The notes beneath the pieces are model-generated. The model worked only from the letters and a program-made list of their open reading frames with translations. It made no database searches and had not been told where the DNA came from. This document shows positions 1-64,000 of a stretch of DNA of 64,000 nt, one piece after another. The translations under genes and the position numbers were made by a program. Position 1 is the stretch's first letter, and the number at the start of each line of letters is the position of its first letter. Where the stretch lies: assembly GCA_963764165.1 (NCBI GenBank), contig CAVXRD010000003.1, positions 256,001 through 320,000 on the forward strand. The letters run 5' to 3'. The stretch comes from an uncultured Verrucomicrobiae bacterium. GTDB taxonomy: Bacteria; Verrucomicrobiota; Verrucomicrobiia; Limisphaerales; Palsa-1400.

Positions 1-999
1 AACGACTTGAATTTTCTGCAAACTCTGGCGGATTATTGCAGCGGGGCCTTCGAGCGCATCTGGCGGGAGGAAAACGTGGCGGCGCTGCACCAGAAGCTGC
101 TGGAAACATCGCGGCAGGCTGGCATGGCGGAAGTGGCCACCAGCGTCCTGCACAACGTTGGAAACGTGCTCAACAGCGTTAATATCTCCGCCAGCATGGT
201 GGATGAACAGGTGAGAAAGTCGCGGGTGGCCGACGTGGGCCGGCTGGCCAAACTGCTCGAGGAACACACCGGAGACCGCGCCGCCTTTTTGAGCAGCGAT
301 CCCAGGGGGAAAAAGGTTCCCGAATTCATCTCCCTCCTGGCGGAGCAGCTCGGCTCTGAACAAGCGGCGATATTGGAGGAAGTCTCATCTCTGCGCCAAA
401 ACGTGGAGCATATCAAAGAAATTGTTGCCATGCAGCAAAGCTATGCACGGGTGTCCGGTGTGTTTGACAACATTAAGGTGGCGGATTTGCTTGAAGATGC
501 CTTGCGGATGAACGAAGGTTCGCTCGCGCGCCACGGCGTCGAGGTTTTGCGGGATTTCAGCGCTCTGCCGGTGATTTGCACTGACAAACATAAAGTGCTG
601 CAGATTCTCATCAATCTGGTGCGCAACGCCAAGTATGCCTGTGATGAATCAGGCCGCGGCGATAAACAGGTGATTCTGCGCGCAACCAACCAAGGAGACC
701 GCGTGACAATCTCCGTCATTGATAACGGAGTTGGCATTCCGCCGGAAAACCTCACACGGATTTTCAGCCACGGGTTTACGACCCGAAAGAACGGCCATGG
801 CTTCGGCTTGCACAGCGGCGCGCTGGCAGCCAGGGAGCTGGGCGGGTCTCTCACCGCATCCAGTGAAGGCCCCGGCCTTGGCGCCTCTTTTACTCTGGAA
901 CTGCCGTGCCGCCCTCCTTCTTCTGACGACGAAGCCAAAAAGAAAGACGACCGCACCGAATATGCGCTGAGCATTCCCAAGGAATTCCATGCCCAATAA
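1..999 (+). CDS. Sensor histidine kinase (end of GAF, HisKA-like H-box, HATPase), 5' part outside window
   Basis: Frame open from base 1; H-box ATSVLHNVGNVLNS, N-box NLVRNA, DNGVGI, FTTR, GHGFGL motifs. Confidence 0.9.
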   Translation, partial: NDLNFLQTLADYCSGAFERIWREENVAALHQKLLETSRQAGMAEVATSVLHNVGNVLNSVNISASMVDEQVRKSRVADVGRLAKLLEEHTGDRAAFLSSDPRGKKVPEFISLLAEQLGSEQAAILEEVSSLRQNVEHIKEIVAMQQSYARVSGVFDNIKVADLLEDALRMNEGSLARHGVEVLRDFSALPVICTDKHKVLQILINLVRNAKYACDESGRGDKQVILRATNQGDRVTISVIDNGVGIPPENLTRIFSHGFTTRKNGHGFGLHSGALAARELGGSLTASSEGPGLGASFTLELPCRPPSSDDEAKKKDDRTEYALSIPKEFHAQ

Positions 1000-3259
1000 C
1001 TTTAATCGGCGAATTCTGGTGGTTGACGACAATCGGGCGATTCACGACGACTTTCGCAAGATTCTCTCGCCTGTGGCGCAAGGGAGTGCTTATGGAGATA
1101 TCGCGACCGATCTTTTTGGCGAAAGCGCGGAGGAAAATGAGTTCGCCGGCTTCGAGCTCGATGTCGCCTCCCAGGGCCGGGAAGGTTTGGAAATGGTCAA
1201 GCGAGCTGTGGCCGAGGACAGGCCATACAGCGTCGCGTTTATTGATGTTCGCATGCCGCCCGGCTGGGACGGGATCGAAACCACGGCCGAGATCTGGAAA
1301 ATTTGCCCTGAAATGCAAGTGGTTATCTGCACCGCTTATTCGGATTATGACTGGGGCGGCATCAACCGCAAACTCGGCAAGACGGACCATTTGCTCATCC
1401 TCAAGAAACCTTTTGACACGGTGGAAGTGCTGCAAATGGCCGAGACCCTGGCCCAGAAATGGAGCCTGGCCCGACAGGCCAAGTGGCGGTTGTCGGATTT
1501 GGATACGATGGTCAATCAACGCACGCAGGAGCTGCGTGTATCCAATGAGCAGCTTGCCGCGTTTTCCAGTCTGGCCCGCCTCCTGAGCGCACCGCAGACG
1601 ATCAAGGCGGCTGGGCAAATTATTCTCGATACGGCCGATCGCTTGCTTCGCTATGATGCCTGCATGCTGGATCTCTATTCGCCAGACACCGACATTCTCA
1701 CGCCTGTTCTGCATGCCGATGTAATCGGTGGCCAGCGTAAAGAATGCCCTGGGGATTACGCAAATCGCTCGCCTTCGCCGCTGGTGCGAAAGACGCTCCA
1801 GGAGGGAGGGCAGTTGGTGTTGAAAAGCGATCCAGCCCGCATGTTGCCAGGCGGCCATCCCTTCGGAGATACGAGCCGTCCTTCCGCCGCGATCATGTTT
1901 GTCCCCATCCACAACGGCACAACGGTCATCGGCGTCCTCTCGATTCAAAGTTACACACCCAACGCCTACGATCAGCGAAGCCTCCACACCCTGCAAGCCC
2001 TTGCCGATCATTGCGGAGCCGCGCTGAATCGCATCCGGACTGAGGAAGCGCTCCAAAGCACGCAAGAACAACTGCGCCAGTCCCAAAAACTGGAAGCTAT
2101 TGGCCAGCTCGCCGGCGGGGTCGCTCATGACTTTAATAATCTCCTGACCGTTATTGGCGGAAACGCCGATCTGGCGCGCAGCCAAGTCCAGGATTCTTCC
2201 CCGGGCATCACCGAATTTCTCGATCAAATCCGCGCCGCAAGTGATCGGGCGGCCAACCTGACGCGGCAATTGCTCGCCTTTAGCCGAAAGCAGATGATGC
2301 GTTCCCAGCCCGTTGACCTGGCTAGTGTCGTTATGAATCTGAGCAAGATGCTAACGCGGCTCATTGGCGAAAATGTTGAGCTAAGCTGCCGTTACGCTCC
2401 CGGGCTGCCCCCGGTGACGGCTGATATCGGAATGCTCGAACAGGCGCTGGTCAATCTGGTGGTGAATGCCCGTGATGCCATGCCGGACGGGGGGCAACTG
2501 CTCATCACAACCGAACAAGTCACCTACAAGGCGGGCGCCACTCCCTCTCACCCGGAAGCGCGCCCCGGCGATTTTGTCTGCATAACCGTGAAGGACACCG
2601 GCACGGGCATATCCCCTGAAAACCTGTCCCGCGTCTTCGAGCCTTTCTTCACGACAAAAGACGTGGGCAAAGGCACCGGCCTGGGCCTTGCCACCGTGTA
2701 CGGGATTGTCAAGCAGCATCAGGGCTGGATTGAATTGTCCAGCCAGGTTGGCGCAGGCTCCGCTTTCGCCATTTGCCTGCCCGCCTTGGAATCCGCCAGA
2801 CCGGCCTCAAACGAACAAACGCCAGCGGTGGCCGAGTCACCCCACGGCAAGGAAACCGTTCTGCTGGTCGAAGATGAAGAGGCTGTCCGCTTGGTCACTC
2901 GCCTCCTGCTGGAACGATTTGGCTATCGCGTCCTGGAAGCGCGTTCCGGGCGTGATGCTCTAAAAATCTGGGAGTCCGCCGCGCCGGAAGTGGATTTGCT
3001 TTTAACGGATGTCGTGATGCCGGATGGAGTCAATGGCCGCAAACTCGCGGAGGAACTTCGTGAGAAGAAGGCGTCACTTAAAGTCATCTTCCAGAGTGGC
3101 TACGGTGGAGAAATCATGGCTGGCAGCAGCGAATTCCTTCGCGAGTCCAATAGCTACTTCCTGCAAAAGCCCTGCGCCCCGCGGGACCTGCTTTGCGCCG
3201 TGCGGCGCTGCCTGGATGGCCTGCCTGACCTTCTCCAGCAGGTTTCTACGCGGGCTTGA
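989..3259 (+). CDS. Hybrid kinase: REC-GAF-HisKA-HATPase-REC
   Basis: N-terminal ILVVDD..DVRMP..KP, GAF segment, AHDFNNLL H-box, GTGLGL, C-terminal VLLVED..DVVMP; overlaps stop of upstream kinase. Confidence 0.93.
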   Translation: MPNNFNRRILVVDDNRAIHDDFRKILSPVAQGSAYGDIATDLFGESAEENEFAGFELDVASQGREGLEMVKRAVAEDRPYSVAFIDVRMPPGWDGIETTAEIWKICPEMQVVICTAYSDYDWGGINRKLGKTDHLLILKKPFDTVEVLQMAETLAQKWSLARQAKWRLSDLDTMVNQRTQELRVSNEQLAAFSSLARLLSAPQTIKAAGQIILDTADRLLRYDACMLDLYSPDTDILTPVLHADVIGGQRKECPGDYANRSPSPLVRKTLQEGGQLVLKSDPARMLPGGHPFGDTSRPSAAIMFVPIHNGTTVIGVLSIQSYTPNAYDQRSLHTLQALADHCGAALNRIRTEEALQSTQEQLRQSQKLEAIGQLAGGVAHDFNNLLTVIGGNADLARSQVQDSSPGITEFLDQIRAASDRAANLTRQLLAFSRKQMMRSQPVDLASVVMNLSKMLTRLIGENVELSCRYAPGLPPVTADIGMLEQALVNLVVNARDAMPDGGQLLITTEQVTYKAGATPSHPEARPGDFVCITVKDTGTGISPENLSRVFEPFFTTKDVGKGTGLGLATVYGIVKQHQGWIELSSQVGAGSAFAICLPALESARPASNEQTPAVAESPHGKETVLLVEDEEAVRLVTRLLLERFGYRVLEARSGRDALKIWESAAPEVDLLLTDVVMPDGVNGRKLAEELREKKASLKVIFQSGYGGEIMAGSSEFLRESNSYFLQKPCAPRDLLCAVRRCLDGLPDLLQQVSTRA

Positions 3260-3504
3260 AGTCCGGTTGCGGCCCGGATGACCTCAACCACAGCCTAAAG
3301 GCAGGCTGTCGGCAAAAGGAATTGAAGGGCTGGCCACAGATTCACACAGATCAACACAGATTTCTGAATTGTCTGAAATGCACAAAGACGAAGGTTCGAT
3401 TGCCTCCCACCGGCCATTCAGCAGAAATGCCGGCCGCGATCCTCATTCGCGCGCACCAGCAGAACCTCCTTGTCTTGCCCCCGCCCGGCTGCTTGCATCA
3501 AGGC

Positions 3505-4767
3505 ATGATCTCGAAAGCACTTAGCGCAATTCGACTCCCGCTCGGCCCCGGCAAATTTCTGCTGGCGATGCTGTTGGCTGTTCGGGTCTGTTGCGGGAGC
3601 GACTATTTTCCACCGCCCGACAGCGAAGGCGGATGGCGCCCTGCAAACGATGCGGCTCAAGTCAGGAAGCGCGCCGGCCTTGACCTTCCTCAAATGGAAC
3701 GGGCGTTTGATTTCACCCAGCGCTGCAGCCAGAACGGAGGATTGCTGGTGGTGCGGCATGGATACCTGGCGTTTGAGAAGTATTTCGGACGCGCGTTTCG
3801 GGACGCAAATCCCGACATGGCGTCCACCGGCAAAGCCGTCACGAGCATCGCGTGTGGAATCATGCTCAGCGAGTTCCACGACAAGATTCCTGAGGGTCTC
3901 GATCAAAAGGTATTTACGGAGAAATACCTGCCCGAAGCATTTCCGTTGGATGATCCAAGGAAGGCCGGCATTACGCTTGGCCAATTGCTTTGCATGACGG
4001 CTGGCTATCATGGCGAAGGGTCCAGTCCAGGAATTACCTATGGAAATGTAATCCCATTGACTCCCGTTCCCGGCCAGAACATTCATGACTTGGACATGTC
4101 TTCGCTTCGCACCGTTCTATGGACAAATCCCGGCGCGGGCTATTCCTATTCCTCCCCTTCCCCGCATATCGCTTCGATAGTGCTGCGCCATGTAACCGGG
4201 ATGGAATTGCAGGATTATATCAATGAGCGTCTCGCCAAACCCATGGGCTGGGGACCGTGGGGATATTGTTTGCACCGTGGAGACTTTCTCATGCCGCACG
4301 CCAACGGAGCCGGCAGCATCGCACTGCACGCGACGGACGCCCTTCGTTTCGGCTACTGCCTTTTGCACCAGGGCAAATGGGGCGCGATGCAGTTGGTTCC
4401 GGCGGACTTCGTTGCGTCGTGCGGCAAACCATCGCCGTTTAATCCGCACTGCCCGTTCAGCTTGATGTTCGAGAACAATTCCGATGGCCACGTCGCCGGC
4501 GCGCCGCGCGATGCATTTTACAAATCCGGCGCGGGCGGATTCGGAATTTTTGTGGTGCCGTCTTTGGACATGGTAATCTACAAACTGGGCGGCAACGACG
4601 GTCAATACGATCCGAAATTGACCGGCCTGCCCCAGAATTTCAGCTACGATGGTTCCCGTGATAATTGGCACCCCATCGCACGAACCCCCTTCAACGAGGG
4701 CAGCATGGGCGGCGACGACGGCTTGAGACGCGTGCTCGAAATGGTTTCGGCCGCGGTGAGAGATTGA
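3505..4767 (+). CDS. Secreted serine hydrolase, beta-lactamase/class C-like family
   Basis: SxxK (ASTGK), YSS and KSG-like motifs; hydrophobic N-terminus; start moved to ATG 3505. Confidence 0.8.
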   Translation: MISKALSAIRLPLGPGKFLLAMLLAVRVCCGSDYFPPPDSEGGWRPANDAAQVRKRAGLDLPQMERAFDFTQRCSQNGGLLVVRHGYLAFEKYFGRAFRDANPDMASTGKAVTSIACGIMLSEFHDKIPEGLDQKVFTEKYLPEAFPLDDPRKAGITLGQLLCMTAGYHGEGSSPGITYGNVIPLTPVPGQNIHDLDMSSLRTVLWTNPGAGYSYSSPSPHIASIVLRHVTGMELQDYINERLAKPMGWGPWGYCLHRGDFLMPHANGAGSIALHATDALRFGYCLLHQGKWGAMQLVPADFVASCGKPSPFNPHCPFSLMFENNSDGHVAGAPRDAFYKSGAGGFGIFVVPSLDMVIYKLGGNDGQYDPKLTGLPQNFSYDGSRDNWHPIARTPFNEGSMGGDDGLRRVLEMVSAAVRD

Positions 4768-4859
4768 GGTTCCTCATTTGGAATTGAGTTCTTCGCCACG
4801 GAAGTGATTCTTCACATTGACCAGATGCTCAAGCGTCGGTTGAAAGCGAGGTAGCTCCA

Positions 4860-5009
4860 CTGCCCGTGAAATTCAAACAGGTGACGCTGCCCAACATGCC
4901 AGTGCGCTACGCCGTGGAGGTCGTCAGTCCGCAGGGCTGGACGGTTCGATTGCAAAGCGATTCGGAGGTTCAAACTTTGACCCAACTGTTGCAGGCGCTG
5001 CCATGCTAA
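4860..5009 (+). pseudogene. C-terminal fragment of IS66 TnpA
   Basis: Hand translation FKQVTLP..AVEVVSPQGWTVRL..LLQALPC*, overlapping the tnpB start; N-terminal HTH absent. Confidence 0.6.
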
Positions 5010-5338
5010 ACGTGTCGGGCACGACGCGGGTGCTGGTGGCCACGACCCCTGTAGATTTGCGCGGCAGCTTCAACCGACTCTACGGAGTGGTGATAGAACA
5101 TCTGAAGGGCAATCCCCTGTCTGGCAATCTCTATCTGTTCACCAATCGGCGGCACAATCGCATCAAGATTCTATGGTGGGATGGAAGCGGATTGTGGATT
5201 TCCGCAAAACGCTTGGAGCGCGGACGGTTCACCATTCCGGTAAGTGAAAATGGACAGGTCAGTTTGCGCGGCGAAGAGTTCAATGCGCTGATTCACGGGT
5301 TGGTAATCAACGCAAAAAAGGATTGGTATCGGCGTTGA
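5003..5338 (+). CDS. tnpB: IS66 accessory protein TnpB
   Basis: PVDLRGSF, LFTNRR..RIKILWWDGSG...KRLERGRF signature. Confidence 0.93.
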   Translation: MLNVSGTTRVLVATTPVDLRGSFNRLYGVVIEHLKGNPLSGNLYLFTNRRHNRIKILWWDGSGLWISAKRLERGRFTIPVSENGQVSLRGEEFNALIHGLVINAKKDWYRR

Positions 5339-5390
5339 ATAATATTTTCACCGAGTTTGAACAAAAGATTTCTACTGCCGTCAGAGATGC

Positions 5391-6127
5391 ATGGCCGACA
5401 CCACGCTGGTTCAAACAGTGGAAGAGTTGAGTGCCCGTGTCGTCACATTGGAGACTGAGAACCGGCTGCTGCGGCAAAAGCTCGACCATATATCCGCCAT
5501 TACTTCGGCGGTCAGCGCAATGAAGGTCTGGACAAACACCAACTCGAACTGCTGCTGCAAGGCTTGCCCAACGTCATCGCATTGCCGACGCCTGAACCCA
5601 AACCTGCGGCAACTTCACGTTCAGGCACACCCCATCCAGTGCGCCGAATGCTGGCCGAAGATAAACTGGAGACGCAGGAGATTGTGATTGAACCACAGGA
5701 AGTTCAGGCACAGCCAGATGGTTGGAAGAAGATCGGCGAAGAACGCACCTGCCAACTCGAATGGGTCGCGCCCAAAATTATCAAACGCGTTTATATCCGT
5801 CCGCGTTACGTAAAACAGGAACGCTTTGCCCTAGCCCCAGTGCCGCCACAACCGATTGAACAAGGCATGGTAGGTCCGGGCTTGCTGGCGCAGATTTTGG
5901 TCAGCAAATATGAATACCATCAACCGCTTTATCCTGAAGCCGGTGAACGTAGCGCGGTGATCTACACGTTGTTGGGCAGTTGTCGGCGGCATGGGATCAA
6001 TCCCTTTGAGTATTTGAAGGATTTGTTCACCTGGCTGCCGGTGGCCAAGATTGCCCAGATTAAGGAGTTCATGCCTGTGGCCTGGGCCAAGGCCAAAGCC
6101 GGGGAGAAAATCGCGCAAGCGGCGTGA
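5391..6127 (+). pseudogene. IS66 transposase TnpC, frameshifted and internally deleted
   Basis: Coiled-coil N-terminus with frameshift near 5489; SKYEYHQPLY joined directly to C-terminal domain (SAVIYTLLGSCRRHGINPFEYL). Confidence 0.88.
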
Positions 6128-6188
6128 CTCCACCTTTATCATGCCGTTTTCTTGTGATAGCCACAGAATTCCTCAATTTACCCAACGA

Positions 6189-7157
6189 ATGATTGCGCCA
6201 TTGGCAAAATTCATTGATTGGTCAGTTCTTCAATTGGCAGGCGCCGTTGTTGGGCTGAGACATGCGCCCAGGCCAAAATGGAAATTGGAGGAAGCGCTTG
6301 AATTCCTAAATGGGCCGGACTTTATCCCCGCCGCAAGCGATCCGGCGCGGATTGAATTTGATGGGCCGCGGCATTTCACATTTCCCACGCCGCGCCCGTG
6401 CGAAGACGAGGAGAACAACATCGTTTATGGCCGGCTCTATCGGTGTGAGGAACGCTTGCAGGAACGACCGGCGATCATTCTCTTGGATGGCGCTTTTTCC
6501 GTCGGTTATCATACCGCCTTTCCATGGCTGGCCCGCCGGATCAATCGGGCCGGATTCAACGTGGCCACATGGGTCGCTCCCTACGATCTTCAACGCCGTC
6601 CGCGCCGACCCATTAAAGAGAATTGTTTGGAGTTTGCGCGGGTTATGGCACAGAACGTCGCCGAGATTCGCGCGCTGATTGGCTGGCTGCTTGACGAAGG
6701 TTGCCCATCTGTGGGGCTCGTGGGTTTTTCGTTTGGGGGATGGACTGCGGGATTGACTGCGTGCAACGACGCACGCATCGCCTGTGCCGTTCTGACTGTG
6801 CCCGCCGTGCGCATGACGCACTCCCCTCTGCCGGTCGTGTGGCGACGGCTTCGGGAAGCGTTCAAGGCTCTGAGGCCGGCACACGAAGCAATGGATGCTA
6901 CCCGGTTAAATTTGATTTCATCCACGCCAGTCATCCCGAAAGATAATATTTTGTTGATTGAAGGAATCCATGATTTGTTCGCGGAGAGGCAACCGATCGA
7001 GGAACTCTGGCAAAAGTGGGAACAACCTGAAATCTGGCGATTGCCTCACGGCCACATTAGCGGGCTGTTCACGCCGGGCTTGACGGGGCGTGTCCTTCGC
7101 TGGCTGTCGCCCCGCCTGAATGCGCCATCCGTTCAAACAGCTCAAGCGCCCCATTAG
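6189..7157 (+). CDS. Alpha/beta hydrolase family protein
   Basis: GFSFGG nucleophile elbow, later Asp (IHDLF) and His (GHIS); start uncertain (6141 or 6189). Confidence 0.8.
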   Translation: MIAPLAKFIDWSVLQLAGAVVGLRHAPRPKWKLEEALEFLNGPDFIPAASDPARIEFDGPRHFTFPTPRPCEDEENNIVYGRLYRCEERLQERPAIILLDGAFSVGYHTAFPWLARRINRAGFNVATWVAPYDLQRRPRRPIKENCLEFARVMAQNVAEIRALIGWLLDEGCPSVGLVGFSFGGWTAGLTACNDARIACAVLTVPAVRMTHSPLPVVWRRLREAFKALRPAHEAMDATRLNLISSTPVIPKDNILLIEGIHDLFAERQPIEELWQKWEQPEIWRLPHGHISGLFTPGLTGRVLRWLSPRLNAPSVQTAQAPH

Positions 7158-7249
7158 CCAGTAGCGAGCATCAGCGTCGGAAAGTCATCATCTGGCAGAT
7201 GTGCTTCGTCAGCCGGATACGATGAATGACCCGCAGTGAGTCGGGGTAA

Positions 7250-7666
7250 ATGAAAAAGTTGGTCACAAAAGTCTGGCCGCTAATGGCGTTTATTGGTGGA
7301 TTTTGCATTTATGAAGGGTTTCTCTTCGTCAACGACTACATTGCCCCACTTTTTCTAAATTCCCGTCTCGAACGACTCCATGAAACGGGGCTTCCGAAGG
7401 CCTGGATTGAAAACGGAAGCCTTCATTGTCGAATGAAAGCAGACGATTTCTGTTTGCCACTTCCGTACGGCTATCGCGCACTGGCCCCTAGAATTACCTC
7501 GGGCGGTTTTGATACAGTAGATGGGGTTGTCGAGCTTCGCCGAGATAATTCAGCAAAAGGCGCTGCCGGTTCCGAATTTCGCAATGTCCAGATCGGTGGT
7601 GACGTCCAGGTTGAACAAACGCTCGAGGGCATCATCATTCACTTTCATTACTTTGGCGATAAATGA
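7250..7666 (+). CDS. Hypothetical protein with N-terminal membrane anchor
   Basis: 138-aa ORF, hydrophobic N-terminus, no recognised motif. Confidence 0.55.
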   Translation: MKKLVTKVWPLMAFIGGFCIYEGFLFVNDYIAPLFLNSRLERLHETGLPKAWIENGSLHCRMKADDFCLPLPYGYRALAPRITSGGFDTVDGVVELRRDNSAKGAAGSEFRNVQIGGDVQVEQTLEGIIIHFHYFGDK

Positions 7667-7883
7667 ATCACGCACGTATGCGGACCGGGCAACCAGCAAC
7701 TTAAACCCATCGGCTTTTCCCCTATCGCAAAGGGAGTAGTTCACCCCATGCCGCCCTCAGATTGTCTTTACGAAAATTCCGCATGATGTGCTTGAGGCAA
7801 ATCGCGTGAACTCCGCGTCCGGCTGCAATTAGTGCATTCTTGCCGGGTTCTGAGTCCAGCGTTTTACCTCGGCAGTCTGATTT

Positions 7884-10800
7884 ATGACAAATGGTTCCTC
7901 AAACGATGTCGGCAAGGTAAAATCGAAGAGCCACCTTCTGGGTGGGATTTTCGCGGCGGGGGCGCTGCTCTTGCTCGCGAGCATGTTGATCACATTCCGC
8001 GCCGGGCACGTCTCAATCGAGGCCCAGCGCAAAATGGACGCGCAACTCAAGGTTCTCACGCAGATCAAACAATGGGAATCGACCGTCAAGGATGCCGAGA
8101 CCGGCCAGCGGGGCTATTTGCTCACCGGAGAAGACCGCTATCTTCAACCGTATTTGAATGCCTTGACCAATCTTGCCATCGAGGCGAGCGCCCTGAGACA
8201 AATGGTGGCCGACGGCGAGTTGTCGGGCGGGGAAATGAGCCGCACAGCCGACCTCATCCAGTTGAAACTTTCAGAATTGGCCGAGACTCTCCAGGCGCGG
8301 AAGCAAAGCGGGCTTGAAGCCGCCTTGGCCATCGTGAAAACCGACAAGGGCAAACAGACGATGGATCAGATTCGCGCAAGCTGCGATGACCTTATCCAAA
8401 TGGCCCAGCAAAAATACGACAATGCCAGCGCGCAGGCGGATGATGTTAATTTCTGGCGGACGGTCTTGTTCGTCGTGGTGACCATCTTAAATCTCGGCTT
8501 CTTCGCATGGGCCTTCTCAAGGATTTCGCGCCAGGAATGGCTCCAGCTCGGACACTCCAAGCTTAACGAAAATGTCGTCGGCGACGCCCAGCTTGAGGTG
8601 ATGACCAATAAAGCGCTCGCCTTCCTGGCCGAGTATCTGCATGCGAAAGTGGGGACGATCTTTGTGGAGGACGGCGGCGTATTTCGGCGCACGGCGTCCT
8701 ACGCGCTGGCCCGCAGCCACGGCCTGCCGGATAAATTTGAGTATGGCGAAGGCCTGATCGGCCAGGCCGCCAAAGACAAACGCGCGTTTGTCGTCCACAA
8801 TATTCGCGAAAACCATCTGCCGGTGACGACGGGTCTTGGAACAAGCCAGCCGCGCACGCTGATTGTCGCGCCGTTGAAAGCTGACAGCGTTGTCAATGCC
8901 GTGGTTGAATTGGGATTTTCGAATGTTGCGCCGGGAGGGGCGCTCGACTTGCTGGAACGCGTCAGCGAATCCCTCGGCATGGCGGTGCGCTCAGCGCAAT
9001 ACCGCACGCGCTTGCAGGAATTGCTCGAGGAAACACAGCGCCAGGGCGAAGAATTGCAGTCGCAAAGCGAGGAGTTGCGAGTCTCGAACGAGGAACTTGC
9101 CGAACAGAGCCGCGCGTTAAAAGAATCTCACGCGCGGCTGGAGCAGCAGCAAATTGAACTGGAGCAAACCAATTCCCAACTAGAGGAACAAACGCAAATG
9201 CTCGAGGCGCAGCGCAGCGATCTCGTCCAGGCCAAGGAGGAGCTGGAGAATCAGGCCCGGCTCGTCGAGCAGGCCAGCCGCTACAAATCCGACTTCCTGG
9301 CCAATATGTCGCACGAGCTTCGCACGCCGCTGAATTCCTCCCTCATCCTGGCGAAATTGCTGGCCGACAATCGCGGGGGAAATCTGACGGCGGAGCAAAT
9401 CAAATACGCCAACACGATTCACTCGGCCGGGCATGATTTGTTGAATTTGATCAACGACGTGCTCGACCTCGCCAAAGTCGAGGCCGGAAAGATGGATCTC
9501 AAGACGGAATCCGTCCTGGTCGCCGATTTGCTGGAAAGCCTGCGCGGCATGTTTGAGCCGATGTGCGCGGCGAAGAAGCTGACATTGCGCTGCACTATTG
9601 ATCCGACGGCCCCCGAATCGCTGGAGACAGATCGCCGCCGGCTGGAGCAAGTGTTAAAGAACCTCCTTTCCAATGCTGTCAAGTTTACGGAGAAAGGCGA
9701 AGTGGGGCTGGATGTTTCGCGCGCCCAGAATCGGGCGGTGGCCTTTGCCGTTCGCGACACGGGAATCGGCATCGCTCAAAATCAGCAAAAGATCATTTTT
9801 GAGCCATTCCGCCAGGTCGATCCTACGCCGGACCGAAAATACGGCGGCACCGGGCTGGGGCTTTCGATCTCACGCGAATTGGTGCGCCTGATGGGTGGGA
9901 CAATGACGGTTCGCAGCGAGGTGGATCGAGGGAGCGTCTTCACCCTTATTTTGCCCGAAAAGTATATCGAGCCTAAAGGTGGGGGGGCCGCATCAGCCAA
10001 CGTCGTCACTGCAGTGAATCCGTCGCAATCCTATTATGCCACGCCGCCCCGCCCCGCCCCCGCGCGCCAGCAAAAACCGCAATTGCCTGACGACCGCGAA
10101 ACACTGGGCGGCGGGGACCGCGTCATCCTGATTGTTGAGGACGACGCTTCGTTTGCGGAAATTCTTCGCGATCTCGCGCATGAAATGCAGTTTCAGGCGC
10201 TTATCGGGCAGAGCGCCGAGCAGGCGCTCATCCTGGCGCGGCAATTCAAGCCAAACGCCGTTATACTTGACATCGGCTTGCCGGATAATTCCGGGATGTT
10301 TGTGCTGGAGCGCCTGAAGGCGGACCCGCGCACACGCCATATTCCTGTTCACGTCGTCTCCGCCAATGATTACTCCCAGCCCGCCCTCGCGATGGGCGCG
10401 GTCGGTTACATGCTCAAACCGGTGAAGCGCGACCAGCTCGTGGAAGCGTTTCAGAAGCTGGAAATCAAGCTCACTCAGAAATTGCGCCGCGTCCTTCTCG
10501 TGGAGGACGATGCGGCGCAGTTGGACAGCCTCAAGGAGCTGCTCGGTTCGCGCGAAGTGGAAACCGTCGGCGCCCGCACCGCAAGGGAGTGCCTGGAGAA
10601 ATTGAAGGAGGCGACATTTGATTGCATGGTGCTGGACTTAAGCCTGCCCGACGCGACCGGTTTCTCGCTGCTGGAAACTTTAAGCGCGGAAGAATCCTAT
10701 TCCTTCCCGCCCGTCATTATTTACACCGGCAAGGAATTGACCGATGACGAGGAGCAAAAGCTGCGGAAGTATTCCAAGTCAATCATCATCAAAGGCGCCA

Positions 10801-11303
10801 AATCGCCTGAGCGCCTGCTCGACGAAGTCACCTTGTTCCTCCATCAGGTCGTCTCGCAATTGCCAGAGGAAAAGCAGCGGATGCTCGAAAAAGCCCGCAG
10901 CCGCGATGCCGCGATGGAGGGCAAACGCATTCTCATCGTTGAGGATGACATTCGAAATATCTTCGCCCTGACCTCGCTCCTTGAGCCAAAAGGGGTCGCG
11001 ATAGAAGTGAGCCGCAACGGCCGGGAAGCGCTGCAAGCGCTTGAACGGACAGACGGCAATGAGGGAAAACGAATCGATCTCGTGCTCATGGACATCATGA
11101 TGCCCGAAATGAACGGCATCGACGCCATGCGCGCCATCCGCAAGAATCAAAAATGGAAGGATTTGCCGATCATCGCGCTGACGGCCAAGGCGATGCGTGA
11201 AGACCAGGAGAAATGCATTGAAGCCGGCGCCAATGATTATCTGCCCAAGCCAATTGATGTGGACAAACTCGTCTCGCTGATCCGCATCTGGATGCCCCGA
11301 TGA
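7884..11303 (+). CDS. Membrane hybrid histidine kinase: CHASE3-GAF-coiled coil-HisKA-HATPase-3xREC
   Basis: Two TM helices, DAETGQRGYLLTG (CHASE3), MSHELRTPLN, GGTGLGL, three receiver domains. Confidence 0.95.
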   Translation: MTNGSSNDVGKVKSKSHLLGGIFAAGALLLLASMLITFRAGHVSIEAQRKMDAQLKVLTQIKQWESTVKDAETGQRGYLLTGEDRYLQPYLNALTNLAIEASALRQMVADGELSGGEMSRTADLIQLKLSELAETLQARKQSGLEAALAIVKTDKGKQTMDQIRASCDDLIQMAQQKYDNASAQADDVNFWRTVLFVVVTILNLGFFAWAFSRISRQEWLQLGHSKLNENVVGDAQLEVMTNKALAFLAEYLHAKVGTIFVEDGGVFRRTASYALARSHGLPDKFEYGEGLIGQAAKDKRAFVVHNIRENHLPVTTGLGTSQPRTLIVAPLKADSVVNAVVELGFSNVAPGGALDLLERVSESLGMAVRSAQYRTRLQELLEETQRQGEELQSQSEELRVSNEELAEQSRALKESHARLEQQQIELEQTNSQLEEQTQMLEAQRSDLVQAKEELENQARLVEQASRYKSDFLANMSHELRTPLNSSLILAKLLADNRGGNLTAEQIKYANTIHSAGHDLLNLINDVLDLAKVEAGKMDLKTESVLVADLLESLRGMFEPMCAAKKLTLRCTIDPTAPESLETDRRRLEQVLKNLLSNAVKFTEKGEVGLDVSRAQNRAVAFAVRDTGIGIAQNQQKIIFEPFRQVDPTPDRKYGGTGLGLSISRELVRLMGGTMTVRSEVDRGSVFTLILPEKYIEPKGGGAASANVVTAVNPSQSYYATPPRPAPARQQKPQLPDDRETLGGGDRVILIVEDDASFAEILRDLAHEMQFQALIGQSAEQALILARQFKPNAVILDIGLPDNSGMFVLERLKADPRTRHIPVHVVSANDYSQPALAMGAVGYMLKPVKRDQLVEAFQKLEIKLTQKLRRVLLVEDDAAQLDSLKELLGSREVETVGARTARECLEKLKEATFDCMVLDLSLPDATGFSLLETLSAEESYSFPPVIIYTGKELTDDEEQKLRKYSKSIIIKGAKSPERLLDEVTLFLHQVVSQLPEEKQRMLEKARSRDAAMEGKRILIVEDDIRNIFALTSLLEPKGVAIEVSRNGREALQALERTDGNEGKRIDLVLMDIMMPEMNGIDAMRAIRKNQKWKDLPIIALTAKAMREDQEKCIEAGANDYLPKPIDVDKLVSLIRIWMPR

Positions 11304-12133
11304 AGAGCGCGGCAGTTGAATGCGAAGACATCGAATTGCGTCTCTTATTGGAGGCGATTTTCCGAAGGTACCATTATGACTTTCGGAATTATTCGATGGC
11401 TTCCGTGAAACGTCGGCTGGCGCAGGCCAAAGACCGATTCCAGTGCGAAAGCTTTTCACAGCTTCAGGACAAAGTCCTTCATGACGAAACGATGCTGCCG
11501 CAGCTTATCAATTACTTGACAGTCCCGGTGAGCGAGATGTTCCGAGACCCGTCCTATTTCCGGTTCCTGCGCCACGATGTCATGCCGCACCTGCGCACGT
11601 ACCCGTCGTTAAAGGTGTGGATCGCCGGGTGCAGCACGGGAGAGGAGCTTTACTCCCTGGCCATTCTTTTCCGGGAGGAGAAGCTGGAAAACCGCACATT
11701 GTTTTACGCCACCGACATCAACGTCCGATCCCTGGAGAAAGCGCAGGCTGGTGTTTATGAACTGGATCGCATCGCGCAATTCACCAGGAACCACCGTGAT
11801 TCCGGATCGAAAACATCCCTTTCGGAATATTACACGGTTGCTTACAACGCGGCGATTTTCGACAAGAGCCTGCGCGAGCGGGCCGTTTTTTCCGACCATA
11901 GCCTTGTGTCGGATTCCGTGTTCGCGGAGGTCCAATTGGTTTCCTGCCGGAATGTGCTGATTTATTTCAACCGTCCGCTGCAGGATCGAGCGATGGGATT
12001 ATTCAAGGATTCGCTTGTGCGGAAGGGATTTCTCGGGCTGGGATCACGCGAGAGCATGCGATTTTCTTCGCACGCAAAATGTTTTACGGATTTTTCCCGG
12101 GAACTGCGCATTTACCAAAAGGAGACGGATTGA
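11300..12133 (+). CDS. cheR: Protein-glutamate O-methyltransferase CheR family
   Basis: VSEMFRDP, WIAGCSTGEELYS, CRNVLIYF motifs; ATGA overlap with kinase. Confidence 0.95.
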   Translation: MKSAAVECEDIELRLLLEAIFRRYHYDFRNYSMASVKRRLAQAKDRFQCESFSQLQDKVLHDETMLPQLINYLTVPVSEMFRDPSYFRFLRHDVMPHLRTYPSLKVWIAGCSTGEELYSLAILFREEKLENRTLFYATDINVRSLEKAQAGVYELDRIAQFTRNHRDSGSKTSLSEYYTVAYNAAIFDKSLRERAVFSDHSLVSDSVFAEVQLVSCRNVLIYFNRPLQDRAMGLFKDSLVRKGFLGLGSRESMRFSSHAKCFTDFSRELRIYQKETD

Positions 12134-12735
12134 GCGCCCGCGCGAAACCAGAAGCCATTGTGATTGGCGCGTCGGCTGGCGCAATAAATGTGCTGTCAAC
12201 CATCCTGCCCCATTTGGGGCCGGACTTTCCCCTGCCCGTCTTTGTGGTGGTGCATATTCCCCCCAACACGCGAAGCATTCTGCCGGAAATTTTTGGCTCC
12301 AAATGCCGGAGCCGAATCAAGGAGGCGGAGGACAAAGAGGCGATTGAACCGGGCGTGGTTTATTTCGCGCCGCCGGATTATCATTTGCTGGTGGAATCGA
12401 ATGGCTCGCTTTCGCTCTCGAGCGATGAACAGGAGATTTTTTCGCGCCCGGCCATTAACGTGCTGTTTGAGTCCGCCGTGGACGCTTACGGCGCGGGATT
12501 GGTGGGAGTCTTATTGACTGGCGCAAGCCACGACGGCGCCCGCGGGGTTCGAGCTATTCTCGATGCAGGCGGGCAGGTCGTCATACAGGACCCGGAGAGC
12601 GCCGAAGCCCGCGCCATGCCGGAAGCTGCGCTGGCGGTCTGCCCGGAGATCAAGCCGATGGCGCTTGAGGGAATTGGCCCGTTTCTCGCCGGGCTCGAGA
12701 CCGAGGCAAAGTCCAATGCAAATGAAGCCTGTTAA
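12130..12735 (+). CDS. cheB: CheB-type methylesterase (catalytic domain only)
   Basis: GASAG (Ser), VVH (His), GASHDG (Asp) triad; TTG start overlapping cheR stop; no receiver domain. Confidence 0.9.
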   Translation: MSARAKPEAIVIGASAGAINVLSTILPHLGPDFPLPVFVVVHIPPNTRSILPEIFGSKCRSRIKEAEDKEAIEPGVVYFAPPDYHLLVESNGSLSLSSDEQEIFSRPAINVLFESAVDAYGAGLVGVLLTGASHDGARGVRAILDAGGQVVIQDPESAEARAMPEAALAVCPEIKPMALEGIGPFLAGLETEAKSNANEAC

Positions 12736-13933
12736 ATTTCTTCTTGTTGACGACTTGGAGGCCAACCTGGACGCTCTGGCGGGATTGCTGGAGCGCGACG
12801 GGCTGGAATTGCTGCGCGCGCGTTCAGGCAAGGAGGCGCTGGAGCTTCTTTTCACCAACGATATTGCCCTCGCCTTTCTCGATGTGCAGATGCCGGGAAT
12901 GAACGGCTTTGAGCTGGCGGAAATGATGCGCGGCACCGCGAAAACGAAACGCGTTCCAATCATATTCCTAACAGCGGGATTGAATGACCAGGAACGGCGG
13001 TTCCGCGGGTATGACGCGGGCGCGGTGGATTTTCTCGGCAAGCCAATTGAGCCGCACATTTTGCAAAGCAAAGCCAATGTCTTTTTTGAACTGGCCCGCC
13101 AGCGGCACGAACTGCAGGCCATCGCCGAAGAGAAAGCCGTCCTGATAACATCGCTGGGAGAGGCGCAGGAGAAATTGCAGCGCCACGCCACGGAACTCGA
13201 CCAGCGTGTCCGCGAGCGCACCGCCTCACTGGAGGAAACGAATAATCATCTCGAAGCGTTCTGTTATACAATTGCGCATGATCTGCGGGCTCCGTTGCGC
13301 GCGCAAAACAGTTTTGCCCATCTCTTGATTGAGGACTTTGGCGAAGTCCTTGGCGAAACAGGCAGGGACCTTGCGCAACGAATTCAAGCTGCGGCGGAAC
13401 GCCAGGAAAACCTCATCAACGATCTGCTGACCTACTCGCGCATCAGCCGCCACGATATTCCCATGGCGGCGGTCAACTTGTGCAAGGCTGTAATGGCGGC
13501 CTCGGAGGATACGGCCTTCCTTATCCGGGAAGCCGGCGCGCACACGGAAGTGGGATCGTGTGATTTTGAGGTGCGCGCGCACGAAACAACCCTCGTTACC
13601 GCCATAAGCAATCTTCTTTCCAACGCGCTCAAATTCAAGCGTCCGAGCGTGGCGCCCCGCGTCAAATTCGAGGCCGAAGGCCGCGGCCAATTTGTCCGGC
13701 TCTGGGTCATCGACAATGGGATCGGCATTGCGCCGCAGTATTTCGAGACGATTTTCGGGGTTTTCGCGCGCCTGCACAAAGTCGGGCAATATGCTGGCAC
13801 CGGCGTCGGGCTTGCCATTGTCAAAAAGGCTATTGAGCGCATGGGCGGACAAGTTGGACTGGAGTCGGTTGAGGGAAGCGGCAGCCGATTCTGGATTGAG
13901 TTGGAGCGAGCGGGAAGCTTGGATCCCAAATAG
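12716..13933 (+). CDS. REC-histidine kinase hybrid
   Basis: LLVDD..DVQMP, IAHDLRAPLR, GTGVGL. Confidence 0.92.
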   Translation: MQMKPVKFLLVDDLEANLDALAGLLERDGLELLRARSGKEALELLFTNDIALAFLDVQMPGMNGFELAEMMRGTAKTKRVPIIFLTAGLNDQERRFRGYDAGAVDFLGKPIEPHILQSKANVFFELARQRHELQAIAEEKAVLITSLGEAQEKLQRHATELDQRVRERTASLEETNNHLEAFCYTIAHDLRAPLRAQNSFAHLLIEDFGEVLGETGRDLAQRIQAAAERQENLINDLLTYSRISRHDIPMAAVNLCKAVMAASEDTAFLIREAGAHTEVGSCDFEVRAHETTLVTAISNLLSNALKFKRPSVAPRVKFEAEGRGQFVRLWVIDNGIGIAPQYFETIFGVFARLHKVGQYAGTGVGLAIVKKAIERMGGQVGLESVEGSGSRFWIELERAGSLDPK

Positions 13934-13954
13934 CGCCCTTCGCCGCAGGAAGCG

Positions 13955-14356
13955 TCAGTTGGCCTTCTTCAAAAAGTCGACAATCTCCGCGTTTTGAGGA
14001 GTCTTCTTGAAATATTTATCGACGTGAAGTTCCGAGGCGCGCTTCAAATCGCGCGGGTCGTCCGAAGAACTGAGAATCACAACAGGGAGTTTTTCAAATC
14101 CCTCCGCGTTTTTCACCCACTCGAGAACTTCAAATCCAGATCGGCGAGGCATCTTCAAATCAAGCACCAGCAAGTCCGGCAGCGGATGTTTCTGACGATC
14201 GGCAAATTCTCCATCCCCGCGAAGCCACTCGATGGCGTATTCGCCATCGTCCACACACCATAATTTGTCACCCACGGCCGCCCGCTTCAGGGCGATTTTC
14301 AAAATAAAGACATCGTCAGGATTATCTTCGGCGTAAAGAATGTTTTTTGCGCTCAT
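13955..14356 (-). CDS. Single-domain response regulator
   Basis: ILYAEDNPDD, LDLKMP, ILSSS. Confidence 0.92.
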   Translation of the reverse strand: MSAKNILYAEDNPDDVFILKIALKRAAVGDKLWCVDDGEYAIEWLRGDGEFADRQKHPLPDLLVLDLKMPRRSGFEVLEWVKNAEGFEKLPVVILSSSDDPRDLKRASELHVDKYFKKTPQNAEIVDFLKKAN

Positions 14357-14522
14357 CCAAGCAAAAAGTTATAAATTCATCCCCGGGCGGGCTCGTTTCC
14401 GGCGCGGCGGCTTTACTCTCCGCGTTTTAGCTGGAGAAAACGCTCTGCCCTCCAACGAATTATGGCGTAACATGACATTTTCGAGATGGATAGTCAAATG
14501 GAGGGAATAGCCCAGAAGGCTA

Positions 14523-14586
14523 GAACCCATCTCATAAATAGGGGACAGGCGCCCATCTCCTATTCCCCTATTTATGAGATGGGTTC
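14523..14586. repeat. Perfect 23-bp inverted repeat with 18-nt spacer (mini-MITE or long terminator stem)
   Basis: GAACCCATCTCATAAATAGGGGA (14523-14545) / TCCCCTATTTATGAGATGGGTTC (14564-14586). Confidence 0.85.
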
Positions 14587-14609
14587 CAGTTTCCAGGAGT
14601 GAAACAGCC

Positions 14610-16229
<1,620 letters not shown>

Positions 16230-16973
16230 TTATTTTTCCGCGGCTTTTTTCAGCAGCATTTCGACGCGTTTGACGTCAGCCGGGACATCCACCCCAACGC
16301 TGTCGTAGCTGACCTTGACCACCGCGATGCCAATGCCATTTTCCAAAGCGCGCAGTTGCTCCAGTTTTTCCGCCTGTTCCAGCGGCGATACCGGAAAACC
16401 CACAAGCCGCAAAAGCGTCTCGCGCCGGTAACCGTAAATTCCCAAGTGCTTCAAAAACGGAAACGCCGCCAACTGCTTTTCGCCCGTGGCGGCGTCGCGG
16501 ACATACGGAATCGTACGCCGGGAAAAATATAAGGCACGGCCCGTCGCATTGACAACGACTTTCACAACGTTTGGGCTTTCCAGCTCAGCGAGCGTCTCAA
16601 TTGGCGTCGCGGCGGTCGACATTTCCTCGGTGTTCAAGGCCTCCGCCACCGCGTCAATCACCCGCGGGTCAATCAGCGGCTCGTCGCCCTGGATATTGAT
16701 GATCGCATCGCATTGGCAATTCCTGGCTACCTCCGCGATGCGGTCGGTGCCGCTCGGATGATCGGGGCCCGTCAATTCCGTCCGGCAGAAACCTTGCGTC
16801 ACCTCCATGATCCTCACGTCATCCGTCGCGACGATGATTTCACGGAGCGAATGCGCTTTCTGGCACTGCTCGACAACGTGCTGAATGAGCGGCTTGCCAG
16901 CGATCAACGCCAGCGGTTTGCCGGGAAATCGGGAAGAGCCGTAGCGCGCCGGAATAATGCCAAAGATTTTCAT
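16230..16973 (-). CDS. kdsB: 3-deoxy-manno-octulosonate cytidylyltransferase
   Basis: IPARYGSSRFPGKPL, SGTDR, QGDEP, EKLEQLR. Confidence 0.97.
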   Translation of the reverse strand: MKIFGIIPARYGSSRFPGKPLALIAGKPLIQHVVEQCQKAHSLREIIVATDDVRIMEVTQGFCRTELTGPDHPSGTDRIAEVARNCQCDAIINIQGDEPLIDPRVIDAVAEALNTEEMSTAATPIETLAELESPNVVKVVVNATGRALYFSRRTIPYVRDAATGEKQLAAFPFLKHLGIYGYRRETLLRLVGFPVSPLEQAEKLEQLRALENGIGIAVVKVSYDSVGVDVPADVKRVEMLLKKAAEK

Positions 16974-17521
16974 AGGTCGTTCAAAATCCATTTTGCCGCG
17001 CCGGCCAGATCGTCCACCACAACCGCAGAAGCCAGAGTTTCTGGATGCGCGCTTTCCAATTTGCGGCCATAGCCGGTGCGCACCAGCAGGCTTTTCTTCA
17101 CGCCGGCGTTCCAGCCGCACTCGAGGTCGATGAGTTTGTCGCCAATCATGTAACTGCCGGCCAGATCAAGACCGAATTCGTCGCGCGCGTCAAAAAGAAA
17201 TTGCGGGGAAGGCTTGCGCCCCCGGCTCGGCGCGCCCGGCGCCTCGGGCGCGATGTAAATCTTCTCAAATCGGACGCCGGACGCCAAAAACAATTCCACC
17301 AAGCGCGCATTCACCCGCTCGACCTCCGCCAGCGTAAAATAGCCGCGCCCGACGCCTGATTGATTGGAAACAATGATGAGCGCGAAGCCTGCCTTTTGCA
17401 ACGACAGCAAAGCAGCCGCCCCATCAGGGTAAGGCACGACATTGGCCGGGTCCGACAAATACTCCTTCTCTTCGATCAGAGTTCCATCCCGGTCTAAAAA
17501 AACTGCGCGGCGCAATTTCAA
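16970..17521 (-). CDS. gmhB: HAD-IIIA D,D-heptose 1,7-bisphosphate phosphatase-like protein
   Basis: FLDRDGTL, SNQSGVGRG, RKP, MIGD; adjacent to kdsB; TTG start estimated. Confidence 0.85.
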   Translation of the reverse strand: MKLRRAVFLDRDGTLIEEKEYLSDPANVVPYPDGAAALLSLQKAGFALIIVSNQSGVGRGYFTLAEVERVNARLVELFLASGVRFEKIYIAPEAPGAPSRGRKPSPQFLFDARDEFGLDLAGSYMIGDKLIDLECGWNAGVKKSLLVRTGYGRKLESAHPETLASAVVVDDLAGAAKWILNDL

Positions 17522-17667
17522 GTGACCATTATACACAATGTTCCAAGGATTTCCGCAAGCCCGCATCGGACGCCAGCCCCCATTGATCTTCTGCCCCGCG
17601 TCGTCAATTTGCCCACCCGGACAAAACGCGCTTGTCGGCGGCAAGTTTCCCCGTTAATTTACGCCGT

Positions 17668-17922
17668 ATGAGCGCGGTTGAACTCGCAGTCAAGAAAGTC
17701 AGGAAATTGTCTGCTCCGCAGGCGCGGGAATTGTTGGGCTGGCTGGAGAAGCATCAGGGCAATGGAAAGCCTGTCAAACGGCGGCGCCAGCCTTCGTTGC
17801 GCAAAGGCACGGCCCGCCAGCGCAAGGAAATACTAAAGGCGTGGCTCGAATCAGTGCGCGGAAAGACCGATTGGGAGCCGCCTCGAATGTCCGACGAGTT
17901 GGTCAAACCATTTCGGCTGTGA
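17668..17922 (+). CDS. Putative antitoxin (small basic protein)
   Basis: 84-aa ORF whose stop overlaps the GTG start of a PIN toxin (GTGA). Confidence 0.7.
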   Translation: MSAVELAVKKVRKLSAPQARELLGWLEKHQGNGKPVKRRRQPSLRKGTARQRKEILKAWLESVRGKTDWEPPRMSDELVKPFRL

Positions 17923-18326
17923 ACTTCGTGCTGGACACGAATGCCGTTAGTGAAACGAGAAAATCACGGCCCAACCCCGGGCTTCTCGACTGGTTGCGCG
18001 CCCAAGATATTGCCCACCTTTTCATCACCTCCATTTCATTGGGTGAAATATGGAATGGTCTTCATTGCTTGCCACTTGCCCATTCCGACTACGAGAACAT
18101 CAAGCAATTTGCGGATAACCTGCCGAAGATCTACCGCGTATTAAGCTTTGATCTGCGAGCAGCGGCAATATGGGGAGAATTAACCGCGAAGCCAAGCGGC
18201 GGCCCGTTGCCGTTGCGCGATTCATTTATCGGAGCAATCGCCCGTTCGCGTGGCTTCCGGGTCGTTTCTCGAGACGTCGCCCCATTCGAGCGCATGGGCT
18301 GCAAAGTGCTTAACCCGTGGCACTGA
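17919..18326 (+). CDS. vapC: PIN-domain VapC-family toxin
   Basis: FVLDTNAVSE, SLGEI, DSFIGAIA, SRD, LNPW. Confidence 0.9.
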   Translation: MNFVLDTNAVSETRKSRPNPGLLDWLRAQDIAHLFITSISLGEIWNGLHCLPLAHSDYENIKQFADNLPKIYRVLSFDLRAAAIWGELTAKPSGGPLPLRDSFIGAIARSRGFRVVSRDVAPFERMGCKVLNPWH

Positions 18327-18455
18327 GCGACGGATTTTTCCATGGTGGCCTTACCAGTCTTCCAACCCAACATCCTGCATCCAAACGCCTTTCCTGCGTC
18401 ACACAATCGTCACAAAAAACCTGTTTACCGGGCGGACATCCAAGGGTAAATAGAC

Positions 18456-19091
18456 GTGGCTATGTTTTCTCTGCAACAACTGCTCGGCAAGCAGGACAAA
18501 TTCTTTGATCTCCTGGAAGCGGCCGCGCAGGAGGCGCGGTCCAGCGTCGAGGCCCTTGTCAAATTGATAGCCAACCCGAACCAGACGACGCTCGCTTACG
18601 AAGTCGTGCAGCCGCGCCGGAAGGAAAAAGAAATCCGCGCCCAGATCAGCGAAGCCGTTTACACCACTTTCGTCACAGCGCTGGAGCGGGAGGACATTGA
18701 GAGCCTGGCCAACGCGCTTTACAAGATTCCCAAGACAGTTGAGAAATTCGGCGGCCGTTTCATTCTCTCGCCCCAGCACTTGCAGGGCGTCGATTTCACC
18801 AGGCAGGCCAACCTGCTGGCCCAAGCGACTGAAACCGTGGTCGAGATGGTCAAATGCTTGCGCCGCGGCGGAAAGCTCGAGGAAGTCCGCAGTCTGAACG
18901 ATAAAATGCAATACCTCGAAGGCGAAGCGGATAAAACCATCACCGAACTTTTGAAAGACCTCTACTCCGGCAAACGCGACCCGATCACAGTCGTCGTTCA
19001 TAAAGATCTTTATGAGCTGCTGGAGAAAGTCATTGATCGCTGCCGCGACGTCGGCAACGTGATTTCCAATATAGCGCTCAAGAACTCCTGA
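18456..19091 (+). CDS. DUF47 / PhoU-like phosphate transport regulator
   Basis: FVTALEREDI, LEGEADK, IDRCRDV; upstream of a PiT gene. Confidence 0.9.
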   Translation: MAMFSLQQLLGKQDKFFDLLEAAAQEARSSVEALVKLIANPNQTTLAYEVVQPRRKEKEIRAQISEAVYTTFVTALEREDIESLANALYKIPKTVEKFGGRFILSPQHLQGVDFTRQANLLAQATETVVEMVKCLRRGGKLEEVRSLNDKMQYLEGEADKTITELLKDLYSGKRDPITVVVHKDLYELLEKVIDRCRDVGNVISNIALKNS

Positions 19092-19097
19092 CACGCC

Positions 19098-20198
19098 ATG
19101 ACGCTCATCGTGACGGTCATCGTGGTCGCATTGGCCTTCGAGTATATCAATGGTTTCCATGATACGGCCAATTCCATCGCCACCGTCGTTTCCACCAAGG
19201 TTCTGACACCGCGCCAGGCCGTCATGCTGGCGGCTGGGACGAATCTTTTTGGCGCGCTGCTGGGAACTGCGGTTGCGGCGACCATCACGAGTGGCCTGAT
19301 TGATACCAAGCTGATCGCGGTGGGATCGGATATCATTGTGTGCGCGCTGCTCGGGGCGATCGGATGGAATTTGCTGACGTGGTGGCAAGGATTGCCCTCC
19401 AGTTCCAGCCACGCACTCATTGGTGGATTATGCGGCGCGGCCTTCGCGGCCGCTCATCACGACTGGCACGTCATCATCTGGTCCCAGCCAAGCGCGGCCC
19501 ACTGGTATGCGGGAAAGGGCCTGGTCTGGAAAGTGATCGTGCCGATGTTCATTTCGCCCGTCCTCGGTTTTGTCGGTGGCTTCGTGCTCATGGCGTTGCT
19601 TTACATTTCGCTCCATAATAAACGGCCATCTGGAATAAACGCCTTCTTCGGCAAGGCCCAGATAGTCAGCGCCGGGGCCATGGGAATCATGCACGGAACG
19701 AATGACGCCCAAAAAACGATGGGCATCATTGCGATGGCCCTGCTTGCCGCCACCAAAGCCGGAACGTTCGATCATCTGCCGGCATTGTTGGAGTTCCTTC
19801 GCATGCCGGAACCCGCGGCGGGCAAGGCGCTCGTTATCCCGACGTGGATTAAGGTGCTTTGCGCGATGACAATGGCCTCCGGAACGGCCGTCGGCGGGTG
19901 GCGCATCATCAAAACGATGGGTCACAAGATGGTCAAATTGCACCCGATTAACGGATTCGCGGCGGAAGCCAGCTCCGCTACCGTCATCGGCCTTGCGTCG
20001 TTGCTGGGCATTCCGGTTTCGACAACTCACAATATCGCTGCCGCGATCATGGGCGTCGGCTCGGCCAAAAGATTTAACGCCATCAAATGGACGGTTGTCG
20101 AACGGATGGTCTGGGCCTGGATTCTCACCCTGCCCGCTTCCGGCGGGCTTGCCTACGCGTTGGTGCGGTTCGGACAGGGCATGGGCTGGATTTCGTAA
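19098..20198 (+). CDS. pit: Inorganic phosphate transporter, PiT family
   Basis: NGFHDTANSIAT, PSSSSHAL, HGTNDAQK, PVSTTH. Confidence 0.95.
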   Translation: MTLIVTVIVVALAFEYINGFHDTANSIATVVSTKVLTPRQAVMLAAGTNLFGALLGTAVAATITSGLIDTKLIAVGSDIIVCALLGAIGWNLLTWWQGLPSSSSHALIGGLCGAAFAAAHHDWHVIIWSQPSAAHWYAGKGLVWKVIVPMFISPVLGFVGGFVLMALLYISLHNKRPSGINAFFGKAQIVSAGAMGIMHGTNDAQKTMGIIAMALLAATKAGTFDHLPALLEFLRMPEPAAGKALVIPTWIKVLCAMTMASGTAVGGWRIIKTMGHKMVKLHPINGFAAEASSATVIGLASLLGIPVSTTHNIAAAIMGVGSAKRFNAIKWTVVERMVWAWILTLPASGGLAYALVRFGQGMGWIS

Positions 20199-20207
20199 TT
20201 TGCCAGT

Positions 20208-21626
20208 TTACGGCAGCCCTGCCAATTCCGCCGCAGGATAAGTCCATATTTCCGCCAGCGTCGGATGGTAATGCGGCATCATGGCCAATTCGCGGACCGT
20301 CATGCGCTGGTGCATCGCGGCGATGATTTCATGGATTAATTCCCCGCCTTGCGGGCCAACGCATGTGCCGCCGAGAATCTCGCCTGAAACGGGATCGGCC
20401 ACCAATTTCACAAAACCATCCTTCGCTTCCATGATCAGTGATTTCCCGTGATCGTTGAACGGATAACTGGCCGCGCGATGTGGAATTTTGCGCTCGCGCG
20501 CGGCTTTTTCCGACAGGCCGACCATGGCCGCTTGAGGATCGGAAAAGACAATGCTCGTCAGCAGGCGGTAATCGATTTTTCGCGGCTTTCTGGGATGCGC
20601 AATATTGTGCGCCGCAATCTCCCCCTGCTCCACCGCGATGTGGACAATCTGATAAGGCCCGGTGCAATCTCCCGCCGCGTAGATATGCCTCGCGCTCGTT
20701 TGCATTGCCGCATTGGTCACGATGCGGCCATTATCCAACTCCACGCCCGCCTTGTCCAAATCCAACCCCGTGGTCGCAGGCACACGCCCGAAGGCGTGCA
20801 AAATTTCGTCTGCCATCACCACATGCGGTTTGTCGCCACACAGGATTGAGACGCCCTTTTTGCGTCCCTTGCGAAACGCCTCCGTGATGGTCGCGGATTT
20901 CCATATTTCTACCCCGTCACGTTTCAAGACCGTCTCGACAACCTCCGCCGCCTCCGCATCAAATTCCTTCAGAATCTGCGCGCCGCGAATAATCAAGGTG
21001 ATTTTAACCCCGAACCGGGCGAGGAACTGTGTCAATTCGACAGCCACCGGTCCGCCGCCAAGAACGATAATGGAGCGGGGCAATTTTTTGAGCGAGAGAA
21101 TGTCATCGCTGGTCAGGAAACCTGTCTCCCACAAGTGCGGCACCATCGCCGGCGCCATCACCGAGCCGCCGGAAATGACAAAATGGTTCGACTTGACCAC
21201 CTTCGGCACGGTGCCCTCCACCGCGGTCAGCGCCACCGTGTGGGGATCCAGAAAACTGGCGTTGGCGCGGAGGAATTTGAATTTGCCGGAGTTCAGCCCA
21301 TCGCGGCGATACTGTGCGAAATCGTCAATCATCGCTTTTTTCCGCGCCATCACGGCCTGGAAATCGAAGCCCACTTTGGAAACCTTGATCCCCCACGTCT
21401 TCGCCATTTTCGCGAGATGCAAAACCTCCGCCGTATAGAGCAGCGCCTTGCTCGGCATGCACCCGCGAAGAATGCAAAGCCCACCGACCTCCGCCCCGCC
21501 CTCAATTACGACTGTCTTCAACCCCGCCGCCGCGGCAGTTCGCGCAGCCGCGTAACCCGCGCTGCCCCCGCCAATCACAGCCACGTCAAAATGACTCTCT
21601 CCGCCCGCCGACGCTTTTTTGCTCAT
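20208..21626 (-). CDS. Class I pyridine nucleotide-disulfide oxidoreductase (dihydrolipoamide dehydrogenase-like)
   Basis: GGGSAG, GGLCILRGCMPSK redox disulfide, AAGD, HPTLAE. Confidence 0.9.
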   Translation of the reverse strand: MSKKASAGGESHFDVAVIGGGSAGYAAARTAAAAGLKTVVIEGGAEVGGLCILRGCMPSKALLYTAEVLHLAKMAKTWGIKVSKVGFDFQAVMARKKAMIDDFAQYRRDGLNSGKFKFLRANASFLDPHTVALTAVEGTVPKVVKSNHFVISGGSVMAPAMVPHLWETGFLTSDDILSLKKLPRSIIVLGGGPVAVELTQFLARFGVKITLIIRGAQILKEFDAEAAEVVETVLKRDGVEIWKSATITEAFRKGRKKGVSILCGDKPHVVMADEILHAFGRVPATTGLDLDKAGVELDNGRIVTNAAMQTSARHIYAAGDCTGPYQIVHIAVEQGEIAAHNIAHPRKPRKIDYRLLTSIVFSDPQAAMVGLSEKAARERKIPHRAASYPFNDHGKSLIMEAKDGFVKLVADPVSGEILGGTCVGPQGGELIHEIIAAMHQRMTVRELAMMPHYHPTLAEIWTYPAAELAGLP

Positions 21627-21716
21627 CCGCACCAACATAGGGGTGAATCTCGATGAATTCGACGCGAAACTAAATCCAGCCGTTTCTCGACCCCGCACCA
21701 AGTCATAGAGAATCGC

Positions 21717-21943
21717 GGTAGGGCGAGGCTCCTGCCGAGCCACGCGTCACAAGACGGCTCGGCAGGAGGCCCAACCAAAAGATTTGGTGAGAAGTGCCAA
21801 TGAACCAAAGATGGAATGCGGGACGCGGGGGCGCGTGCGCTCCCCGGATTCAGAGGCTTGAGGAGCACACGCGCCTCGCGTGTCGCGCTCGGCGCCCTCG
21901 CCGAGCGCTCCCCCGGACGGTTCATTGGCAGCCTCGCCCTGCC
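21717..21943. repeat. REP-like inverted doublet (family A, GGYAGGGCGAGGCTCCYGCCGAGCC) with second arm interrupted by an insertion
   Basis: Arm 1 at 21717-21741; arm 2 split into 21756-21768 and 21930-21943. Confidence 0.85.
21769..21929. mobile_element. 161-bp non-coding insertion with subterminal inverted repeat and duplicated AG (CT) core
   Basis: GCCAATGAACC (21796-21806) / GGTTCATTGGC (21919-21929); AG at both junctions; sister copy at 23585-23906. Confidence 0.72.
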
Positions 21944-22050
21944 ACAATTGCCACAGAATCCCCATTTTTCCATAAAATTTAAAGATTTCTTGGAAAAATC
22001 GTGCCGAAAAACCTCTGGTAGGTTTTCTGTTTCCAGACGACTGTGCAAAT

Positions 22051-22086
22051 CTGCTTCCATATGCATTATATGTCATATGGAAGCAG
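22051..22086. repeat. Perfect 13-bp inverted repeat with 10-nt loop
   Basis: CTGCTTCCATATG-cattatatgt-CATATGGAAGCAG. Confidence 0.75.
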
Positions 22087-22415
22087 TTGGGGGCGGACTG
22101 CCACTGAGCCGGAACAATTCAATTGGCTCCTGGGAGCGCGGTTGTCGATCGCCGTTTTCGGCGTCCCGCCGAAAACTCATCGTGCAATGGAATTTCACCA
22201 AACAATTTCATGCACCCCCGGCCGCGCATTGCCCTCGATGTTGCCGGGCCGCCCACATCGCCAGCGAATCCAAGCAAATCCCGGCTGATGTAACCAAATG
22301 TAGCCAAATGTAACCACTTTTTATGAAAAATCGGCCGATGATGCGCGAGTCAAAAAGCGCAATTGGAACCGTCGTGAGGATGACACGCCGGCGGGATTCT
22401 TACCACCGGTCCGCG

Positions 22416-23444
22416 CTACGGCTGAATCACCGTCCGGATGATTTCGGTCTGGGATTCCAGCGCGTCAAGTGTCTGGTTGACCTGGATCGCATCAAGGGGA
22501 ATGGATCGTGTAACGCTGGCGGGAAACTTCAACTTTCCACTCCGGGCGTATTCGAGCAGCAGCGGAATTTCCGAAGCCAGATGGTCGGACACACCGATGA
22601 TTTCGGCTTCGCGGTTGATCACGTTTTCATAGGGCGACACGCTGAAGGACTGCCGCATCAAGCCCGCCAGCGCCGCTCTTCCCAAACGACCAAGGCTCCG
22701 CACCGCGCCGTCCATCGTCACCGGCTTTCCGATGAGTTCCAGCGCGACGTCCACCCCTCGGCCACCGGTGGCATCCCGAATTTGTTCGGCGGCATCGCCG
22801 AGCGCGGGATCGATGGGAATGGCGCCCATTTCCCTGGCCAGCCGCAATTTGGCGGCGTTCGTGTCGACAGCGAAGACTCGGGACGCGCCCATTGCCATGG
22901 CCAGTTGCACGGCGGAAAAGCCAAGGCCGCCGAATCCAAAAATCGCGACCGATTCCCCTGCCCTCATCCGCGCCTTGCGCAACGCGTGCAGAGACGTCGC
23001 GGACGAACACATCATCACCGCGCCTTGCACGAAGGAAATTTCCTCCGGCAGCGCGAACAAACTGCGCGCCGGAATGCGCGCGAACTCCGCGTAGCCGCCG
23101 TCCTGGTGTTTCCCGATCATGCGCCCAGTGGCGCAGAATTGTTCGTGTCCGGCGAAACAGAATTCGCAACAGCCGCAGGTCGCCATGTAATGCACGCAAA
23201 CGCGCGCGCCCCTGGCAATATGTTTGACACTCGCGCCGACTTCTTCGGCCACCCCGGCGATTTCGTGCCCGGGCGTCATCGGCAACGGCTGCACTGGCGA
23301 TACTCCAGCGCGGTAATGCGCATCCGAATGGCAAATGCCCGCCGCTTTCACGCGCACCAACACGTCATCCGGACCGATTTCGGGCACAGGCACCTCGGCC
23401 ATTTCAAGAGGCTTGCCGATTTCTGTCAAACGAACAGATTTCAT
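22416..23444 (-). CDS. Zinc-binding alcohol dehydrogenase (MDR family)
   Basis: GICHSD, GHE, CGCCEFC...C structural Zn site, GFGGLG. Confidence 0.95.
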   Translation of the reverse strand: MKSVRLTEIGKPLEMAEVPVPEIGPDDVLVRVKAAGICHSDAHYRAGVSPVQPLPMTPGHEIAGVAEEVGASVKHIARGARVCVHYMATCGCCEFCFAGHEQFCATGRMIGKHQDGGYAEFARIPARSLFALPEEISFVQGAVMMCSSATSLHALRKARMRAGESVAIFGFGGLGFSAVQLAMAMGASRVFAVDTNAAKLRLAREMGAIPIDPALGDAAEQIRDATGGRGVDVALELIGKPVTMDGAVRSLGRLGRAALAGLMRQSFSVSPYENVINREAEIIGVSDHLASEIPLLLEYARSGKLKFPASVTRSIPLDAIQVNQTLDALESQTEIIRTVIQP

Positions 23445-23584
23445 CAAGCTGATATAGTGCGGAATCTGAAAGCAAAACTCAATGCGCTGCCCGCACGAAA
23501 GCCGGCGTTCGGCGAACCAGCAAGCTCGGCAGGGCGAGGCTCCCGCCGAGCCGTCCCCCATCCGCGAAGATGGCTCGGCGGGAG

Positions 23585-23906
23585 GCCCCAACCATCAAAG
23601 TTGGTGAGAAGTTCCGACGAACAAATTTCGCCTTGGGAGGTAGGGACGCCTCGCCGAGATTGTCTCAAAACTACAAAATCCTCAAAGTGTGTCAATACTA
23701 CGACTCTCTCATTTGCGATATGGCGCATTTTTATTTTCGGCGAGGGTGTTTTTGTGGTGCTTTTTAAAGCCATTTTTGAGTTTTGAGACAGTCTCCGCCG
23801 AGGCGTCCGGTTGCGCGTGAAGGCTTTTGTGGGCCGCACCGTTCAACGACGCCTCGCCCCGGACGCCTCGGCGAGGCGTCCTACCTCCACAAGACAGTTC
23901 GTTGGC
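23585..23906. mobile_element. Second copy of the AG/CT-core shell, carrying a family B REP doublet
   Basis: Same left end (GCCC(C)AACCA-N6-TTGGTGAGAAGT), similar right end (GTTCRTTGGC), same insertion point as 21769-21929. Confidence 0.72.
23656..23795. mobile_element. 140-bp AT-rich MITE with 17-bp TIRs and 4-bp target duplication
   Basis: GAGATTGTCTCAAAACT / AGTTTTGAGACAGTCTC (1 mismatch); CGCC at 23652-23655 and 23796-23799; removal restores GGGACGCCTCGCCGAGGCGTCC. Confidence 0.9.
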
Positions 23907-23960
23907 AGCCTCGCCCTGCCGAAACCTGCTTATGACAGCGGCAGTTGCCCCGTAACGCAG

Positions 23961-24848
23961 ATGTTTGACATTCGTAACAATTTCCCATCCACTTGCGCCT
24001 TGAAAAATTTGAATCGTGTTGGATTTTCACCGGTCGTAATCGCTCTCTCAATCATGCTGACAATCGCAGCCGCAGCTCGAGCCGACGATGACGATGATCG
24101 CGGCTCGACCAACCGCGTCCGCCGGCCCATTGAAGAATTGTTCAAGACCGATGTCGTCTTCCCGGAGGAGAAAGGGGAATTCGAGGTGGAATTGGCTTCG
24201 ATTTTCCAGAATCATTCGGGCGTCAACACCTGGACGCTGCCAATATCCGCCGAATATGGGGTTACAGACCGGCTTCAATTTGAGGCGGAATGGAATTCCA
24301 TCATCCAGCATTACCGCCGCAACCAATCAACCATGCGCGGGCTGGGAGATGTTGAGATGGGCGCGCAATACAGCTTTCTCAACATTGACGGATCGAATTT
24401 TCACATCGCGCCGCGCTTCTCGCTCAACGTTCCGACCGGCAACGTGAACCGCGACATGAGCGACGGGTTTCTGGAATATGAGCCGGCCATCGTTCTGGCA
24501 AGGGATGTTCCACAATGGCATAAAACCCAATTCTTCACCGAGCTGGGCAGCGGCTGGGTGCAGCGCATCAACCGGCCCAAAGATTCTGACGACGCCGAAC
24601 CTTCCGCGCACGAATTGGATTGGAACGCCGGCGCCTTCGTGCTTTTCAATCACTGTGCGGCCACCTTGGAATATAATCTTGCCAACAGCACCTGGAACCA
24701 TCACGGGACGGAAAATGAAATGTACATCACGCCGGGGTTTCTATACCGCCCCATTGGCCATCTGGAAATTGGCCTGGGCATCCCGGTCGGATTGAATAAT
24801 CACTCGGATAATTTCGAGATCATCTCTCACATTGTCTGGGAATTCTGA
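23961..24848 (+). CDS. Putative outer-membrane beta-barrel protein
   Basis: Signal peptide ending AARA, alternating aromatic strands, GLGDVEMG motif, C-terminal IVWEF; start uncertain. Confidence 0.7.
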   Translation: MFDIRNNFPSTCALKNLNRVGFSPVVIALSIMLTIAAAARADDDDDRGSTNRVRRPIEELFKTDVVFPEEKGEFEVELASIFQNHSGVNTWTLPISAEYGVTDRLQFEAEWNSIIQHYRRNQSTMRGLGDVEMGAQYSFLNIDGSNFHIAPRFSLNVPTGNVNRDMSDGFLEYEPAIVLARDVPQWHKTQFFTELGSGWVQRINRPKDSDDAEPSAHELDWNAGAFVLFNHCAATLEYNLANSTWNHHGTENEMYITPGFLYRPIGHLEIGLGIPVGLNNHSDNFEIISHIVWEF

Positions 24849-24874
24849 TCGCGCAACACTATGCTTGACAATTT

Positions 24875-25366
24875 ATGGCCGAAAATGGAACGTCGAACAT
24901 TATGGCTGCCACTGTTGCAAACTCGGTTAAAACCTATCTCGAATTTCTTCCCGCCGACCGGCGAACCGCGCTGAGCGCCGTGCGAGACGTCATCCGAGCG
25001 CATCTGCCGAAGGGCTATGAGGAATGCATGTTCACCGGGATGATTGGCTATGTGGTGCCCCACAGCATTTACCCCGCTGGCTATCACTGCAACCCGAAAT
25101 TGCCCCTGGTTTACGCTTGGCTCGAAAATCAGAAAAACCACATGTCGCTGCACCTGATGGGAATTTACGGCGACACCGCCACGGCCGAGTGGTTTCAAAA
25201 AGCGTGGAAGGCGGCGGGGAAGAAATTGGACATGGGAAAAGCCTGCGTCCGCTTCAAAAAGCTCGAGGACGTCCCACTCGATGTGGTTGGGCAGGTCATC
25301 GCGCGCATCCCACTAAAAGCGTATGTCGAGCGGGTCGAAAAAGTTGCCGCGTCGCGCCAGAAATAG
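24875..25366 (+). CDS. DUF1801 (YdhG-like) domain protein
   Basis: GMIGYVVP..YPAGYHC, QKNHMSL, LDMGKACVRFKK. Confidence 0.85.
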   Translation: MAENGTSNIMAATVANSVKTYLEFLPADRRTALSAVRDVIRAHLPKGYEECMFTGMIGYVVPHSIYPAGYHCNPKLPLVYAWLENQKNHMSLHLMGIYGDTATAEWFQKAWKAAGKKLDMGKACVRFKKLEDVPLDVVGQVIARIPLKAYVERVEKVAASRQK

Positions 25367-25379
25367 CCGCCGTCTTTTA

Positions 25380-25661
25380 TTATACGCCGGTCTTCAGCGT
25401 GTCGCGATGCTCGTCGATCGCGTTCGCGATGGCGTTCACGCTGCTGAGCATGGCGCGGGCTTTCGCGGCATCGGAAATCTTGATGCCATAATTCTTGTCG
25501 AGCGCGACCACAAGCTGCAGCGCGTCCACCGAGTCCAAGCCGAGGCTGTCCGGCCCAAACAGAGGCTGGCCGTCACCGATTTCCTCGGGCGTTACTTTGA
25601 GCATCAGGTCGTCGACCAGCATGCGTTTAATGTCCACTTTGAGCTGTTCCGATTCTGTCAT
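25380..25661 (-). CDS. Acyl carrier protein
   Basis: Small acidic protein with LGLDSVDALQL phosphopantetheine site. Confidence 0.95.
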   Translation of the reverse strand: MTESEQLKVDIKRMLVDDLMLKVTPEEIGDGQPLFGPDSLGLDSVDALQLVVALDKNYGIKISDAAKARAMLSSVNAIANAIDEHRDTLKTGV

Positions 25662-25703
25662 GTCAAACCTTTTTCTTTTCTCGATGCTTATCTTATCACC
25701 ATT

Positions 25704-26720
25704 TCACGCGCCATCAACTACGGACAAAAATCTGGCGCCGATGGCCTGCTGGCTTACTCCCACCACCGATACCGTCGCCGCTGGAAACGCGCCGCGAGCC
25801 AGCGCGTCGCATGCGGTCACGCATTGCCACGCCGCGGACGCTGTGAAGGCTTCGCCAAGCACCGTTTTGGGATGGATGCGCGCGCCGTTCCAATCCTGCC
25901 ACGCGGCAGTTTCCGCCTCGTCGAAACGCCGGCGATTGCAGATGCCATCGCAAAGGAGTTCATCTTGCGCCAGCGCCGGCAGTTGATTCCGCGCCGCGCG
26001 CGCCGCCTTTGCGCGGCATTGGCCGCCGGCCATGGTGAATCCGTCCGTGACGGCATCCAATTCCGCCAGTGCGCCAGCGCCATTCTTTGTCAAATATACA
26101 GCACCAGCGCCGCTGGCGTAAATCGCATCACGCGCAAACAGCCTGAACGCGTCCGCCACCAGCCAGTCCAATTCCTCCGACCCGATGACGATGCAGCCGT
26201 CCACCTGGTCCTGCGCCAGCCATTCTGCCGCGAGGGCCAGGCCTTGCACAAACATCCCATCGTCGCCGACCAGCGTAGCACTGGGCGCGGTGGTTCCAAA
26301 GTAGGCCGCCAGATGGCTGCCGGGCGCGTTGAAAACCGTTTCGGGAAAAATCAGCGGACTGGCCTTCGACGGGTCGCGCAGCACTTCCTCGAAGAACCGC
26401 CTCGTGTAGGGGATCAAGCCGCTGAGCATCGCGACGACGATTCCCAGCCGCGCGGGCTTATTCGAGCCTATGGCTTCCAGCGCTGCCGCGACAATGTGTT
26501 GCGACATGACGCTCACCCTGCGCAGACGGCCGTGGCTGGCAAACTCCAGACGCGTCGGCGAGTTCGGCACCGCCCGAATCCGCAAGGGCTTTGCCCAGCC
26601 CGGGCGCGCAAGATCACGCACCGCGAGTGGCGCGTTGGCGGCCACTGCGTCGCGCATGGCGGGCACGCCCCACCCCGCGGGAGAAACAGCGCCGATTCCA
26701 TTTATGAAAATGCGGCTCAC
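25704..26720 (-). CDS. Ketosynthase-like chain length factor (non-catalytic)
   Basis: KS fold motifs (INGIGAVSP, FPETVFNA); catalytic Cys position reads VGDD; NAHGT and GH motifs replaced; GTGA overlap with the KS gene. Confidence 0.85.
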   Translation of the reverse strand: MSRIFINGIGAVSPAGWGVPAMRDAVAANAPLAVRDLARPGWAKPLRIRAVPNSPTRLEFASHGRLRRVSVMSQHIVAAALEAIGSNKPARLGIVVAMLSGLIPYTRRFFEEVLRDPSKASPLIFPETVFNAPGSHLAAYFGTTAPSATLVGDDGMFVQGLALAAEWLAQDQVDGCIVIGSEELDWLVADAFRLFARDAIYASGAGAVYLTKNGAGALAELDAVTDGFTMAGGQCRAKAARAARNQLPALAQDELLCDGICNRRRFDEAETAAWQDWNGARIHPKTVLGEAFTASAAWQCVTACDALARGAFPAATVSVVGVSQQAIGARFLSVVDGA

Positions 26721-27964
26721 GTCCACCTCCGCATGACCAGTGTTGCGTTCGCGCCACCGAAGCCGAAGGAGTTTGACAGGGCAATTTCGAGCTTCGCGTC
26801 TGTTGGCTCGCGCACCACTTTGAAGTGGCAGGCAGGATCCACCGTTCCAATGGCCGTTTCCGGGGGCTGCCACTGCCCTTGCAGCGCCATCAAACAAACC
26901 ACTGCCTCGACTGCCCCCGCCGCGCCGAGCAAATGCCCGATGCTCGCCTTCGTGGAACTCACCGGGAGGCTTGCCGCCCGCGCGCCCGCCCAGCGATTGA
27001 TGGCGGCTGCTTCGGTCACATCGTTTTGCGGAGTCGCAGTTCCATGAGCATTGACGTAATCAACTTGCTCGGGGGTCACGCCCGCCATCGCACAGGCCGC
27101 ATTCATTGCGCCGAGGGCGGCGTCGCCGTTGGGGTGCGGTTGCGTCAAATGATGAATGTCAGTCGTGGCGCCGTAGCCAATAATTTCACCCAATATTTCC
27201 GCGCCGCGCTTTTGCGCATTTTCCAGCGATTCAAGAGCGAGCATCGCCGCGCCCTCCCCGAGCGTGAGGCCATCGCGCGCCGCGTCGAATGGGCGGCATG
27301 TCGTGGTGGAAAGCGCCTGCAGCGAGTCGAATCCGGCAAAGGTCAGCCGGCAAATCGCGTCGTAGCCGCCGGTGAAAACACGCGAGGCCGCGCCTCCACG
27401 GATCAATTGAAACGCATGGCCAATGGCGTTGCTCCCGGAAGCGCAGGCATTGGAAATGACCGTGACGGTTCCGGCAAATCCAAACGCATTGCAAAGCTCG
27501 AGGCCCTGCCGGTGCAATTGATATTGCATGACGCGCGTTGCCTGTTTTCGCTGGCTGGAGGGTTTTGAAATGGCATGCACCAAATATTCTTCGCCGCACG
27601 ACATCGCGCCGCTGGTCGTTCCGAGCATCACTGGAATATTCTCGCCGGGATTCCACCCAGCCTGCGTCCAGCATTCGTGGGCCGCGATCAATAGGAAGCG
27701 TCCGGCGCGGTCAAGTCGATTTGCAGCTTTAGTTGACAGGAGAGTTTTGGGAAGTTCGCTGGGCAGGTCAATTTCAGCGGCTGACTTGGCTCGCTGCCCG
27801 CTCACGTCAAAAAGTGTCACCGGGCGAAAGGCTTTCCGGCCAGCGCGGAATCCCGCCGCATTCAATTTCCAGCCCGCGCCAAGAGCGGTAATAACACCAG
27901 CGCCGGTTACGACTACTCGGTGCGTCTTGGAGGGGGCGGAATTTTGTGAGCGTGAAAACAGCAC
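26717..27964 (-). CDS. Beta-ketoacyl-ACP synthase (FabF-like, Cys-His-His intact)
   Basis: SNACASG, NAHGTAT, KASIGHLLG, NSFGFGG. Confidence 0.95.
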   Translation of the reverse strand: MLFSRSQNSAPSKTHRVVVTGAGVITALGAGWKLNAAGFRAGRKAFRPVTLFDVSGQRAKSAAEIDLPSELPKTLLSTKAANRLDRAGRFLLIAAHECWTQAGWNPGENIPVMLGTTSGAMSCGEEYLVHAISKPSSQRKQATRVMQYQLHRQGLELCNAFGFAGTVTVISNACASGSNAIGHAFQLIRGGAASRVFTGGYDAICRLTFAGFDSLQALSTTTCRPFDAARDGLTLGEGAAMLALESLENAQKRGAEILGEIIGYGATTDIHHLTQPHPNGDAALGAMNAACAMAGVTPEQVDYVNAHGTATPQNDVTEAAAINRWAGARAASLPVSSTKASIGHLLGAAGAVEAVVCLMALQGQWQPPETAIGTVDPACHFKVVREPTDAKLEIALSNSFGFGGANATLVMRRWT

Positions 27965-27974
27965 AGGGCGCGCC

Positions 27975-29003
27975 TCAGACCGGAACTTGCGCCGCCCCGC
28001 ATTGATAGAATTCCGCCAAGCCCTGCCGCGACGGTTCCAATCCCTCCGCCGCCATTGCTTCGAGAACCCGCTCTTCAGTCATGATGAAACGCTCGCGCTT
28101 GTAAATCACATAGTCCTCGCGCAGCCGGCTCGGGGTCATATTGATGGTGACGAGATTGGCGCCTGCCGCAAGGCCCTGCCGGTAGCCATCCTTGGCGGCG
28201 AGATTCAACGCGCTCACCGCCGGGATAATCCAGCCGGGCCGCATCAAGCGCATGGCGGCGATGCAGTTGAATGTCCATCCGGCGTTCGCCGGCGCCAGGC
28301 CCCGCATTGGCGTGTCCTCGCCGGGAATGAACGGACTGACACTGCAGCCGCCCAGCGGCAGCGAGGCCGCGTATTCCAAATTGCGCAGCCACGAAGCTGG
28401 CGTCTGCCCTGGCAGCCCACCGATAAATCCCGAGCTGACGAACCATCCCGTTTCCGCGAGATGCCGGATGTCGCGCTCCCGTTCCTCCAAGGTTCCAGGC
28501 GCCTTGATGCGGAGAAATTCCTCCGGATCGCCGTTCTCGAATTTCATGATGTAAATGGACGCGCCCACGCTCCGCAATTGCGCGTAGAGATCAGGCTGCA
28601 AATTGCCAAGGCAAACGCTGATGCCGATATTCCGCTCGCGCCGAACCAGCTTGATCAAAGGCAGCACTACTTCGCGCACCGCCACGGGATCCTCGCCGGT
28701 CTGGATGTTGAGGTCGGTCACACTTGCGGGAATATGATTGACGAGCATCTCCGCGATTTCCTCGGCCTTGGCGCGGAACCGGGGGAGCTGCCGATTGTCT
28801 CGCCGCATGCCGCAGTACCAGCAATTTTGCCGGCAAAAATTGGAGACTTCGACCACAGCCCGGACAAAGACACGATTCCCGAATTGGCCGCGGGTCGCGG
28901 TGGCCGCGCGTTCATGAAGCTTCGCCTGCTCGGTTCCGGCAGCGGTCAAGTCGCGCTCGTTTGGATAGTAAACCGTTTCCGACACTCTGTTAAATAAAGT
29001 CAC
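27975..29003 (-). CDS. Radical SAM enzyme, HydE/PylB/BioB-like (closest to HydE by motif)
   Basis: CRQNCWYC, QTGED, PFIPGEDTPM, GLAAGAN, C-terminal YVIY. Confidence 0.88.
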   Translation of the reverse strand: MTLFNRVSETVYYPNERDLTAAGTEQAKLHERAATATRGQFGNRVFVRAVVEVSNFCRQNCWYCGMRRDNRQLPRFRAKAEEIAEMLVNHIPASVTDLNIQTGEDPVAVREVVLPLIKLVRRERNIGISVCLGNLQPDLYAQLRSVGASIYIMKFENGDPEEFLRIKAPGTLEERERDIRHLAETGWFVSSGFIGGLPGQTPASWLRNLEYAASLPLGGCSVSPFIPGEDTPMRGLAPANAGWTFNCIAAMRLMRPGWIIPAVSALNLAAKDGYRQGLAAGANLVTINMTPSRLREDYVIYKRERFIMTEERVLEAMAAEGLEPSRQGLAEFYQCGAAQVPV

Positions 29004-29088
29004 AAATTTGGCACGTATCTATAAGGCAAAACCCTACCGGCATCGGTCGAATCTTGCCGGTATGATGCGACGGAATCGGCGTGAATTG

Positions 29089-30297
29089 TCAAGCCCGGAC
29101 GCTGGAGCGAAGCGTGATGTGAACAATCTCGGCGGGGGCATTGACGCGGAGTGGAAACCAATTCCCGACGCCGTTGGAGACAATCATCTGGCTTTCCGCA
29201 GTCGTGTACAATCCCGACCAATAGCGAAACATGGCGGGACCAAACCCATGCTGGCTGTCAAACATCAATTGCCCGCCGTGCGTGTGCCCCGAGAGTGTTA
29301 GCGGGATCTTCGCCTCCGCCGCCGGATCAAACGCGTGCGGATGATGGGACAGCAGAATTGGAAAAGCGTCCGGCTGCCGGCGCTGCATCATTTTCTGGAT
29401 GGCCGCGTTCGCCGCTTGAACCCGCTTTGGCCCCTCCGCGCGAGTCCAGCGCAGCCCGTAAAGTTCCACAGGACAGCCGCGAATTGGAACGACGACAGAC
29501 TCGTCGAGAAGCAGCGGAATTCCGGCGGCTTTGACGCGGCGCTCGAACTCCTCCCCGTTCTCAATCAAATCGTGATTGCCTTCGATCATCCACGACCCGT
29601 ATTTCGACTCCATGGACTTCACCAGGAAGATGCCTTCGGACAGATCGCTTAATGCGTCATTGATGAGATCGCCTGTCAACATCACGACGTCAGCGCGCAT
29701 TTCATTGGTCACGCGCACCATCTCCTTCAGCACACGGCCGCTCGTCAGTTTGCCGACGTGGATGTCACTCACATGCGCGATGGTCATTCCATCGAGTTGC
29801 TTGGGGAGCGCAGGCAAATTCAGCGTGAACCGGCGCACGCGGAATTGATTTAATTGAGCCAGCGCGACACCAGTAAGGCCGATGCTGAAAATAGCGGGAG
29901 CAACCGCAACGCTGGTTCCGAAGAACTCCCTGCGGGTGAGTGACTCTCCGTTTGCGTTCGACGGTTCGCCCGTCGGACCGGGATGTTTTGCGGCGCGCAT
30001 CAGCAGTCGAAATAATCCCAGCAATCCTGCCGCAACACCAATGACGATAACGAAAGCCAGGCCAAAAAAATGCCATGTGACTATGGACGTGAAGACAATC
30101 TTGGGAGTTTCGTGCAGCCATTGGACACGCCAAATGCGCTCCGCAAAGATGGCCAGGAAGCCGGCCATCTGCGCGGCCATGAAGGCTCCCAGCGCGACGC
30201 GCCAAACCCGCTGCTGGGCCAAACGCGATACCGCCCACCACCACGCCACGTCCAACGCCAGCATCACTACGATGATGCCAATGACAATCTTAAACAC
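29089..30297 (-). CDS. Membrane-anchored metallophosphoesterase (YkuE-like)
   Basis: SDIH, TGD, GNHD, SHHP, GHTHGGQ; N-terminal TM helices. Confidence 0.92.
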   Translation of the reverse strand: MFKIVIGIIVVMLALDVAWWWAVSRLAQQRVWRVALGAFMAAQMAGFLAIFAERIWRVQWLHETPKIVFTSIVTWHFFGLAFVIVIGVAAGLLGLFRLLMRAAKHPGPTGEPSNANGESLTRREFFGTSVAVAPAIFSIGLTGVALAQLNQFRVRRFTLNLPALPKQLDGMTIAHVSDIHVGKLTSGRVLKEMVRVTNEMRADVVMLTGDLINDALSDLSEGIFLVKSMESKYGSWMIEGNHDLIENGEEFERRVKAAGIPLLLDESVVVPIRGCPVELYGLRWTRAEGPKRVQAANAAIQKMMQRRQPDAFPILLSHHPHAFDPAAEAKIPLTLSGHTHGGQLMFDSQHGFGPAMFRYWSGLYTTAESQMIVSNGVGNWFPLRVNAPAEIVHITLRSSVRA

Positions 30298-30343
30298 GTC
30301 GCACCATAAGGCCGCGCGCCCAGGCTCGCAATGAGGCGAAACC

Positions 30344-31714
30344 TCACTTCGCGCCGATGGCCACCACGTGGCCTGCGGTGCGGACAAAAATGGTTCCGTC
30401 GGAAATTGCGGGAGTCGCCATGCAGACTTCGTCCATTTTGTTGGTGGCGAGGACGTTGAATTCGTTGCCCGGTTTTACGACGTAAATGGTCCCCTGCTCG
30501 CTCGCAAAATAAAGCTTCCCGGGCGACGCCACCGGCGATGACGTGAATCCGTCATCGCCAGAGCCAAGGCGCTCTTTGTAAATAGAATTGCCGGTGGCGG
30601 CGGCGAAACACGAGAGCACACCGGTTGTCTGGCAGGAATAAAGGTTGTCTCCGTAAATCAGCGGAGTCTCCATGTAAGAGGCGCCACGCGGCGTGCTCCA
30701 CGCGATTTCCGCGTTAGTCGCCGCCCCGTCCTTCAAGGATATGTCTCCGGTCGCGTTCTCGCGCACCGCGAAGATAGGACTGCGCGGCCCGTGGGCGCTC
30801 ATGATAAAAATCAACCCGTGCCACATGACCGGCGTTGGCACCGGGCAATCGCCGCCGCCGGCCAGGCGCCAAATCTCCTCGCCGGTGTTCAAATCGTAAC
30901 CGCCCATGTGCTTCCAGCCGTTGACCACCAATTGCGGCTTCGGTGCCGTCGTGCAGATGTTGGGCGTGCTCCACGTCCCGGTGTCGTCCCGTTTGGTGCG
31001 CCAAATTTCGCCGCCATTTTCAAGATTGAAGGCCGCGACAAAACCGTTGCTGACGATGTCGCATTGGACGAACAAACGATTATTATAAATGACAGGAGAG
31101 CTCGCGAAACCCCAGTCCAGCGACGACATCTCCGGCGCGGGATGATCGTTGTAAACAATAGGACTGGCCCGCAATTTGCCCAGATCTTTTTTCCACCGAA
31201 GATTGCCGTTGAGGTCGTAGCAATAAAGCCCCTCGGAGCCAAAGAACGCCACGAGGTTTGTTCCATCTGTCGCCATCGTGCAATTGGCGTGCGTGGCCTT
31301 TGGATGCCGCGCCACATTCGGCTTTCCTTCGTGGGCCGTCGCCTGCCACAGGATGCCGCCTGATTTCCGATTTAGGCAACACACCTTCCATTCTTGAATG
31401 TCATTGTCCTCGGCGGATTCGGGATCGCCATAGACGCCCACTTTGAGTGGAGCGGTCTTTGCTTTGTTGACAGCCGTCGTGACGAAGAGGCGATCACCCC
31501 AAATGATCGGACTCGAGTGCCCGAGCCCTGGAATCGCCGTTTTCCAAAGTATATTTTCGGATTTGGCGACGTTCCAAGTTGTTGGCGTTGGCGCCCCCTC
31601 AGCGATTCCATTGGCGCCCGACCCGCGAAAGGACGGCCAGTTCGTCTCCGAGGCTTCGGCAAGAGCAATTGAGAGAAGAAGGGCTGTGATGGAGATAACT
31701 TTCGAGTTTGGCAT
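30344..31714 (-). CDS. Secreted PQQ-like beta-propeller repeat protein
   Basis: Signal peptide, WPSFRG, repeated SSP/STP and G..W blades. Confidence 0.88.
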   Translation of the reverse strand: MPNSKVISITALLLSIALAEASETNWPSFRGSGANGIAEGAPTPTTWNVAKSENILWKTAIPGLGHSSPIIWGDRLFVTTAVNKAKTAPLKVGVYGDPESAEDNDIQEWKVCCLNRKSGGILWQATAHEGKPNVARHPKATHANCTMATDGTNLVAFFGSEGLYCYDLNGNLRWKKDLGKLRASPIVYNDHPAPEMSSLDWGFASSPVIYNNRLFVQCDIVSNGFVAAFNLENGGEIWRTKRDDTGTWSTPNICTTAPKPQLVVNGWKHMGGYDLNTGEEIWRLAGGGDCPVPTPVMWHGLIFIMSAHGPRSPIFAVRENATGDISLKDGAATNAEIAWSTPRGASYMETPLIYGDNLYSCQTTGVLSCFAAATGNSIYKERLGSGDDGFTSSPVASPGKLYFASEQGTIYVVKPGNEFNVLATNKMDEVCMATPAISDGTIFVRTAGHVVAIGAK

Positions 31715-31840
31715 AAACGACAGCGAAATACTGCTTGCGCTTGTCGCGAGATGCTCGCCGCGCCGCGCCGGAGATGTCAAGCCGCTTGTCAATTTCAGAT
31801 TCAACGGCATGATGACGGCCAATGTTTTCAGAGGCAATAT

Positions 31841-32197
31841 ATGGAGCCGTCCACCGCGCGATCTGAGTTCATAAAGCGCTGGATTCGCAAGGGTGTCACG
31901 ATGGCGCTCGTCACCGTTCTATTCGGATATTTCTACCAATGGGCGGCGCCCAAGGCATTCCCCTCGGCGCCACCACCGGGATTCGCGCTTGGCATGCTGC
32001 ATGGGGCGTTAATGCCAATTGCCCTGCCAAGCCTCGTCATGGGGAAAGACGTCCCGATATACTCAACCATCAACACCGGGAGATTATACAAAATTGGTTA
32101 CATTGCCGGGATCAACTTGTGCGGGCTGGTTTTCTTCGGGCCGTTGTTCTACAAGCCAGCGCCGAAAAAGCCGCGGCTTACATCCACCAGCTCGTGA
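31841..32197 (+). CDS. Small membrane protein
   Basis: Three hydrophobic segments; GMLHGALMP, YKIGY. Confidence 0.65.
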   Translation: MEPSTARSEFIKRWIRKGVTMALVTVLFGYFYQWAAPKAFPSAPPPGFALGMLHGALMPIALPSLVMGKDVPIYSTINTGRLYKIGYIAGINLCGLVFFGPLFYKPAPKKPRLTSTSS

Positions 32198-32930
32198 AAA
32201 TTTCAATCACGTTTAGCGGTCCGCCGATGTAGTAACCATTTCCAGCCATCGAGAATTGGCGATTTTTTTTGTCGTAGGCAATCAATGTTGGGCGAAGATG
32301 ATCGTTGGGATCGTAGGTTGCGAAGTTCCAACCATTCGCGGTTTCGGCAACGTCAAAAAAGCCCACCCCATGGTTGATGGTGATCTTCGGAAAATTCACG
32401 ATGTGCGCAATGGGTGCGGCGCCTGCTCCTATTTTTTCGACCAAGCCCGCCGCCGTCCGCTCCTGATGCTCGCGGGAAATTGGAAAGACCATCCGCCAAT
32501 GGCTTCGCAAGACGTAGGATTGCCAGGCCCCGCCGCACTCGGACTTCAACATGACTTCGTGCGCCGCGCTGAAGGCGGCCAGGCAATCGTAGCCCGGGAT
32601 GACAACGCGTTCCCCTGGTTTGGCGATAACGCGGGGATTGCGCGCCAGGACCTTTCGGGTCAGTTTGCGGTAGGTCTCCGCATCGGCACGCGGCGCCGCC
32701 GCATCAAACCGCGCATGATAAAAAAATTTCCGCGCGGCCTTCACGACGACGAAACAGTGGTGCGTATAGGATGGCTTGGGCACGCGCGGCTTGCAGATCA
32801 TTTTGCCCGTCTCGGGAGCAAATGTGTAATCCCATACCAGCTCGTTGGAGAAGGCAAACGTGTCGCGCCCGAAAACAAAGCGCTTTTCATTCGATACCGC
32901 GGCGGCCGTCGTCAATTCTGTTTCAATCAC
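32178..32930 (-). CDS. Hypothetical protein, possible papain-like Cys-His-Asp fold
   Basis: HHC, NH and YDPN motifs in order; start estimated. Confidence 0.6.
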   Translation of the reverse strand: MIETELTTAAAVSNEKRFVFGRDTFAFSNELVWDYTFAPETGKMICKPRVPKPSYTHHCFVVVKAARKFFYHARFDAAAPRADAETYRKLTRKVLARNPRVIAKPGERVVIPGYDCLAAFSAAHEVMLKSECGGAWQSYVLRSHWRMVFPISREHQERTAAGLVEKIGAGAAPIAHIVNFPKITINHGVGFFDVAETANGWNFATYDPNDHLRPTLIAYDKKNRQFSMAGNGYYIGGPLNVIEIFTSWWM

Positions 32931-33029
32931 GGTGCGACGATTACCTACCACACGCCGGTGATTTTGCAATCCGGGCGTTCGCAGCATTTGCCTTGCGCCA
33001 CCCGCGCGCCTCGCGTTAACAAGCTCCGA

Positions 33030-34292
33030 ATGCTTTATGAACGGTGGCGGCAAATGGCGGCAGCGCGCGCGGGCGAACTGGCGCTGCGAGATTGCGGCTC
33101 GGGCCGCCGCTGGACTTTTTCCGAACTGGCGGCGGAAGGTGAGCGGCAACCCGCCATTGAAGAATTCGCGCATCCCCAAGGCAACGGCCCTGAATTCGTA
33201 TTGACGGTTCTCGCCGGGTGGCGGGATCGCAAAATCGTCTGGCCGCTTGAACCCGGCTGCACTCCCGCCGCAATTCCGAAGCCTCCGTCCAATTGCGCGC
33301 ATCTGAAAACAACCTCGGGCACCACCGGCGAACCGCGCATGGCCGCGTTTACCGCGGAACAATTGGCGGCGGACGCGGACAACATCGTAACCACAATGGG
33401 ACTCAAGCCGGAACAACCGAACCTCGGCATCATCTCGCTGGCCCATTCCTACGGATTTTCCAATTTGGTCACGCCGCTTCTGCTGCACGGAATTCCTTTG
33501 ATCCTGGCGCCATCTGTTCTGCCCGAAGTGATACGAAAGGCGGCGGGTTCAGAAAAATGTTTGACGCTCGCGGCTGTTCCCGCGATGTGGCGTTCGTGGC
33601 ATGAAGTCGGCGCGATTCCGACCAGCGTTCGTCTCGCGATTTCGGCCGGAGCGCCATTGCCTCTGGCACTGGAACGGCAGATTTTCGAATCCTCAGGATT
33701 AAAGATTCACAACTTTTACGGCGCGTCGGAGTGCGGCGGAATTGCCTACGATGCGACCGAAATTCCGCGCGAAGACTCGGCTTGCGCCGGATCACCAATG
33801 AACAACGTCCGTCTTTCCCTCAATGATGAGGGCTGCATCCGCGTTCATAGCAACGCTGCGGGCGAAACTTATTGGCCAAATGTGAATCATGCTCTGGGCG
33901 GGGGCAAATTCGACACCTCGGATGTCGCGGAGCTTCGCAATGAATTGGTTTATCTGCGCGGACGCTTGGGCGACCAGATCAACGTGGCTGGCCGCAAGCT
34001 CTGGCCGGAAACAGTCGAGCGGGCCTTGCTAGCGCATCCAGGCGTCCGTGAATGCGTCGTCTTTGGCGCGCCTTCCACGCAAGAGGAGCGAACGGAGACT
34101 GTCATCGCCGTCGTATCAACAACGGCGGCGGAATCGGAGCTGAAGGCTTTTCTTTTGCAGACGCTGCCCCCGTGGCAGGTCCCGCGGGAATGGCGCTTCG
34201 TGCCTTCCCTGGCGGCTGGTTCTCGCGGAAAAATTTCACGGGCCGAATGGCGGCGGCGAATCTTGGAGGAATCCGCCTTTCCTGCCACTTAG
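33030..34292 (+). CDS. AMP-binding (adenylate-forming) acyl ligase, short form
   Basis: TTSGTTGEP, HSYG, SAGAPL, FYGASE, TSD, GR..DQINVAG, terminal GK. Confidence 0.92.
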   Translation: MLYERWRQMAAARAGELALRDCGSGRRWTFSELAAEGERQPAIEEFAHPQGNGPEFVLTVLAGWRDRKIVWPLEPGCTPAAIPKPPSNCAHLKTTSGTTGEPRMAAFTAEQLAADADNIVTTMGLKPEQPNLGIISLAHSYGFSNLVTPLLLHGIPLILAPSVLPEVIRKAAGSEKCLTLAAVPAMWRSWHEVGAIPTSVRLAISAGAPLPLALERQIFESSGLKIHNFYGASECGGIAYDATEIPREDSACAGSPMNNVRLSLNDEGCIRVHSNAAGETYWPNVNHALGGGKFDTSDVAELRNELVYLRGRLGDQINVAGRKLWPETVERALLAHPGVRECVVFGAPSTQEERTETVIAVVSTTAAESELKAFLLQTLPPWQVPREWRFVPSLAAGSRGKISRAEWRRRILEESAFPAT

Positions 34293-34429
34293 GGAAGCCG
34301 CCAAGGCATTTAAGAAATTAGTCCGTTCTTGATCTCGAAACACTCGCAAGAGCGCAAGAGGGCGGCTCAAGTGAGTTGCGAGCAGTTGCGAATTGCACAG
34401 ACGGGATTACCTTAGCAACGGAGGCATTT

Positions 34430-34663
34430 ATGGATGCATTTTGGTTTATTCCGTTATTGATCATAGTCGCAGTCGGCGTTCGCATGTTTTGCGCCTACAT
34501 CATGCGCCAGCCCCCCGCCACGCCTACTCCGCGCGTGCTTGTTGATACGACAACGGGCGAACCGGCGGTCAGTGGGACCGTCACATCGCAGAATTGGTCT
34601 GACCGTCCGTGCGGCAGTGTTTTGGAGTGGCGGGCGAAGAACGAGAGTTCGATCCAACAGTGA
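34430..34663 (+). CDS. Small single-TM hypothetical protein
   Basis: GGAGG RBS upstream of ATG; hydrophobic N-terminus. Confidence 0.6.
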   Translation: MDAFWFIPLLIIVAVGVRMFCAYIMRQPPATPTPRVLVDTTTGEPAVSGTVTSQNWSDRPCGSVLEWRAKNESSIQQ

Positions 34664-34704
34664 ACCGGCTAGCTGAACGGAGAATCTCCGTATAGCCTTG
34701 GCCG

Positions 34705-36237
34705 ATGAAGACAGAGCATAGGAACGCCGCGAAGGAAGCTTATAAAGCGCTGCGCCGAGTTCCGTGGCACGCCTTGTGGGAGCGCGAAGTTCAAGATTTC
34801 AACGCCTCCCCGGCGGATGCGCGCGTCAAACGCGCGGGGATAATCCGCGCGGTGGGTGTGGTGTTTTCCGAATCGGGGCCGCAAGAGGAGAAAGAAACCG
34901 TCCTTCAATGGCTGCGCGGCCTTCTCCATGATCCGTCCGAAAAAATCCGCCGCTACGCAATGGCGGCCATTCCTAAAATTGGCGCGACAGCCGAAGACGA
35001 GAACCGCCTGCTCGCCCAATTCAAAGACTCCACGGAAGAGCGGGAGAAGCGCCATTTGCACAAGGCGCTGGCGAAAATTGGCGGTGCGGCGGCCCTTGAG
35101 CAATCCGCGCTCGGCCCCGCCGAACAGAAAATAAAAGCCAAAATGACGCGGCAAACCGATCCCAGCACCCTTCGTTTTGGAGCGGTTCTGGAACAGTTCG
35201 CCGGGTTGCGCGTTCATTTGCGGGGCCGGCGCGGCTTGGAGCGCTTTGTGGCGGAAGAGGCGCGGGAGCATCGCAAATTTCGCGTGCTGGAAGTTCGGCC
35301 CGGGTGTGTTGTATTAACGCCCGCCGCTGCTTTTTCGATGGCGGATATTTACGCCATGCGCTGCTTTGGCTCGATTGGATTTTCACTGGGAATTGCCGTG
35401 GGGAAGAACGAAGCCGAAACCCTGCCCGGTCTCGCGGCGCTGATGACCTCGCCGTTTGCGTTGCGCTTATGGCGCGCCTTTACGGAGGGCGCGATTCGCT
35501 ATCGCATTGATTTCGCGGGAAAAGGACACCAACGCGCCGCCGTGGCGAAGCTGGCGGAATTGGTTTACGCGCGATGCGCGCAAATTCTTAATGACCCTCA
35601 AAAAGTAACTTGGACGGCGGACATTTACACGGTGCGCCAGGGGCAGCAGTTGGAATTGCGCCCCAACATCACTCCCGACCCGCGCTTCGCGTTCCGCCAA
35701 AAGGACGTGCCCGCCGCTTCGCATCCCCCGCTGGCCGCAAGTCTGGCCAGATTGGCGGGAAGAGCCGAAAAGGATGTCGTTTGGGATCCGTTCTGCGGCT
35801 CCGGGTTGGAATTGATCGAGCGCGCGCTTCTTGGCGGCGTGGAACGAATTATCGGCAGCGACTTAAGCTCCGAAGCGGTCGAGATCGCGCGGAATAATTT
35901 CGCAGCCGCAAAGACAGCGGTTCTCCACTATGAATTCATCCATTCCGATTTCCGCGACGCCGCGCTGGCTGCGCGCCTAAAGGCCGCCGGTGTCACATTA
36001 ATTGTGACCAATCCGCCGATGGGAATGCGCGTGCCGGTCGCTGATTTGCACCGCTTGATTGATGACATTTTCCGCGTTGCCGCCCGGGTCTTAAAGCCAG
36101 GCGGGCGGCTCGTGCTGGTGAACCCATCGAACAAGGCCATACCGCCTTCGTCGTTTAAACTAGAAGTCCGGCAGCCGGTGGATATGGGAGGCTTCGAGTG
36201 CGGAATCGAGAAATACACTCGTCTGGCGGCCCGCTAA
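34705..36237 (+). CDS. HEAT-like N-terminus fused to class I SAM-dependent amino-methyltransferase (RlmL/Trm14-like)
   Basis: LHDPSEKIRRYA..AI repeat; PPLAA, WDPFCGSG, TNPPMG, LKPGG. Confidence 0.8.
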   Translation: MKTEHRNAAKEAYKALRRVPWHALWEREVQDFNASPADARVKRAGIIRAVGVVFSESGPQEEKETVLQWLRGLLHDPSEKIRRYAMAAIPKIGATAEDENRLLAQFKDSTEEREKRHLHKALAKIGGAAALEQSALGPAEQKIKAKMTRQTDPSTLRFGAVLEQFAGLRVHLRGRRGLERFVAEEAREHRKFRVLEVRPGCVVLTPAAAFSMADIYAMRCFGSIGFSLGIAVGKNEAETLPGLAALMTSPFALRLWRAFTEGAIRYRIDFAGKGHQRAAVAKLAELVYARCAQILNDPQKVTWTADIYTVRQGQQLELRPNITPDPRFAFRQKDVPAASHPPLAASLARLAGRAEKDVVWDPFCGSGLELIERALLGGVERIIGSDLSSEAVEIARNNFAAAKTAVLHYEFIHSDFRDAALAARLKAAGVTLIVTNPPMGMRVPVADLHRLIDDIFRVAARVLKPGGRLVLVNPSNKAIPPSSFKLEVRQPVDMGGFECGIEKYTRLAAR

Positions 36238-36459
36238 CGATAGTAAAAATAACCGTTCTCGGCGCTGGCCTCAGCCCAAAAGCAGGCGCAAGCTCCGCCG
36301 AAGATCGTAATATCAGCAGTGACAGCAAGGGGTGTCAGCGCGATCTTGGCGGCTTTTCCTTACCCATCGCTTTAATTAGAAACCGTTCTAATGGCCCCGC
36401 AGCCAAATGCAATTGTGTTTTGGAAATGCGGATTTTTTGATTTTTTTTTGCGGTTTTTG

Positions 36460-36489
36460 TTGACAAATTGCCGCGAGTTTTATTAGTTT
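36460..36489 (+). promoter_or_regulatory. Candidate sigma70 promoter
   Basis: TTGACA-N18-TAGTTT preceded by a T-rich tract, upstream of 36558. Confidence 0.45.
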
Positions 36490-36557
36490 TGCTTTTTCGG
36501 AGGTGCCAGAAACCCCGGGAATTCAAACTAACTCCTGCGCTGCCAGCAACAAACAAT

Positions 36558-38309
36558 ATGAAAAACACGAAATTCATTGTCTGTGTTCTCTCCGGTATTC
36601 TCCTGTCGGGTTTCAGCGCCCTTGCGCACCCCTACGCGTCCGCCGTCACCAATAGCGGAGGCACGATCCAGTTTATTCTTAACGAACCGGCGACCTCTGT
36701 GACGGTCACGTTTAATAACGGCACAGTGACCAACAGCCTCGGCGCGCTGGCAAAAGGGTCCAACGGGTTTAGCCTGGGGTCTTACACGAATTACGCCATC
36801 ACCGTTTACAAGACGGGCTCCGGCGCCATCAGCCAGATTTCCTCCGACAGCAGCAACTCTCTGCAATTCATTGCCCCGCGCGGGGTGGGGGTGAACGTAA
36901 ATCCACAGCGCCCCACTTTCGGCCGCATCTATGTCTGCAGCGCCTGGCCTGCGGGAGTGCCGCAGGCTGACGGGCACACAATCGCTTCGGCCGGAAATGG
37001 CCGGACGGTGGGCAAAGGCATTTACTTGGTCAATCAGGATGGATCTGACGCCATTGGGCAAGGGACCAACGCGCTTCTCGGCGATATCTGGCTCGGCACG
37101 ACTCCCCGGTATTCGCCTTGGCGCGTGGCTGTGGGCTCGGACGACTCTGTCTATGTGGATGATCTGGCCGGCGAATATACGGCGGGACTTGCCAACACGG
37201 GCCTGTCCTACAGCCCTCCTGGCGGCGGCGTCTGGATGGCATCACCGGATTTTTCCTCCACCACCAACCTTTTCAATACAAACGCAGTGGGCAGCGTATA
37301 CAGCGGAGGCGTGGGTTTTTATGTGACTGGCTCGCTGGCGTCCAGCAATTTGGTGGTTACAGTTTCTGAGTGGGACTTGGTGGGCTCCACTATTGGCGGC
37401 TCATTCTTAACGCCCCCGGCTGTGTGGCAGTACGTTTATGACAGTGTGACCAATCCTATTCCGATTAACAACGCGCCCTTTGGTTTAATGACGGTCGGCC
37501 TTGGCATCAATGGTGTTCTCGGCGATTTGGCCGTCCACCCTCCCACGGGTTATATTTATGCCATGCAAGATCGCACCTCGCCGGCGGGCGATCCGGGCTC
37601 TGGAACGGGCGAAGCTAACAACAACAACGCCTCGCTTTATGTTTATGATTCCACCGGCGCAACCAATCTGTGGGAATCTGGCATCGGTGGAGCAAACGTG
37701 TTCCCTGCCTCCTACGGCATCGCTGTGTCCCCCGATGGCAATTGGTTTGCCGCCGCCGAAGGGTTTGGCGTCACCGTCCTCGCGCACATCACCAACGGCA
37801 TTCCTGACATTTCCACGCTGGTAACGAACAACGAGGACGCCGTCCTCAATACCTCCGCAACCCTGGCCAACGAGCGCCGCGGTTTGGTGTTCGATCTGGC
37901 GGACAATCTGATTACCAGCCTGCCGCAATACAACCTCAGCACCGGCGACGATAATCCCACTCCGTCTGCGCCAGCCGTGGTGCGCGAATATTCACTCGGA
38001 TATACTTCCATTGCCGTCACCAGCAATGACGCGACGGCCACCAACGGGTCGTTCAAGCTCACTCTTTTGCCGCCGCCTCCAACGGTCACCAGCGTGACGG
38101 AATCCGCCGGCACCGTGACGTTGACATGGACCTCTCCACTGAAGGGTGACACCATCGCGTCGTTCGCCGTCCAGAGCACCACTTCGCTAACCGGAGCATT
38201 TGCGAATGTCGCCGCGACCATCACACAGCCAGGGGGCGCAGGAACGGCGTTTCAAGCGACCGTGTCCGCGAGCGGCCCCGCGACGTTCTATCGGATTAAG
38301 CACTTGTAG
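36558..38309 (+). CDS. Secreted beta-rich protein with C-terminal FYR domain
   Basis: Signal peptide (SALA/HPYAS), S/T/N/G-rich body, poly-Pro linker, ends ATFYRIKHL. Confidence 0.8.
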   Translation: MKNTKFIVCVLSGILLSGFSALAHPYASAVTNSGGTIQFILNEPATSVTVTFNNGTVTNSLGALAKGSNGFSLGSYTNYAITVYKTGSGAISQISSDSSNSLQFIAPRGVGVNVNPQRPTFGRIYVCSAWPAGVPQADGHTIASAGNGRTVGKGIYLVNQDGSDAIGQGTNALLGDIWLGTTPRYSPWRVAVGSDDSVYVDDLAGEYTAGLANTGLSYSPPGGGVWMASPDFSSTTNLFNTNAVGSVYSGGVGFYVTGSLASSNLVVTVSEWDLVGSTIGGSFLTPPAVWQYVYDSVTNPIPINNAPFGLMTVGLGINGVLGDLAVHPPTGYIYAMQDRTSPAGDPGSGTGEANNNNASLYVYDSTGATNLWESGIGGANVFPASYGIAVSPDGNWFAAAEGFGVTVLAHITNGIPDISTLVTNNEDAVLNTSATLANERRGLVFDLADNLITSLPQYNLSTGDDNPTPSAPAVVREYSLGYTSIAVTSNDATATNGSFKLTLLPPPPTVTSVTESAGTVTLTWTSPLKGDTIASFAVQSTTSLTGAFANVAATITQPGGAGTAFQATVSASGPATFYRIKHL

Positions 38310-38323
38310 AAAATACCGTGGAT

Positions 38324-38362
38324 ATGGGGTTCCGGATTGGCCGGAACCCCATTTAATTCTTT
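38324..38362 (+). terminator. Intrinsic terminator-like hairpin
   Basis: ATGGGGTTCCGG-attgg-CCGGAACCCCAT followed by T-rich tract. Confidence 0.75.
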
Positions 38363-38395
38363 CAATAGCTGATTTAATCCAATACGTTAGCAGTC

Positions 38396-39271
38396 GTGCT
38401 TATGAAAGCTTCAGTTAGACGCGATGGCGGGCGCGGCGCGAACTTCGTCACAGTCGCTTTTACGCTTATTGAATTGCTGGTGGTCATTGCCATCATCGCC
38501 ATCCTGGCCGCGATGTTGTTGCCCGCCCTTGCGAGGGCAAAGGATCAGGCGATCCAAGCCCAATGCATCTCCAATAAAAAACAACTGGGGCTGGCGTGGA
38601 AACTTTACGCAGACGATTTTCATGATTACATGCTGCCCAACGCGCCGTTGACGTACAGCGCAAGCCTGATAGGCGATGTCTGGTGTCCATGCGCTAATGG
38701 AGGGGAAAACTGGCTGGCCTACCCTGACAACACCAATGTCGTGGCCTACCAGCAATCCCTTCTCGCGCCTTATCTGGTGAATCAACTCGCGCTCTTCAGG
38801 TGTCCCGGCGACAATATAAATTCGGCCAACGGCCAGCGGATTCGATCTATTTCCATGAACAGCCAGATGGGTTGGGTTTACGTGGACGGCAACAACGGCG
38901 CGCCCTCGGCGGCGAATTATGGCGCGCCATTGCAAATCTATATCAAGATCGCTGATTTGAGATGCCCCCCGCCCAGCATGGCCTTCATTTTTGCGGATGA
39001 AACAATGTTCACCATGGACGACGGTTATATGCAAATGTCTGGCACACCGGCGTTTCCGAATGCGCCGGCGCACTATCATTGTGGTGGCGCCGGCTTCTCC
39101 TTTGCTGACGGCCACGCGGAAGCCCACGCTTGGCGAGGGCCGGTGCTTCCGAATTTGCCTTATGCCTACGGCAAGAGTTCAGGAGGAAGCGACAACATCA
39201 CCACGGCCACCGACCCTGACTGGATTTGGCTTTTTCCTCGATCAGGCTGCGTGTCCAATTCACTTCCGTGA
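38396..39271 (+). CDS. Prepilin-type N-terminal cleavage/methylation protein with H-X9-DG motif
   Basis: [46 protein letters not shown]. Confidence 0.92.
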
Positions 39272-39464
39272 ACATGATGAAGTTTCGCTTGGCACATTAC
39301 CGAATACAATCGATTCTTGCCCGGCATTGATCAGTAGAACAGTTCAAACCAAGAAAGCCCTGCCGCACAACGGGGTGCGCGTCCATCGCCTTGAGGCGGA
39401 ATAACGAATATAAATCCTTGCCCCTTCGGCGCAGTCCGGTTAAGAAAGTCGCCGCCGAGAATTT

Positions 39465-40961
39465 ATGAAAACTCAGCTCCTGAACTGCATTGCGGCGTTA
39501 TTCAGTCTTCTGGCGATCGATTGTTATGCAACAGTTCGATTCGTCAGCATCAACAGCACCAACCCCGTCGCTCCTTTCACCAATTGGACCACTGCCGCAG
39601 TAAACATTCAGGACGCCATCGACGCCGCTGCTGCAGGGGACATTGTGCTCGTTACAAACGGAATCTACGCATCCGGCGGCGAGAAGATTTACGGGCTGAC
39701 GAACCGAGTTGCACTCGATAAAGCCTTGACCGTCACCAGCGTCAACGGCTGGTCCAATACGATTATTCAAGGAGCTTTTGATCCGGTTTCAACAAACGGT
39801 CCGGCGGCTGTGCGGTGCGCTTGGCTCGCCGACGGCGCCGTCCTCTATGGGTTCACTCTCGAAAATGGGGCCACCCTGAACACGGGCAACGTCTTGGAAT
39901 CGCAGAACGGGGGCGGCGTTTACTGTGAGTCCACCAACGCGCTGGTTTCCAATTGCCTCCTCACAAACAATGCCGCCTGTTCCAACGGAGGCGGCATCTA
40001 TTTCGGCACTTTGAAAAACAGCCTCGTTATCAGCAATTTCGCCACATTCGGCGGCGGCGCTTACAGCGCGGCGCTCTTCAATTGCACCGTGGTAAAGAAT
40101 TTCACTTGGGATACAGACACTTACCCTACCGGCGCTGGCGTCTGGAGCGGCTCCATCCGAAATTGCATTGTCCAGAATAATTCCGAAGCTATTTTTGGCG
40201 GGGGCTACGATGACATCTATATGGGAGGACAGCCTCAATCTTCGTTTACTTATTCGGACGTCGGCCAAGACCTTCTGGAAAATCTGACGGGGGTGGGGAA
40301 TATGGGCGCGGATGCCGATTTTCTCGACCAATTTCGCCTGTTGCCAACGTCACCCTGCCGCGGGACCGGAAGCGCGCTCTACGCGAGCGGCGTCGATTTC
40401 GAAGGCCAGGCATGGAGCAATAATCCGTCCATGGGATGCGACGAAGTGGTCGTCAGCAACCGGGTCGGCCCGCTATCTGTCGCTGTTTACGCCGTGCCGA
40501 ATCCGACCCGGTATGGCGTTCTCGCTTACGAGGGCGTAGTTTTCTTAGGATCAATTACTGGGTTGGTCAGTTCGCTTGAATGGAACTTTGGTGATGGCAC
40601 CATAATTACGAATGCAGACGACTCAGGGTATCATCAATGGACGGCCCCCGGCAGGTACACCGTCACGTTTACCGCCTACAACATCGATAATCCTAATGGA
40701 GTCTCTGCTTCCCTTGACATACAGGTGCTTCCGCTGGCGCCGGTCGAAATAACAAATCCCACAGTATCGAGCAACATGGTGCAGTTCGAATTCATCACGC
40801 AGACGAACGTGAGTTACACCGTCCAATATACCACAAATCTTACGCCGCCGGTCACGTGGGGCACCTTGGAAATTAATTCATTCAGCCAAGGTGGTTTGAC
40901 TCAGTTCCAAGACTTTCAAGCCACAAACGAAGCGCGCTTCTATCGCGTCGTTGTTCATTAG
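39465..40961 (+). CDS. Secreted beta-helix/PKD-domain protein with C-terminal FYR domain
   Basis: Signal peptide, IQDAIDAA, GGG repeats, WNFGDG (PKD), YTTNL..W..ARFYRV. Confidence 0.85.
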   Translation: MKTQLLNCIAALFSLLAIDCYATVRFVSINSTNPVAPFTNWTTAAVNIQDAIDAAAAGDIVLVTNGIYASGGEKIYGLTNRVALDKALTVTSVNGWSNTIIQGAFDPVSTNGPAAVRCAWLADGAVLYGFTLENGATLNTGNVLESQNGGGVYCESTNALVSNCLLTNNAACSNGGGIYFGTLKNSLVISNFATFGGGAYSAALFNCTVVKNFTWDTDTYPTGAGVWSGSIRNCIVQNNSEAIFGGGYDDIYMGGQPQSSFTYSDVGQDLLENLTGVGNMGADADFLDQFRLLPTSPCRGTGSALYASGVDFEGQAWSNNPSMGCDEVVVSNRVGPLSVAVYAVPNPTRYGVLAYEGVVFLGSITGLVSSLEWNFGDGTIITNADDSGYHQWTAPGRYTVTFTAYNIDNPNGVSASLDIQVLPLAPVEITNPTVSSNMVQFEFITQTNVSYTVQYTTNLTPPVTWGTLEINSFSQGGLTQFQDFQATNEARFYRVVVH

Positions 40962-40981
40962 CAGACAAGAATCCGTGTCAA

Positions 40982-42376
40982 TTAGACGGTAGGCGCCGGT
41001 GGAGTTGCGGTGCGCTGGAGGAATCTTCCGCGCTTTGAGTCGCCGACAAATTTGCCGTTCCTAGCCGCGATTTCGCCGCGCACGGTCACCACTTCCGGGC
41101 GGCCCTCGATGTCCATGCCTTCGAACGCATTGTAATCGAGATTCATTCGCTGGGTCGCGGCGCTGATTTTGCCGCGATACGATGGATCGTAGACAACAAG
41201 GTCCGCGTCCGCGCCGAGCTGGATGGTGCCTTTGCGCGGAAAGAGGCCGAAGATTTTTGCGGCTGCGGTGCTGGCGGTCTGGACGAATTGATGCAAATCA
41301 AGCCGGCCGCGCTTCACGCCGTGCGTAAAGTACAAATTGATGCGGTCCTCCAGCGACGGAATTCCGTTGGGAATTTTCGTGAAGTCGTTTCGGCCCATCT
41401 GTTTTTGGGTGGCGAAATCAAAGGGCGCGTGATCCGTGGCGAGCGTGGCGATGCTGCCGTTGCGCAGGCCGTTCCAGAGCACATCCTGGTTGCCCTTCTC
41501 GCGCAGCGGCGGCGACATGACAAATTTCGCGCCTTCAAAATTCGGCTTTTCGGCGTCCGTTTTGTCGCAGAGCAAATATTGAATGAGCGTTTCGACCTTC
41601 ACATCGACACCTTGCGCGGCGCCGCGGATGGCTTCGCGCAATGCCTGGTGGCAGCTCAGATGCACGATGTAAACCGGCGCTCCCGTCATGCGCGCAAAGG
41701 TCATCAAGTGATGCACGCCTTCGGCCTCCACGATGGGTGGGCGGCTCCAATAATGGTATTCGGGGCCGGTTTTTCCGCGGGCAATCAGTTGCTTCTGCTT
41801 TTCCAAAATAAGATCCGCGTTTTCGCAATGGGCGGTGGTGATGACTCCCAGTTCGCGCGCGAGGCTCAAGGTTTTGTAAAGCTCCTCATCGGTCACTCCG
41901 AAAGCGCCCTTGTAAGCCAGGAAAATTTTGAAGCTGCTGATGCCGCGTTTGACGATTTCGCGAAAGTCCTGCTCCGCTTCCGCGTCGTAGCGCGTCACGC
42001 CCATGTGAAAGGTGAAATCGCACGCGCTCTGGCCACTGGCTTTTCCGAGCCACAGTTCGAACGCTTCAAGCGGCTTTTCCGAGCGGGCCGGGCAAATCAT
42101 TTCTATGAACGTGGTCGTGCCGCCGATCAATGCGGCCTGGCTGGCGGTCTCATGGGTGTCCTTGGCGCTGGTGCCCATGAACGGCAAATGTATGTGAACG
42201 TGCGGATCGATGAACCCCGGAAAAACATAGCGGCCCGTGGCGTCGATGATTTCCACGCCTGGCGGTGGTTCGATGTTTTTGTCGATGCGAGTGATGGTTT
42301 CGTTCTCGCAATAAATATCGGCGACATACCTTTCACTCGCCGTGACGATTTCACCGCTTTTAATCAGGAGAGCCAT
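40982..42376 (-). CDS. hydA: Dihydropyrimidinase / D-hydantoinase
   Basis: PGFIDPHVH, SFKIFLAY, AHCEN, VHLS, MSPPLR, ATDHAPF. Confidence 0.93.
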   Translation of the reverse strand: MALLIKSGEIVTASERYVADIYCENETITRIDKNIEPPPGVEIIDATGRYVFPGFIDPHVHIHLPFMGTSAKDTHETASQAALIGGTTTFIEMICPARSEKPLEAFELWLGKASGQSACDFTFHMGVTRYDAEAEQDFREIVKRGISSFKIFLAYKGAFGVTDEELYKTLSLARELGVITTAHCENADLILEKQKQLIARGKTGPEYHYWSRPPIVEAEGVHHLMTFARMTGAPVYIVHLSCHQALREAIRGAAQGVDVKVETLIQYLLCDKTDAEKPNFEGAKFVMSPPLREKGNQDVLWNGLRNGSIATLATDHAPFDFATQKQMGRNDFTKIPNGIPSLEDRINLYFTHGVKRGRLDLHQFVQTASTAAAKIFGLFPRKGTIQLGADADLVVYDPSYRGKISAATQRMNLDYNAFEGMDIEGRPEVVTVRGEIAARNGKFVGDSKRGRFLQRTATPPAPTV

Positions 42377-42443
42377 GACGGCGCCAATAATTTAACTGGC
42401 TGGCCACTCCGTCAAGGAGTATAACGCAGAGCAGCCGTTGCAA

Positions 42444-42541
42444 GGCAGGGACGCCTCGGCGAGGCGTCCGAGGTCACGGCGTTTTTCGATCGCGTCCGGA
42501 CTCGCGAATGTCCCCGGACGCCTCGGCGAGGCGTCCCTGCC
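42444..42541. repeat. REP-like doublet family B
   Basis: GGCAGGGACGCCTCGGCGAGGCGTCC ... GGACGCCTCGGCGAGGCGTCCCTGCC. Confidence 0.9.
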
Positions 42542-42572
42542 CTGCGCGCGCGCGAATTTAAGAAATAAAATT

Positions 42573-42989
42573 ATGAACTCGTCCACATCTTTTATTGCCT
42601 CGAAAATCCTCGGCGGGGAGTCTGAACTCGTTCGCCAGCACAGTTTCACCCGCTGGATGTCGCGCGACCTGATGCAGGCCGCCGGCGATTTCTGCCGCAA
42701 CCTCGGCCTGATCCCGATTTACTGCGAATGCTCGCCTGACCATTTGACACGCTACATTTTCTGGCGGCCGCCGCAGGGCACGGGGTTCGATGTCCGCTCG
42801 GGACGCACCAAAGACAAGTTCGAGGAATTGGACAAGGCCAATCGCGAACGCTCGTGGAAGCTTCTTTCGCTGCACATCAACGAAGCGGATGTTTATTCCG
42901 CGGTTTGGATATCTCCCGATCATTACGAAACGGCGAAAGCGTTTTTGCTCGCGCACGGCATCACCACAGCCGAACGCCCCCATGCTTAA
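42573..42989 (+). CDS. Hypothetical protein
   Basis: 138-aa ORF after repeat; YSAVW motif. Confidence 0.6.
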   Translation: MNSSTSFIASKILGGESELVRQHSFTRWMSRDLMQAAGDFCRNLGLIPIYCECSPDHLTRYIFWRPPQGTGFDVRSGRTKDKFEELDKANRERSWKLLSLHINEADVYSAVWISPDHYETAKAFLLAHGITTAERPHA

Positions 42990-43001
42990 GGTCAATAAAT
43001 T

Positions 43002-43355
43002 ATGACGGAGAAGAATGAAGGATCTGACGCGCCTGTGATGGTGGTCGTTGCCTACAAACCGCTGGCGGGAAAGGAATCCGCTCTGCTCGATCTGACCAGG
43101 AAGCACGTCCCGGTCTTGCGTTCGCAAGGCCTCGTGACGGACAGGGAGCCTTATGCGATGCGCGCCAAAGACGGCACCGTCATCGAGGTGTTCGAATGGA
43201 AATCTGAAGCCGCCGTCAATTCAGCGCACAACAATCCGGTCGTCCTGGGAATGTGGAAGGAATATGGCGAAGCGTGCATTATTCTCCCATTGAACAAGGT
43301 TGCGGAATGCGGCGACATGTTCGCGGGCTTCGAGCCTGTCGATTTGAGCTTGTAG
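43002..43355 (+). CDS. Hypothetical protein, possible ABM-like alpha/beta barrel
   Basis: VVAYKP..GKE, EVFEWKSE..AH pattern. Confidence 0.7.
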   Translation: MTEKNEGSDAPVMVVVAYKPLAGKESALLDLTRKHVPVLRSQGLVTDREPYAMRAKDGTVIEVFEWKSEAAVNSAHNNPVVLGMWKEYGEACIILPLNKVAECGDMFAGFEPVDLSL

Positions 43356-43363
43356 CTCAGAGC

Positions 43364-44872
43364 ATGGAGCGCTTCGTTTGCGCGGCCATCGCCGCTGTGT
43401 TGTTGACGTGTTTGGGGTGCGGAGGGCCTGCGCCATCCAACCGCATCATCTTCCCGGATTCGTCCATCCACGGGCGCGCCTCGCAGCTGATCATGGACAC
43501 CGGATCATCTTCCAGCGTCCTTTTCGCCGGGCGCGCCAAGGCGCTGGGGCTGAAATTCGACGACATCACCGAATCCACCGCCATCACAATTGCCGATCAA
43601 ACTTTTAACGCGCCGCTTCCGGTATTTCGATTCGCATGGTATTTTCGCCCGTTCCTTACGTCGCGTGTATTCTCCGCCGACGGGCTTATCGGCTGGCCGG
43701 AAGTGCGGCGCAATATTCTTATGTTTGACGGCCAGAATCGAACCGTGCGCGCTCTCGGCGCCCTGCCGCCGGAAACCGCGCAATGGACGAAATTGCGCGT
43801 CATCCCAAATGATTGGCTCCTGCTCGAAATTCCGCTGGACGATGGAAAGACCGGCACGATGGAGGTCGACACCGGTTCGCCTTTTGGGATCGAAATGGTT
43901 CCCGACGATTGGAAAAAGTGGCGCGCCGCCAACATGCATAGCAGCACATCCTCCCACCTCGGCGGCGTTCTTTCGTTTGGATTTTACCGCGTCCATGCGG
44001 CTTGGGCAGACGAATACAAATTCGGCCCGGTCACCCTGACCAATGTTGCCGTCGAGAACATGCCGGCCAGCCAGGGCGATTTCATTCTGCGCCAGGCGCC
44101 CAAGGCGAAAAAAGTTTGGTCCATCGGATTGTATGCGCTGACCCGGATGGACTTGATTGTTGACGGCAAGAATGGCTGGGCTTACGTCCGTCCAAAACCA
44201 ACCCCTGCCCCGCCCTATCCCGGATTGAAGCGCCCCGGCGATGCGCGGCCATCGGGCGACCTGCCCGCCGCTGCCGCCAACTGGAGCGTGACGCGGGATG
44301 TGCGCGTGAGCGGCGACAATCTGGTATTGCTCTCTGGAAACATCAAATCCGCACGCCGTCAATTCAAGGAGGCGCTGGCCGATTACAATTACGCCATCGA
44401 GTTGAATCCCGAGAATGCGGACGCTTATTCGCGCCGGGGCGTGGTGGAACAAATCGATGGCGATTTCAGAGCCGCCATTTCCGATTACGAAAAAGTGATC
44501 GCGTTGAAACCCGAAGGATCCGATTGGGAGCGGTTGTACCGCTCAACATTGCTGGCCCGGGCGAGCCTGCCGCCGGAGGATTTTTCAAAAAGCCTGGCCG
44601 CCTGCAAAGAAGGCTGGACACGGACGGTTGGGATGTTTCTCAGCGGAAAAATCGATGAAAAAGCGCTGAAAGAAGCCGCAAAAAAAAGCGATGGCGAACC
44701 CGTTGAGGAACAGAAGGGCTTGAGCCTTTTCTACATTGCCATGACGCATCTTTCCAAGGGGGACATTTCGACAGCGGCGGAATTATTGAAAAAATACCGG
44801 GTGATGGCGTCTCACGACGACGACGAATATCAATTTTGCCTGGCCGAGCTGGCGCGGCTGAAGGTAAAATAA
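43364..44872 (+). CDS. Lipoprotein: two-lobed retropepsin-like aspartyl protease plus TPR repeats
   Basis: Lipobox CLGC; MDTGSS and VDTGSP; ALADYNYAIELNP TPRs. Confidence 0.8.
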   Translation: MERFVCAAIAAVLLTCLGCGGPAPSNRIIFPDSSIHGRASQLIMDTGSSSSVLFAGRAKALGLKFDDITESTAITIADQTFNAPLPVFRFAWYFRPFLTSRVFSADGLIGWPEVRRNILMFDGQNRTVRALGALPPETAQWTKLRVIPNDWLLLEIPLDDGKTGTMEVDTGSPFGIEMVPDDWKKWRAANMHSSTSSHLGGVLSFGFYRVHAAWADEYKFGPVTLTNVAVENMPASQGDFILRQAPKAKKVWSIGLYALTRMDLIVDGKNGWAYVRPKPTPAPPYPGLKRPGDARPSGDLPAAAANWSVTRDVRVSGDNLVLLSGNIKSARRQFKEALADYNYAIELNPENADAYSRRGVVEQIDGDFRAAISDYEKVIALKPEGSDWERLYRSTLLARASLPPEDFSKSLAACKEGWTRTVGMFLSGKIDEKALKEAAKKSDGEPVEEQKGLSLFYIAMTHLSKGDISTAAELLKKYRVMASHDDDEYQFCLAELARLKVK

Positions 44873-44902
44873 TTCTCAATTTTCCTCGAATCCAGAACCT
44901 TG

Positions 44903-45006
44903 AAATTAAACAGGAGGAAGACCGAGGGAGCGGAGAGATAGGAAAAAATCAGCGTGAGCAAAAAGCCGTCTTTCTCTGCGCTCTCGGTCTTTCTCCTCTT
45001 CAAATT
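44903..45006. repeat. Imperfect purine-rich/pyrimidine-rich inverted repeat
   Basis: AGGAGGAAGACCGAGGGAGCGGAGA versus TCTCTGCGCTCTCGGTCTTTCTCCT. Confidence 0.65.
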
Positions 45007-45135
45007 CTTGTTTTTCACGTCCCGCGCCAGTAACGGGACGCAAGGCAAATTTCTTCGCGTCCTTGTTGTAGGGAGCTTTTCGAGGTTTTGCGCTTGATTC
45101 GTCCGCCAACACATTCAAACTCCATTTCCTAAGCT

Positions 45136-46404
45136 ATGACGTCAACCAAACGTGTTCAGGCCGCATACCAGGCGGCTCGCGACTCTTTCGCGGCACTCGG
45201 TGTCGACACCGAAGCGGCCATGCGCCAGCTTTCCAAAATCCCCATTTCCCTCCACTGCTGGCAAGGAGACGACGTCGGCGGTTTTGAAAACGCGGGCGGC
45301 GAACTTGGAGGCGGCCTGGCCGTCACCGGAAACTATCCGGGCAAAGCCCGCACTTCTGAAGAGCTTCGCGCGGACCTCGAAAAAACATTTTCATTCGTGC
45401 CGGGAAAGCATCGGCTTAATTTGCACGCCTTCTACGGCGAATTCGGCGGCAAACGCGTCGACCGAAATGAAATTGAGGCGGCGCATTTCAAGAATTGGAT
45501 CGCCTGGGCCAAAACGCATGGGCTCGGGCTCGATTTCAATCCAACGTTCTTCTCTCATCCGAAAGCGGCTGACGGATTCACCTTGGCGCATCGCGATAAA
45601 TCCATCCGCAAGTTTTGGATCGAGCACGGGATTGCCTGCCGCCAGATCGGCGCGGCGATGGGCAAAGCGCTCGGCAAAACCTGCGTCACCAACGTCTGGA
45701 TTCCCGACGGATACAAAGACACACCCGTCGACCGCAAAGGCCCGCGCGAACGGCTCGCCGAGTCGCTGGACGAAGTTTTCGCGAAGCCGCTCCCGGCCAA
45801 ATTCAATCTCGACGCCGTCGAGCCAAAATTGTTCGGGCTCGGCTCGGAAAGCTATGTGGTTGGCTCGCACGAATTTTATCTCGGCTACGCCATCACCCGC
45901 AAAAAGCTGCTGTGCCTTGATGCCGGTCATTATCACCCGACCGAAACCATTGCCGACAAAATTTCGTCCGTGCTGGGCTCGGTGCGGGAAATTCTTCTGC
46001 ACGTCAGCCGCGGCGTTCGCTGGGATAGCGACCACGTTGTCATTCTCTCGGACGAATTGGAGGCGATTGCGCAAGAGTTGGTGCGCGGAGATTTCCTGGG
46101 GCGCACGCACATCGGACTCGATTATTTCGACGGCAGCATCAACCGCGTCGCCGCCTGGACGATTGGCACGCGCGCGATGATCAAGGCGCTGCTGCTTGCC
46201 CTGCTCGAACCCATCGATCTTCTGTGCAAGGCGGAAAACGAAGGCGATTACACTTCGCGGCTGGCGTTGCTCGAAGAAACCAAGACCCTGCCCTTCGGCG
46301 CGGTGTGGGACGCCTATTGCGAAAGCCAAAACGCCCCCGTCGGTTCGGCGTGGCTCGCGGAATTGAAGAAATATGAGCAAGACAGTCTGTCAAAACGAAA
46401 ATAA
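45136..46404 (+). CDS. rhaA: L-rhamnose isomerase
   Basis: [43 protein letters not shown]. Confidence 0.97.
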
Positions 46405-46410
46405 AATCAC

Positions 46411-47604
46411 ATGACCCCAAATCCATTCCTCGGTGTTTTCCTTCACTGGATGGGCGGCCTCGCTTCCGGCAGTTTTTACGTCCCGTATAAAGGCGTCAAA
46501 AAATGGTCGTGGGAAACCTACTGGCTGGTGGGCGGATTTTTTTCGTGGATCATCTGCCCGTGGGTTTTGGCGCTGATTGGAACGAAGGACGTCATTGGAG
46601 TTCTGTTGCATCAAACGGCCGGCACCCTGGGATGGACTTATTTTTTCGGCGTTTTGTGGGGCTTCGGCGGGCTGACGTTCGGATTGGCCATGCGTTATTT
46701 GGGGATGTCCCTTGGCATGGGTGTGGCGCTGGGATACTGCGCGGCATTTGGCACTTTATTGCCGCCGATTTTCAAAGTGTTTCTCCCGAACGTGCCGGGC
46801 GAAAGCATTGTTCAAATCGCCAGTTCGACTTCTGGAAAATTCACGCTGGCGGGTGTGGTGGTGTGTTTGCTGGGAATTGCCGTGGCCGCGGCGGCGGGTT
46901 TCACCAAGGAAAAGGAAATGCCGGAAGCCGAAAAGAAAAAAGCAATCGCTGAATTCAATTTCAAGAAGGGCATTTTGGTTGCCACTTTTTCCGGAATCAT
47001 GAGCGCTTGCTTCGCCTTTGCATTGCAGGCCGCCAAACCCATCGGCGATGCCTCAGAGGCTGCGGGCACCGCAAAAATCTGGACGGGCCTGCCTGCCCTC
47101 ATTGTGGTGCTGCTGGGTGGATTCACGACCAATTTCATCTGGTGTGTCATGTTGAATTTCAAGAACAAGACCGGCTATCAATACCTGGCGGGCCACGCCC
47201 GGCCCGAGCATGCCGGGGAAGGTGGCGCGGGCGGCGGCGAGCTCGGCCCCGGCGCCAGCGTTAAGCCCTCTGATATCGCTGACTTGAAAATTCCCATGCT
47301 GGGCAATTATTTTTTCTCGGCCCTGGCAGGAACGACGTGGTATTTCCAATTTTTCTTTTACACAATGGGAGCCACTCAAATGGGCAAGTACGATTTCGCG
47401 TCATGGACCCTCCACATGGCAAGCATCATTATTTTCAGCACGATTTGGGGATGGATTTTTCACGAATGGCGAGGATCCAGCAAGAAAGCCCATCTTCTCA
47501 TCACCGGCGGCATCGCCACGCTGATACTTTCCACGCTGGTCATTGGCTATGGCACACGCTTGAAGGCGCATGAAAGCCCGACGCCGCCGGCAAAATCATC
47601 CTGA
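46411..47604 (+). CDS. rhaT: L-rhamnose/proton symporter
   Basis: FYVPYK..KKWSWE, GLAMRYLGMSLG, WYFQFFFY, SWTLHM. Confidence 0.95.
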   Translation: MTPNPFLGVFLHWMGGLASGSFYVPYKGVKKWSWETYWLVGGFFSWIICPWVLALIGTKDVIGVLLHQTAGTLGWTYFFGVLWGFGGLTFGLAMRYLGMSLGMGVALGYCAAFGTLLPPIFKVFLPNVPGESIVQIASSTSGKFTLAGVVVCLLGIAVAAAAGFTKEKEMPEAEKKKAIAEFNFKKGILVATFSGIMSACFAFALQAAKPIGDASEAAGTAKIWTGLPALIVVLLGGFTTNFIWCVMLNFKNKTGYQYLAGHARPEHAGEGGAGGGELGPGASVKPSDIADLKIPMLGNYFFSALAGTTWYFQFFFYTMGATQMGKYDFASWTLHMASIIIFSTIWGWIFHEWRGSSKKAHLLITGGIATLILSTLVIGYGTRLKAHESPTPPAKSS

Positions 47605-47854
47605 CTGGCTGCGGGGCGGATTTAAATCCAGATTGGGACGCGGCCGCGGCAGCCGCCCGCGCCGTCCTTCAATGCATGACAACATCCGCCTTTCAGTAAT
47701 GGTTGACACTACGGCGAAATCCAAAATCCGCCTCGCAGACGGCCATGATCATTCAGGTATTATGCCCACGGATTTAGCGGTGTGAAATGACGCTCGTCGG
47801 ACGCGAGCAACAACCGGACTCCTGCGAGCCGCCGCATCCATAGAAAGTGCAACC

Positions 47855-48058
47855 ATGACTCAATCTGTGCCCATATTGAATTCGATCTGCGGATTCCTCC
47901 TTTTTTACACCATGTTCATTGCCTACCTGTTCCGCGGCGACTTGCGCGGACAACGGAATTGGCGCGGATTGGACTATGTGTGGGTTCCAGCGGGCGGTTT
48001 GGCGGGACTCTGCCTCATTTTGATTTTGTGGCGCAGCGCCGGCCACCCAGCGCATTGA
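47855..48058 (+). CDS. Small two-TM hypothetical protein
   Basis: 67-aa ORF with two hydrophobic segments. Confidence 0.5.
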   Translation: MTQSVPILNSICGFLLFYTMFIAYLFRGDLRGQRNWRGLDYVWVPAGGLAGLCLILILWRSAGHPAH

Positions 48059-48060
48059 AA

Positions 48061-48162
48061 GGCCGCGACGCCTCGCCGAGGCTTCCGGTTGGCGCGGGAA
48101 AAATGCGCCGGCCGCGCGTGCAGAACGCCTCGCCCCAGACGCATCGGCGAGGCGTCCCTGGC
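48061..48162. repeat. Degenerate REP-like doublet family B
   Basis: GACGCCTCGCCGAGGCTTCC ... GACGCATCGGCGAGGCGTCCCT. Confidence 0.75.
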
Positions 48163-48216
48163 AACAGCGAATGATTGTGTGGCAATTTTCTTCGCGCCGC
48201 ACTAGTGTTCTGCTTC

Positions 48217-49218
48217 ATGACGAAAACGCTTTCTTTAATGTTGTCGGCTGCCGTCGTTTGCGCCAGCCCGCTCACTTCGCGCGCCGGTGGATTTCTTATT
48301 GTCGCCAACAAGGGCGACCGCACCGTCGGCATCATTGATCCGGCTCTCGGGGAGCAAATCGCGACGGTGCCGGAGGATGGGATTACGTGCCACGAATTGG
48401 TGTGCTCACCGGACGGCAAAACAGTTTACGCGCCCATTTACGGAAACGCGGGTGTCGGCTCGCCCGGCACAGACGGCAGCATTATGCGGGTGATTGATGT
48501 GCCGTCGCGAAAAGTCGTCGGCACGGTTGATTTTGGAAAAGGCGTGCGCCCGCACTGCGCCATGCTCGGGCCGAAGAACGGATTGCTCTACGTTTCAACG
48601 GAGCTGGAGAACTCCATCACGATTATTGATCCCAAGACGTTGAAAATCGTCGGCTCCGTCCCGACCGGCAAGGAGCAGTCGCACATGTTCACGATTTCGA
48701 GCGACGGCCATTTGGGCTACACCGCGAACGTCAATTCCGGCACAGTTTCAGTGCTGGACATGGATGCAAAAAAAGTGGTGACGATCATTCCGGTTTGCGA
48801 CGTCACCCAGCGCATTGCCATTTCCAAGGATGACAAATGGGTTTTTACATCCGACCAGAAAACCCCGCGCCTTGCTGTGATTGACACCGCGAAAAACACC
48901 GTTGACCGCTGGATTGACATGCCAGACGTCGGCTACGGCTCGGCCGTCACACCGGACGGCAAATACCTGGTCATTGCGCTGCCGCACAAAAACCGCGTGG
49001 CTGTGATCGATATCGAGAAAAGCAGTGTGTCGCGCACTATCGAAGTTCCTCGCGCCCCGCAGGAAACGCTCGTCCGCCCGGATGGCGGCGAGGTTTATGT
49101 GTCGTGTGACGCGAGCAAGAAGGTTGCTGTTATTGACACGAAACGCTGGATGGTGCGGAAGATGGTTTCCGCCGGCGCCGGCGTGGACGGATTGGCCTGG
49201 GCGCCTTCCGCTCCTTGA
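48217..49218 (+). CDS. Secreted YVTN/YncE-type beta-propeller protein
   Basis: Signal peptide; repeated SPDG..YV..N..V.VID blades. Confidence 0.88.
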   Translation: MTKTLSLMLSAAVVCASPLTSRAGGFLIVANKGDRTVGIIDPALGEQIATVPEDGITCHELVCSPDGKTVYAPIYGNAGVGSPGTDGSIMRVIDVPSRKVVGTVDFGKGVRPHCAMLGPKNGLLYVSTELENSITIIDPKTLKIVGSVPTGKEQSHMFTISSDGHLGYTANVNSGTVSVLDMDAKKVVTIIPVCDVTQRIAISKDDKWVFTSDQKTPRLAVIDTAKNTVDRWIDMPDVGYGSAVTPDGKYLVIALPHKNRVAVIDIEKSSVSRTIEVPRAPQETLVRPDGGEVYVSCDASKKVAVIDTKRWMVRKMVSAGAGVDGLAWAPSAP

Positions 49219-50753
49219 ATCGTGAGGGCGAAGTCCTGGCTGAGAACTTCGCCAAATTCGTGGTAGTCCTGCACGCAAACGGTGAAGCGATAAACTCCGG
49301 CGCGTGTGGGAACGCCGCTCAATTCTCCCGTGAACGGATCAAGTGACAATCCCGGCGGCAAGCTCCCTTCTGTGACGCCCCAATTGTAAATGGGAATTCC
49401 GCCCGTGGCGGTCAGGCCCTTTTCGTAACGGCGGCCTTGCTGCCCGGCCGGCAAATTCGACTTTGGAAACGTGAAAGAGGCGAACGCGGCATTCGAGCGC
49501 AGTGTGTAACCCACTTCCTGCGCGCACAGGAGATCGAGCTTTGTCATGGTCCAGCGGCAGCGCGGAATTTCCCCGTAGTATTCGTAGCCGAATGCGCCTT
49601 GGCCGCTTTCGGGATCGATCACGCCGGTGAGGTGGTCGTCGGAAATCGAAATGGGAACGGGCTTGCCGTAATATTGCCTGACCGCCGCGCTCGTAAATCC
49701 CTTGTTGGCCAGCGCCCGGCTGAACCCGGGATGGCCCTTGTTGAAAATCAGCGCATGGCCGATTTCGTGGTGGGCAATGGAGTAAAAATCGTTGGTTTGA
49801 TGGCGCAAGTTTTGCGTGGCCAGCCAATCGGCGTCGTTGGTCAGATAGAGCCAATGGAGTTTGTTGTAATTGCCTTCGACACACGCCTCAAACGCGCCCG
49901 AGCGATGAATCGCCAGCGGTATGCCGTGGCTTGCTTGGCTGCGGCCCGCGTAACTGGTTTCGCCGCCGGAACGCAGTTCCCGGTTTGATGTGCCATAGGC
50001 GTAAAGTTGGTAGCCGGTGAAGTTGTTGGTGCTCGTGAAATAATGTCCGCCGTCCCAATTATCATTCCAAATCCAAGTCGATTCCGCGCCGGGCGGCGTC
50101 GCATCCAGGTCCATCCCAGCGAAATAATACGACCAGTCATCCGCGGCCTGTTGCACGATTCCGCGGGCGGCGCGATTGGTGAAAAACCCGGTGGCGTCGA
50201 GGGCAAAATTAACCGCCACGCCAAATTCATTCGCGCGATGCGTATCTTGTTCGAGGACGCGTATGGCAACCGTGTTGGTTTGAGAAATGTTGTTGGCATC
50301 GGTGAACACCACTTTCAATGTGCAAGGTCCCGCGATGGCTGTGTGGGCCGGGAAAATGGACATCTTGATGACGACTGGCTTGTCCGGTTCAGTCACCGGG
50401 CGGAACGCTTTGGGCCCGTCTGCGCCCGGTTGGCACGGATTGTTGAAATAGAGGCGTTCGCCGTTGGCGGAAAGCGTGAATGTGCCGGGCAGCGCAGCGT
50501 CCAATGGCGGGACGAGGCGGAATTTGATGAGCGGGTTGGCCATGTAACCGTCGCGATCAACGAGCGTGATGCCGTGTTCGCTTAACGAGCGGCCGAAAAT
50601 ATCCTGTATTTTGATCTCGGCATGAGCTGCCGAGAAAAATGAAATCCAGCACACTGCGACGAAGAACCAGGACGCCGAGAGCGGCCGGATTTTAGGGTGA
50701 AGATTCCGATTCGTTTGGGAAAAACGATTGTGTGACAAGCGTTGGTTGCGCAC
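49095..50753 (-). CDS. Secreted zincin-like metalloprotease with C-terminal putative Ig domain
   Basis: Signal peptide (AAHA), HHEIGHAL, GSLPPGLSLD..TG.LSG.PT; start uncertain. Confidence 0.75.
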   Translation of the reverse strand: MRNQRLSHNRFSQTNRNLHPKIRPLSASWFFVAVCWISFFSAAHAEIKIQDIFGRSLSEHGITLVDRDGYMANPLIKFRLVPPLDAALPGTFTLSANGERLYFNNPCQPGADGPKAFRPVTEPDKPVVIKMSIFPAHTAIAGPCTLKVVFTDANNISQTNTVAIRVLEQDTHRANEFGVAVNFALDATGFFTNRAARGIVQQAADDWSYYFAGMDLDATPPGAESTWIWNDNWDGGHYFTSTNNFTGYQLYAYGTSNRELRSGGETSYAGRSQASHGIPLAIHRSGAFEACVEGNYNKLHWLYLTNDADWLATQNLRHQTNDFYSIAHHEIGHALIFNKGHPGFSRALANKGFTSAAVRQYYGKPVPISISDDHLTGVIDPESGQGAFGYEYYGEIPRCRWTMTKLDLLCAQEVGYTLRSNAAFASFTFPKSNLPAGQQGRRYEKGLTATGGIPIYNWGVTEGSLPPGLSLDPFTGELSGVPTRAGVYRFTVCVQDYHEFGEVLSQDFALTIQGAEGAQANPSTPAPAETIFRTIQRFVSITATFLLASHDT

Positions 50754-50802
50754 GGAAGCGCATCATGCCAAAACGAACGTGAAAGAACAAGTGGCAGTTG
50801 TA

Positions 50803-50921
50803 CAAGCTCCGTCAGGAGCGGCACTGGAGGCGATCACTCGTGCGCGGCAGGCGCCGCTCCTGACGGAGCTTGAAAATCCTTTTGTGATCATTTCTACAAC
50901 GGTGCCGCGCCTACGGCGCTT
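50803..50921. repeat. REP-like family C inverted repeat
   Basis: Perfect 20-bp IR CAAGCTCCGTCAGGAGCGGC / GCCGCTCCTGACGGAGCTTG plus an outer TGCCGCGCCTACGGCGCTT arm. Confidence 0.85.
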
Positions 50922-51030
50922 CGACGGCAACGCGAGATGAAGAATTTTGGCTCACACTCCGCGAAATTTTCGCAATTTGGAAATCAACTCGTGTCAATTG
51001 GCGGCGGCGGGGTAAGATGAAGTTGAATTT

Positions 51031-52386
51031 ATGAAGGATAGCGCAAATAAAGGACTGACACGGCTGCAGGCTCTTTTCATGGAAACGTTCGGCCTGGGCG
51101 CCGGCGTCTCATGGATTGCCAGTTTGTTGACAGTGATTATTGTGGTGGCCTCCTTTTTCTGGTTTTTCTATTCGGCGCCGCCTCGCACGATCACCATCAC
51201 CGCTGGCCCCACTGGGAGCAGTTTTGAGGTGATGGCGCAGGCTTACGGCAAAGAGTTGCGCAAGAAGGGAATCACGCTGCGCATTCTCGAGTCGGGCGGC
51301 TCAGACGAAAATCTCGCCCGGTTGGAGGACAAATCGGCGAAGGTCGACGTCGGCTTCGTGCAATGCGGCATGACCAACGGGACCGAGGCCAGCAAACTGG
51401 TTTCGCTCGGGACGGTTGTCATTCAGCCGCTGATGATTTTTTACCGAGGCTCCAACACAGTGCAAATTCTCTCACAACTCAAGGGCAGACGCCTGGCCAT
51501 CGGCTCGCCTGGCAGCGGTGTTCGCAAGCTGGCCATGGCGTTGCTGGAGACCAACGGCATTGGCTCCAATTCAGCGGTCTATGTTGATCTGGATGCTGCC
51601 GCGGCAGCGCAGGCGCTGACCAATGGAGAGGTCGACGCGATTTTCCTGATGGGCGACACCGCGTCGCCGCAAACGATGAAAGCGGTGCTGCATAATCCCA
51701 ACGTTCGTCTTTACGATGTTACACAGGCGGACGGCTATGTCCGGAAATTGACGTATTTGAGCAGATTGGACATGCCGCGCGGAGCCATTGATTTCGGCCG
51801 CGATATTCCCGATCACGACGTGCCTTTGGTGGGCCCGGCGGTGGAATTGCTGGCCCGCCCGAGCTTGCACCCGGCGCTTTCGGACTTGCTGCTGGAAGCA
51901 GCTCACACCGTCAATGGCAAGCCGGGAATTTTCCGCCACCCGGGCGAATTTCCAACCAATGTCGAACGTGACATACCGATGAGCGCCTCTGCGGCACGAT
52001 ATTACAAATCCGGCAAAGGATTTTTCTACAGCTTCCTGCCGTTTTGGCTGGCCAGCTTGATCAGCCGCGTGCTGGTCGCGTTCGTGCCGATGCTGGTGGT
52101 TCTCATCCCGGGATTGCGCTTGATCCCGGCGATGCTGCGCTGGCGCATCCGCATCCGCATTTTGCACCGTTACCGCACCCTGCTGGCGCTGGAAAAGGAA
52201 GTGCAATTGAACCACGCCACAGGGCCGAAGGACCAATGGCTGGCGCGGCTCGACCAAATCGAGAATGGTGTCAACAATATGAAAGTCCCGGCCTCCTTCG
52301 CGGATCAATTCTACGGATTGCGCGGCCACATCAGCTTCGTGCGCGATCAAATATTGCAGGCGCGCCAATCGGCCTCTGGCGCGTAA
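51031..52386 (+). CDS. TAXI-family TRAP substrate-binding protein with N- and C-terminal TM segments
   Basis: ITAGPTGS, GSDENL, LKGRRLAIG..GSG, LPFWLA. Confidence 0.85.
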   Translation: MKDSANKGLTRLQALFMETFGLGAGVSWIASLLTVIIVVASFFWFFYSAPPRTITITAGPTGSSFEVMAQAYGKELRKKGITLRILESGGSDENLARLEDKSAKVDVGFVQCGMTNGTEASKLVSLGTVVIQPLMIFYRGSNTVQILSQLKGRRLAIGSPGSGVRKLAMALLETNGIGSNSAVYVDLDAAAAAQALTNGEVDAIFLMGDTASPQTMKAVLHNPNVRLYDVTQADGYVRKLTYLSRLDMPRGAIDFGRDIPDHDVPLVGPAVELLARPSLHPALSDLLLEAAHTVNGKPGIFRHPGEFPTNVERDIPMSASAARYYKSGKGFFYSFLPFWLASLISRVLVAFVPMLVVLIPGLRLIPAMLRWRIRIRILHRYRTLLALEKEVQLNHATGPKDQWLARLDQIENGVNNMKVPASFADQFYGLRGHISFVRDQILQARQSASGA

Positions 52387-52455
52387 TGGCACCCGCCAGG
52401 GCGAGACTCCGTCGAGCCCTGGCTAAATCCGAACCGTGAGAATCCGATCAGGGGG

Positions 52456-54354
52456 CTATTTCGCGCCGCTCTTCAGCGCTTCCAATTCCTCCCAGCGCTT
52501 GTAAAGGCGGGGCAATGTCTCTTTGGCGGTCGCGAGTTCGGCCAGGAGGCCGGTGGTTTGCGTGGCGTGTGTGCGATGAAATTCCGGCGAGGCGAACAAG
52601 CCTTCGATGCGTTCGATTTCCGCTTCAAGCGCAAGAATTTTCGGCTCCATGGATTCCAATTCCCTAGCGTCTTTGAAAGAGAGCTTGCCTTGCTTGACTG
52701 GCTTGGCCGGAGCCGCGGACTGCGAAGTTGCCCCAACAGCATTCGCCTTTGAGGGCGGGCGGGGCGCGGATTTGCTTTGGGTCCGGCGCTGCTTTTTCTC
52801 GAGGTAATAATCGTAATCGCCCGCGCTGTGATGAATGCGCCCATCCCCCTCGAAAGCCAGAATGTCCGTGCAGACGCGATTCAGAAAATACCGGTCATGG
52901 CTCACCACGCAAACGCAGCCAGGAAAGGACTGCAATGCCTCTTCGACCACGCGCAACGTCGGCAAGTCCAAGTCGTTGGTCGGTTCGTCAAGAATAAGAA
53001 AATTGCCGCCGCACTTGAGAATCCGCGCCAGCAGCAAGCGACTGCGTTCGCCGCCGGAAAGATATTTCACCTGCGTCGTGATGCGTTCGTCAGCGAAAAG
53101 GAAACGCTTCAGATAACTGCGCAGGGAGATTTTCGATTCGCCCCACTGCACCCATTCCGTTCCGTCAGCCGCTTCATCCAAAACAGTTCGTTCGTCGTTC
53201 AATTGCAGGCGGGATTGATCGACGTAATTGAATTTCGTCAATTGGCCAATTTTGATCGTCCCCTCCGTCGGCGCAAGCTGGCCGATGATGATCTTGAGCA
53301 GCGTCGTTTTGCCAAGCCCGTTCCGCCCGCAAATGCCTATGCGGTGGCCGTTCTCAAATTCGTAATTGAACCCGCTGAATAAAACGCGTCCGCCCAATTC
53401 CATGCCGAGGTTTGAGATGTCAACAACACGATTGCCCAATTGTGGCGGCGGAGGGATGACCAGCTCCATGTCTTCCTCGATGGGCTTTTGCTCCTGCGCC
53501 GCCGTTTCGTAATAGCGCTCAAAACGATTCTTCTGCTTGCTGCGTTGCGCGCGCGGCCCCTGGCGCACCCAGGCCAGCTCCTTTTTCAGGAACATCTGGC
53601 GCTTGTGCTCAGTGACCGCGTCGGCGGCCTGGCGCTCGGCTTTGGCCAGAAGGTAATCGGTGTAATTGCCGTTGTGGCTGAAGAAAGTTCCGTTGGACAA
53701 TTCCACCATCCGGGTCGCGACTCGATCCAAAAAATAACGGTCATGGGTGACGACCAGAAATGCCCCGTGAAAATTCTCCAGAAAATCCGCCACCCATTCG
53801 ATGGATTCCGGGTCAAGATGGTTGGTGGGTTCGTCAAGAATAAGGAAATCCGGCTGCGAAACAATCGCCCGGGCCAGCGCCACGCGCCGCTGCTCGCCGC
53901 CGGACAGCGATTTGATGTCGCGATCACCCGGCGGGCAATTCAAATGCGCCAGCGCCGTCTCGACGCGCTGGTCGAGCGTCCAGCCTTCCAGGGATTGGAT
54001 GCGATGCTCCAATTCCTCGTGCCGATGCGATTCGGCTGGAAGCGACTCGAATTCCGCGATGAAGGCCAGTGTTTTCGCCGCTCCCTGCCGGACGTTTTCG
54101 CGCACGTTCAGCGCGGGATCGAGCGTGAAGTCCTGCGGAAGATATCCGATGACCAGGTCGCGCCGCCCGGTGACAGTGCCTTCGTCCGGCGATTGCAGTC
54201 CCGCCAGAATCTTGAGGAACGTCGTCTTCCCGCATCCATTGCGCCCGACCAAACCGATGTGGTCGCCTTCCTCGATGCCGAGCGTGGCGGAATCCAGAAT
54301 CGCCCGCTCGTTAAAGCGGACAACCACATTTGTCGCGGCGATGATCGTAGCCAT
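52456..54354 (-). CDS. ABC-F family ATPase (Uup-like)
   Basis: Two Walker A (GRNGxGKTT), two LSGGE, two LDEPTN, C-terminal coiled coil ending RWEELE. Confidence 0.95.
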   Translation of the reverse strand: MATIIAATNVVVRFNERAILDSATLGIEEGDHIGLVGRNGCGKTTFLKILAGLQSPDEGTVTGRRDLVIGYLPQDFTLDPALNVRENVRQGAAKTLAFIAEFESLPAESHRHEELEHRIQSLEGWTLDQRVETALAHLNCPPGDRDIKSLSGGEQRRVALARAIVSQPDFLILDEPTNHLDPESIEWVADFLENFHGAFLVVTHDRYFLDRVATRMVELSNGTFFSHNGNYTDYLLAKAERQAADAVTEHKRQMFLKKELAWVRQGPRAQRSKQKNRFERYYETAAQEQKPIEEDMELVIPPPPQLGNRVVDISNLGMELGGRVLFSGFNYEFENGHRIGICGRNGLGKTTLLKIIIGQLAPTEGTIKIGQLTKFNYVDQSRLQLNDERTVLDEAADGTEWVQWGESKISLRSYLKRFLFADERITTQVKYLSGGERSRLLLARILKCGGNFLILDEPTNDLDLPTLRVVEEALQSFPGCVCVVSHDRYFLNRVCTDILAFEGDGRIHHSAGDYDYYLEKKQRRTQSKSAPRPPSKANAVGATSQSAAPAKPVKQGKLSFKDARELESMEPKILALEAEIERIEGLFASPEFHRTHATQTTGLLAELATAKETLPRLYKRWEELEALKSGAK

Positions 54355-54434
54355 AAAAAATTACATTCTCGTAAACCGAGCCTGTCATTCTGGCAGTGTA
54401 TCTTTGCGGATGCAAGAGGCGCGCTCAATCACGC

Positions 54435-54624
54435 CAGGGCAGACGCATCTAAATTCCGAGGTAGGGACGCCTCGCCGAGGCGTCCGGTTGCGCGCGAAAA
54501 TGCTTTTGGCGTTGTCCGTGAATAATGCCTCACCCGGACGCCTCGGCGAGGCGTCCCTACCATCAACGAGCTGGGCGCTCGTTGATTTTCAATAGATTAC
54601 AAGAATTAAGATGCGTCTGCCCTG
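54435..54624. mobile_element. 190-bp MITE with 22-bp TIRs and 10-bp target duplication, containing a family B REP doublet
   Basis: CAGGGCAGACGCATCTAAATTC / GAATTAAGATGCGTCTGCCCTG (1 mismatch); TCAATCACGC at 54425-54434 and 54625-54634. Confidence 0.92.
54460..54561. repeat. REP-like doublet family B (GTAG type)
   Basis: GGTAGGGACGCCTCGCCGAGGCGTCC ... GGACGCCTCGGCGAGGCGTCCCTACC. Confidence 0.92.
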
Positions 54625-54679
54625 TCAATCACGCCCGGAGGCGGACGCAGGATAAATTTTCCATACGTGCCCGCCTCCG

Positions 54680-54876
54680 AAGCGCCGTAGGCGCGGCATC
54701 GTTGTAGGGCCGGCGAGAATGAACATTCAACCTCCGCAGGAGCGGCACCTCGGGAAACGTCAAGCGGTTTAGGAAAGCCGGCGTTCAACATCGCGTCCGC
54801 CGCAGGCGCCGTTCCTACGGAGGTTGGAAACATTTTCGTTGTTCGTTTCTGCAACGATGCCGCGCCTACGGCGCTT
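54680..54876. repeat. REP-like family C element with outer and inner inverted repeats
   Basis: 28-bp outer IR AAGCGCCGTAGGCGCGGCATCGTTGTAG (1 mismatch); inner CAACCTCCGCAGGAGCGGC pair. Confidence 0.88.
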
Positions 54877-54896
54877 TGGCGTTGACCAGTCCCGGT

Positions 54897-55079
54897 TCAA
54901 GGCGGCGGCAGGAGGCGTTCCACTTCGATGGCATCGGCCTCGGGATGTTGGCTTCGAATCCCTTCCCGCGCGATATCGCAGGATAACTCATGCAAATCCA
55001 GCGCAATCGCCAGACGCTGCTCGCCCGTCATGCCACGGTAGCGCGCAGTTTGTTCAGCCAATGCTGTTGCCGCGTTCAT
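54897..55079 (-). CDS. Small hypothetical protein (possibly frameshifted at its C-terminus)
   Basis: YRGMTGEQRLAIA..AREGIRSQHPEA pattern seen in small TA-associated proteins. Confidence 0.55.
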   Translation of the reverse strand: MNAATALAEQTARYRGMTGEQRLAIALDLHELSCDIAREGIRSQHPEADAIEVERLLPPP

Positions 55080-55119
55080 CGTCCTTCATTAGGTGACAGC
55101 AAATTCGTTTTGCAACAAC

Positions 55120-55488
55120 CTACCTAATGGTAATCCAGCGATTCACCAAATTTCCGTCGGTCGCCACCAGCGCGGCCACAATCGCTTTAGCCAATGCCCC
55201 AATCTGATTTGCCCTGAACCGTTCCAAGTCATAGAACAACACACCGCCGTGCGGGCGGTTGTCCCCTACCCGCAGCGCGATCCAACCTGGGAGGGTGGCG
55301 CGATCTTTGGAAACCAGCGCCCGGCGCTCCTGCCAGCAAGCCTCCAGAATAACGTCGTCTGTGGCATTGATATAGGCGCCGTCCTGCCAGGAGGAAACAT
55401 GCTGAATGTCGACTTGAAGGCAAAGACGCTTCACGGCCTTGGCCACATCCGCCGGCACATGAGCATCCAGCAGCAATCTGGCTCTCAC
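55120..55488 (-). CDS. PIN-like (DUF5615/Mut7-C type) toxin
   Basis: LLLDAHVP, DDVIL, LVSKD, HGGV; overlaps upstream gene. Confidence 0.82.
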   Translation of the reverse strand: MRARLLLDAHVPADVAKAVKRLCLQVDIQHVSSWQDGAYINATDDVILEACWQERRALVSKDRATLPGWIALRVGDNRPHGGVLFYDLERFRANQIGALAKAIVAALVATDGNLVNRWITIR

Positions 55489-55898
55489 ACCCGGATGAAT
55501 GAATGATTCGGAACCAATCGCTCCAACTCCTCGGCTGATTGCCGGCCGGCAGCGCGGTCTTCGGCGATCTCGTCTGGAAATGCCTGTGCGTAGGCCAAAG
55601 CGGCCTTCATCAACAGGGCAGGCAGTCTGAGCATCCGGGCAGCCTTGTTAGCATTGCCCTTGCAGTCCTCCAAGGTTTCAACCGCCAGCCATACCGGAAG
55701 ACGCACTCCGCGGATATAGGCCATTCGGCCAACGGGAGTTTGGCGCAATTCGACGCTGGGGTGCTTGCTCGCGCGCACCCCTTGCGTCACAAAGTCAGCT
55801 CCCAGTGTGGCTGCGCTTGTCCCAAAACGCCTGGCCATTTGCTCCAAGTCCAGCTTCACCCCCTCGGGCACTCGCAATGAAATCGGTTTAGTCGCCAT
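55485..55898 (-). CDS. DUF433-type antitoxin with N-terminal RHH-like segment
   Basis: ISLRVP; AYIRGVRLPVW; AALAYAQAFPDEI. Confidence 0.82.
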   Translation of the reverse strand: MATKPISLRVPEGVKLDLEQMARRFGTSAATLGADFVTQGVRASKHPSVELRQTPVGRMAYIRGVRLPVWLAVETLEDCKGNANKAARMLRLPALLMKAALAYAQAFPDEIAEDRAAGRQSAEELERLVPNHSFIRV

Positions 55899-56089
55899 GC
55901 AATGTGTACTTTGGCATTAGCACCGGTGCGCGTCAACAGCGTCTTCGAAATTTTGAGGGTGGAAAACGAACGAAGGAACGGAGAAACAGCCGCGGCGCGT
56001 TGCGATCAATCGATGCGTCTTCAGATCCAAAGTGCTGCGGCTGGTCTTCGACACTGCCGCGCTCCGCTTAAAATTGGCGACAGCTTCTG

Positions 56090-56374
56090 CTAATAAGAGC
56101 AAGCCAGCTCGATGATCTGGCCGCAACTGCATTCAATCTTGATGCCGGACACCACGTCGCCCTGTTTTTGCATCGTCACCACCGGTGGTTTGAGGCAGGG
56201 ATTGGCGGCTTGGGCGGGCGCAGGCGCCGGAGCCGAGCCTGCTGGAGGCGCGCTGGGCGCCAGTGATTCGAAGTTCGATTCCGCCGCTGGTTTTGGCAGG
56301 ACCTTCAGGTGGAACACCGCTGTATCGCCGGCTGGAGCCGGCCCGGTCACGAGGGGAACAAACGCTTCAGACAT
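56090..56374 (-). CDS. Hypothetical protein with C-terminal CxC..C motif
   Basis: Follows motB by 19 bp; Pro/Ala linker; IKIECSCGQIIELAC. Confidence 0.7.
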   Translation of the reverse strand: MSEAFVPLVTGPAPAGDTAVFHLKVLPKPAAESNFESLAPSAPPAGSAPAPAPAQAANPCLKPPVVTMQKQGDVVSGIKIECSCGQIIELACSY

Positions 56375-56393
56375 AATGATTCGTAATTCGCAA

Positions 56394-57122
56394 TCAGCTC
56401 TTCTTGTTCGACTGCATGCTCAGCAAAACCGAAACCCGGCGGTTGACTTCGTTGGTGGCGTCGGTGTCGCGCAGCGGCTTTGTGTCACCGTAGCCGGCCA
56501 CCTTCACCACCTGCGAGCTGCCGACGCCGTGTTCGAGCAATTTCCGCCGCACGGCATTGGCGCGGTCTGTCGAAAGTTCCCAATCGCCGTAATCAGGGCG
56601 CACCGGCGGATTGCCACTCTCGGTGTGCCCTGACAACTCAATGGTAAAGCCGGAATAACGCGCAATTTCCCACGACAGCGTCGAGAACACCCAGTCGCCG
56701 TAAGGCGTAAAGCGTGTGCTTTGCGGCTCGAAAATCGGCTTGTGCGACTTGTCAAATATATTGATCAGCAGCCCTTCGGGCGTCAGGTCCAATTTGACGG
56801 TTTCCTCCGCCCCGTCCTCGGAGGATTGGAGCGAGCGGAGCAAATCCTGGTTGATGCGCCGGAGCATGTTCAACTCGACGGCTGAGGAAGAATCAAAATT
56901 GCCGGAGCTCGACTTGACCGCCTGGATTTCGTCGTTCTTGATCAGGCCGACGGATTCCTTGGTGATGGATGAAAACGGATTGCGAAAAGCGCGCTCGACG
57001 GCGTCCTTGATGCGCTGGTCCTGCGACGTCAGCCATAGCACAATGAAGAGCGCCATCATCGCGGTGGTGAAATCCGCGTAAGCCACCTTCCACGCGCCGC
57101 CGTGATGTTTCTTGGAACTCAT
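56394..57122 (-). CDS. motB: Flagellar stator protein MotB
   Basis: WKVAYADFTTAMMALF, GHT, WELSTDRA, NRRV. Confidence 0.95.
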   Translation of the reverse strand: MSSKKHHGGAWKVAYADFTTAMMALFIVLWLTSQDQRIKDAVERAFRNPFSSITKESVGLIKNDEIQAVKSSSGNFDSSSAVELNMLRRINQDLLRSLQSSEDGAEETVKLDLTPEGLLINIFDKSHKPIFEPQSTRFTPYGDWVFSTLSWEIARYSGFTIELSGHTESGNPPVRPDYGDWELSTDRANAVRRKLLEHGVGSSQVVKVAGYGDTKPLRDTDATNEVNRRVSVLLSMQSNKKS

Positions 57123-57129
57123 GCTCCGG

Positions 57130-57996
57130 TTATTTTGACGCCTGGGTCAGAGATTTGAGCATCGCTTCCAGGCCTTCCGAACTCGGTTTGACTTCACTGG
57201 TCAGCCCGCGCCGCGCGATTTCAACGGCCATGATCGGAGACATTCCGTTGGCAAAACTCACCACGGACGCCGCAATGCAGCGGATGTAGGCGGCTTCCGC
57301 CACGCCAATAAATTCCATGTTCACGGCGAGCGGATTCATGAAGCCGTAGGAAATAAAGATTCCAAGGAAGGTCCCCACCAGCGCCGCGCCCACTTTTTCG
57401 CCGATCTTTTCAATCGGGCCGGAAATGGACGCCATCGTGATGACGATGCCCAAGACGGCGGCGACGATGCCGAATCCCGGCATGGCGTCGGCGGCCTTGG
57501 TCAGCACGCCGATGGGCTGTTCGTGTTCGCGCTCCATCGCGTCCAATTCGATATCCAGGAGCAGCTTCAAATGGTCGGGCTTGATCTTGCCGTCGATGAT
57601 GGGACGCAAGCCGTTGCAGAGAAATTCCATCGCATGCTTGTTCTTCTGAAAGCCCGGGTATTTCTGGAAAATGGTGCTCGTCTCGGGCGTCATGATGTGT
57701 TCCTCCAGCGCCACCATGCCGCCGCGGCGGCCGAGCATGAACAGTTCGTAAAGCGCGCTGAAAAGTTCGTCGTAGGCTTTCTTGGAATAAGGCGAGCCTT
57801 TGAGCGCTCCGATGGTCTGCTTGAACAGGGCAACCAGAACATGCTTGGGCGACATGAGGACGAGCGCCCCGAGCGCCGCGCCACCGATCATGATCAACTC
57901 CGACAAATGGAGCAGCGCCATGGTATTGCCCCCGGCCAGGATGAATCCCCCGAGAACCGAACCTATGACGATGAGAGCTCCTAGAATGACAATCAT
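57130..57996 (-). CDS. motA: Flagellar stator protein MotA
   Basis: RRGGMVALE, MPGFGIVAAVLG, ALVGTFLG..YGF..PLA. Confidence 0.95.
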   Translation of the reverse strand: MIVILGALIVIGSVLGGFILAGGNTMALLHLSELIMIGGAALGALVLMSPKHVLVALFKQTIGALKGSPYSKKAYDELFSALYELFMLGRRGGMVALEEHIMTPETSTIFQKYPGFQKNKHAMEFLCNGLRPIIDGKIKPDHLKLLLDIELDAMEREHEQPIGVLTKAADAMPGFGIVAAVLGIVITMASISGPIEKIGEKVGAALVGTFLGIFISYGFMNPLAVNMEFIGVAEAAYIRCIAASVVSFANGMSPIMAVEIARRGLTSEVKPSSEGLEAMLKSLTQASK

Positions 57997-58002
57997 GAGC
58001 GG

Positions 58003-58833
58003 CTAGAGGGGGTTATTGAAAACCTCCGGGTCTTCTTTTTGCAGCAGCGCCTTGATGGCCAGGATGGCCTGCGAATGGATCTGGCAAATGCGCGATTCCG
58101 TCACGCCAAATGCCTCGGCAATTTCCCGCAGCCGCAAATCCTCAAAGTAATAGAGCGCCAGCACCTTCCGCTGCATTTCCGGCAACTGCTGCAACCGCGT
58201 TTCAATCAGCCTGGCCAATTCGCGCACAGAGGCGTAGTGCTCCGGGTTTTCCTGCGAGCTGTCCGCCACCATATCGTAAATGGACCCGCCATCGCCTTCG
58301 TGCCCTTGCGAGGAATCCAAGCAGACGTAAGTCGTCGGGCGGACTTGCTCCAGCAATTCCTCGTATTCGTCCAGCGGCATCTTCAGGGCTTTGGCCATCT
58401 CGGTGTTGCTGGGAATGGAACCCGAGCGCTGCATCAGTTCCTGCATCGCCTTTTCGACTTTCTTAGCCTTCTCATGGATCGAGCGGGGCACCCAGTCTAA
58501 GCGGCGCAATTCATCAAAAATGGCTCCGCGAATGCGGACACGGGCATATGTTTCAAATGAAGTTCCATTTTCCGGCTTGAACCGGCGCATCGCGTTGAGC
58601 AATCCGACCAATCCCGCGCTGTAGAGATCGTCACTGTTGACGTGGGAAGGCAGCGTCATGGCCAGGCGGCCGACGACAGTCTTGACCAGGGGCAGATATT
58701 CTTCGACGAGGCTGTTTTCCATGACGCTGCCGGGGCCGCTGCGGGAATAGAGCCGCCACAATTCCTGCTGCGTTGCGCGGCGTTGTTCAGGCATGGAGGA
58801 GGGAGTTTCGAGTTCGCAAAGGGTCGCGCTCAT
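58003..58833 (-). CDS. fliA: Sigma28 (FliA/WhiG family) sigma factor
   Basis: DDLYSAG, FETYARVRIRGAIFDELRRLDWVPRS, GVTESRICQIH. Confidence 0.95.
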   Translation of the reverse strand: MSATLCELETPSSMPEQRRATQQELWRLYSRSGPGSVMENSLVEEYLPLVKTVVGRLAMTLPSHVNSDDLYSAGLVGLLNAMRRFKPENGTSFETYARVRIRGAIFDELRRLDWVPRSIHEKAKKVEKAMQELMQRSGSIPSNTEMAKALKMPLDEYEELLEQVRPTTYVCLDSSQGHEGDGGSIYDMVADSSQENPEHYASVRELARLIETRLQQLPEMQRKVLALYYFEDLRLREIAEAFGVTESRICQIHSQAILAIKALLQKEDPEVFNNPL

Positions 58834-59090
58834 GTTTTAGAGGTTTTGGGGGCCATGGGAGACGGAGGCGCAGGCGGAGGCGCTGCTTCTTCGGCCTTCT
58901 CCTTTTCGAGCAAAGTCTGTTGCAGATTGGCGCGCCAGGTTCGTCCCCACCATCGCGCCAAAAGCGCGGTGATATAGGCGGCCAGGCATCCATGCCAAAA
59001 GCAGACCGGAATGGAACTCCCCTGCAGGGCGCTGACTCCAGCGCCGAGTGCGAGTCCCAAAATTCCCCCGGCCAGCAACAATGTTTTCAT
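58830..59090 (-). CDS. Small two-TM protein leading the fliA operon
   Basis: Hydrophobic 86-aa ORF; ATGA overlap with fliA. Confidence 0.75.
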   Translation of the reverse strand: MKTLLLAGGILGLALGAGVSALQGSSIPVCFWHGCLAAYITALLARWWGRTWRANLQQTLLEKEKAEEAAPPPAPPSPMAPKTSKT

Positions 59091-59116
59091 GACACTTCAC
59101 AGTCGAGAACACGAAT

Positions 59117-59132
59117 AGCAAGACCATTGCCA
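59117..59132 (-). promoter_or_regulatory. Sigma54 (-24/-12) promoter motif
   Basis: Minus strand TGGCAATGGTCTTGCT = GG-N10-GC, close to TGGCAC-N5-TTGCW, 26 nt before the ATG. Confidence 0.75.
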
Positions 59133-59304
59133 TGTTTGGCGAATGACCGTGGCCGGGTGCCTGAAAAGGCCTGATTACGAGGGAAAAACACCAGCGAATG
59201 ATTTCCTCCAGCTTGTCAGGAAAACCCTTGTCGGCACTTTTTTCCCCGCCCGCCAAATCGCGGGGCGGCAATTTATTCCGGCCTCCCGCAGGGCGGGAAC
59301 CATT

Positions 59305-59366
59305 CGCATAATTCCCATTAATCCCATTCTTCCCATGTGAGTTATGGGAATAATGGGAGTTATGCG
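59305..59366. repeat. 9-bp-period tandem repeats arranged as an inverted pair
   Basis: ATAATTCCC-ATTAATCCC-ATTCTTCCC facing ATGGGAATA-ATGGGAGTT-ATGCG. Confidence 0.75.
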
Positions 59367-59438
59367 ACTGGCACAGTGTCGCCCGCAGAGTTTTTCTGTG
59401 CGGTTTCTGAACCGGCGGGCATTAGACTGTGGAACAGC

Positions 59439-61277
59439 ATGAGCGAAGATTCCCAATTGTTGCAGAGTTACGCCGCCACCGGATCGGAAGCGGCGTTCTC
59501 TGAATTGGCGCGGCGCCATGTGGATCTTGTTTATTCCGCCGCGCTTCGATTGCTGAACGGGGATGCGCATCGCGCCCAGGATCTGGCCCAGCAGGTGTTC
59601 TGCGAATTGGCGCGGCGGGCCCCGCAGCTCGCGCGCCATCCGGCCCTCGTCGGCTGGCTTTACACAACCACACGGCAAATGGCGTGCCGGATTATTCGCA
59701 CTGAACAGCGCCGCGCCGCCCGTGAACAAGTGGCCCACACGATGAATGAGATCACCCGCCAAACCGGGACGCCGCCGAATTGGGACCAGCTTGGCTCCGT
59801 GCTGGAAGACGCCATGCACGAATTGGCGGAAGCCGACCGGCTCGCCATCCTCATGCGCTTTTTCAATAATAAAAGCCTGCGGGACACTGGCGCGGAATTG
59901 GGCGTTTCGGAAAACGCCGCCCGCATGAGAATTGACCGGGCGCTTGACAGGCTTCGGCAGAATCTTCAGCGAAAGGGCATTTCATCGACCGGCGTGGCGC
60001 TCGCCACAGCATTGTCCAGCAATGCCGTCCAAACCGCGCCCGCGGCATTCTCCGCGTCAATCGCGGCTGGAGCGCTGGCGGGCGTCGCGTCAAAAGGCGG
60101 AACTTCACTCAGCTTGATAAAACTTATGGCAGCCACAAAACTCAAAATCGGCCTTGCTCTCGTCATCATTGCGGGCGCGGCCGCGATATATCATTCCGAG
60201 CACGCCGCGCGCCTTGCGTCAGATGCGGAAAGCGAAAATCTCCGCCGCCAGCTGGCGCAAATGAAGGCGGACAATGCTGAACTTTCCAGCCGCCTCGCGC
60301 TGTCAATTCACTCGCATTCCAGCCAAAATGCCTTGGCTAATGCGGCTGGCGCAGGAACGCCTCTTGCGAACACGAATACCGCGGCGAGCTTGCGGGCAAG
60401 GCTGATCGAAAGTCCGCCAAAGGTCACCGCCGAGCAACTTGAGCCATACCTAAAATCCCATCATCGCGACGCCACCAGTCTTTTGGCCGCCTATCGCGTC
60501 AGTCACGATCCAGCGTTGCTGCAGGAAGCGATGAAGAACTTCCCCACCGATTCGCAGGTCGATTTCGAGGCATCCATCAACACGAACGCATCCCCCGCCG
60601 AGCGCCGCCAATGGTTGAATGCTCTTGAAACATCCGCGCCTGATAATGCTCTCGCCAATTATTTATCCGCCGCGGCCTACTTCAAATCAGGCCAAAGCGA
60701 CCTCGCGCTTCAAGAAATCGCCACCGCATCTGGCAAGCAAAGTTTCATGGACTACACGACGGATCGGATGGTGAACGACAACGAGGCTTATCTGGATGCG
60801 GGATTTTCCGTTACGGATGCGCGAACACTTTCCGCCGCCCAATTATTGCTGCCGCAACTTTTCGATATCAAAGACCTTGGCCTGAACCTGCTTTCGCTCG
60901 CGCAAACGTATCAGCAATCCGGCGACACCAGCTCCGCACAGCAAGCGTTTCAGATGGCGGCAGCGCTGGGTCAGCGATACTCAACCGCGCAACCTGGCGA
61001 GCCAGAAGTGAGTCAACTCGTCGGAATGTGGATTGAGCATCAAGCCCTTGGCGGGATGGACCCGAACACCGCAGTCGGCGACAACGGCCAGACCGCGCAA
61101 AACCAACTCGACCAGCTAAACCAGGCGCGCGCGACTCTCAAAGATCTGAATGACCAGGCTCAGCCTTACTTTGACACCATGTCCGACACGGATTACATGA
61201 CTTACAAAGACCGCTGGATGGCCTTCGGCGAAGAAGCCGCTTTGAGGTGGGTCATCAATAAATTCGGCCAGCCATGA
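59439..61277 (+). CDS. ECF sigma70 factor with long TM-linked C-terminal extension
   Basis: AFSELARRHVDLVYSAALR, AQDLAQQVF, LVGWLY, sigma4 GVSENAARMRIDRAL; hydrophobic segment, then helical domain. Confidence 0.9.
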   Translation: MSEDSQLLQSYAATGSEAAFSELARRHVDLVYSAALRLLNGDAHRAQDLAQQVFCELARRAPQLARHPALVGWLYTTTRQMACRIIRTEQRRAAREQVAHTMNEITRQTGTPPNWDQLGSVLEDAMHELAEADRLAILMRFFNNKSLRDTGAELGVSENAARMRIDRALDRLRQNLQRKGISSTGVALATALSSNAVQTAPAAFSASIAAGALAGVASKGGTSLSLIKLMAATKLKIGLALVIIAGAAAIYHSEHAARLASDAESENLRRQLAQMKADNAELSSRLALSIHSHSSQNALANAAGAGTPLANTNTAASLRARLIESPPKVTAEQLEPYLKSHHRDATSLLAAYRVSHDPALLQEAMKNFPTDSQVDFEASINTNASPAERRQWLNALETSAPDNALANYLSAAAYFKSGQSDLALQEIATASGKQSFMDYTTDRMVNDNEAYLDAGFSVTDARTLSAAQLLLPQLFDIKDLGLNLLSLAQTYQQSGDTSSAQQAFQMAAALGQRYSTAQPGEPEVSQLVGMWIEHQALGGMDPNTAVGDNGQTAQNQLDQLNQARATLKDLNDQAQPYFDTMSDTDYMTYKDRWMAFGEEAALRWVINKFGQP

Positions 61278-61287
61278 ATCCATCGAC

Positions 61288-61394
61288 GGCAGGGCGAGAC
61301 TCTGTCGAGCCCTGATCAAGTTTTTAATTAATTCGACTAAGGATTCCCTCGATACCCAAAATCCACAATGGTCTCGACAGAGTCTCGCCCTGCC
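61288..61394. repeat. Uninterrupted REP-like family A variant doublet between convergent genes
   Basis: GGCAGGGCGAGACTCTGTCGAG ... CTCGACAGAGTCTCGCCCTGCC; single related arm near 52395-52420. Confidence 0.88.
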
Positions 61395-61402
61395 AGCCTC
61401 AC

Positions 61403-61708
61403 TTAATCCTCTTTGCGGGTCTTTACCGCGGGCTTTTTCTTGTAGGGGGAATGGAGATTAAAATAAATGCCGCACAGGGGGCGGTCATTTTCGGTCTGGC
61501 TGAGAATGATCGTGACTTGCTTGTCCAGCGCGATGCCGTGGCGGAGATGCGGGCCGCGCGTCAAGTAAGTCTTGATCGCCTTGTCCATTAGCGAAATTAA
61601 AGCCGCCTTGCATTCCTCGGGAGTTTTATCGATGCACACGATGTGCTTATCGTAGGACTTGAGGGCCTCGATGATCTCCGCTTGAAATGTTTCGACGGTT
61701 AAATCCAT
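61403..61708 (-). CDS. Hypothetical protein
   Basis: 101-aa ORF 3 bp after yggS stop; LRHGIALD, CGIYFNL. Confidence 0.75.
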   Translation of the reverse strand: MDLTVETFQAEIIEALKSYDKHIVCIDKTPEECKAALISLMDKAIKTYLTRGPHLRHGIALDKQVTIILSQTENDRPLCGIYFNLHSPYKKKPAVKTRKED

Positions 61709-61711
61709 GCA

Positions 61712-62419
61712 TCAAATTTCGCCGGCGGCCGGTTTGAACGCCGTTCTCGCGCCCAAAAGAGCGCTGCCGACCCGTATCATAGTCGCTCCTTCTTCCACCG
61801 CCACTTCAAAATCACCACTCATGCCCATGCTCAATTGCGGCAGCGGCGCGCCGAGGATTTCCTCGCACTGCCCCTTCAACTCCCGCAGCCGGCGGAAGAC
61901 CGGGCGAACTTTCTCCGGATCCTGCGCGTAAGGCGCGACGGTCATCAAGCCGTGCAATTCGATTTTCGGCAGCGCGTTCAACTCACCCAACTCCGCCAGG
62001 ACTTTCTCCGGTGAGTAACCAAATTTGCTTGACTCGCCCGCCACGTTGACTTCAAGAAGGATGCGCATCGTCTTGGCGGATTTCTCGGCCCACTTGTTAA
62101 TTTCCTGGGCAAGGGCAAGGCTGTCGACACTTTGAATCATCTCGAAAAAATGCACGGCGTCGCGGCATTTGTTGGATTGCAGATGGCCGATCATGTGCCA
62201 ATGAAGGCGGTTCGAGCACTGGCCAATTTTCACCTTCGCCTCCTGCACGCGATTTTCCCCAAAAATTGTCAAACCTAATTCCGCGGCGGCGGTGACCGTC
62301 TGGGCCGGGTGGCCTTTCGAAACCGTGACAAGCGTGACAGAAGAAGCATCGCGACCCGACCGGGCGCAGGCGGCGGAAATGCGCTGCCGGACGCTCGTCA
62401 GGTTGGCCGCGATGTCCAT
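61712..62419 (-). CDS. yggS: YggS-family PLP homeostasis protein
   Basis: VSK, FGENRVQE, HMIGHLQSNK, LSMGMSGD, RVGS. Confidence 0.96.
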   Translation of the reverse strand: MDIAANLTSVRQRISAACARSGRDASSVTLVTVSKGHPAQTVTAAAELGLTIFGENRVQEAKVKIGQCSNRLHWHMIGHLQSNKCRDAVHFFEMIQSVDSLALAQEINKWAEKSAKTMRILLEVNVAGESSKFGYSPEKVLAELGELNALPKIELHGLMTVAPYAQDPEKVRPVFRRLRELKGQCEEILGAPLPQLSMGMSGDFEVAVEEGATMIRVGSALLGARTAFKPAAGEI

Positions 62420-62422
62420 AAA

Positions 62423-63475
62423 TCAGTTCAACCCGGCCGTTTCCGGGAAACCGCGCATGATATTCATGCTCTGCACCGCCTGCCCGCTCGCGCCTTTCGT
62501 GACGTTGTCGATCGCGCTGATCACGATGAGCCTGCCGGTGCGGGAATCGAGCCGCCACGCGATTTCGATGACATTGCTGCCGGTCACATTCTTGGTATCA
62601 GGGAGCGCATTGCCTTCGACGAGACGCACAAAGGGTTCGCTGGCGTAGGCGTCCTGGTAACAGCGAGTAATCTTCTCGCGCAATTCCGCCAGCGCAGCCT
62701 CGCTTTCGATTCGCTTTGCCGGTGTCAAATAAAGAGTCGTGAGAATGCCGCGATTCACCGGGATCAAATGCGGTGTAAACTGAATAATCACTTTCGCGCC
62801 CGCGGCCAAACCAAGTTGCTCCTCAATCTCCGAAAGGTGGCGATGCTTGGGAATTCCGTAGGGGCGAACGCTCTCGTTGCATTCCGGAAAAAGATAATCC
62901 AATTCGACCTTGCGCCCTGCCCCGCTCACCCCGCTCATGGAATCCGCGATGATGTTGTTGCTGTCAATAATACCCGCCTTCAACAACGGAATTACCGGCA
63001 GCAAAATGCTGGTCGGATAACAGCCCGGGGAAGCGATCAGGGAAGCGCTTTTGATGGCGTCCCGATACACCTCCGGCAATCCGTAAACGGAGCGTTCGAG
63101 AAGCTCCGGCGCGGGATGATCGTGACCGTAGAATTCCTTGTAAACCGCCGCGCTGTTGAGCCGAAAATCCGCGCTTAAGTCGATGACTTGGCAGCCTTGG
63201 TCGAGCAAAGGAGTGGCGAATTCCGCCGCGACACCGTGAGGCAAAGCGAGGAAAACGACATCGGCGGATTTGGCCAGCAAATCCGCTTGCGGTTCGCAAA
63301 ACCGAAGGGTTTTGGCCTTTGGATCGTTGCCGAATTTTGGGAAAATGCGGGCCACCGTCTGCCCGGCGTATTGACGCGACGTCACCGCAGCCAGCTCGGC
63401 GTGCGGGTGACGTAAAAGCAGGCGCACCAATTCCTCGCCCGAGTAACCGGACGCGCCCACGATGGCGGCCTTCAT
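62423..63475 (-). CDS. argC: N-acetyl-gamma-glutamyl-phosphate reductase
   Basis: GASGYSG, LALPHG, DLSADFRL, PGCYPT, SGVSGAG, DNVTKGASGQA. Confidence 0.97.
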   Translation of the reverse strand: MKAAIVGASGYSGEELVRLLLRHPHAELAAVTSRQYAGQTVARIFPKFGNDPKAKTLRFCEPQADLLAKSADVVFLALPHGVAAEFATPLLDQGCQVIDLSADFRLNSAAVYKEFYGHDHPAPELLERSVYGLPEVYRDAIKSASLIASPGCYPTSILLPVIPLLKAGIIDSNNIIADSMSGVSGAGRKVELDYLFPECNESVRPYGIPKHRHLSEIEEQLGLAAGAKVIIQFTPHLIPVNRGILTTLYLTPAKRIESEAALAELREKITRCYQDAYASEPFVRLVEGNALPDTKNVTGSNVIEIAWRLDSRTGRLIVISAIDNVTKGASGQAVQSMNIMRGFPETAGLN

Positions 63476-63480
63476 GGAAA

Positions 63481-63876
63481 TTACCGCTTGCTGTATTGGA
63501 AGCGTTTGCGTGCGCCCGGCTGGCCGTATTTTTCGCGTTCGCGCATACGCGGATCGCGGGTCAGGAGACCGGCAGTCTTGAGCGTCGGACGCAAAGCGGC
63601 GTCAACCGTCAAAAGCGCGCGGGCGATGCCGTGCCGGACGGCTCCGGCCTGGCCCATGGGCCCACCGCCACCGACATTGATGCGGATATCATACTTCGCG
63701 AGGCTCTCGGTCACGGCCAAAGGCTTGACGGCGAGCGTGCGCAGCGTGTCGGTGGGGAAATAAATCTCAAACGGGCGGCCGTTCACGACGATTTTTCCCG
63801 AACCGGTCGCCAAACGAACGCGGGCAACCGCGGTTTTGCGGCGGCCCGTACCAAGAAATTCTTTTGTCTCAGCCAT
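63481..63876 (-). CDS. rpsI: 30S ribosomal protein S9
   Basis: [35 protein letters not shown]. Confidence 0.99.
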
Positions 63877-63888
63877 ATTATAAAGTGG

Positions 63889-63999
63889 TTATTTAACTGC
63901 CGCGAGCGTGGCGGGCTGTTGCGCCGAATGTGGATGCTTCGCTCCCTTGTAAACTTTCAGCTTGGTCATCAGGACGCGGCCAAGACGGTTCTTCGGAAC
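63889..63999 (-). CDS. rplM: 50S ribosomal protein L13, C-terminal part (gene continues outside window)
   Basis: Hand translation [29 protein letters not shown]; directly upstream of rpsI. Confidence 0.95.
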
Positions 64000-64000
64000 C

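Follow-up and report, generated by a model that had tools for sequence, protein, structure and literature searches.

Judged from their sequences, the two inserts that break REP doublets in the window analysed here (64,000 nucleotides) are members of a genome-wide family of about 25 small, gene-less elements that keep IS110-type ends, referred to below as shells. The shells have common ends and a fixed insertion site in varied hosts, and they carry REP cargo; an IS110 element with the same ends occurs in a relative, IS110 elements of the same clade contain guide-like segments, and neither the gene nor the RNA of this clade was found in the genome itself. It is likely that these elements were inserted individually, always at the same AG of a family A REP arm, by the recombinase and bridge RNA of a parent element acting in trans, a parent that has probably been lost here.

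Two interrupted doublets and a family of gene-less shells

The window (G000:C3:256001-320000) belongs to an assembly of 7.0 Mb in 5 contigs that is 97% complete. The two broken family A doublets reported in the initial annotation were recovered at 21717-21943 and 23528-23920, with inserts of 161 bp (21769-21929) and 322 bp (23585-23906) and with AG on either side of both, as it had described (Table 1). The inserts have a common left end (79% over 39 nt) and right junction (86% over 36 nt); the subterminal inverted repeat noted earlier is also present, starting 27-28 nt inside the left end, with its partner adjoining the right core. The doublet at 61288-61394, previously taken as a related uninterrupted counterpart, is indeed uninterrupted, but it belongs to a sister REP subfamily and represents another target type. 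Copy 1, which folds into a four-way junction (z -8.5 and -9.4), is located upstream of a gene for a pyridine nucleotide-disulphide oxidoreductase; copy 2 is flanked on one side by a gene for a zinc alcohol dehydrogenase and on the other by a divergent gene without a Pfam match.

Table 1. Features of the two shell insertions and of the uninterrupted doublet, in window positions.
Feature	Position	Strand	Remarks
Host REP family A, intact first arm (copy 1)	21717..21741	+	This arm also borders a RAYT gene at another locus of the genome
Host doublet linker (copy 1)	21742..21755	.	
Broken second arm, inner half (copy 1)	21756..21768	-	AG core 21767-21768 at its end; last 7 nt are the predicted target-guide match
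Shell left end (copy 1)	21769..21805	+	Small hairpin at about 21774-21788, then left inverted repeat 21796-21805; layout as in the IS110 clade
Class 2 cargo (copy 1)	21806..21919	.	Hairpin array of another REP family, common to several other shells
Shell right end (copy 1)	21920..21931	+	Right inverted repeat 21920-21929, AG core 21930-21931; donor guide predicted to match the last 7 nt
Broken host arm, outer half (copy 1)	21932..21943	-	
Host REP family A, intact first arm (copy 2)	23528..23552	+	
Broken second arm, inner half (copy 2)	23572..23584	-	AG core 23583-23584
Shell left end (copy 2)	23585..23622	+	Left inverted repeat 23613-23622
Class 1 cargo (copy 2)	23639..23885	.	Family B REP doublet; subtype at at least 94% identity only with shell ends
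Nested 140-bp MITE (copy 2)	23656..23795	.	17 + 21 terminal nt common with IS1182-family element; 4-bp duplication 23652-23655 / 23796-23799
Shell right end (copy 2)	23897..23908	+	Inverted repeat 23897-23906, AG core 23907-23908
Broken host arm, outer half (copy 2)	23909..23920	-	
Uninterrupted doublet, sister REP subfamily	61288..61394	.	Different inner half; not the same target type

A census of the whole genome yielded 24 left ends, 18 of them paired with a right end. AG precedes 23 of the 24, and 22 of the 24 stand within two mismatches of the 13-nt family A host half; at the right junction, AG is present in 14 of the 18 paired shells, and the right-end pattern matches 20 times in this genome, compared to no matches for a reversed control. 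The 2-nt core without a longer duplication is seen at both window copies and at most of the census junctions. Under a single rule set, 22 family A arms are filled and 117 are intact, the latter constituting proper empty sites; thus the ends do not fall at random non-REP sites, nor do all arms of the subtype carry the motif, two alternatives that the initial annotation had itself raised. Paired shells measure 109-322 bp in 17 of 18 cases, the remaining one (1864 bp) holding an IS1182 gene; no DEDD recombinase gene was found inside the window inserts or the paired shells of this genome. Six left ends lack a right end, and beyond the census there are one more paired copy and eight right ends without a left end; these unpaired ends (six left, eight right) indicate that other processes also reshape the shells. 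Further irregular structures include a class 2 cargo bounded by inverted right ends on both sides (G000:C2:2207558-2207748) and one-ended chimeras at G000 C1:1377006 and C2:3082989.

The shell interiors are doublets of other REP families and fall into multi-copy classes; among the 22 filled sites, 12 hold class 1 (a family B doublet), five hold class 2, and five form a mixed third group. The earlier statement that the two window interiors are unrelated holds with respect to each other, but they are not unique cargo, since each belongs to such a class. They do differ in length, as was also noted, but mostly through a nested 140-bp MITE with a 4-bp target duplication: copy 2 is a 178-bp class 1 shell plus this IS1182-type MITE, the interior of which occurs in 22 copies in the genome. 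Another class 1 shell holds a full IS1182 element. A single spot in the window displays three nested layers of parasites, an IS110 shell in a REP, a REP in the shell, and an IS1182 MITE in that REP. The IS1182-family element (G000:C4:7716-9567) accounts for 29 tblastn matches in the genome, and both it and the 140-bp MITE insert into family B REPs at the loop, duplicating 4 bp.

Seven full class 1 copies of 178 bp are 88-96% identical (mean 93%), and no identical pairs were found among the 18 paired shells. When host linkers are compared, the nearest neighbour is an empty site for 19 of the 22 filled sites, including all 12 class 1 sites, and never another class 1 or class 2 site; about 85% empty-site neighbours are expected if hosts are drawn at random, so that the hosts show no clustering by class. 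One shell is inserted in a tail-to-tail family A pair and leaves its 8-nt spacer intact. Taken together, shell and cargo appear to have been inserted repeatedly into doublets that had already diversified. Tail-to-tail family A pairs at G000:C2:1649564, 2161682, 3006790, and 3336498 all have an 8-nt spacer.

The same shell is found in two further families of the order (genomes G307, G417, and G425), and a scan of 400 other genomes of the order with the left-junction pattern identified true shells in two, which implies a patchy distribution. About 30 shell loci were recognized by eye among 73 metagenome matches, some of them duplicated, and no transposase was enclosed by a shell in any of these approximately 30 loci. 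A minimal shell has only 6-8 nt between its inverted repeats and a total length of about 55 bp; such cargo-free shells are multi-copy in G307, and where cargo is present it varies by lineage and consists mostly of REP doublets. The exact left junction of this genome had no match in a collection of genome contigs, and the exact right junction had 29, corresponding to two shells, one variant arm, and otherwise chance matches. No shells were found in a search of 60 relatives; viral contigs gave one match, attributable to chance only. No IS110 element was found in the two other genomes richest in shells.

A related IS110 clade and its candidate guides

A screen for the parent started from 401 genomes, 118 of which match the family A arm; 41 were taken, and their 91 PF02371 matches, representing 89 loci, were checked for broken arms. 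One of the 89, L367 in genome G496, has shell-type ends within a family-A-type arm, in the order inner half plus AG, shell-type left end, 240-bp non-coding region, frameshifted IS110 gene, shell-type right end, AG, and outer half. Its ends are 1.6 kb apart, and its host differs from the family A halves by 1 of 13 and 3 of 14 positions. The two gene pieces match NF033542 with E 7e-12 and 1.5e-9, both below the curated cut-off; in BLASTN searches with the left region of L367, the best non-self matches are the minimal shells of G307 (E 1.4e-4, 79%). A second, truncated locus (L277 in G425) combines the shell left end with the first 70 positions of the non-coding region of this clade (nhmmer E 2.5e-4). 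By its ends and gene remnants, L367 is a decayed IS110-family element, a pseudogene of the parent type. A copy enclosing an IS110 gene, which the initial annotation had suggested looking for, therefore exists in a relative, but was not found in this genome; the objection that no IS110 gene carries these ends in the genome or its relatives does not hold.

Homologs of the clade protein occur in 42 of the 401 genomes at E 1e-12, and the clade at large is extensive, since of 8000 proteins scored, 5881 reach E 1e-50 or better; distant homologs (38-39% identity) are present in 3 of 30 other genomes of the family. The proteins are about 430-490 aa long, and an intact member, L372, contains both PF01548 and PF02371. 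In 17 close members, the right end consists of the 10-bp repeat, one base, and AG; the left partner of the repeat lies about 28-33 nt inside the left end in most of them, and 27-29 nt inside in the shells. Two members outside REP arms, L372 and L390, have the same right end as the shells. Short gene-less shells and tandem end arrays of the clade also occur beside full elements outside family A REPs (L380, L358, L353, L375, L341), and tandem arrays of parent-clade IS110 are present in genome G514 (L427, L436, L441, L444, L447, L449, L451-L454). In G514, two clade elements seem to target one another, in that the target guide of each equals the donor guide and right end of the other; in L380 and in copies from G521, the target guide is equal or close to a clade right end.

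The non-coding region at the 5' side of the clade genes resembles a bridge RNA. Its alignment-based fold predicts two arms with the guides in loops, and 26 of 42 predicted pairs have double changes; folds of single sequences were no better than shuffles (z 0.77 and 0.25), and a search of four IS110 loci against Rfam returned no match at the gathering score. In 13 elements with a single candidate core, a 7-nt segment of the first arm agrees with the element's own left flank and core at 62 of 65 non-core bases (permutation mean 29.8, 0/5000 permutations), and in 15 elements with a located end, a 7-nt segment of the second arm agrees with the element's own right end at 73 of 75 (permutation mean 52.1, 0/5000); both permutation tests ignore relatedness among elements. 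Eighteen further loci, after three already used had been dropped, gave 79 of 85 for the left flank and 72 of 75 for the right end; reduced to six distinct pairs each, they gave 24 of 30 (39/5000) and 27 of 30 (56/5000), respectively. A guide for the right flank did not emerge (15 of 36, permutation mean 13), in a run affected partly by a column shift and by tandem neighbours. With this failure, REP specificity beyond 7 nt is not explained by the guides.

Applied to the shells, these candidate guides come close to the observed junctions. The donor guide of L372 matches 13 of the 18 paired shells of this genome exactly, and the target guide of L367 is one mismatch away from nine hosts and two mismatches away from eight, or 17 of the 18 hosts of paired shells; overall, the shell junctions lie within 0-2 mismatches of clade left-hand guides, drawn from different relatives. 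Among the screened relatives, no intact element was found to combine a target guide for family A with the donor guide of the shells, and the guides of L367 each miss their own site by one base. The interpretation of the window inserts as non-autonomous IS110-type minimal donors, already put forward in the initial annotation, gains support from the ends of L367, the BLASTN matches to shells, and the proximity of the clade guides.

Probable parent loss, proposed mechanism, and alternative origins

Searches of this genome by tblastn, protein profile, and genome search did not find the clade protein in the 97% complete assembly, and its best profile match to the clade non-coding RNA region was not significant (E 0.19). 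The failure to find clade gene and RNA here and an average divergence of 7% between copies suggest that a burst took place in the past and that the parent was then lost; since there are also no identical shells, the copies in this genome are probably orphans of that burst, and their present-day mobility is doubtful. Four IS110 reading frames do reside in the genome, three of them in family B REPs at a different position; they were rejected as parents, as none has shell ends and their insertion sites differ. When their non-coding regions were scanned for shell junction words, 7-mers matched at 0-2 mismatches, a non-discriminating result. The resident elements include two identical IS621-like copies at the CT of a family B REP end (G000:C1:326815-327999 and C2:1263025-1264209), with a 9-nt segment in the 5' region one mismatch from the left flank; an IS1111-like element at G000 C2:1739k uses the same family B position.

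In the mechanism we favor, internal deletion of a parent IS110 element would leave only its ends, about 55 bp at minimum, and REP doublets of other families would then land between the inverted repeats. The recombinase would join the two AG cores into a circle, with one guide reading the last 7 nt of the right end and another reading the 7 nt to the left of the cut in the REP arm; shell and cargo would be amplified as a unit, and IS1182 and its MITE would enter the cargo later. Shell circles and movement in trans are assumed by analogy with ISPpu9 and ISEc11, which provide precedents for the movement of cargo between IS110 ends in trans (PMC12288879; PMC11187229).

The shell could instead be a REP-derived composite, in which one period of a tandem array of family A arms has diverged and is mobilized by the REP-associated tyrosine transposase (RAYT). 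This possibility was taken seriously because RAYT also cuts between C and T and joins strands (PMC3333891; PMC8266576), and because a RAYT-like gene (C1:422132-422611; NF047646 74.7 bits, cut-off 80) lies between inverted family A arms, which are also seen at its closest homologs. By eye, the right end plus the host half equal an arm in length and look similar to arm variants that occur free in G063, while the left end is reminiscent of a tail-to-tail junction whose spacer is 8 nt long. The four-way junction of copy 1 fits a composite as well, but is expected of any inverted-repeat element in a doublet. The same ends, however, bracket an IS110 gene with its non-coding region, and clade members outside REP arms share the right end; moreover, RAYT shows little site specificity, and its cuts fall in the inverted arm or the linker (PMC3333891), which leaves the use of one AG in 23 of 24 cases unexplained. 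Inverted arms matching those beside RAYT genes are found in the hosts and the cargo, and shell ends do not occur beside RAYT genes in 30 loci. Intact arms that seemed to replace the right end in metagenome loci turned out, in longer views, to be cargo, with the true right end downstream. A RAYT-driven REP composite is weaker than the IS110-derived reading, and we regard it as quite unlikely. Somewhat less improbable, though still unlikely, is a mixed history in which IS110 made a few founder insertions and most copies were spread by RAYT acting on the REPs of cargo or host, or through exchange among arms of nearly identical sequence. This genome does contain RAYT genes belonging to cargo families B and D, one-ended and chimeric copies exist, and one shell pair has common flanks and is a segmental duplicate; against this, the hosts of class 1 copies vary in linker type, their outer flanks are unique and the junctions exact, high-identity matches to the class 1 cargo subtype are found only together with shell ends, and cargo-free shells are multi-copy in G307. 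Ongoing mobility, driven by a resident IS110 element or by a parent in an assembly gap, is very improbable; four IS110 frames are present and an assembly of 97% completeness in five contigs could have such a gap, but the residents are only 24-29% identical to the clade proteins, have none of the shell ends, and in three of four cases occupy another position in family B REPs, and no two of the paired shells are identical.

RAYT-like genes for REP families A and B are located at G000:C1:422132-422611, C4:582520-583029, and C2:2170014-2170592; a PF01797 search missed them, and they were found through their flanking arms and tblastn. Among 301 genomes of the order, 91 have homologs of the family A-type RAYT, and these are bordered by many variants of the arm. 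In genome G079, which has the closest homolog (72% identical), a long head-to-tail array of family A arms (L214, on C1) lies directly downstream of that gene; 78 of the 86 family A arms in that genome are on one strand.

Comparison with known mobile elements

A literature search, with supplements and ISfinder outside its range, found no description of this shell family, and MITEPpu9 was the only comparable case; in the main text of a 2026 preprint on the size range of IS110 elements, the terms "non-autonomous" and "MITE" are absent (10.64898/2026.08.14.744561). Non-autonomous derivatives of bridge recombinases are barely described; the shells, ranging from about 55 bp to 1.86 kb and carrying hairpin-rich cargo, amount to natural minimal donors that bear on the end sequence a bridge recombinase needs. 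The shell family is no new mechanism. A broader proposal is that the parent clade reads DNA by mainly one-sided 7-nt guides together with asymmetric inverted repeats read by the protein, needs ends of about 55 bp, and has more than once given rise to gene-less shells, which capture REP doublets and provide these with a second route of spread across Verrucomicrobiota, one that is RNA-guided, with some members aiming at each other's right ends; we offer this as a tentative generalization that may well not hold.

By structure, the shells are IS110-derived non-autonomous elements of the MITEPpu9 type, with ends homologous to IS110 ends (as in L367 and L277) and many copies at one specific target that also occurs empty; they are neither autonomous IS110 elements nor members of the IS1111 group. 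MITEPpu9, the ssr9 module of ISPpu9 in Pseudomonas putida KT2440, is likewise a non-coding module with IS110 ends, AG at both junctions, and a location in REPs; its left box, about 40 bp long, contains an inverted repeat, and a remnant shortened by deletion has been described in which 69 bp separate the boxes (PMC12288879). In contrast to the shells, it carries a small-RNA gene and lives beside an active parent, and its circles have been detected (PMC12288879). Shell contents are REP doublets or next to nothing; a left inverted repeat is paired with a right one, and the shells occur in at least three families of one order, with no parent found in the genome.

REPINs and BIMEs mobilized by RAYT share features with the hosts and the cargo, which are ordinary REP doublets with cognate RAYT genes, and REPINs inserting into palindromes and into each other have been described (PMC3116915; PMC3333891; PMC3733652). 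The shell ends differ from these in being IS110 ends, not REP arms with a 5' tetranucleotide, and in using one fixed position.

The IS621-type bridge recombinases, which recombine at a 2-nt core (PMC11208160), share with the parent clade the 2-nt core at both junctions, a REP target, a long 5' non-coding end with two guide arms, and a short right end (PMC11208160). The initial annotation drew a parallel to IS621, but the parent belongs to a separate clade that is not IS621-like and only distantly related (phmmer E 3.6e-4 to PDB 8wt6). It has a 10-bp inverted repeat, the two halves of which lie 28-33 nt and 1 nt away from the cores, where IS621 has repeats of 2-3 bp (PMC11208160); guides are demonstrated on the left-hand side only, and the shells lack gene and RNA. 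The IS1111 group resembles the shells in its sub-terminal inverted repeats, its asymmetric ends, and the movement of end-flanked cargo in trans; its repeats, however, are 11-13 bp long with 7- and 3-bp extensions, and its RNA is usually downstream (PMC11187229), whereas the shells have a full 10-bp partner 27-29 nt inside and the parent RNA region is upstream. In the shells, the right repeat also has a second partner, 7 nt in from the left end, but this one is weaker (5.4 of 8 positions on average), and membership in the IS1111 group, including its 7/3 geometry, was set aside on these grounds. The shell family points to a large IS110 clade with an end layout unlike that of either IS621 or IS1111.

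Follow-up and report, generated by a model that had tools for sequence, protein, structure and literature searches.

A HydE-like radical SAM enzyme, and its candidate role in starter-acid formation, in a predicted aryl-polyene/xanthomonadin-type lipid cluster of Limisphaerales

PylB rearranges the carbon skeleton of a small amino acid without cobalamin, and the solved radical SAM enzymes with a full barrel are known to take small substrates. NosI, NosJ and NosK have roles in the starter route of nosiheptide, and the ape clusters of E. coli and Xenorhabdus are aryl-polyene type II PKS clusters. HydE, the closest solved relative by both sequence and fold of the enzyme described here, adds a radical to sulfur (PMC11826987); its Met224 and Met291 hold iron, and Arg54, Thr134, Arg155 and Thr269 contact cyanide (PMC11826987, PMC10114646). 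The full-barrel fold family is listed in PMC9046217, which also gives the NosL reaction. The paper on xanthomonadin clusters mentions no radical SAM enzyme, with 0 occurrences of the word 'radical' (PMC3691225). A literature search covering few subscription papers returned no paper on the present enzyme or on its pairing with a ketosynthase, chain-length factor and acyl carrier protein.

The operon and its split cluster

The window, the whole 64-kb stretch of DNA analyzed, contains four co-directional genes (Table 1). As the initial annotation had described, the gene of the HydE/PylB-like radical SAM enzyme (rSAM) lies 10 bp from that of an active ketosynthase (KS), which overlaps by 4 bp (GTGA) the gene of an inactive, chain-length-factor (CLF) type homologue, followed after 42 bp by a dedicated acyl carrier protein (ACP). 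The KS catalytic triad was confirmed and is the same in 12 of 12 relatives, all three residues are absent from the CLF (in 13 of 13 sequences Glu stands where the final His would be), and the ACP was confirmed by its motif and domain score. The rSAM reading frame encodes 342 aa if GTG 29003 is used; the database copy (P0001) has 336 aa, corresponding to GTG 28985, which is the probable start. One promoter-like site (9/12) lies at the rSAM start (28993-28965); sigma-70-like sites numbered 8 versus 3.4 expected, and terminator-like sites 18 versus 13.4 expected.

Table 1. Positions of the operon and neighboring genes in the window
Feature	Position	Strand	Remarks
Dedicated ACP	25380..25661	-	PF00550 over cut-off; LDSVDAL motif
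Inactive KS homologue, CLF type	25704..26720	-	PF13723 weak; best PDB match 9s5h_C, E 9e-10
Active KS, FabF-like	26717..27964	-	Cys174-His307-His344; distinct from housekeeping FabF
HydE/PylB-like rSAM	27975..29003	-	CxxxCxxC at 57-64; predicted full TIM barrel
Metallophosphoesterase and PQQ-type beta-propeller (two non-cluster genes)	29089..31837	-	
Small membrane protein of the cluster, no family	31841..32197	+	in 46/80 related loci
DUF8321/DUF8322 protein	32178..32930	-	predicted papain-like fold; invariant Cys59/His187/Asp207
AMP ligase, acyl/aryl-acid type	33030..34292	+	A4 motif HSYG in 12/12 relatives

The description of this operon as minimal did not survive, as both the window and contig C4 of the same genome carry further genes of the cluster. 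Found 3-5 kb upstream of the operon are the AMP ligase, which likely loads a starter acid, and the DUF8321/DUF8322 protein, likely a carrier-to-acceptor acyltransferase or hydrolase. A VIA search with the model of this protein gave middling Z scores (8.2-4.4) to rows that were almost all cysteine-protease folds, and Foldseek returned no match for it at E<=0.001. The metallophosphoesterase/beta-propeller pair fills the slot of glycosyltransferase and methyltransferase genes in relatives; a glycosyltransferase occurs in 54 of 80 related loci, and the source genome has no orthologue of it (best match 39%). The second arm (C4:101505-107572, orthologues at 55-71% identity) encodes a FabZ-like dehydratase, LolA, an MMPL-acyltransferase and a carrier-type flavin halogenase closest to the carrier-tethered halogenases 3e1t, ChlB4 and PltA. 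The source genome cluster is thus split over two contigs.

The genes found include those of an aryl-polyene-type system, namely an active KS with an inactive partner, an ACP, a dehydratase, a ketoreductase (in the source genome housekeeping FabG only), an AMP ligase, an acyltransferase, an MMPL exporter and a LolA-type carrier. Judged from this gene content, the operon belongs to an aryl-polyene/xanthomonadin-type lipid cluster of Limisphaerales that is split in two, and makes up one of its arms; the product of the cluster is likely a pigment-like outer-membrane lipid. The suggestion of an undescribed pathway was borne out in part: no characterized pathway with the rSAM was found, but the cluster type itself is known (aryl-polyene/xanthomonadin-like, 'ladderane-type').

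The KS scored 357 bits against the fabF profile (cut-off 494), is 34-36% identical to the two other KS proteins of the source genome, and is matched by the nearest plasmid KS at no more than 41%. It also fell under the cut-offs of PRK09185 (283 < 407) and PRK09116 (255 < 470), families tied to aryl-polyene (APE) clusters, in a comparison made by score; the ACP was below the PRK09184 cut-off. The clusters of relatives include FabG. No orthologue of that gene was present in the source genome, where the best match (37-45%) is the FabG beside the housekeeping acp-fabF. Reductase and dehydratase functions had been proposed to be borrowed from elsewhere; this probably applies to the ketoreductase, but the dehydratase is the cluster's own, on C4.

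A radical SAM enzyme apart from HydE and BioB

The initial annotation had likened the rSAM to HydE through a set of motifs, amongst which CRQNCWYC, QTGED, YIMKFEN, GAN and YVIY were found and the BioB motif YNHN was absent. Two details needed correction, in that the PFIP motif reads PFIPGEDTP, with three residues in between, and the YxxY motif (YVIY, 298-301) lies 41 residues before the C-terminus. The structural model (pLDDT 82) predicts a complete, closed eight-stranded barrel with the YxxY lid retained, and its best fold match was HydE, followed by PylB; BioB matched at TM 0.74-0.76.

It is hardly credible that the gene encodes a genuine HydE, or a remnant of a hydrogenase maturation system located here by accident. 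HydE is indeed the best NCBIfam and PDB match, but the rSAM scored 177 bits against the HydE profile TIGR03956, below a cut-off (254.6) that is itself leaky, as four proteins outside the HydE branch pass it at 255-273. HydE rows formed their own branch in the tree (SH-aLRT 100), and Met224 and Met291, retained in 70 of 70 HydE-branch sequences, are replaced in 119 of 119 rSAM relatives. In the alignment of these relatives, Gly219, Thr286, Ser129 and Ser264 occur in 119/119, and of the iron-holding and cyanide-contacting residues of HydE only Arg54 is retained. Arg48 and Lys154 of the rSAM occupy the positions of HydE Arg54 and Arg159, and the pocket, while invariant across the 119 relatives (Ile150 in 115/119), differs from that of HydE at most positions. 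Additionally, no hydA, hydF, hydG or pylB was over cut-off in the whole source assembly (97% complete), and hydF was present in 6 of 121 genomes of the order sample and in 0 of the 49 with the rSAM.

Sulfur insertion into an acyl chain of the BioB/LipA type, amongst the reactions first suggested, is highly improbable. The barrel family is shared with BioB, many rSAM relatives carry the JGI label 'biotin synthase', and Cys131 and Cys220 are conserved among them. Against this, the rSAM reached 47 bits with the BioB profile TIGR00433 (cut-off 225), and a true bioB (369 bits) lies elsewhere in the genome. Cys/Arg positions of that BioB, amongst them those that bind the [2Fe-2S] cluster, align with Arg48, Ile150, Ser190 and Ser264 of the rSAM, so that ligands for a second Fe-S cluster are missing; no sulfur-supply gene was found among the recurring cluster neighbors. 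Scores, residues and gene content thus exclude HydE and BioB, the two identities that could have overturned the initial annotation, and by score the rSAM is not PylB (114.5 bits with TIGR03910, cut-off 348.2). Cispentacin-type AmcF/AmcB were considered and rejected, with scores under their cut-offs (201 < 325; 42 < 80), and the ESM Atlas returned automatic names alone.

Distribution in Limisphaerales and the wider HydE-like group

Cluster genomes, defined by presence of the CLF or papain-fold gene, made up 69 of 121 sampled Limisphaerales genomes; the rSAM was confined to this set and present in 49 of its members. Among the 80 best GTDB rSAM loci, KS was present in 49, CLF in 46 and ACP in 41, and 10 loci had zero cluster genes. 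Where at least 7 kb of downstream sequence was available (49 loci), 35 had KS, 33 had KS, CLF and ACP together, and 14 had no KS nearby. The linkage of the rSAM to KS/CLF/ACP, on which the first reading depended, holds in many genomes and is not by chance.

Halogenase and rSAM occurred together in 42 of the 69 cluster genomes, rSAM alone in 7, halogenase alone in 7 and neither in 13, and for the cobalamin (B12) radical SAM family TIGR04072 the corresponding numbers were 39 with rSAM only, 15 with TIGR04072 only, 10 with both and 5 with neither; as the genomes are akin, these counts overstate association. TIGR04072 was detected in 25/121 genomes at E<=1e-80 and in 19/121 over cut-off (394 > 360 in a relative), and had no match in the source genome at E<=1e-80.

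The alternation of the two enzymes bears on the proposal that the rSAM rearranges, branches or cyclizes the chain while it is tethered to the ACP, in the slot of the cobalamin radical SAM enzyme of ladderane-type clusters. Also in its favor, an AU test on the KS tree rejects a single clade of the six lineages with TIGR04072 only (p 0.0025), the rSAM in most loci lies directly before KS or a B12 radical SAM pair and not before the AMP ligase, and the cavity would be widened by the Gly and Thr that replace Met224 and Met291. Radical action on ACP-bound chains has been proposed for ladderane clusters in a section of PMC13459092. However, the full eight-stranded barrel with its lid is a form associated with small substrates, and the rSAM and TIGR04072 stand side by side in 10 genomes, which suggests that they are not simply one step. 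This action, which the initial annotation had favored, is possible but on the unlikely side, and we rank it second.

Further evidence came from the wider, unnamed HydE-like group to which the rSAM belongs by sequence, taken here as all non-HydE members rather than as a clade. A first metagenome scan with 29 distant sequences gave no usable pattern. KS was within 6 kb in 0 of 80 wider-group metagenome loci, many of which are short, so that KS could lie further out. In the 48 loci of at least 5 kb, an AMP ligase was within 6 kb in 16, the largest context was an operon of HemN-like radical SAM, methyltransferase and EamA genes without AMP ligase (19/48), and 13/48 had neither; because of these mixed contexts, the group may hold several reactions. 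Plasmid-borne members are surrounded by genes for AMP ligase, carrier protein and glycosyltransferase, and domain scans of 21 long members revealed an AMP-binding fusion in 2 and a methyltransferase fusion in 5. The occurrence with AMP ligases and carrier proteins, and without KS, favors the making of a starter acid over modification of an ACP-bound chain. The AMP ligase was also retained without the rSAM in genomes G437, G464 and G417, which suggests that it can accept another starter.

Members of a separate branch are found in xanthomonadin-like lipid clusters (L125, L126, L134, L138, L169), beside halogenase, ACP and AMP ligase genes. An AU test rejected one clade of these members and the Verrucomicrobia family (p 0.0009, 27 rows), and thus the pairing of HydE-like rSAM with such lipid clusters probably arose twice.

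Methyltransferases were the commonest wider-group neighbors (22/48 loci). Together with the fusions, and with the presence of the rSAM in 18 of 21 genomes carrying the cluster methyltransferase, this is consistent with retained HydE chemistry, in which the 5'-deoxyadenosyl radical would be added to a sulfur or double bond, yielding either a head group bearing an adenosyl moiety or, for the neighboring methyltransferases, a cofactor resembling SAM, in keeping with the known reaction of this closest solved relative. We consider this clearly unlikely, as the cluster methyltransferase is missing from 31 of 49 rSAM genomes, the source included, the source genome also has no orthologue of the cluster glycosyltransferase, and the pocket is unlike that of HydE. 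The same absence led to rejection of the methyltransferase MT20 as an obligate rSAM partner.

Proposed role and comparison with known systems

Our leading reading, held tentatively and somewhat short of probable, is that within this split aryl-polyene/xanthomonadin-type arm the rSAM produces, from a small soluble metabolite, the carboxylic acid with which the chain starts, likely through radical carbon-carbon cleavage and rearrangement as in PylB and NosL. SAM would be cleaved at the CxxxCxxC cluster, and the 5'-deoxyadenosyl radical would attack a small anionic substrate inside the closed barrel (Arg48, Lys154). The AMP ligase would then adenylate the product and load the ACP, and the flavin halogenase may act on the ACP-bound starter. 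As the clusters showed no enoyl reductase, extension by KS/CLF, housekeeping FabG and the C4 dehydratase would probably give a polyene. Transfer of the chain to a lipid acceptor would fall to the papain-fold protein and the MMPL-fused acyltransferase domain, and MMPL and LolA would take the lipid to the outer membrane. A bolder extension, which we regard as unlikely, is that the wider family consists of carbon-skeleton mutases that work without cobalamin and supply carrier-protein pathways with starter acids, and that in Verrucomicrobia it replaces TIGR04072 of ladderane-type clusters, with lineages repeatedly keeping either one.

The cluster is common to over half of the sampled members of a soil, peat and freshwater group. 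The rSAM forms a tight uncharacterized family, and the 'biotin synthase' or HydE labels given to it in databases may distort tallies of biotin and hydrogenase pathways. Since the chemistry of each solved member of the barrel family is unusual, a new reaction is likely here. If the mutase and TIGR04072-replacement reading were true, solving this enzyme, which is small, soluble and independent of B12, would open up the radical step of those unsolved lipid clusters, together with a new halogenated lipid in the outer membrane of bacteria abundant in soil and peat. Natural variants (rSAM only, B12 radical SAM only, both) lend themselves to lipidomics comparison and may give access, without B12, to the radical step of ladderane-type clusters.

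HydE of T. maritima (PDB 3ciw, 7o1t; TIGR03956) shares the full TIM barrel (TM 0.83, 28% identity) and Arg54, Gln107, Glu161, Arg180, Asn293, Tyr303 and Tyr306. The rSAM differs in Met224 to Gly, Met291 to Thr, Arg155 to Ile, Thr134 to Ser, Thr269 to Ser and Val105 to Asn, and lies in a lipid cluster of a genome lacking hydA, hydF and hydG. The methylornithine synthase PylB (PDB 3t7v; TIGR03910) has the same fold (TM 0.81, 26% identity), a likeness judged by score and fold, but the rSAM scores far below the cut-off of that profile and has a different gene context. With NosL-NosI-NosJ-NosK of nosiheptide, the likeness lies in the proposed logic of an acid made by a barrel radical SAM enzyme, carrier loading by an AMP ligase and hand-over by a cysteine-type transferase; NosL itself is distant (TM 0.64, 15% identity), and the likeness is not taken to extend to an aromatic amino acid substrate.

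Ladderane-type FAS II systems (Kuenenia cluster I, Desulfotalea; PMC2649909, bioRxiv 10.64898/2026.05.19.726425) share a KS/CLF-like heterodimer, a dedicated ACP and dehydratase, and radical SAM genes, and relatives of the present cluster carry TIGR04072 over cut-off. The source genome, however, lacks TIGR04072, its rSAM is HydE-like and not cobalamin-binding, and no phytoene-desaturase-like gene was among the recurring neighbors. Relative to the xanthomonadin/aryl-polyene clusters of Lysobacter and Xanthomonas (PMC3691225), the present cluster is distinguished by a single ACP and a single KS/CLF pair, of which the ACP and the KS score under the PRK cut-offs given above, by a fusion of MMPL with a lipid A-type acyltransferase, the papain-fold DUF8321/8322 protein and the two-contig split, but it shares with them a KS with an inactive partner, an ACP, a KR, a FabA/Z-like dehydratase, an acyltransferase, an exporter, a LolA-type carrier, an optional halogenase and, in relatives, a glycosyltransferase-like gene.

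The gene cluster and its second arm

The four open reading frames described in the initial annotation were confirmed at the coordinates in the table, together with the states of their catalytic residues and the spacings of 10, -4 (GTGA) and 42 bp that separate, in order, the HydE-like radical SAM gene (rSAM), the KS, its inactive homologue (CLF) and the ACP. The description of this operon as minimal had to be given up, since further cluster genes lie upstream in the window (C3:256001-320000) and a second arm lies on contig C4 of the source genome (7.0 Mb, 97% complete). There, orthologues (55-71% identity) of the cluster's dehydratase, LolA, MMPL-acyltransferase, lipoprotein and halogenase are grouped at C4:101505-107572, directly behind kdsA and lptB. 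Genome searches did not find orthologues of the cluster GT2, FabG, methyltransferase or B12 rSAM.

Cluster genes in the window
Feature	Position	Strand	Remark
ACP	25380-25661	-
KS homologue	25704-26720	-	lacks all three catalytic residues
KS	26717-27964	-	active-site Cys174/His307/His344
rSAM	27975-29003	-	HydE/PylB-like; HydE, PylB and BioB profile scores all below cut-off
Small membrane protein	31841-32197	+	upstream, past two unrelated genes
DUF8321/8322 protein	32178-32930	-	upstream, past two unrelated genes
AMP ligase	33030-34292	+	upstream, past two unrelated genes

The halogenase-lipoprotein-MMPL-LolA-dehydratase arm (L088:8506-18340, equal to C4:101505-111339) follows kdsA and lptB so closely, starting within a few bases of the lptB stop, that it may share a transcript with these LPS synthesis and transport genes. 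Outside the window, ARAGORN places 10 tRNA genes in a row at C2:1559019-1567965, one of them called with the stop-reading anticodon TTA; this may be a mobile tRNA array or else a miscall.

Of 512 pattern matches in a GTDB scan, 470 were confirmed as rSAM relatives, a number that may include true HydE. The best 80 of the 470 (60-70% identity; 69 with titles naming Verrucomicrobia, frequently Limisphaerales or Pedosphaera, the other 11 bearing a different name or none) were analysed with genes called by a custom script, which gives approximate starts, and with 25 recurring gene families scanned with Pfam. The recurring set combines rSAM, zero to two cobalamin rSAMs, KS, CLF, FabG, ACP, a FabA/Z-like dehydratase, AMP ligase, the DUF8321/8322 protein, a small membrane protein, GT2, flavin halogenase, lipoprotein, LolA and an MMPL that is fused to a lipid A-type acyltransferase; LPLAT, polysaccharide deacetylase and methyltransferases are optional. 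The claimed linkage of rSAM homologues to KS, CLF and ACP recurs in 49, 46 and 41 of these best 80 loci, counts that are affected, like those that follow, by the many loci ending at contig ends: GT2 54, membrane protein 46, DUF protein 31, AMP ligase 29, methyltransferase 22, dehydratase 18, LolA 18, MMPL 15, B12 rSAM 10, halogenase 9, and no cluster gene 10. A second halogenase-like flavoprotein, longer at about 535 aa and accompanied by an uncharacterised 190-aa protein, is inserted in reverse orientation between rSAM and KS at L056:3801-5982 and about 15 other loci, and is absent from the source genome.

Fold and pocket of the radical SAM enzyme

The rSAM protein scored 177 bits against the HydE profile (cut-off 254.6), 114.5 against PylB (348.2) and 47 against BioB (225). 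The reported absence of hydA, hydF and hydG extends to the whole genome, in which none of these, nor pylB, exceeded its cut-off, and a true bioB was found elsewhere by genome search. The AlphaFold model (pLDDT 82) matched HydE best (TM 0.83), followed by PylB (0.81), BioB (0.74-0.76) and then HydG, ThiH and NosL.

PMC11826987 and PMC10114646 give Met224 and Met291 as the iron-holding residues of HydE, and Arg54, Thr134, Arg155 and Thr269 as its cyanide contacts. When these positions were mapped by alignment with 3ciw onto the rSAM family (120 proteins listed in the homologue search, or 119 at 66-84% identity without the window's own), Gly219, Thr286, Arg48, Ser129 and Ser264 were found in 119/119 and Ile150 in 115/119. 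Gly219 and Thr286 replace the two Met residues, which are retained in 70/70 HydE-branch sequences, and HydF is present in none of the 49 rSAM genomes of a 121-genome search. Despite the fold, a true HydE can therefore practically be dismissed. HydE-like adenosyl transfer by rSAM is unlikely.

Conserved Cys residues beyond CxxxCxxC are only Cys131, Cys220 and Cys247, and the sites that are Cys or Arg in the genome's own BioB hold other residues here, so that a sacrificial sulfur cluster is unlikely on this residue pattern; sulfur insertion, one of the activities initially suggested, is accordingly very improbable. BioB itself was rejected on the same replacements, the low score and the separate bioB. 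Across the family, 23 of 25 tabulated positions are identical in at least 118/119 relatives, a constancy that speaks for an active enzyme having a single defined substrate.

Distribution and the wider HydE-like group

Judged by sequence similarity, the family is tight and narrowly spread, since only 4 of 401 genomes from the phylum gave a match of at least 53% (at least 350 bits) and the next score was 168 bits at 35%. More remote second copies (53-55%) occur in genomes G433 (L106:10164-11252, with no cluster gene within about 10 kb), G415 and G418.

Within the order, every gene was searched for in one set of 121 genomes, each at least 90% complete and the source genome among them, giving rSAM in 49, CLF in 61, the DUF protein in 67, methyltransferase in 21, halogenase in 50, TIGR04072, the cobalamin rSAM of ladderane-type clusters, in 25, and HydF in 6. 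All 49 rSAM genomes fall inside the 69 with CLF or DUF protein (45 have CLF). The enzyme is optional, being absent from 20 of these 69 and cleanly missing from the intact cluster of the single-contig genome G437; one genome outside the order (G153, L101) has it in the same cluster. Among the 69, halogenase goes with rSAM (both in 42, either one alone in 7 each, neither in 13), whereas rSAM and TIGR04072 alternate (10 both, 39 rSAM only, 15 TIGR04072 only), with 5 genomes having neither against about 13 expected under independence. Kin genomes are non-independent and most are fragmented, so these are patterns rather than tests of mechanism. On a quick LG+G4 KS tree of 54 rows, with GTDB loci labelled by locus rather than genome, the six TIGR04072-only genomes placed (of 15) need 4 changes, and a single clade was rejected (AU p 0.0025).

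A profile search run on representatives of 50% clusters listed a best 150, of which 125 were long enough to be placed. In addition to the family and the HydE branch they include 51 HydE-like proteins, which share Lys154, Ser221, Ser264, Thr286, Tyr301 and Arg305 with the family; 33 of the 51 retain Met224. Four of them (P0133, P0138, P0141, P0142), although outside the HydE branch, narrowly exceed the TIGR03956 cut-off at 255-273 bits and can therefore be labelled HydE by automated annotation. In a quick tree, HydE and the family each formed one branch (SH-aLRT 100), with deeper order not resolved.

Among 21 long wider-group members scanned, fusion to an AMP-binding domain was seen in two (P0156, Roseibium; P0169, Omnitrophota) and fusion to a methyltransferase in five. 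On plasmids of Streptomyces viridifaciens and Bacillus mycoides, members lie in biosynthetic clusters that also encode AMP ligase, carrier protein and glycosyltransferase; other plasmid members have different settings. In 80 metagenome loci from one sub-branch, searched within 6 kb with local HMMs, KS was found in none; the 48 that reach 5 kb or more had AMP ligase in 16, HemN-like rSAM in 19 (never together), neither in 13, and methyltransferase in 22. Loci L125, L126, L134, L138 and L169 hold xanthomonadin-like lipid clusters or rSAM beside halogenase. A single clade of their rSAMs with the Verrucomicrobia family was rejected (AU p 0.0009), and the pairing with xanthomonadin-like clusters probably arose independently in the two.

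The Streptomyces plasmid cluster (CP090840.1, L121:2803-20902) encodes two AMP-binding and two carrier proteins, glycosyltransferase, GalE, phosphatases, a transglutaminase-domain protein, the HydE-like rSAM, a NUDIX hydrolase, C and A domains and a PIG-L deacetylase, and offers a cultured host for testing the wider group. On the Bacillus plasmid (NZ_CP035996.1, L122:2150-15897), B12 rSAM, adenylating enzyme, carrier protein, glycosyltransferase and HydE-like rSAM form a single operon. A further operon of HydE-like rSAM, HemN-like rSAM, methyltransferase, EamA transporter and small protein recurs on at least two tree branches (L109, L123, L139, L145, L150, L156, L189 and others).

Proposed route and comparison with known systems

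The AMP ligase is closest to acyl- and aryl-acid ligases and has an HSYG motif where amino-acid A domains carry their amine-binding Asp. The halogenase has GxGxxG, a catalytic-type Lys and WxWxIP, and its closest relatives are carrier-tethered halogenases, which act on carrier-bound substrates. In the DUF8321/8322 protein, Cys, His and Asp residues are invariant and the predicted fold is papain-like, at middling Z, as would suit an acyltransferase.

We tentatively propose, at slightly less than even confidence, a route whose chemical steps are all inferred. The rSAM would convert a soluble metabolite to a small starter acid by radical C-C cleavage and rearrangement, the AMP ligase would load it on the ACP, the halogenase would decorate the loaded starter, KS/CLF with FabG and dehydratase would extend it, and acyltransferases, MMPL and LolA would deliver the product into the outer membrane. 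Action of rSAM on the ACP-bound chain, as the initial annotation had it, is rather unlikely. The probability left beyond the starter-acid reading and its four rivals (action on the ACP-bound chain, HydE-like adenosyl transfer, sulfur insertion and a true HydE) belongs to reactions not listed here.

Targeted literature searches found nothing on this rSAM enzyme. New here are the separately located second arm, the exclusion of HydE and BioB by individual residues, the fusion or proximity of wider-group members to AMP ligases, a pairing with xanthomonadin-like clusters that probably arose independently, and the contrasting association of rSAM with halogenase (together) and TIGR04072 (alternating). 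Judged by its genes, the cluster would work like an aryl-polyene/xanthomonadin assembly line, strict membership of the APE clade being at most putative. Its parts list agrees with that of the xanthomonadin-like cluster in PMC3691225, and PMC8692599 records, with no further detail, Verrucomicrobia clusters called as aryl-polyene or ladderane class. Overlap also exists with the ladderane-type clusters of PMC2649909, bioRxiv 10.64898/2026.05.19.726425 and PMC13459092, but these have TIGR04072, whereas the source genome does not.
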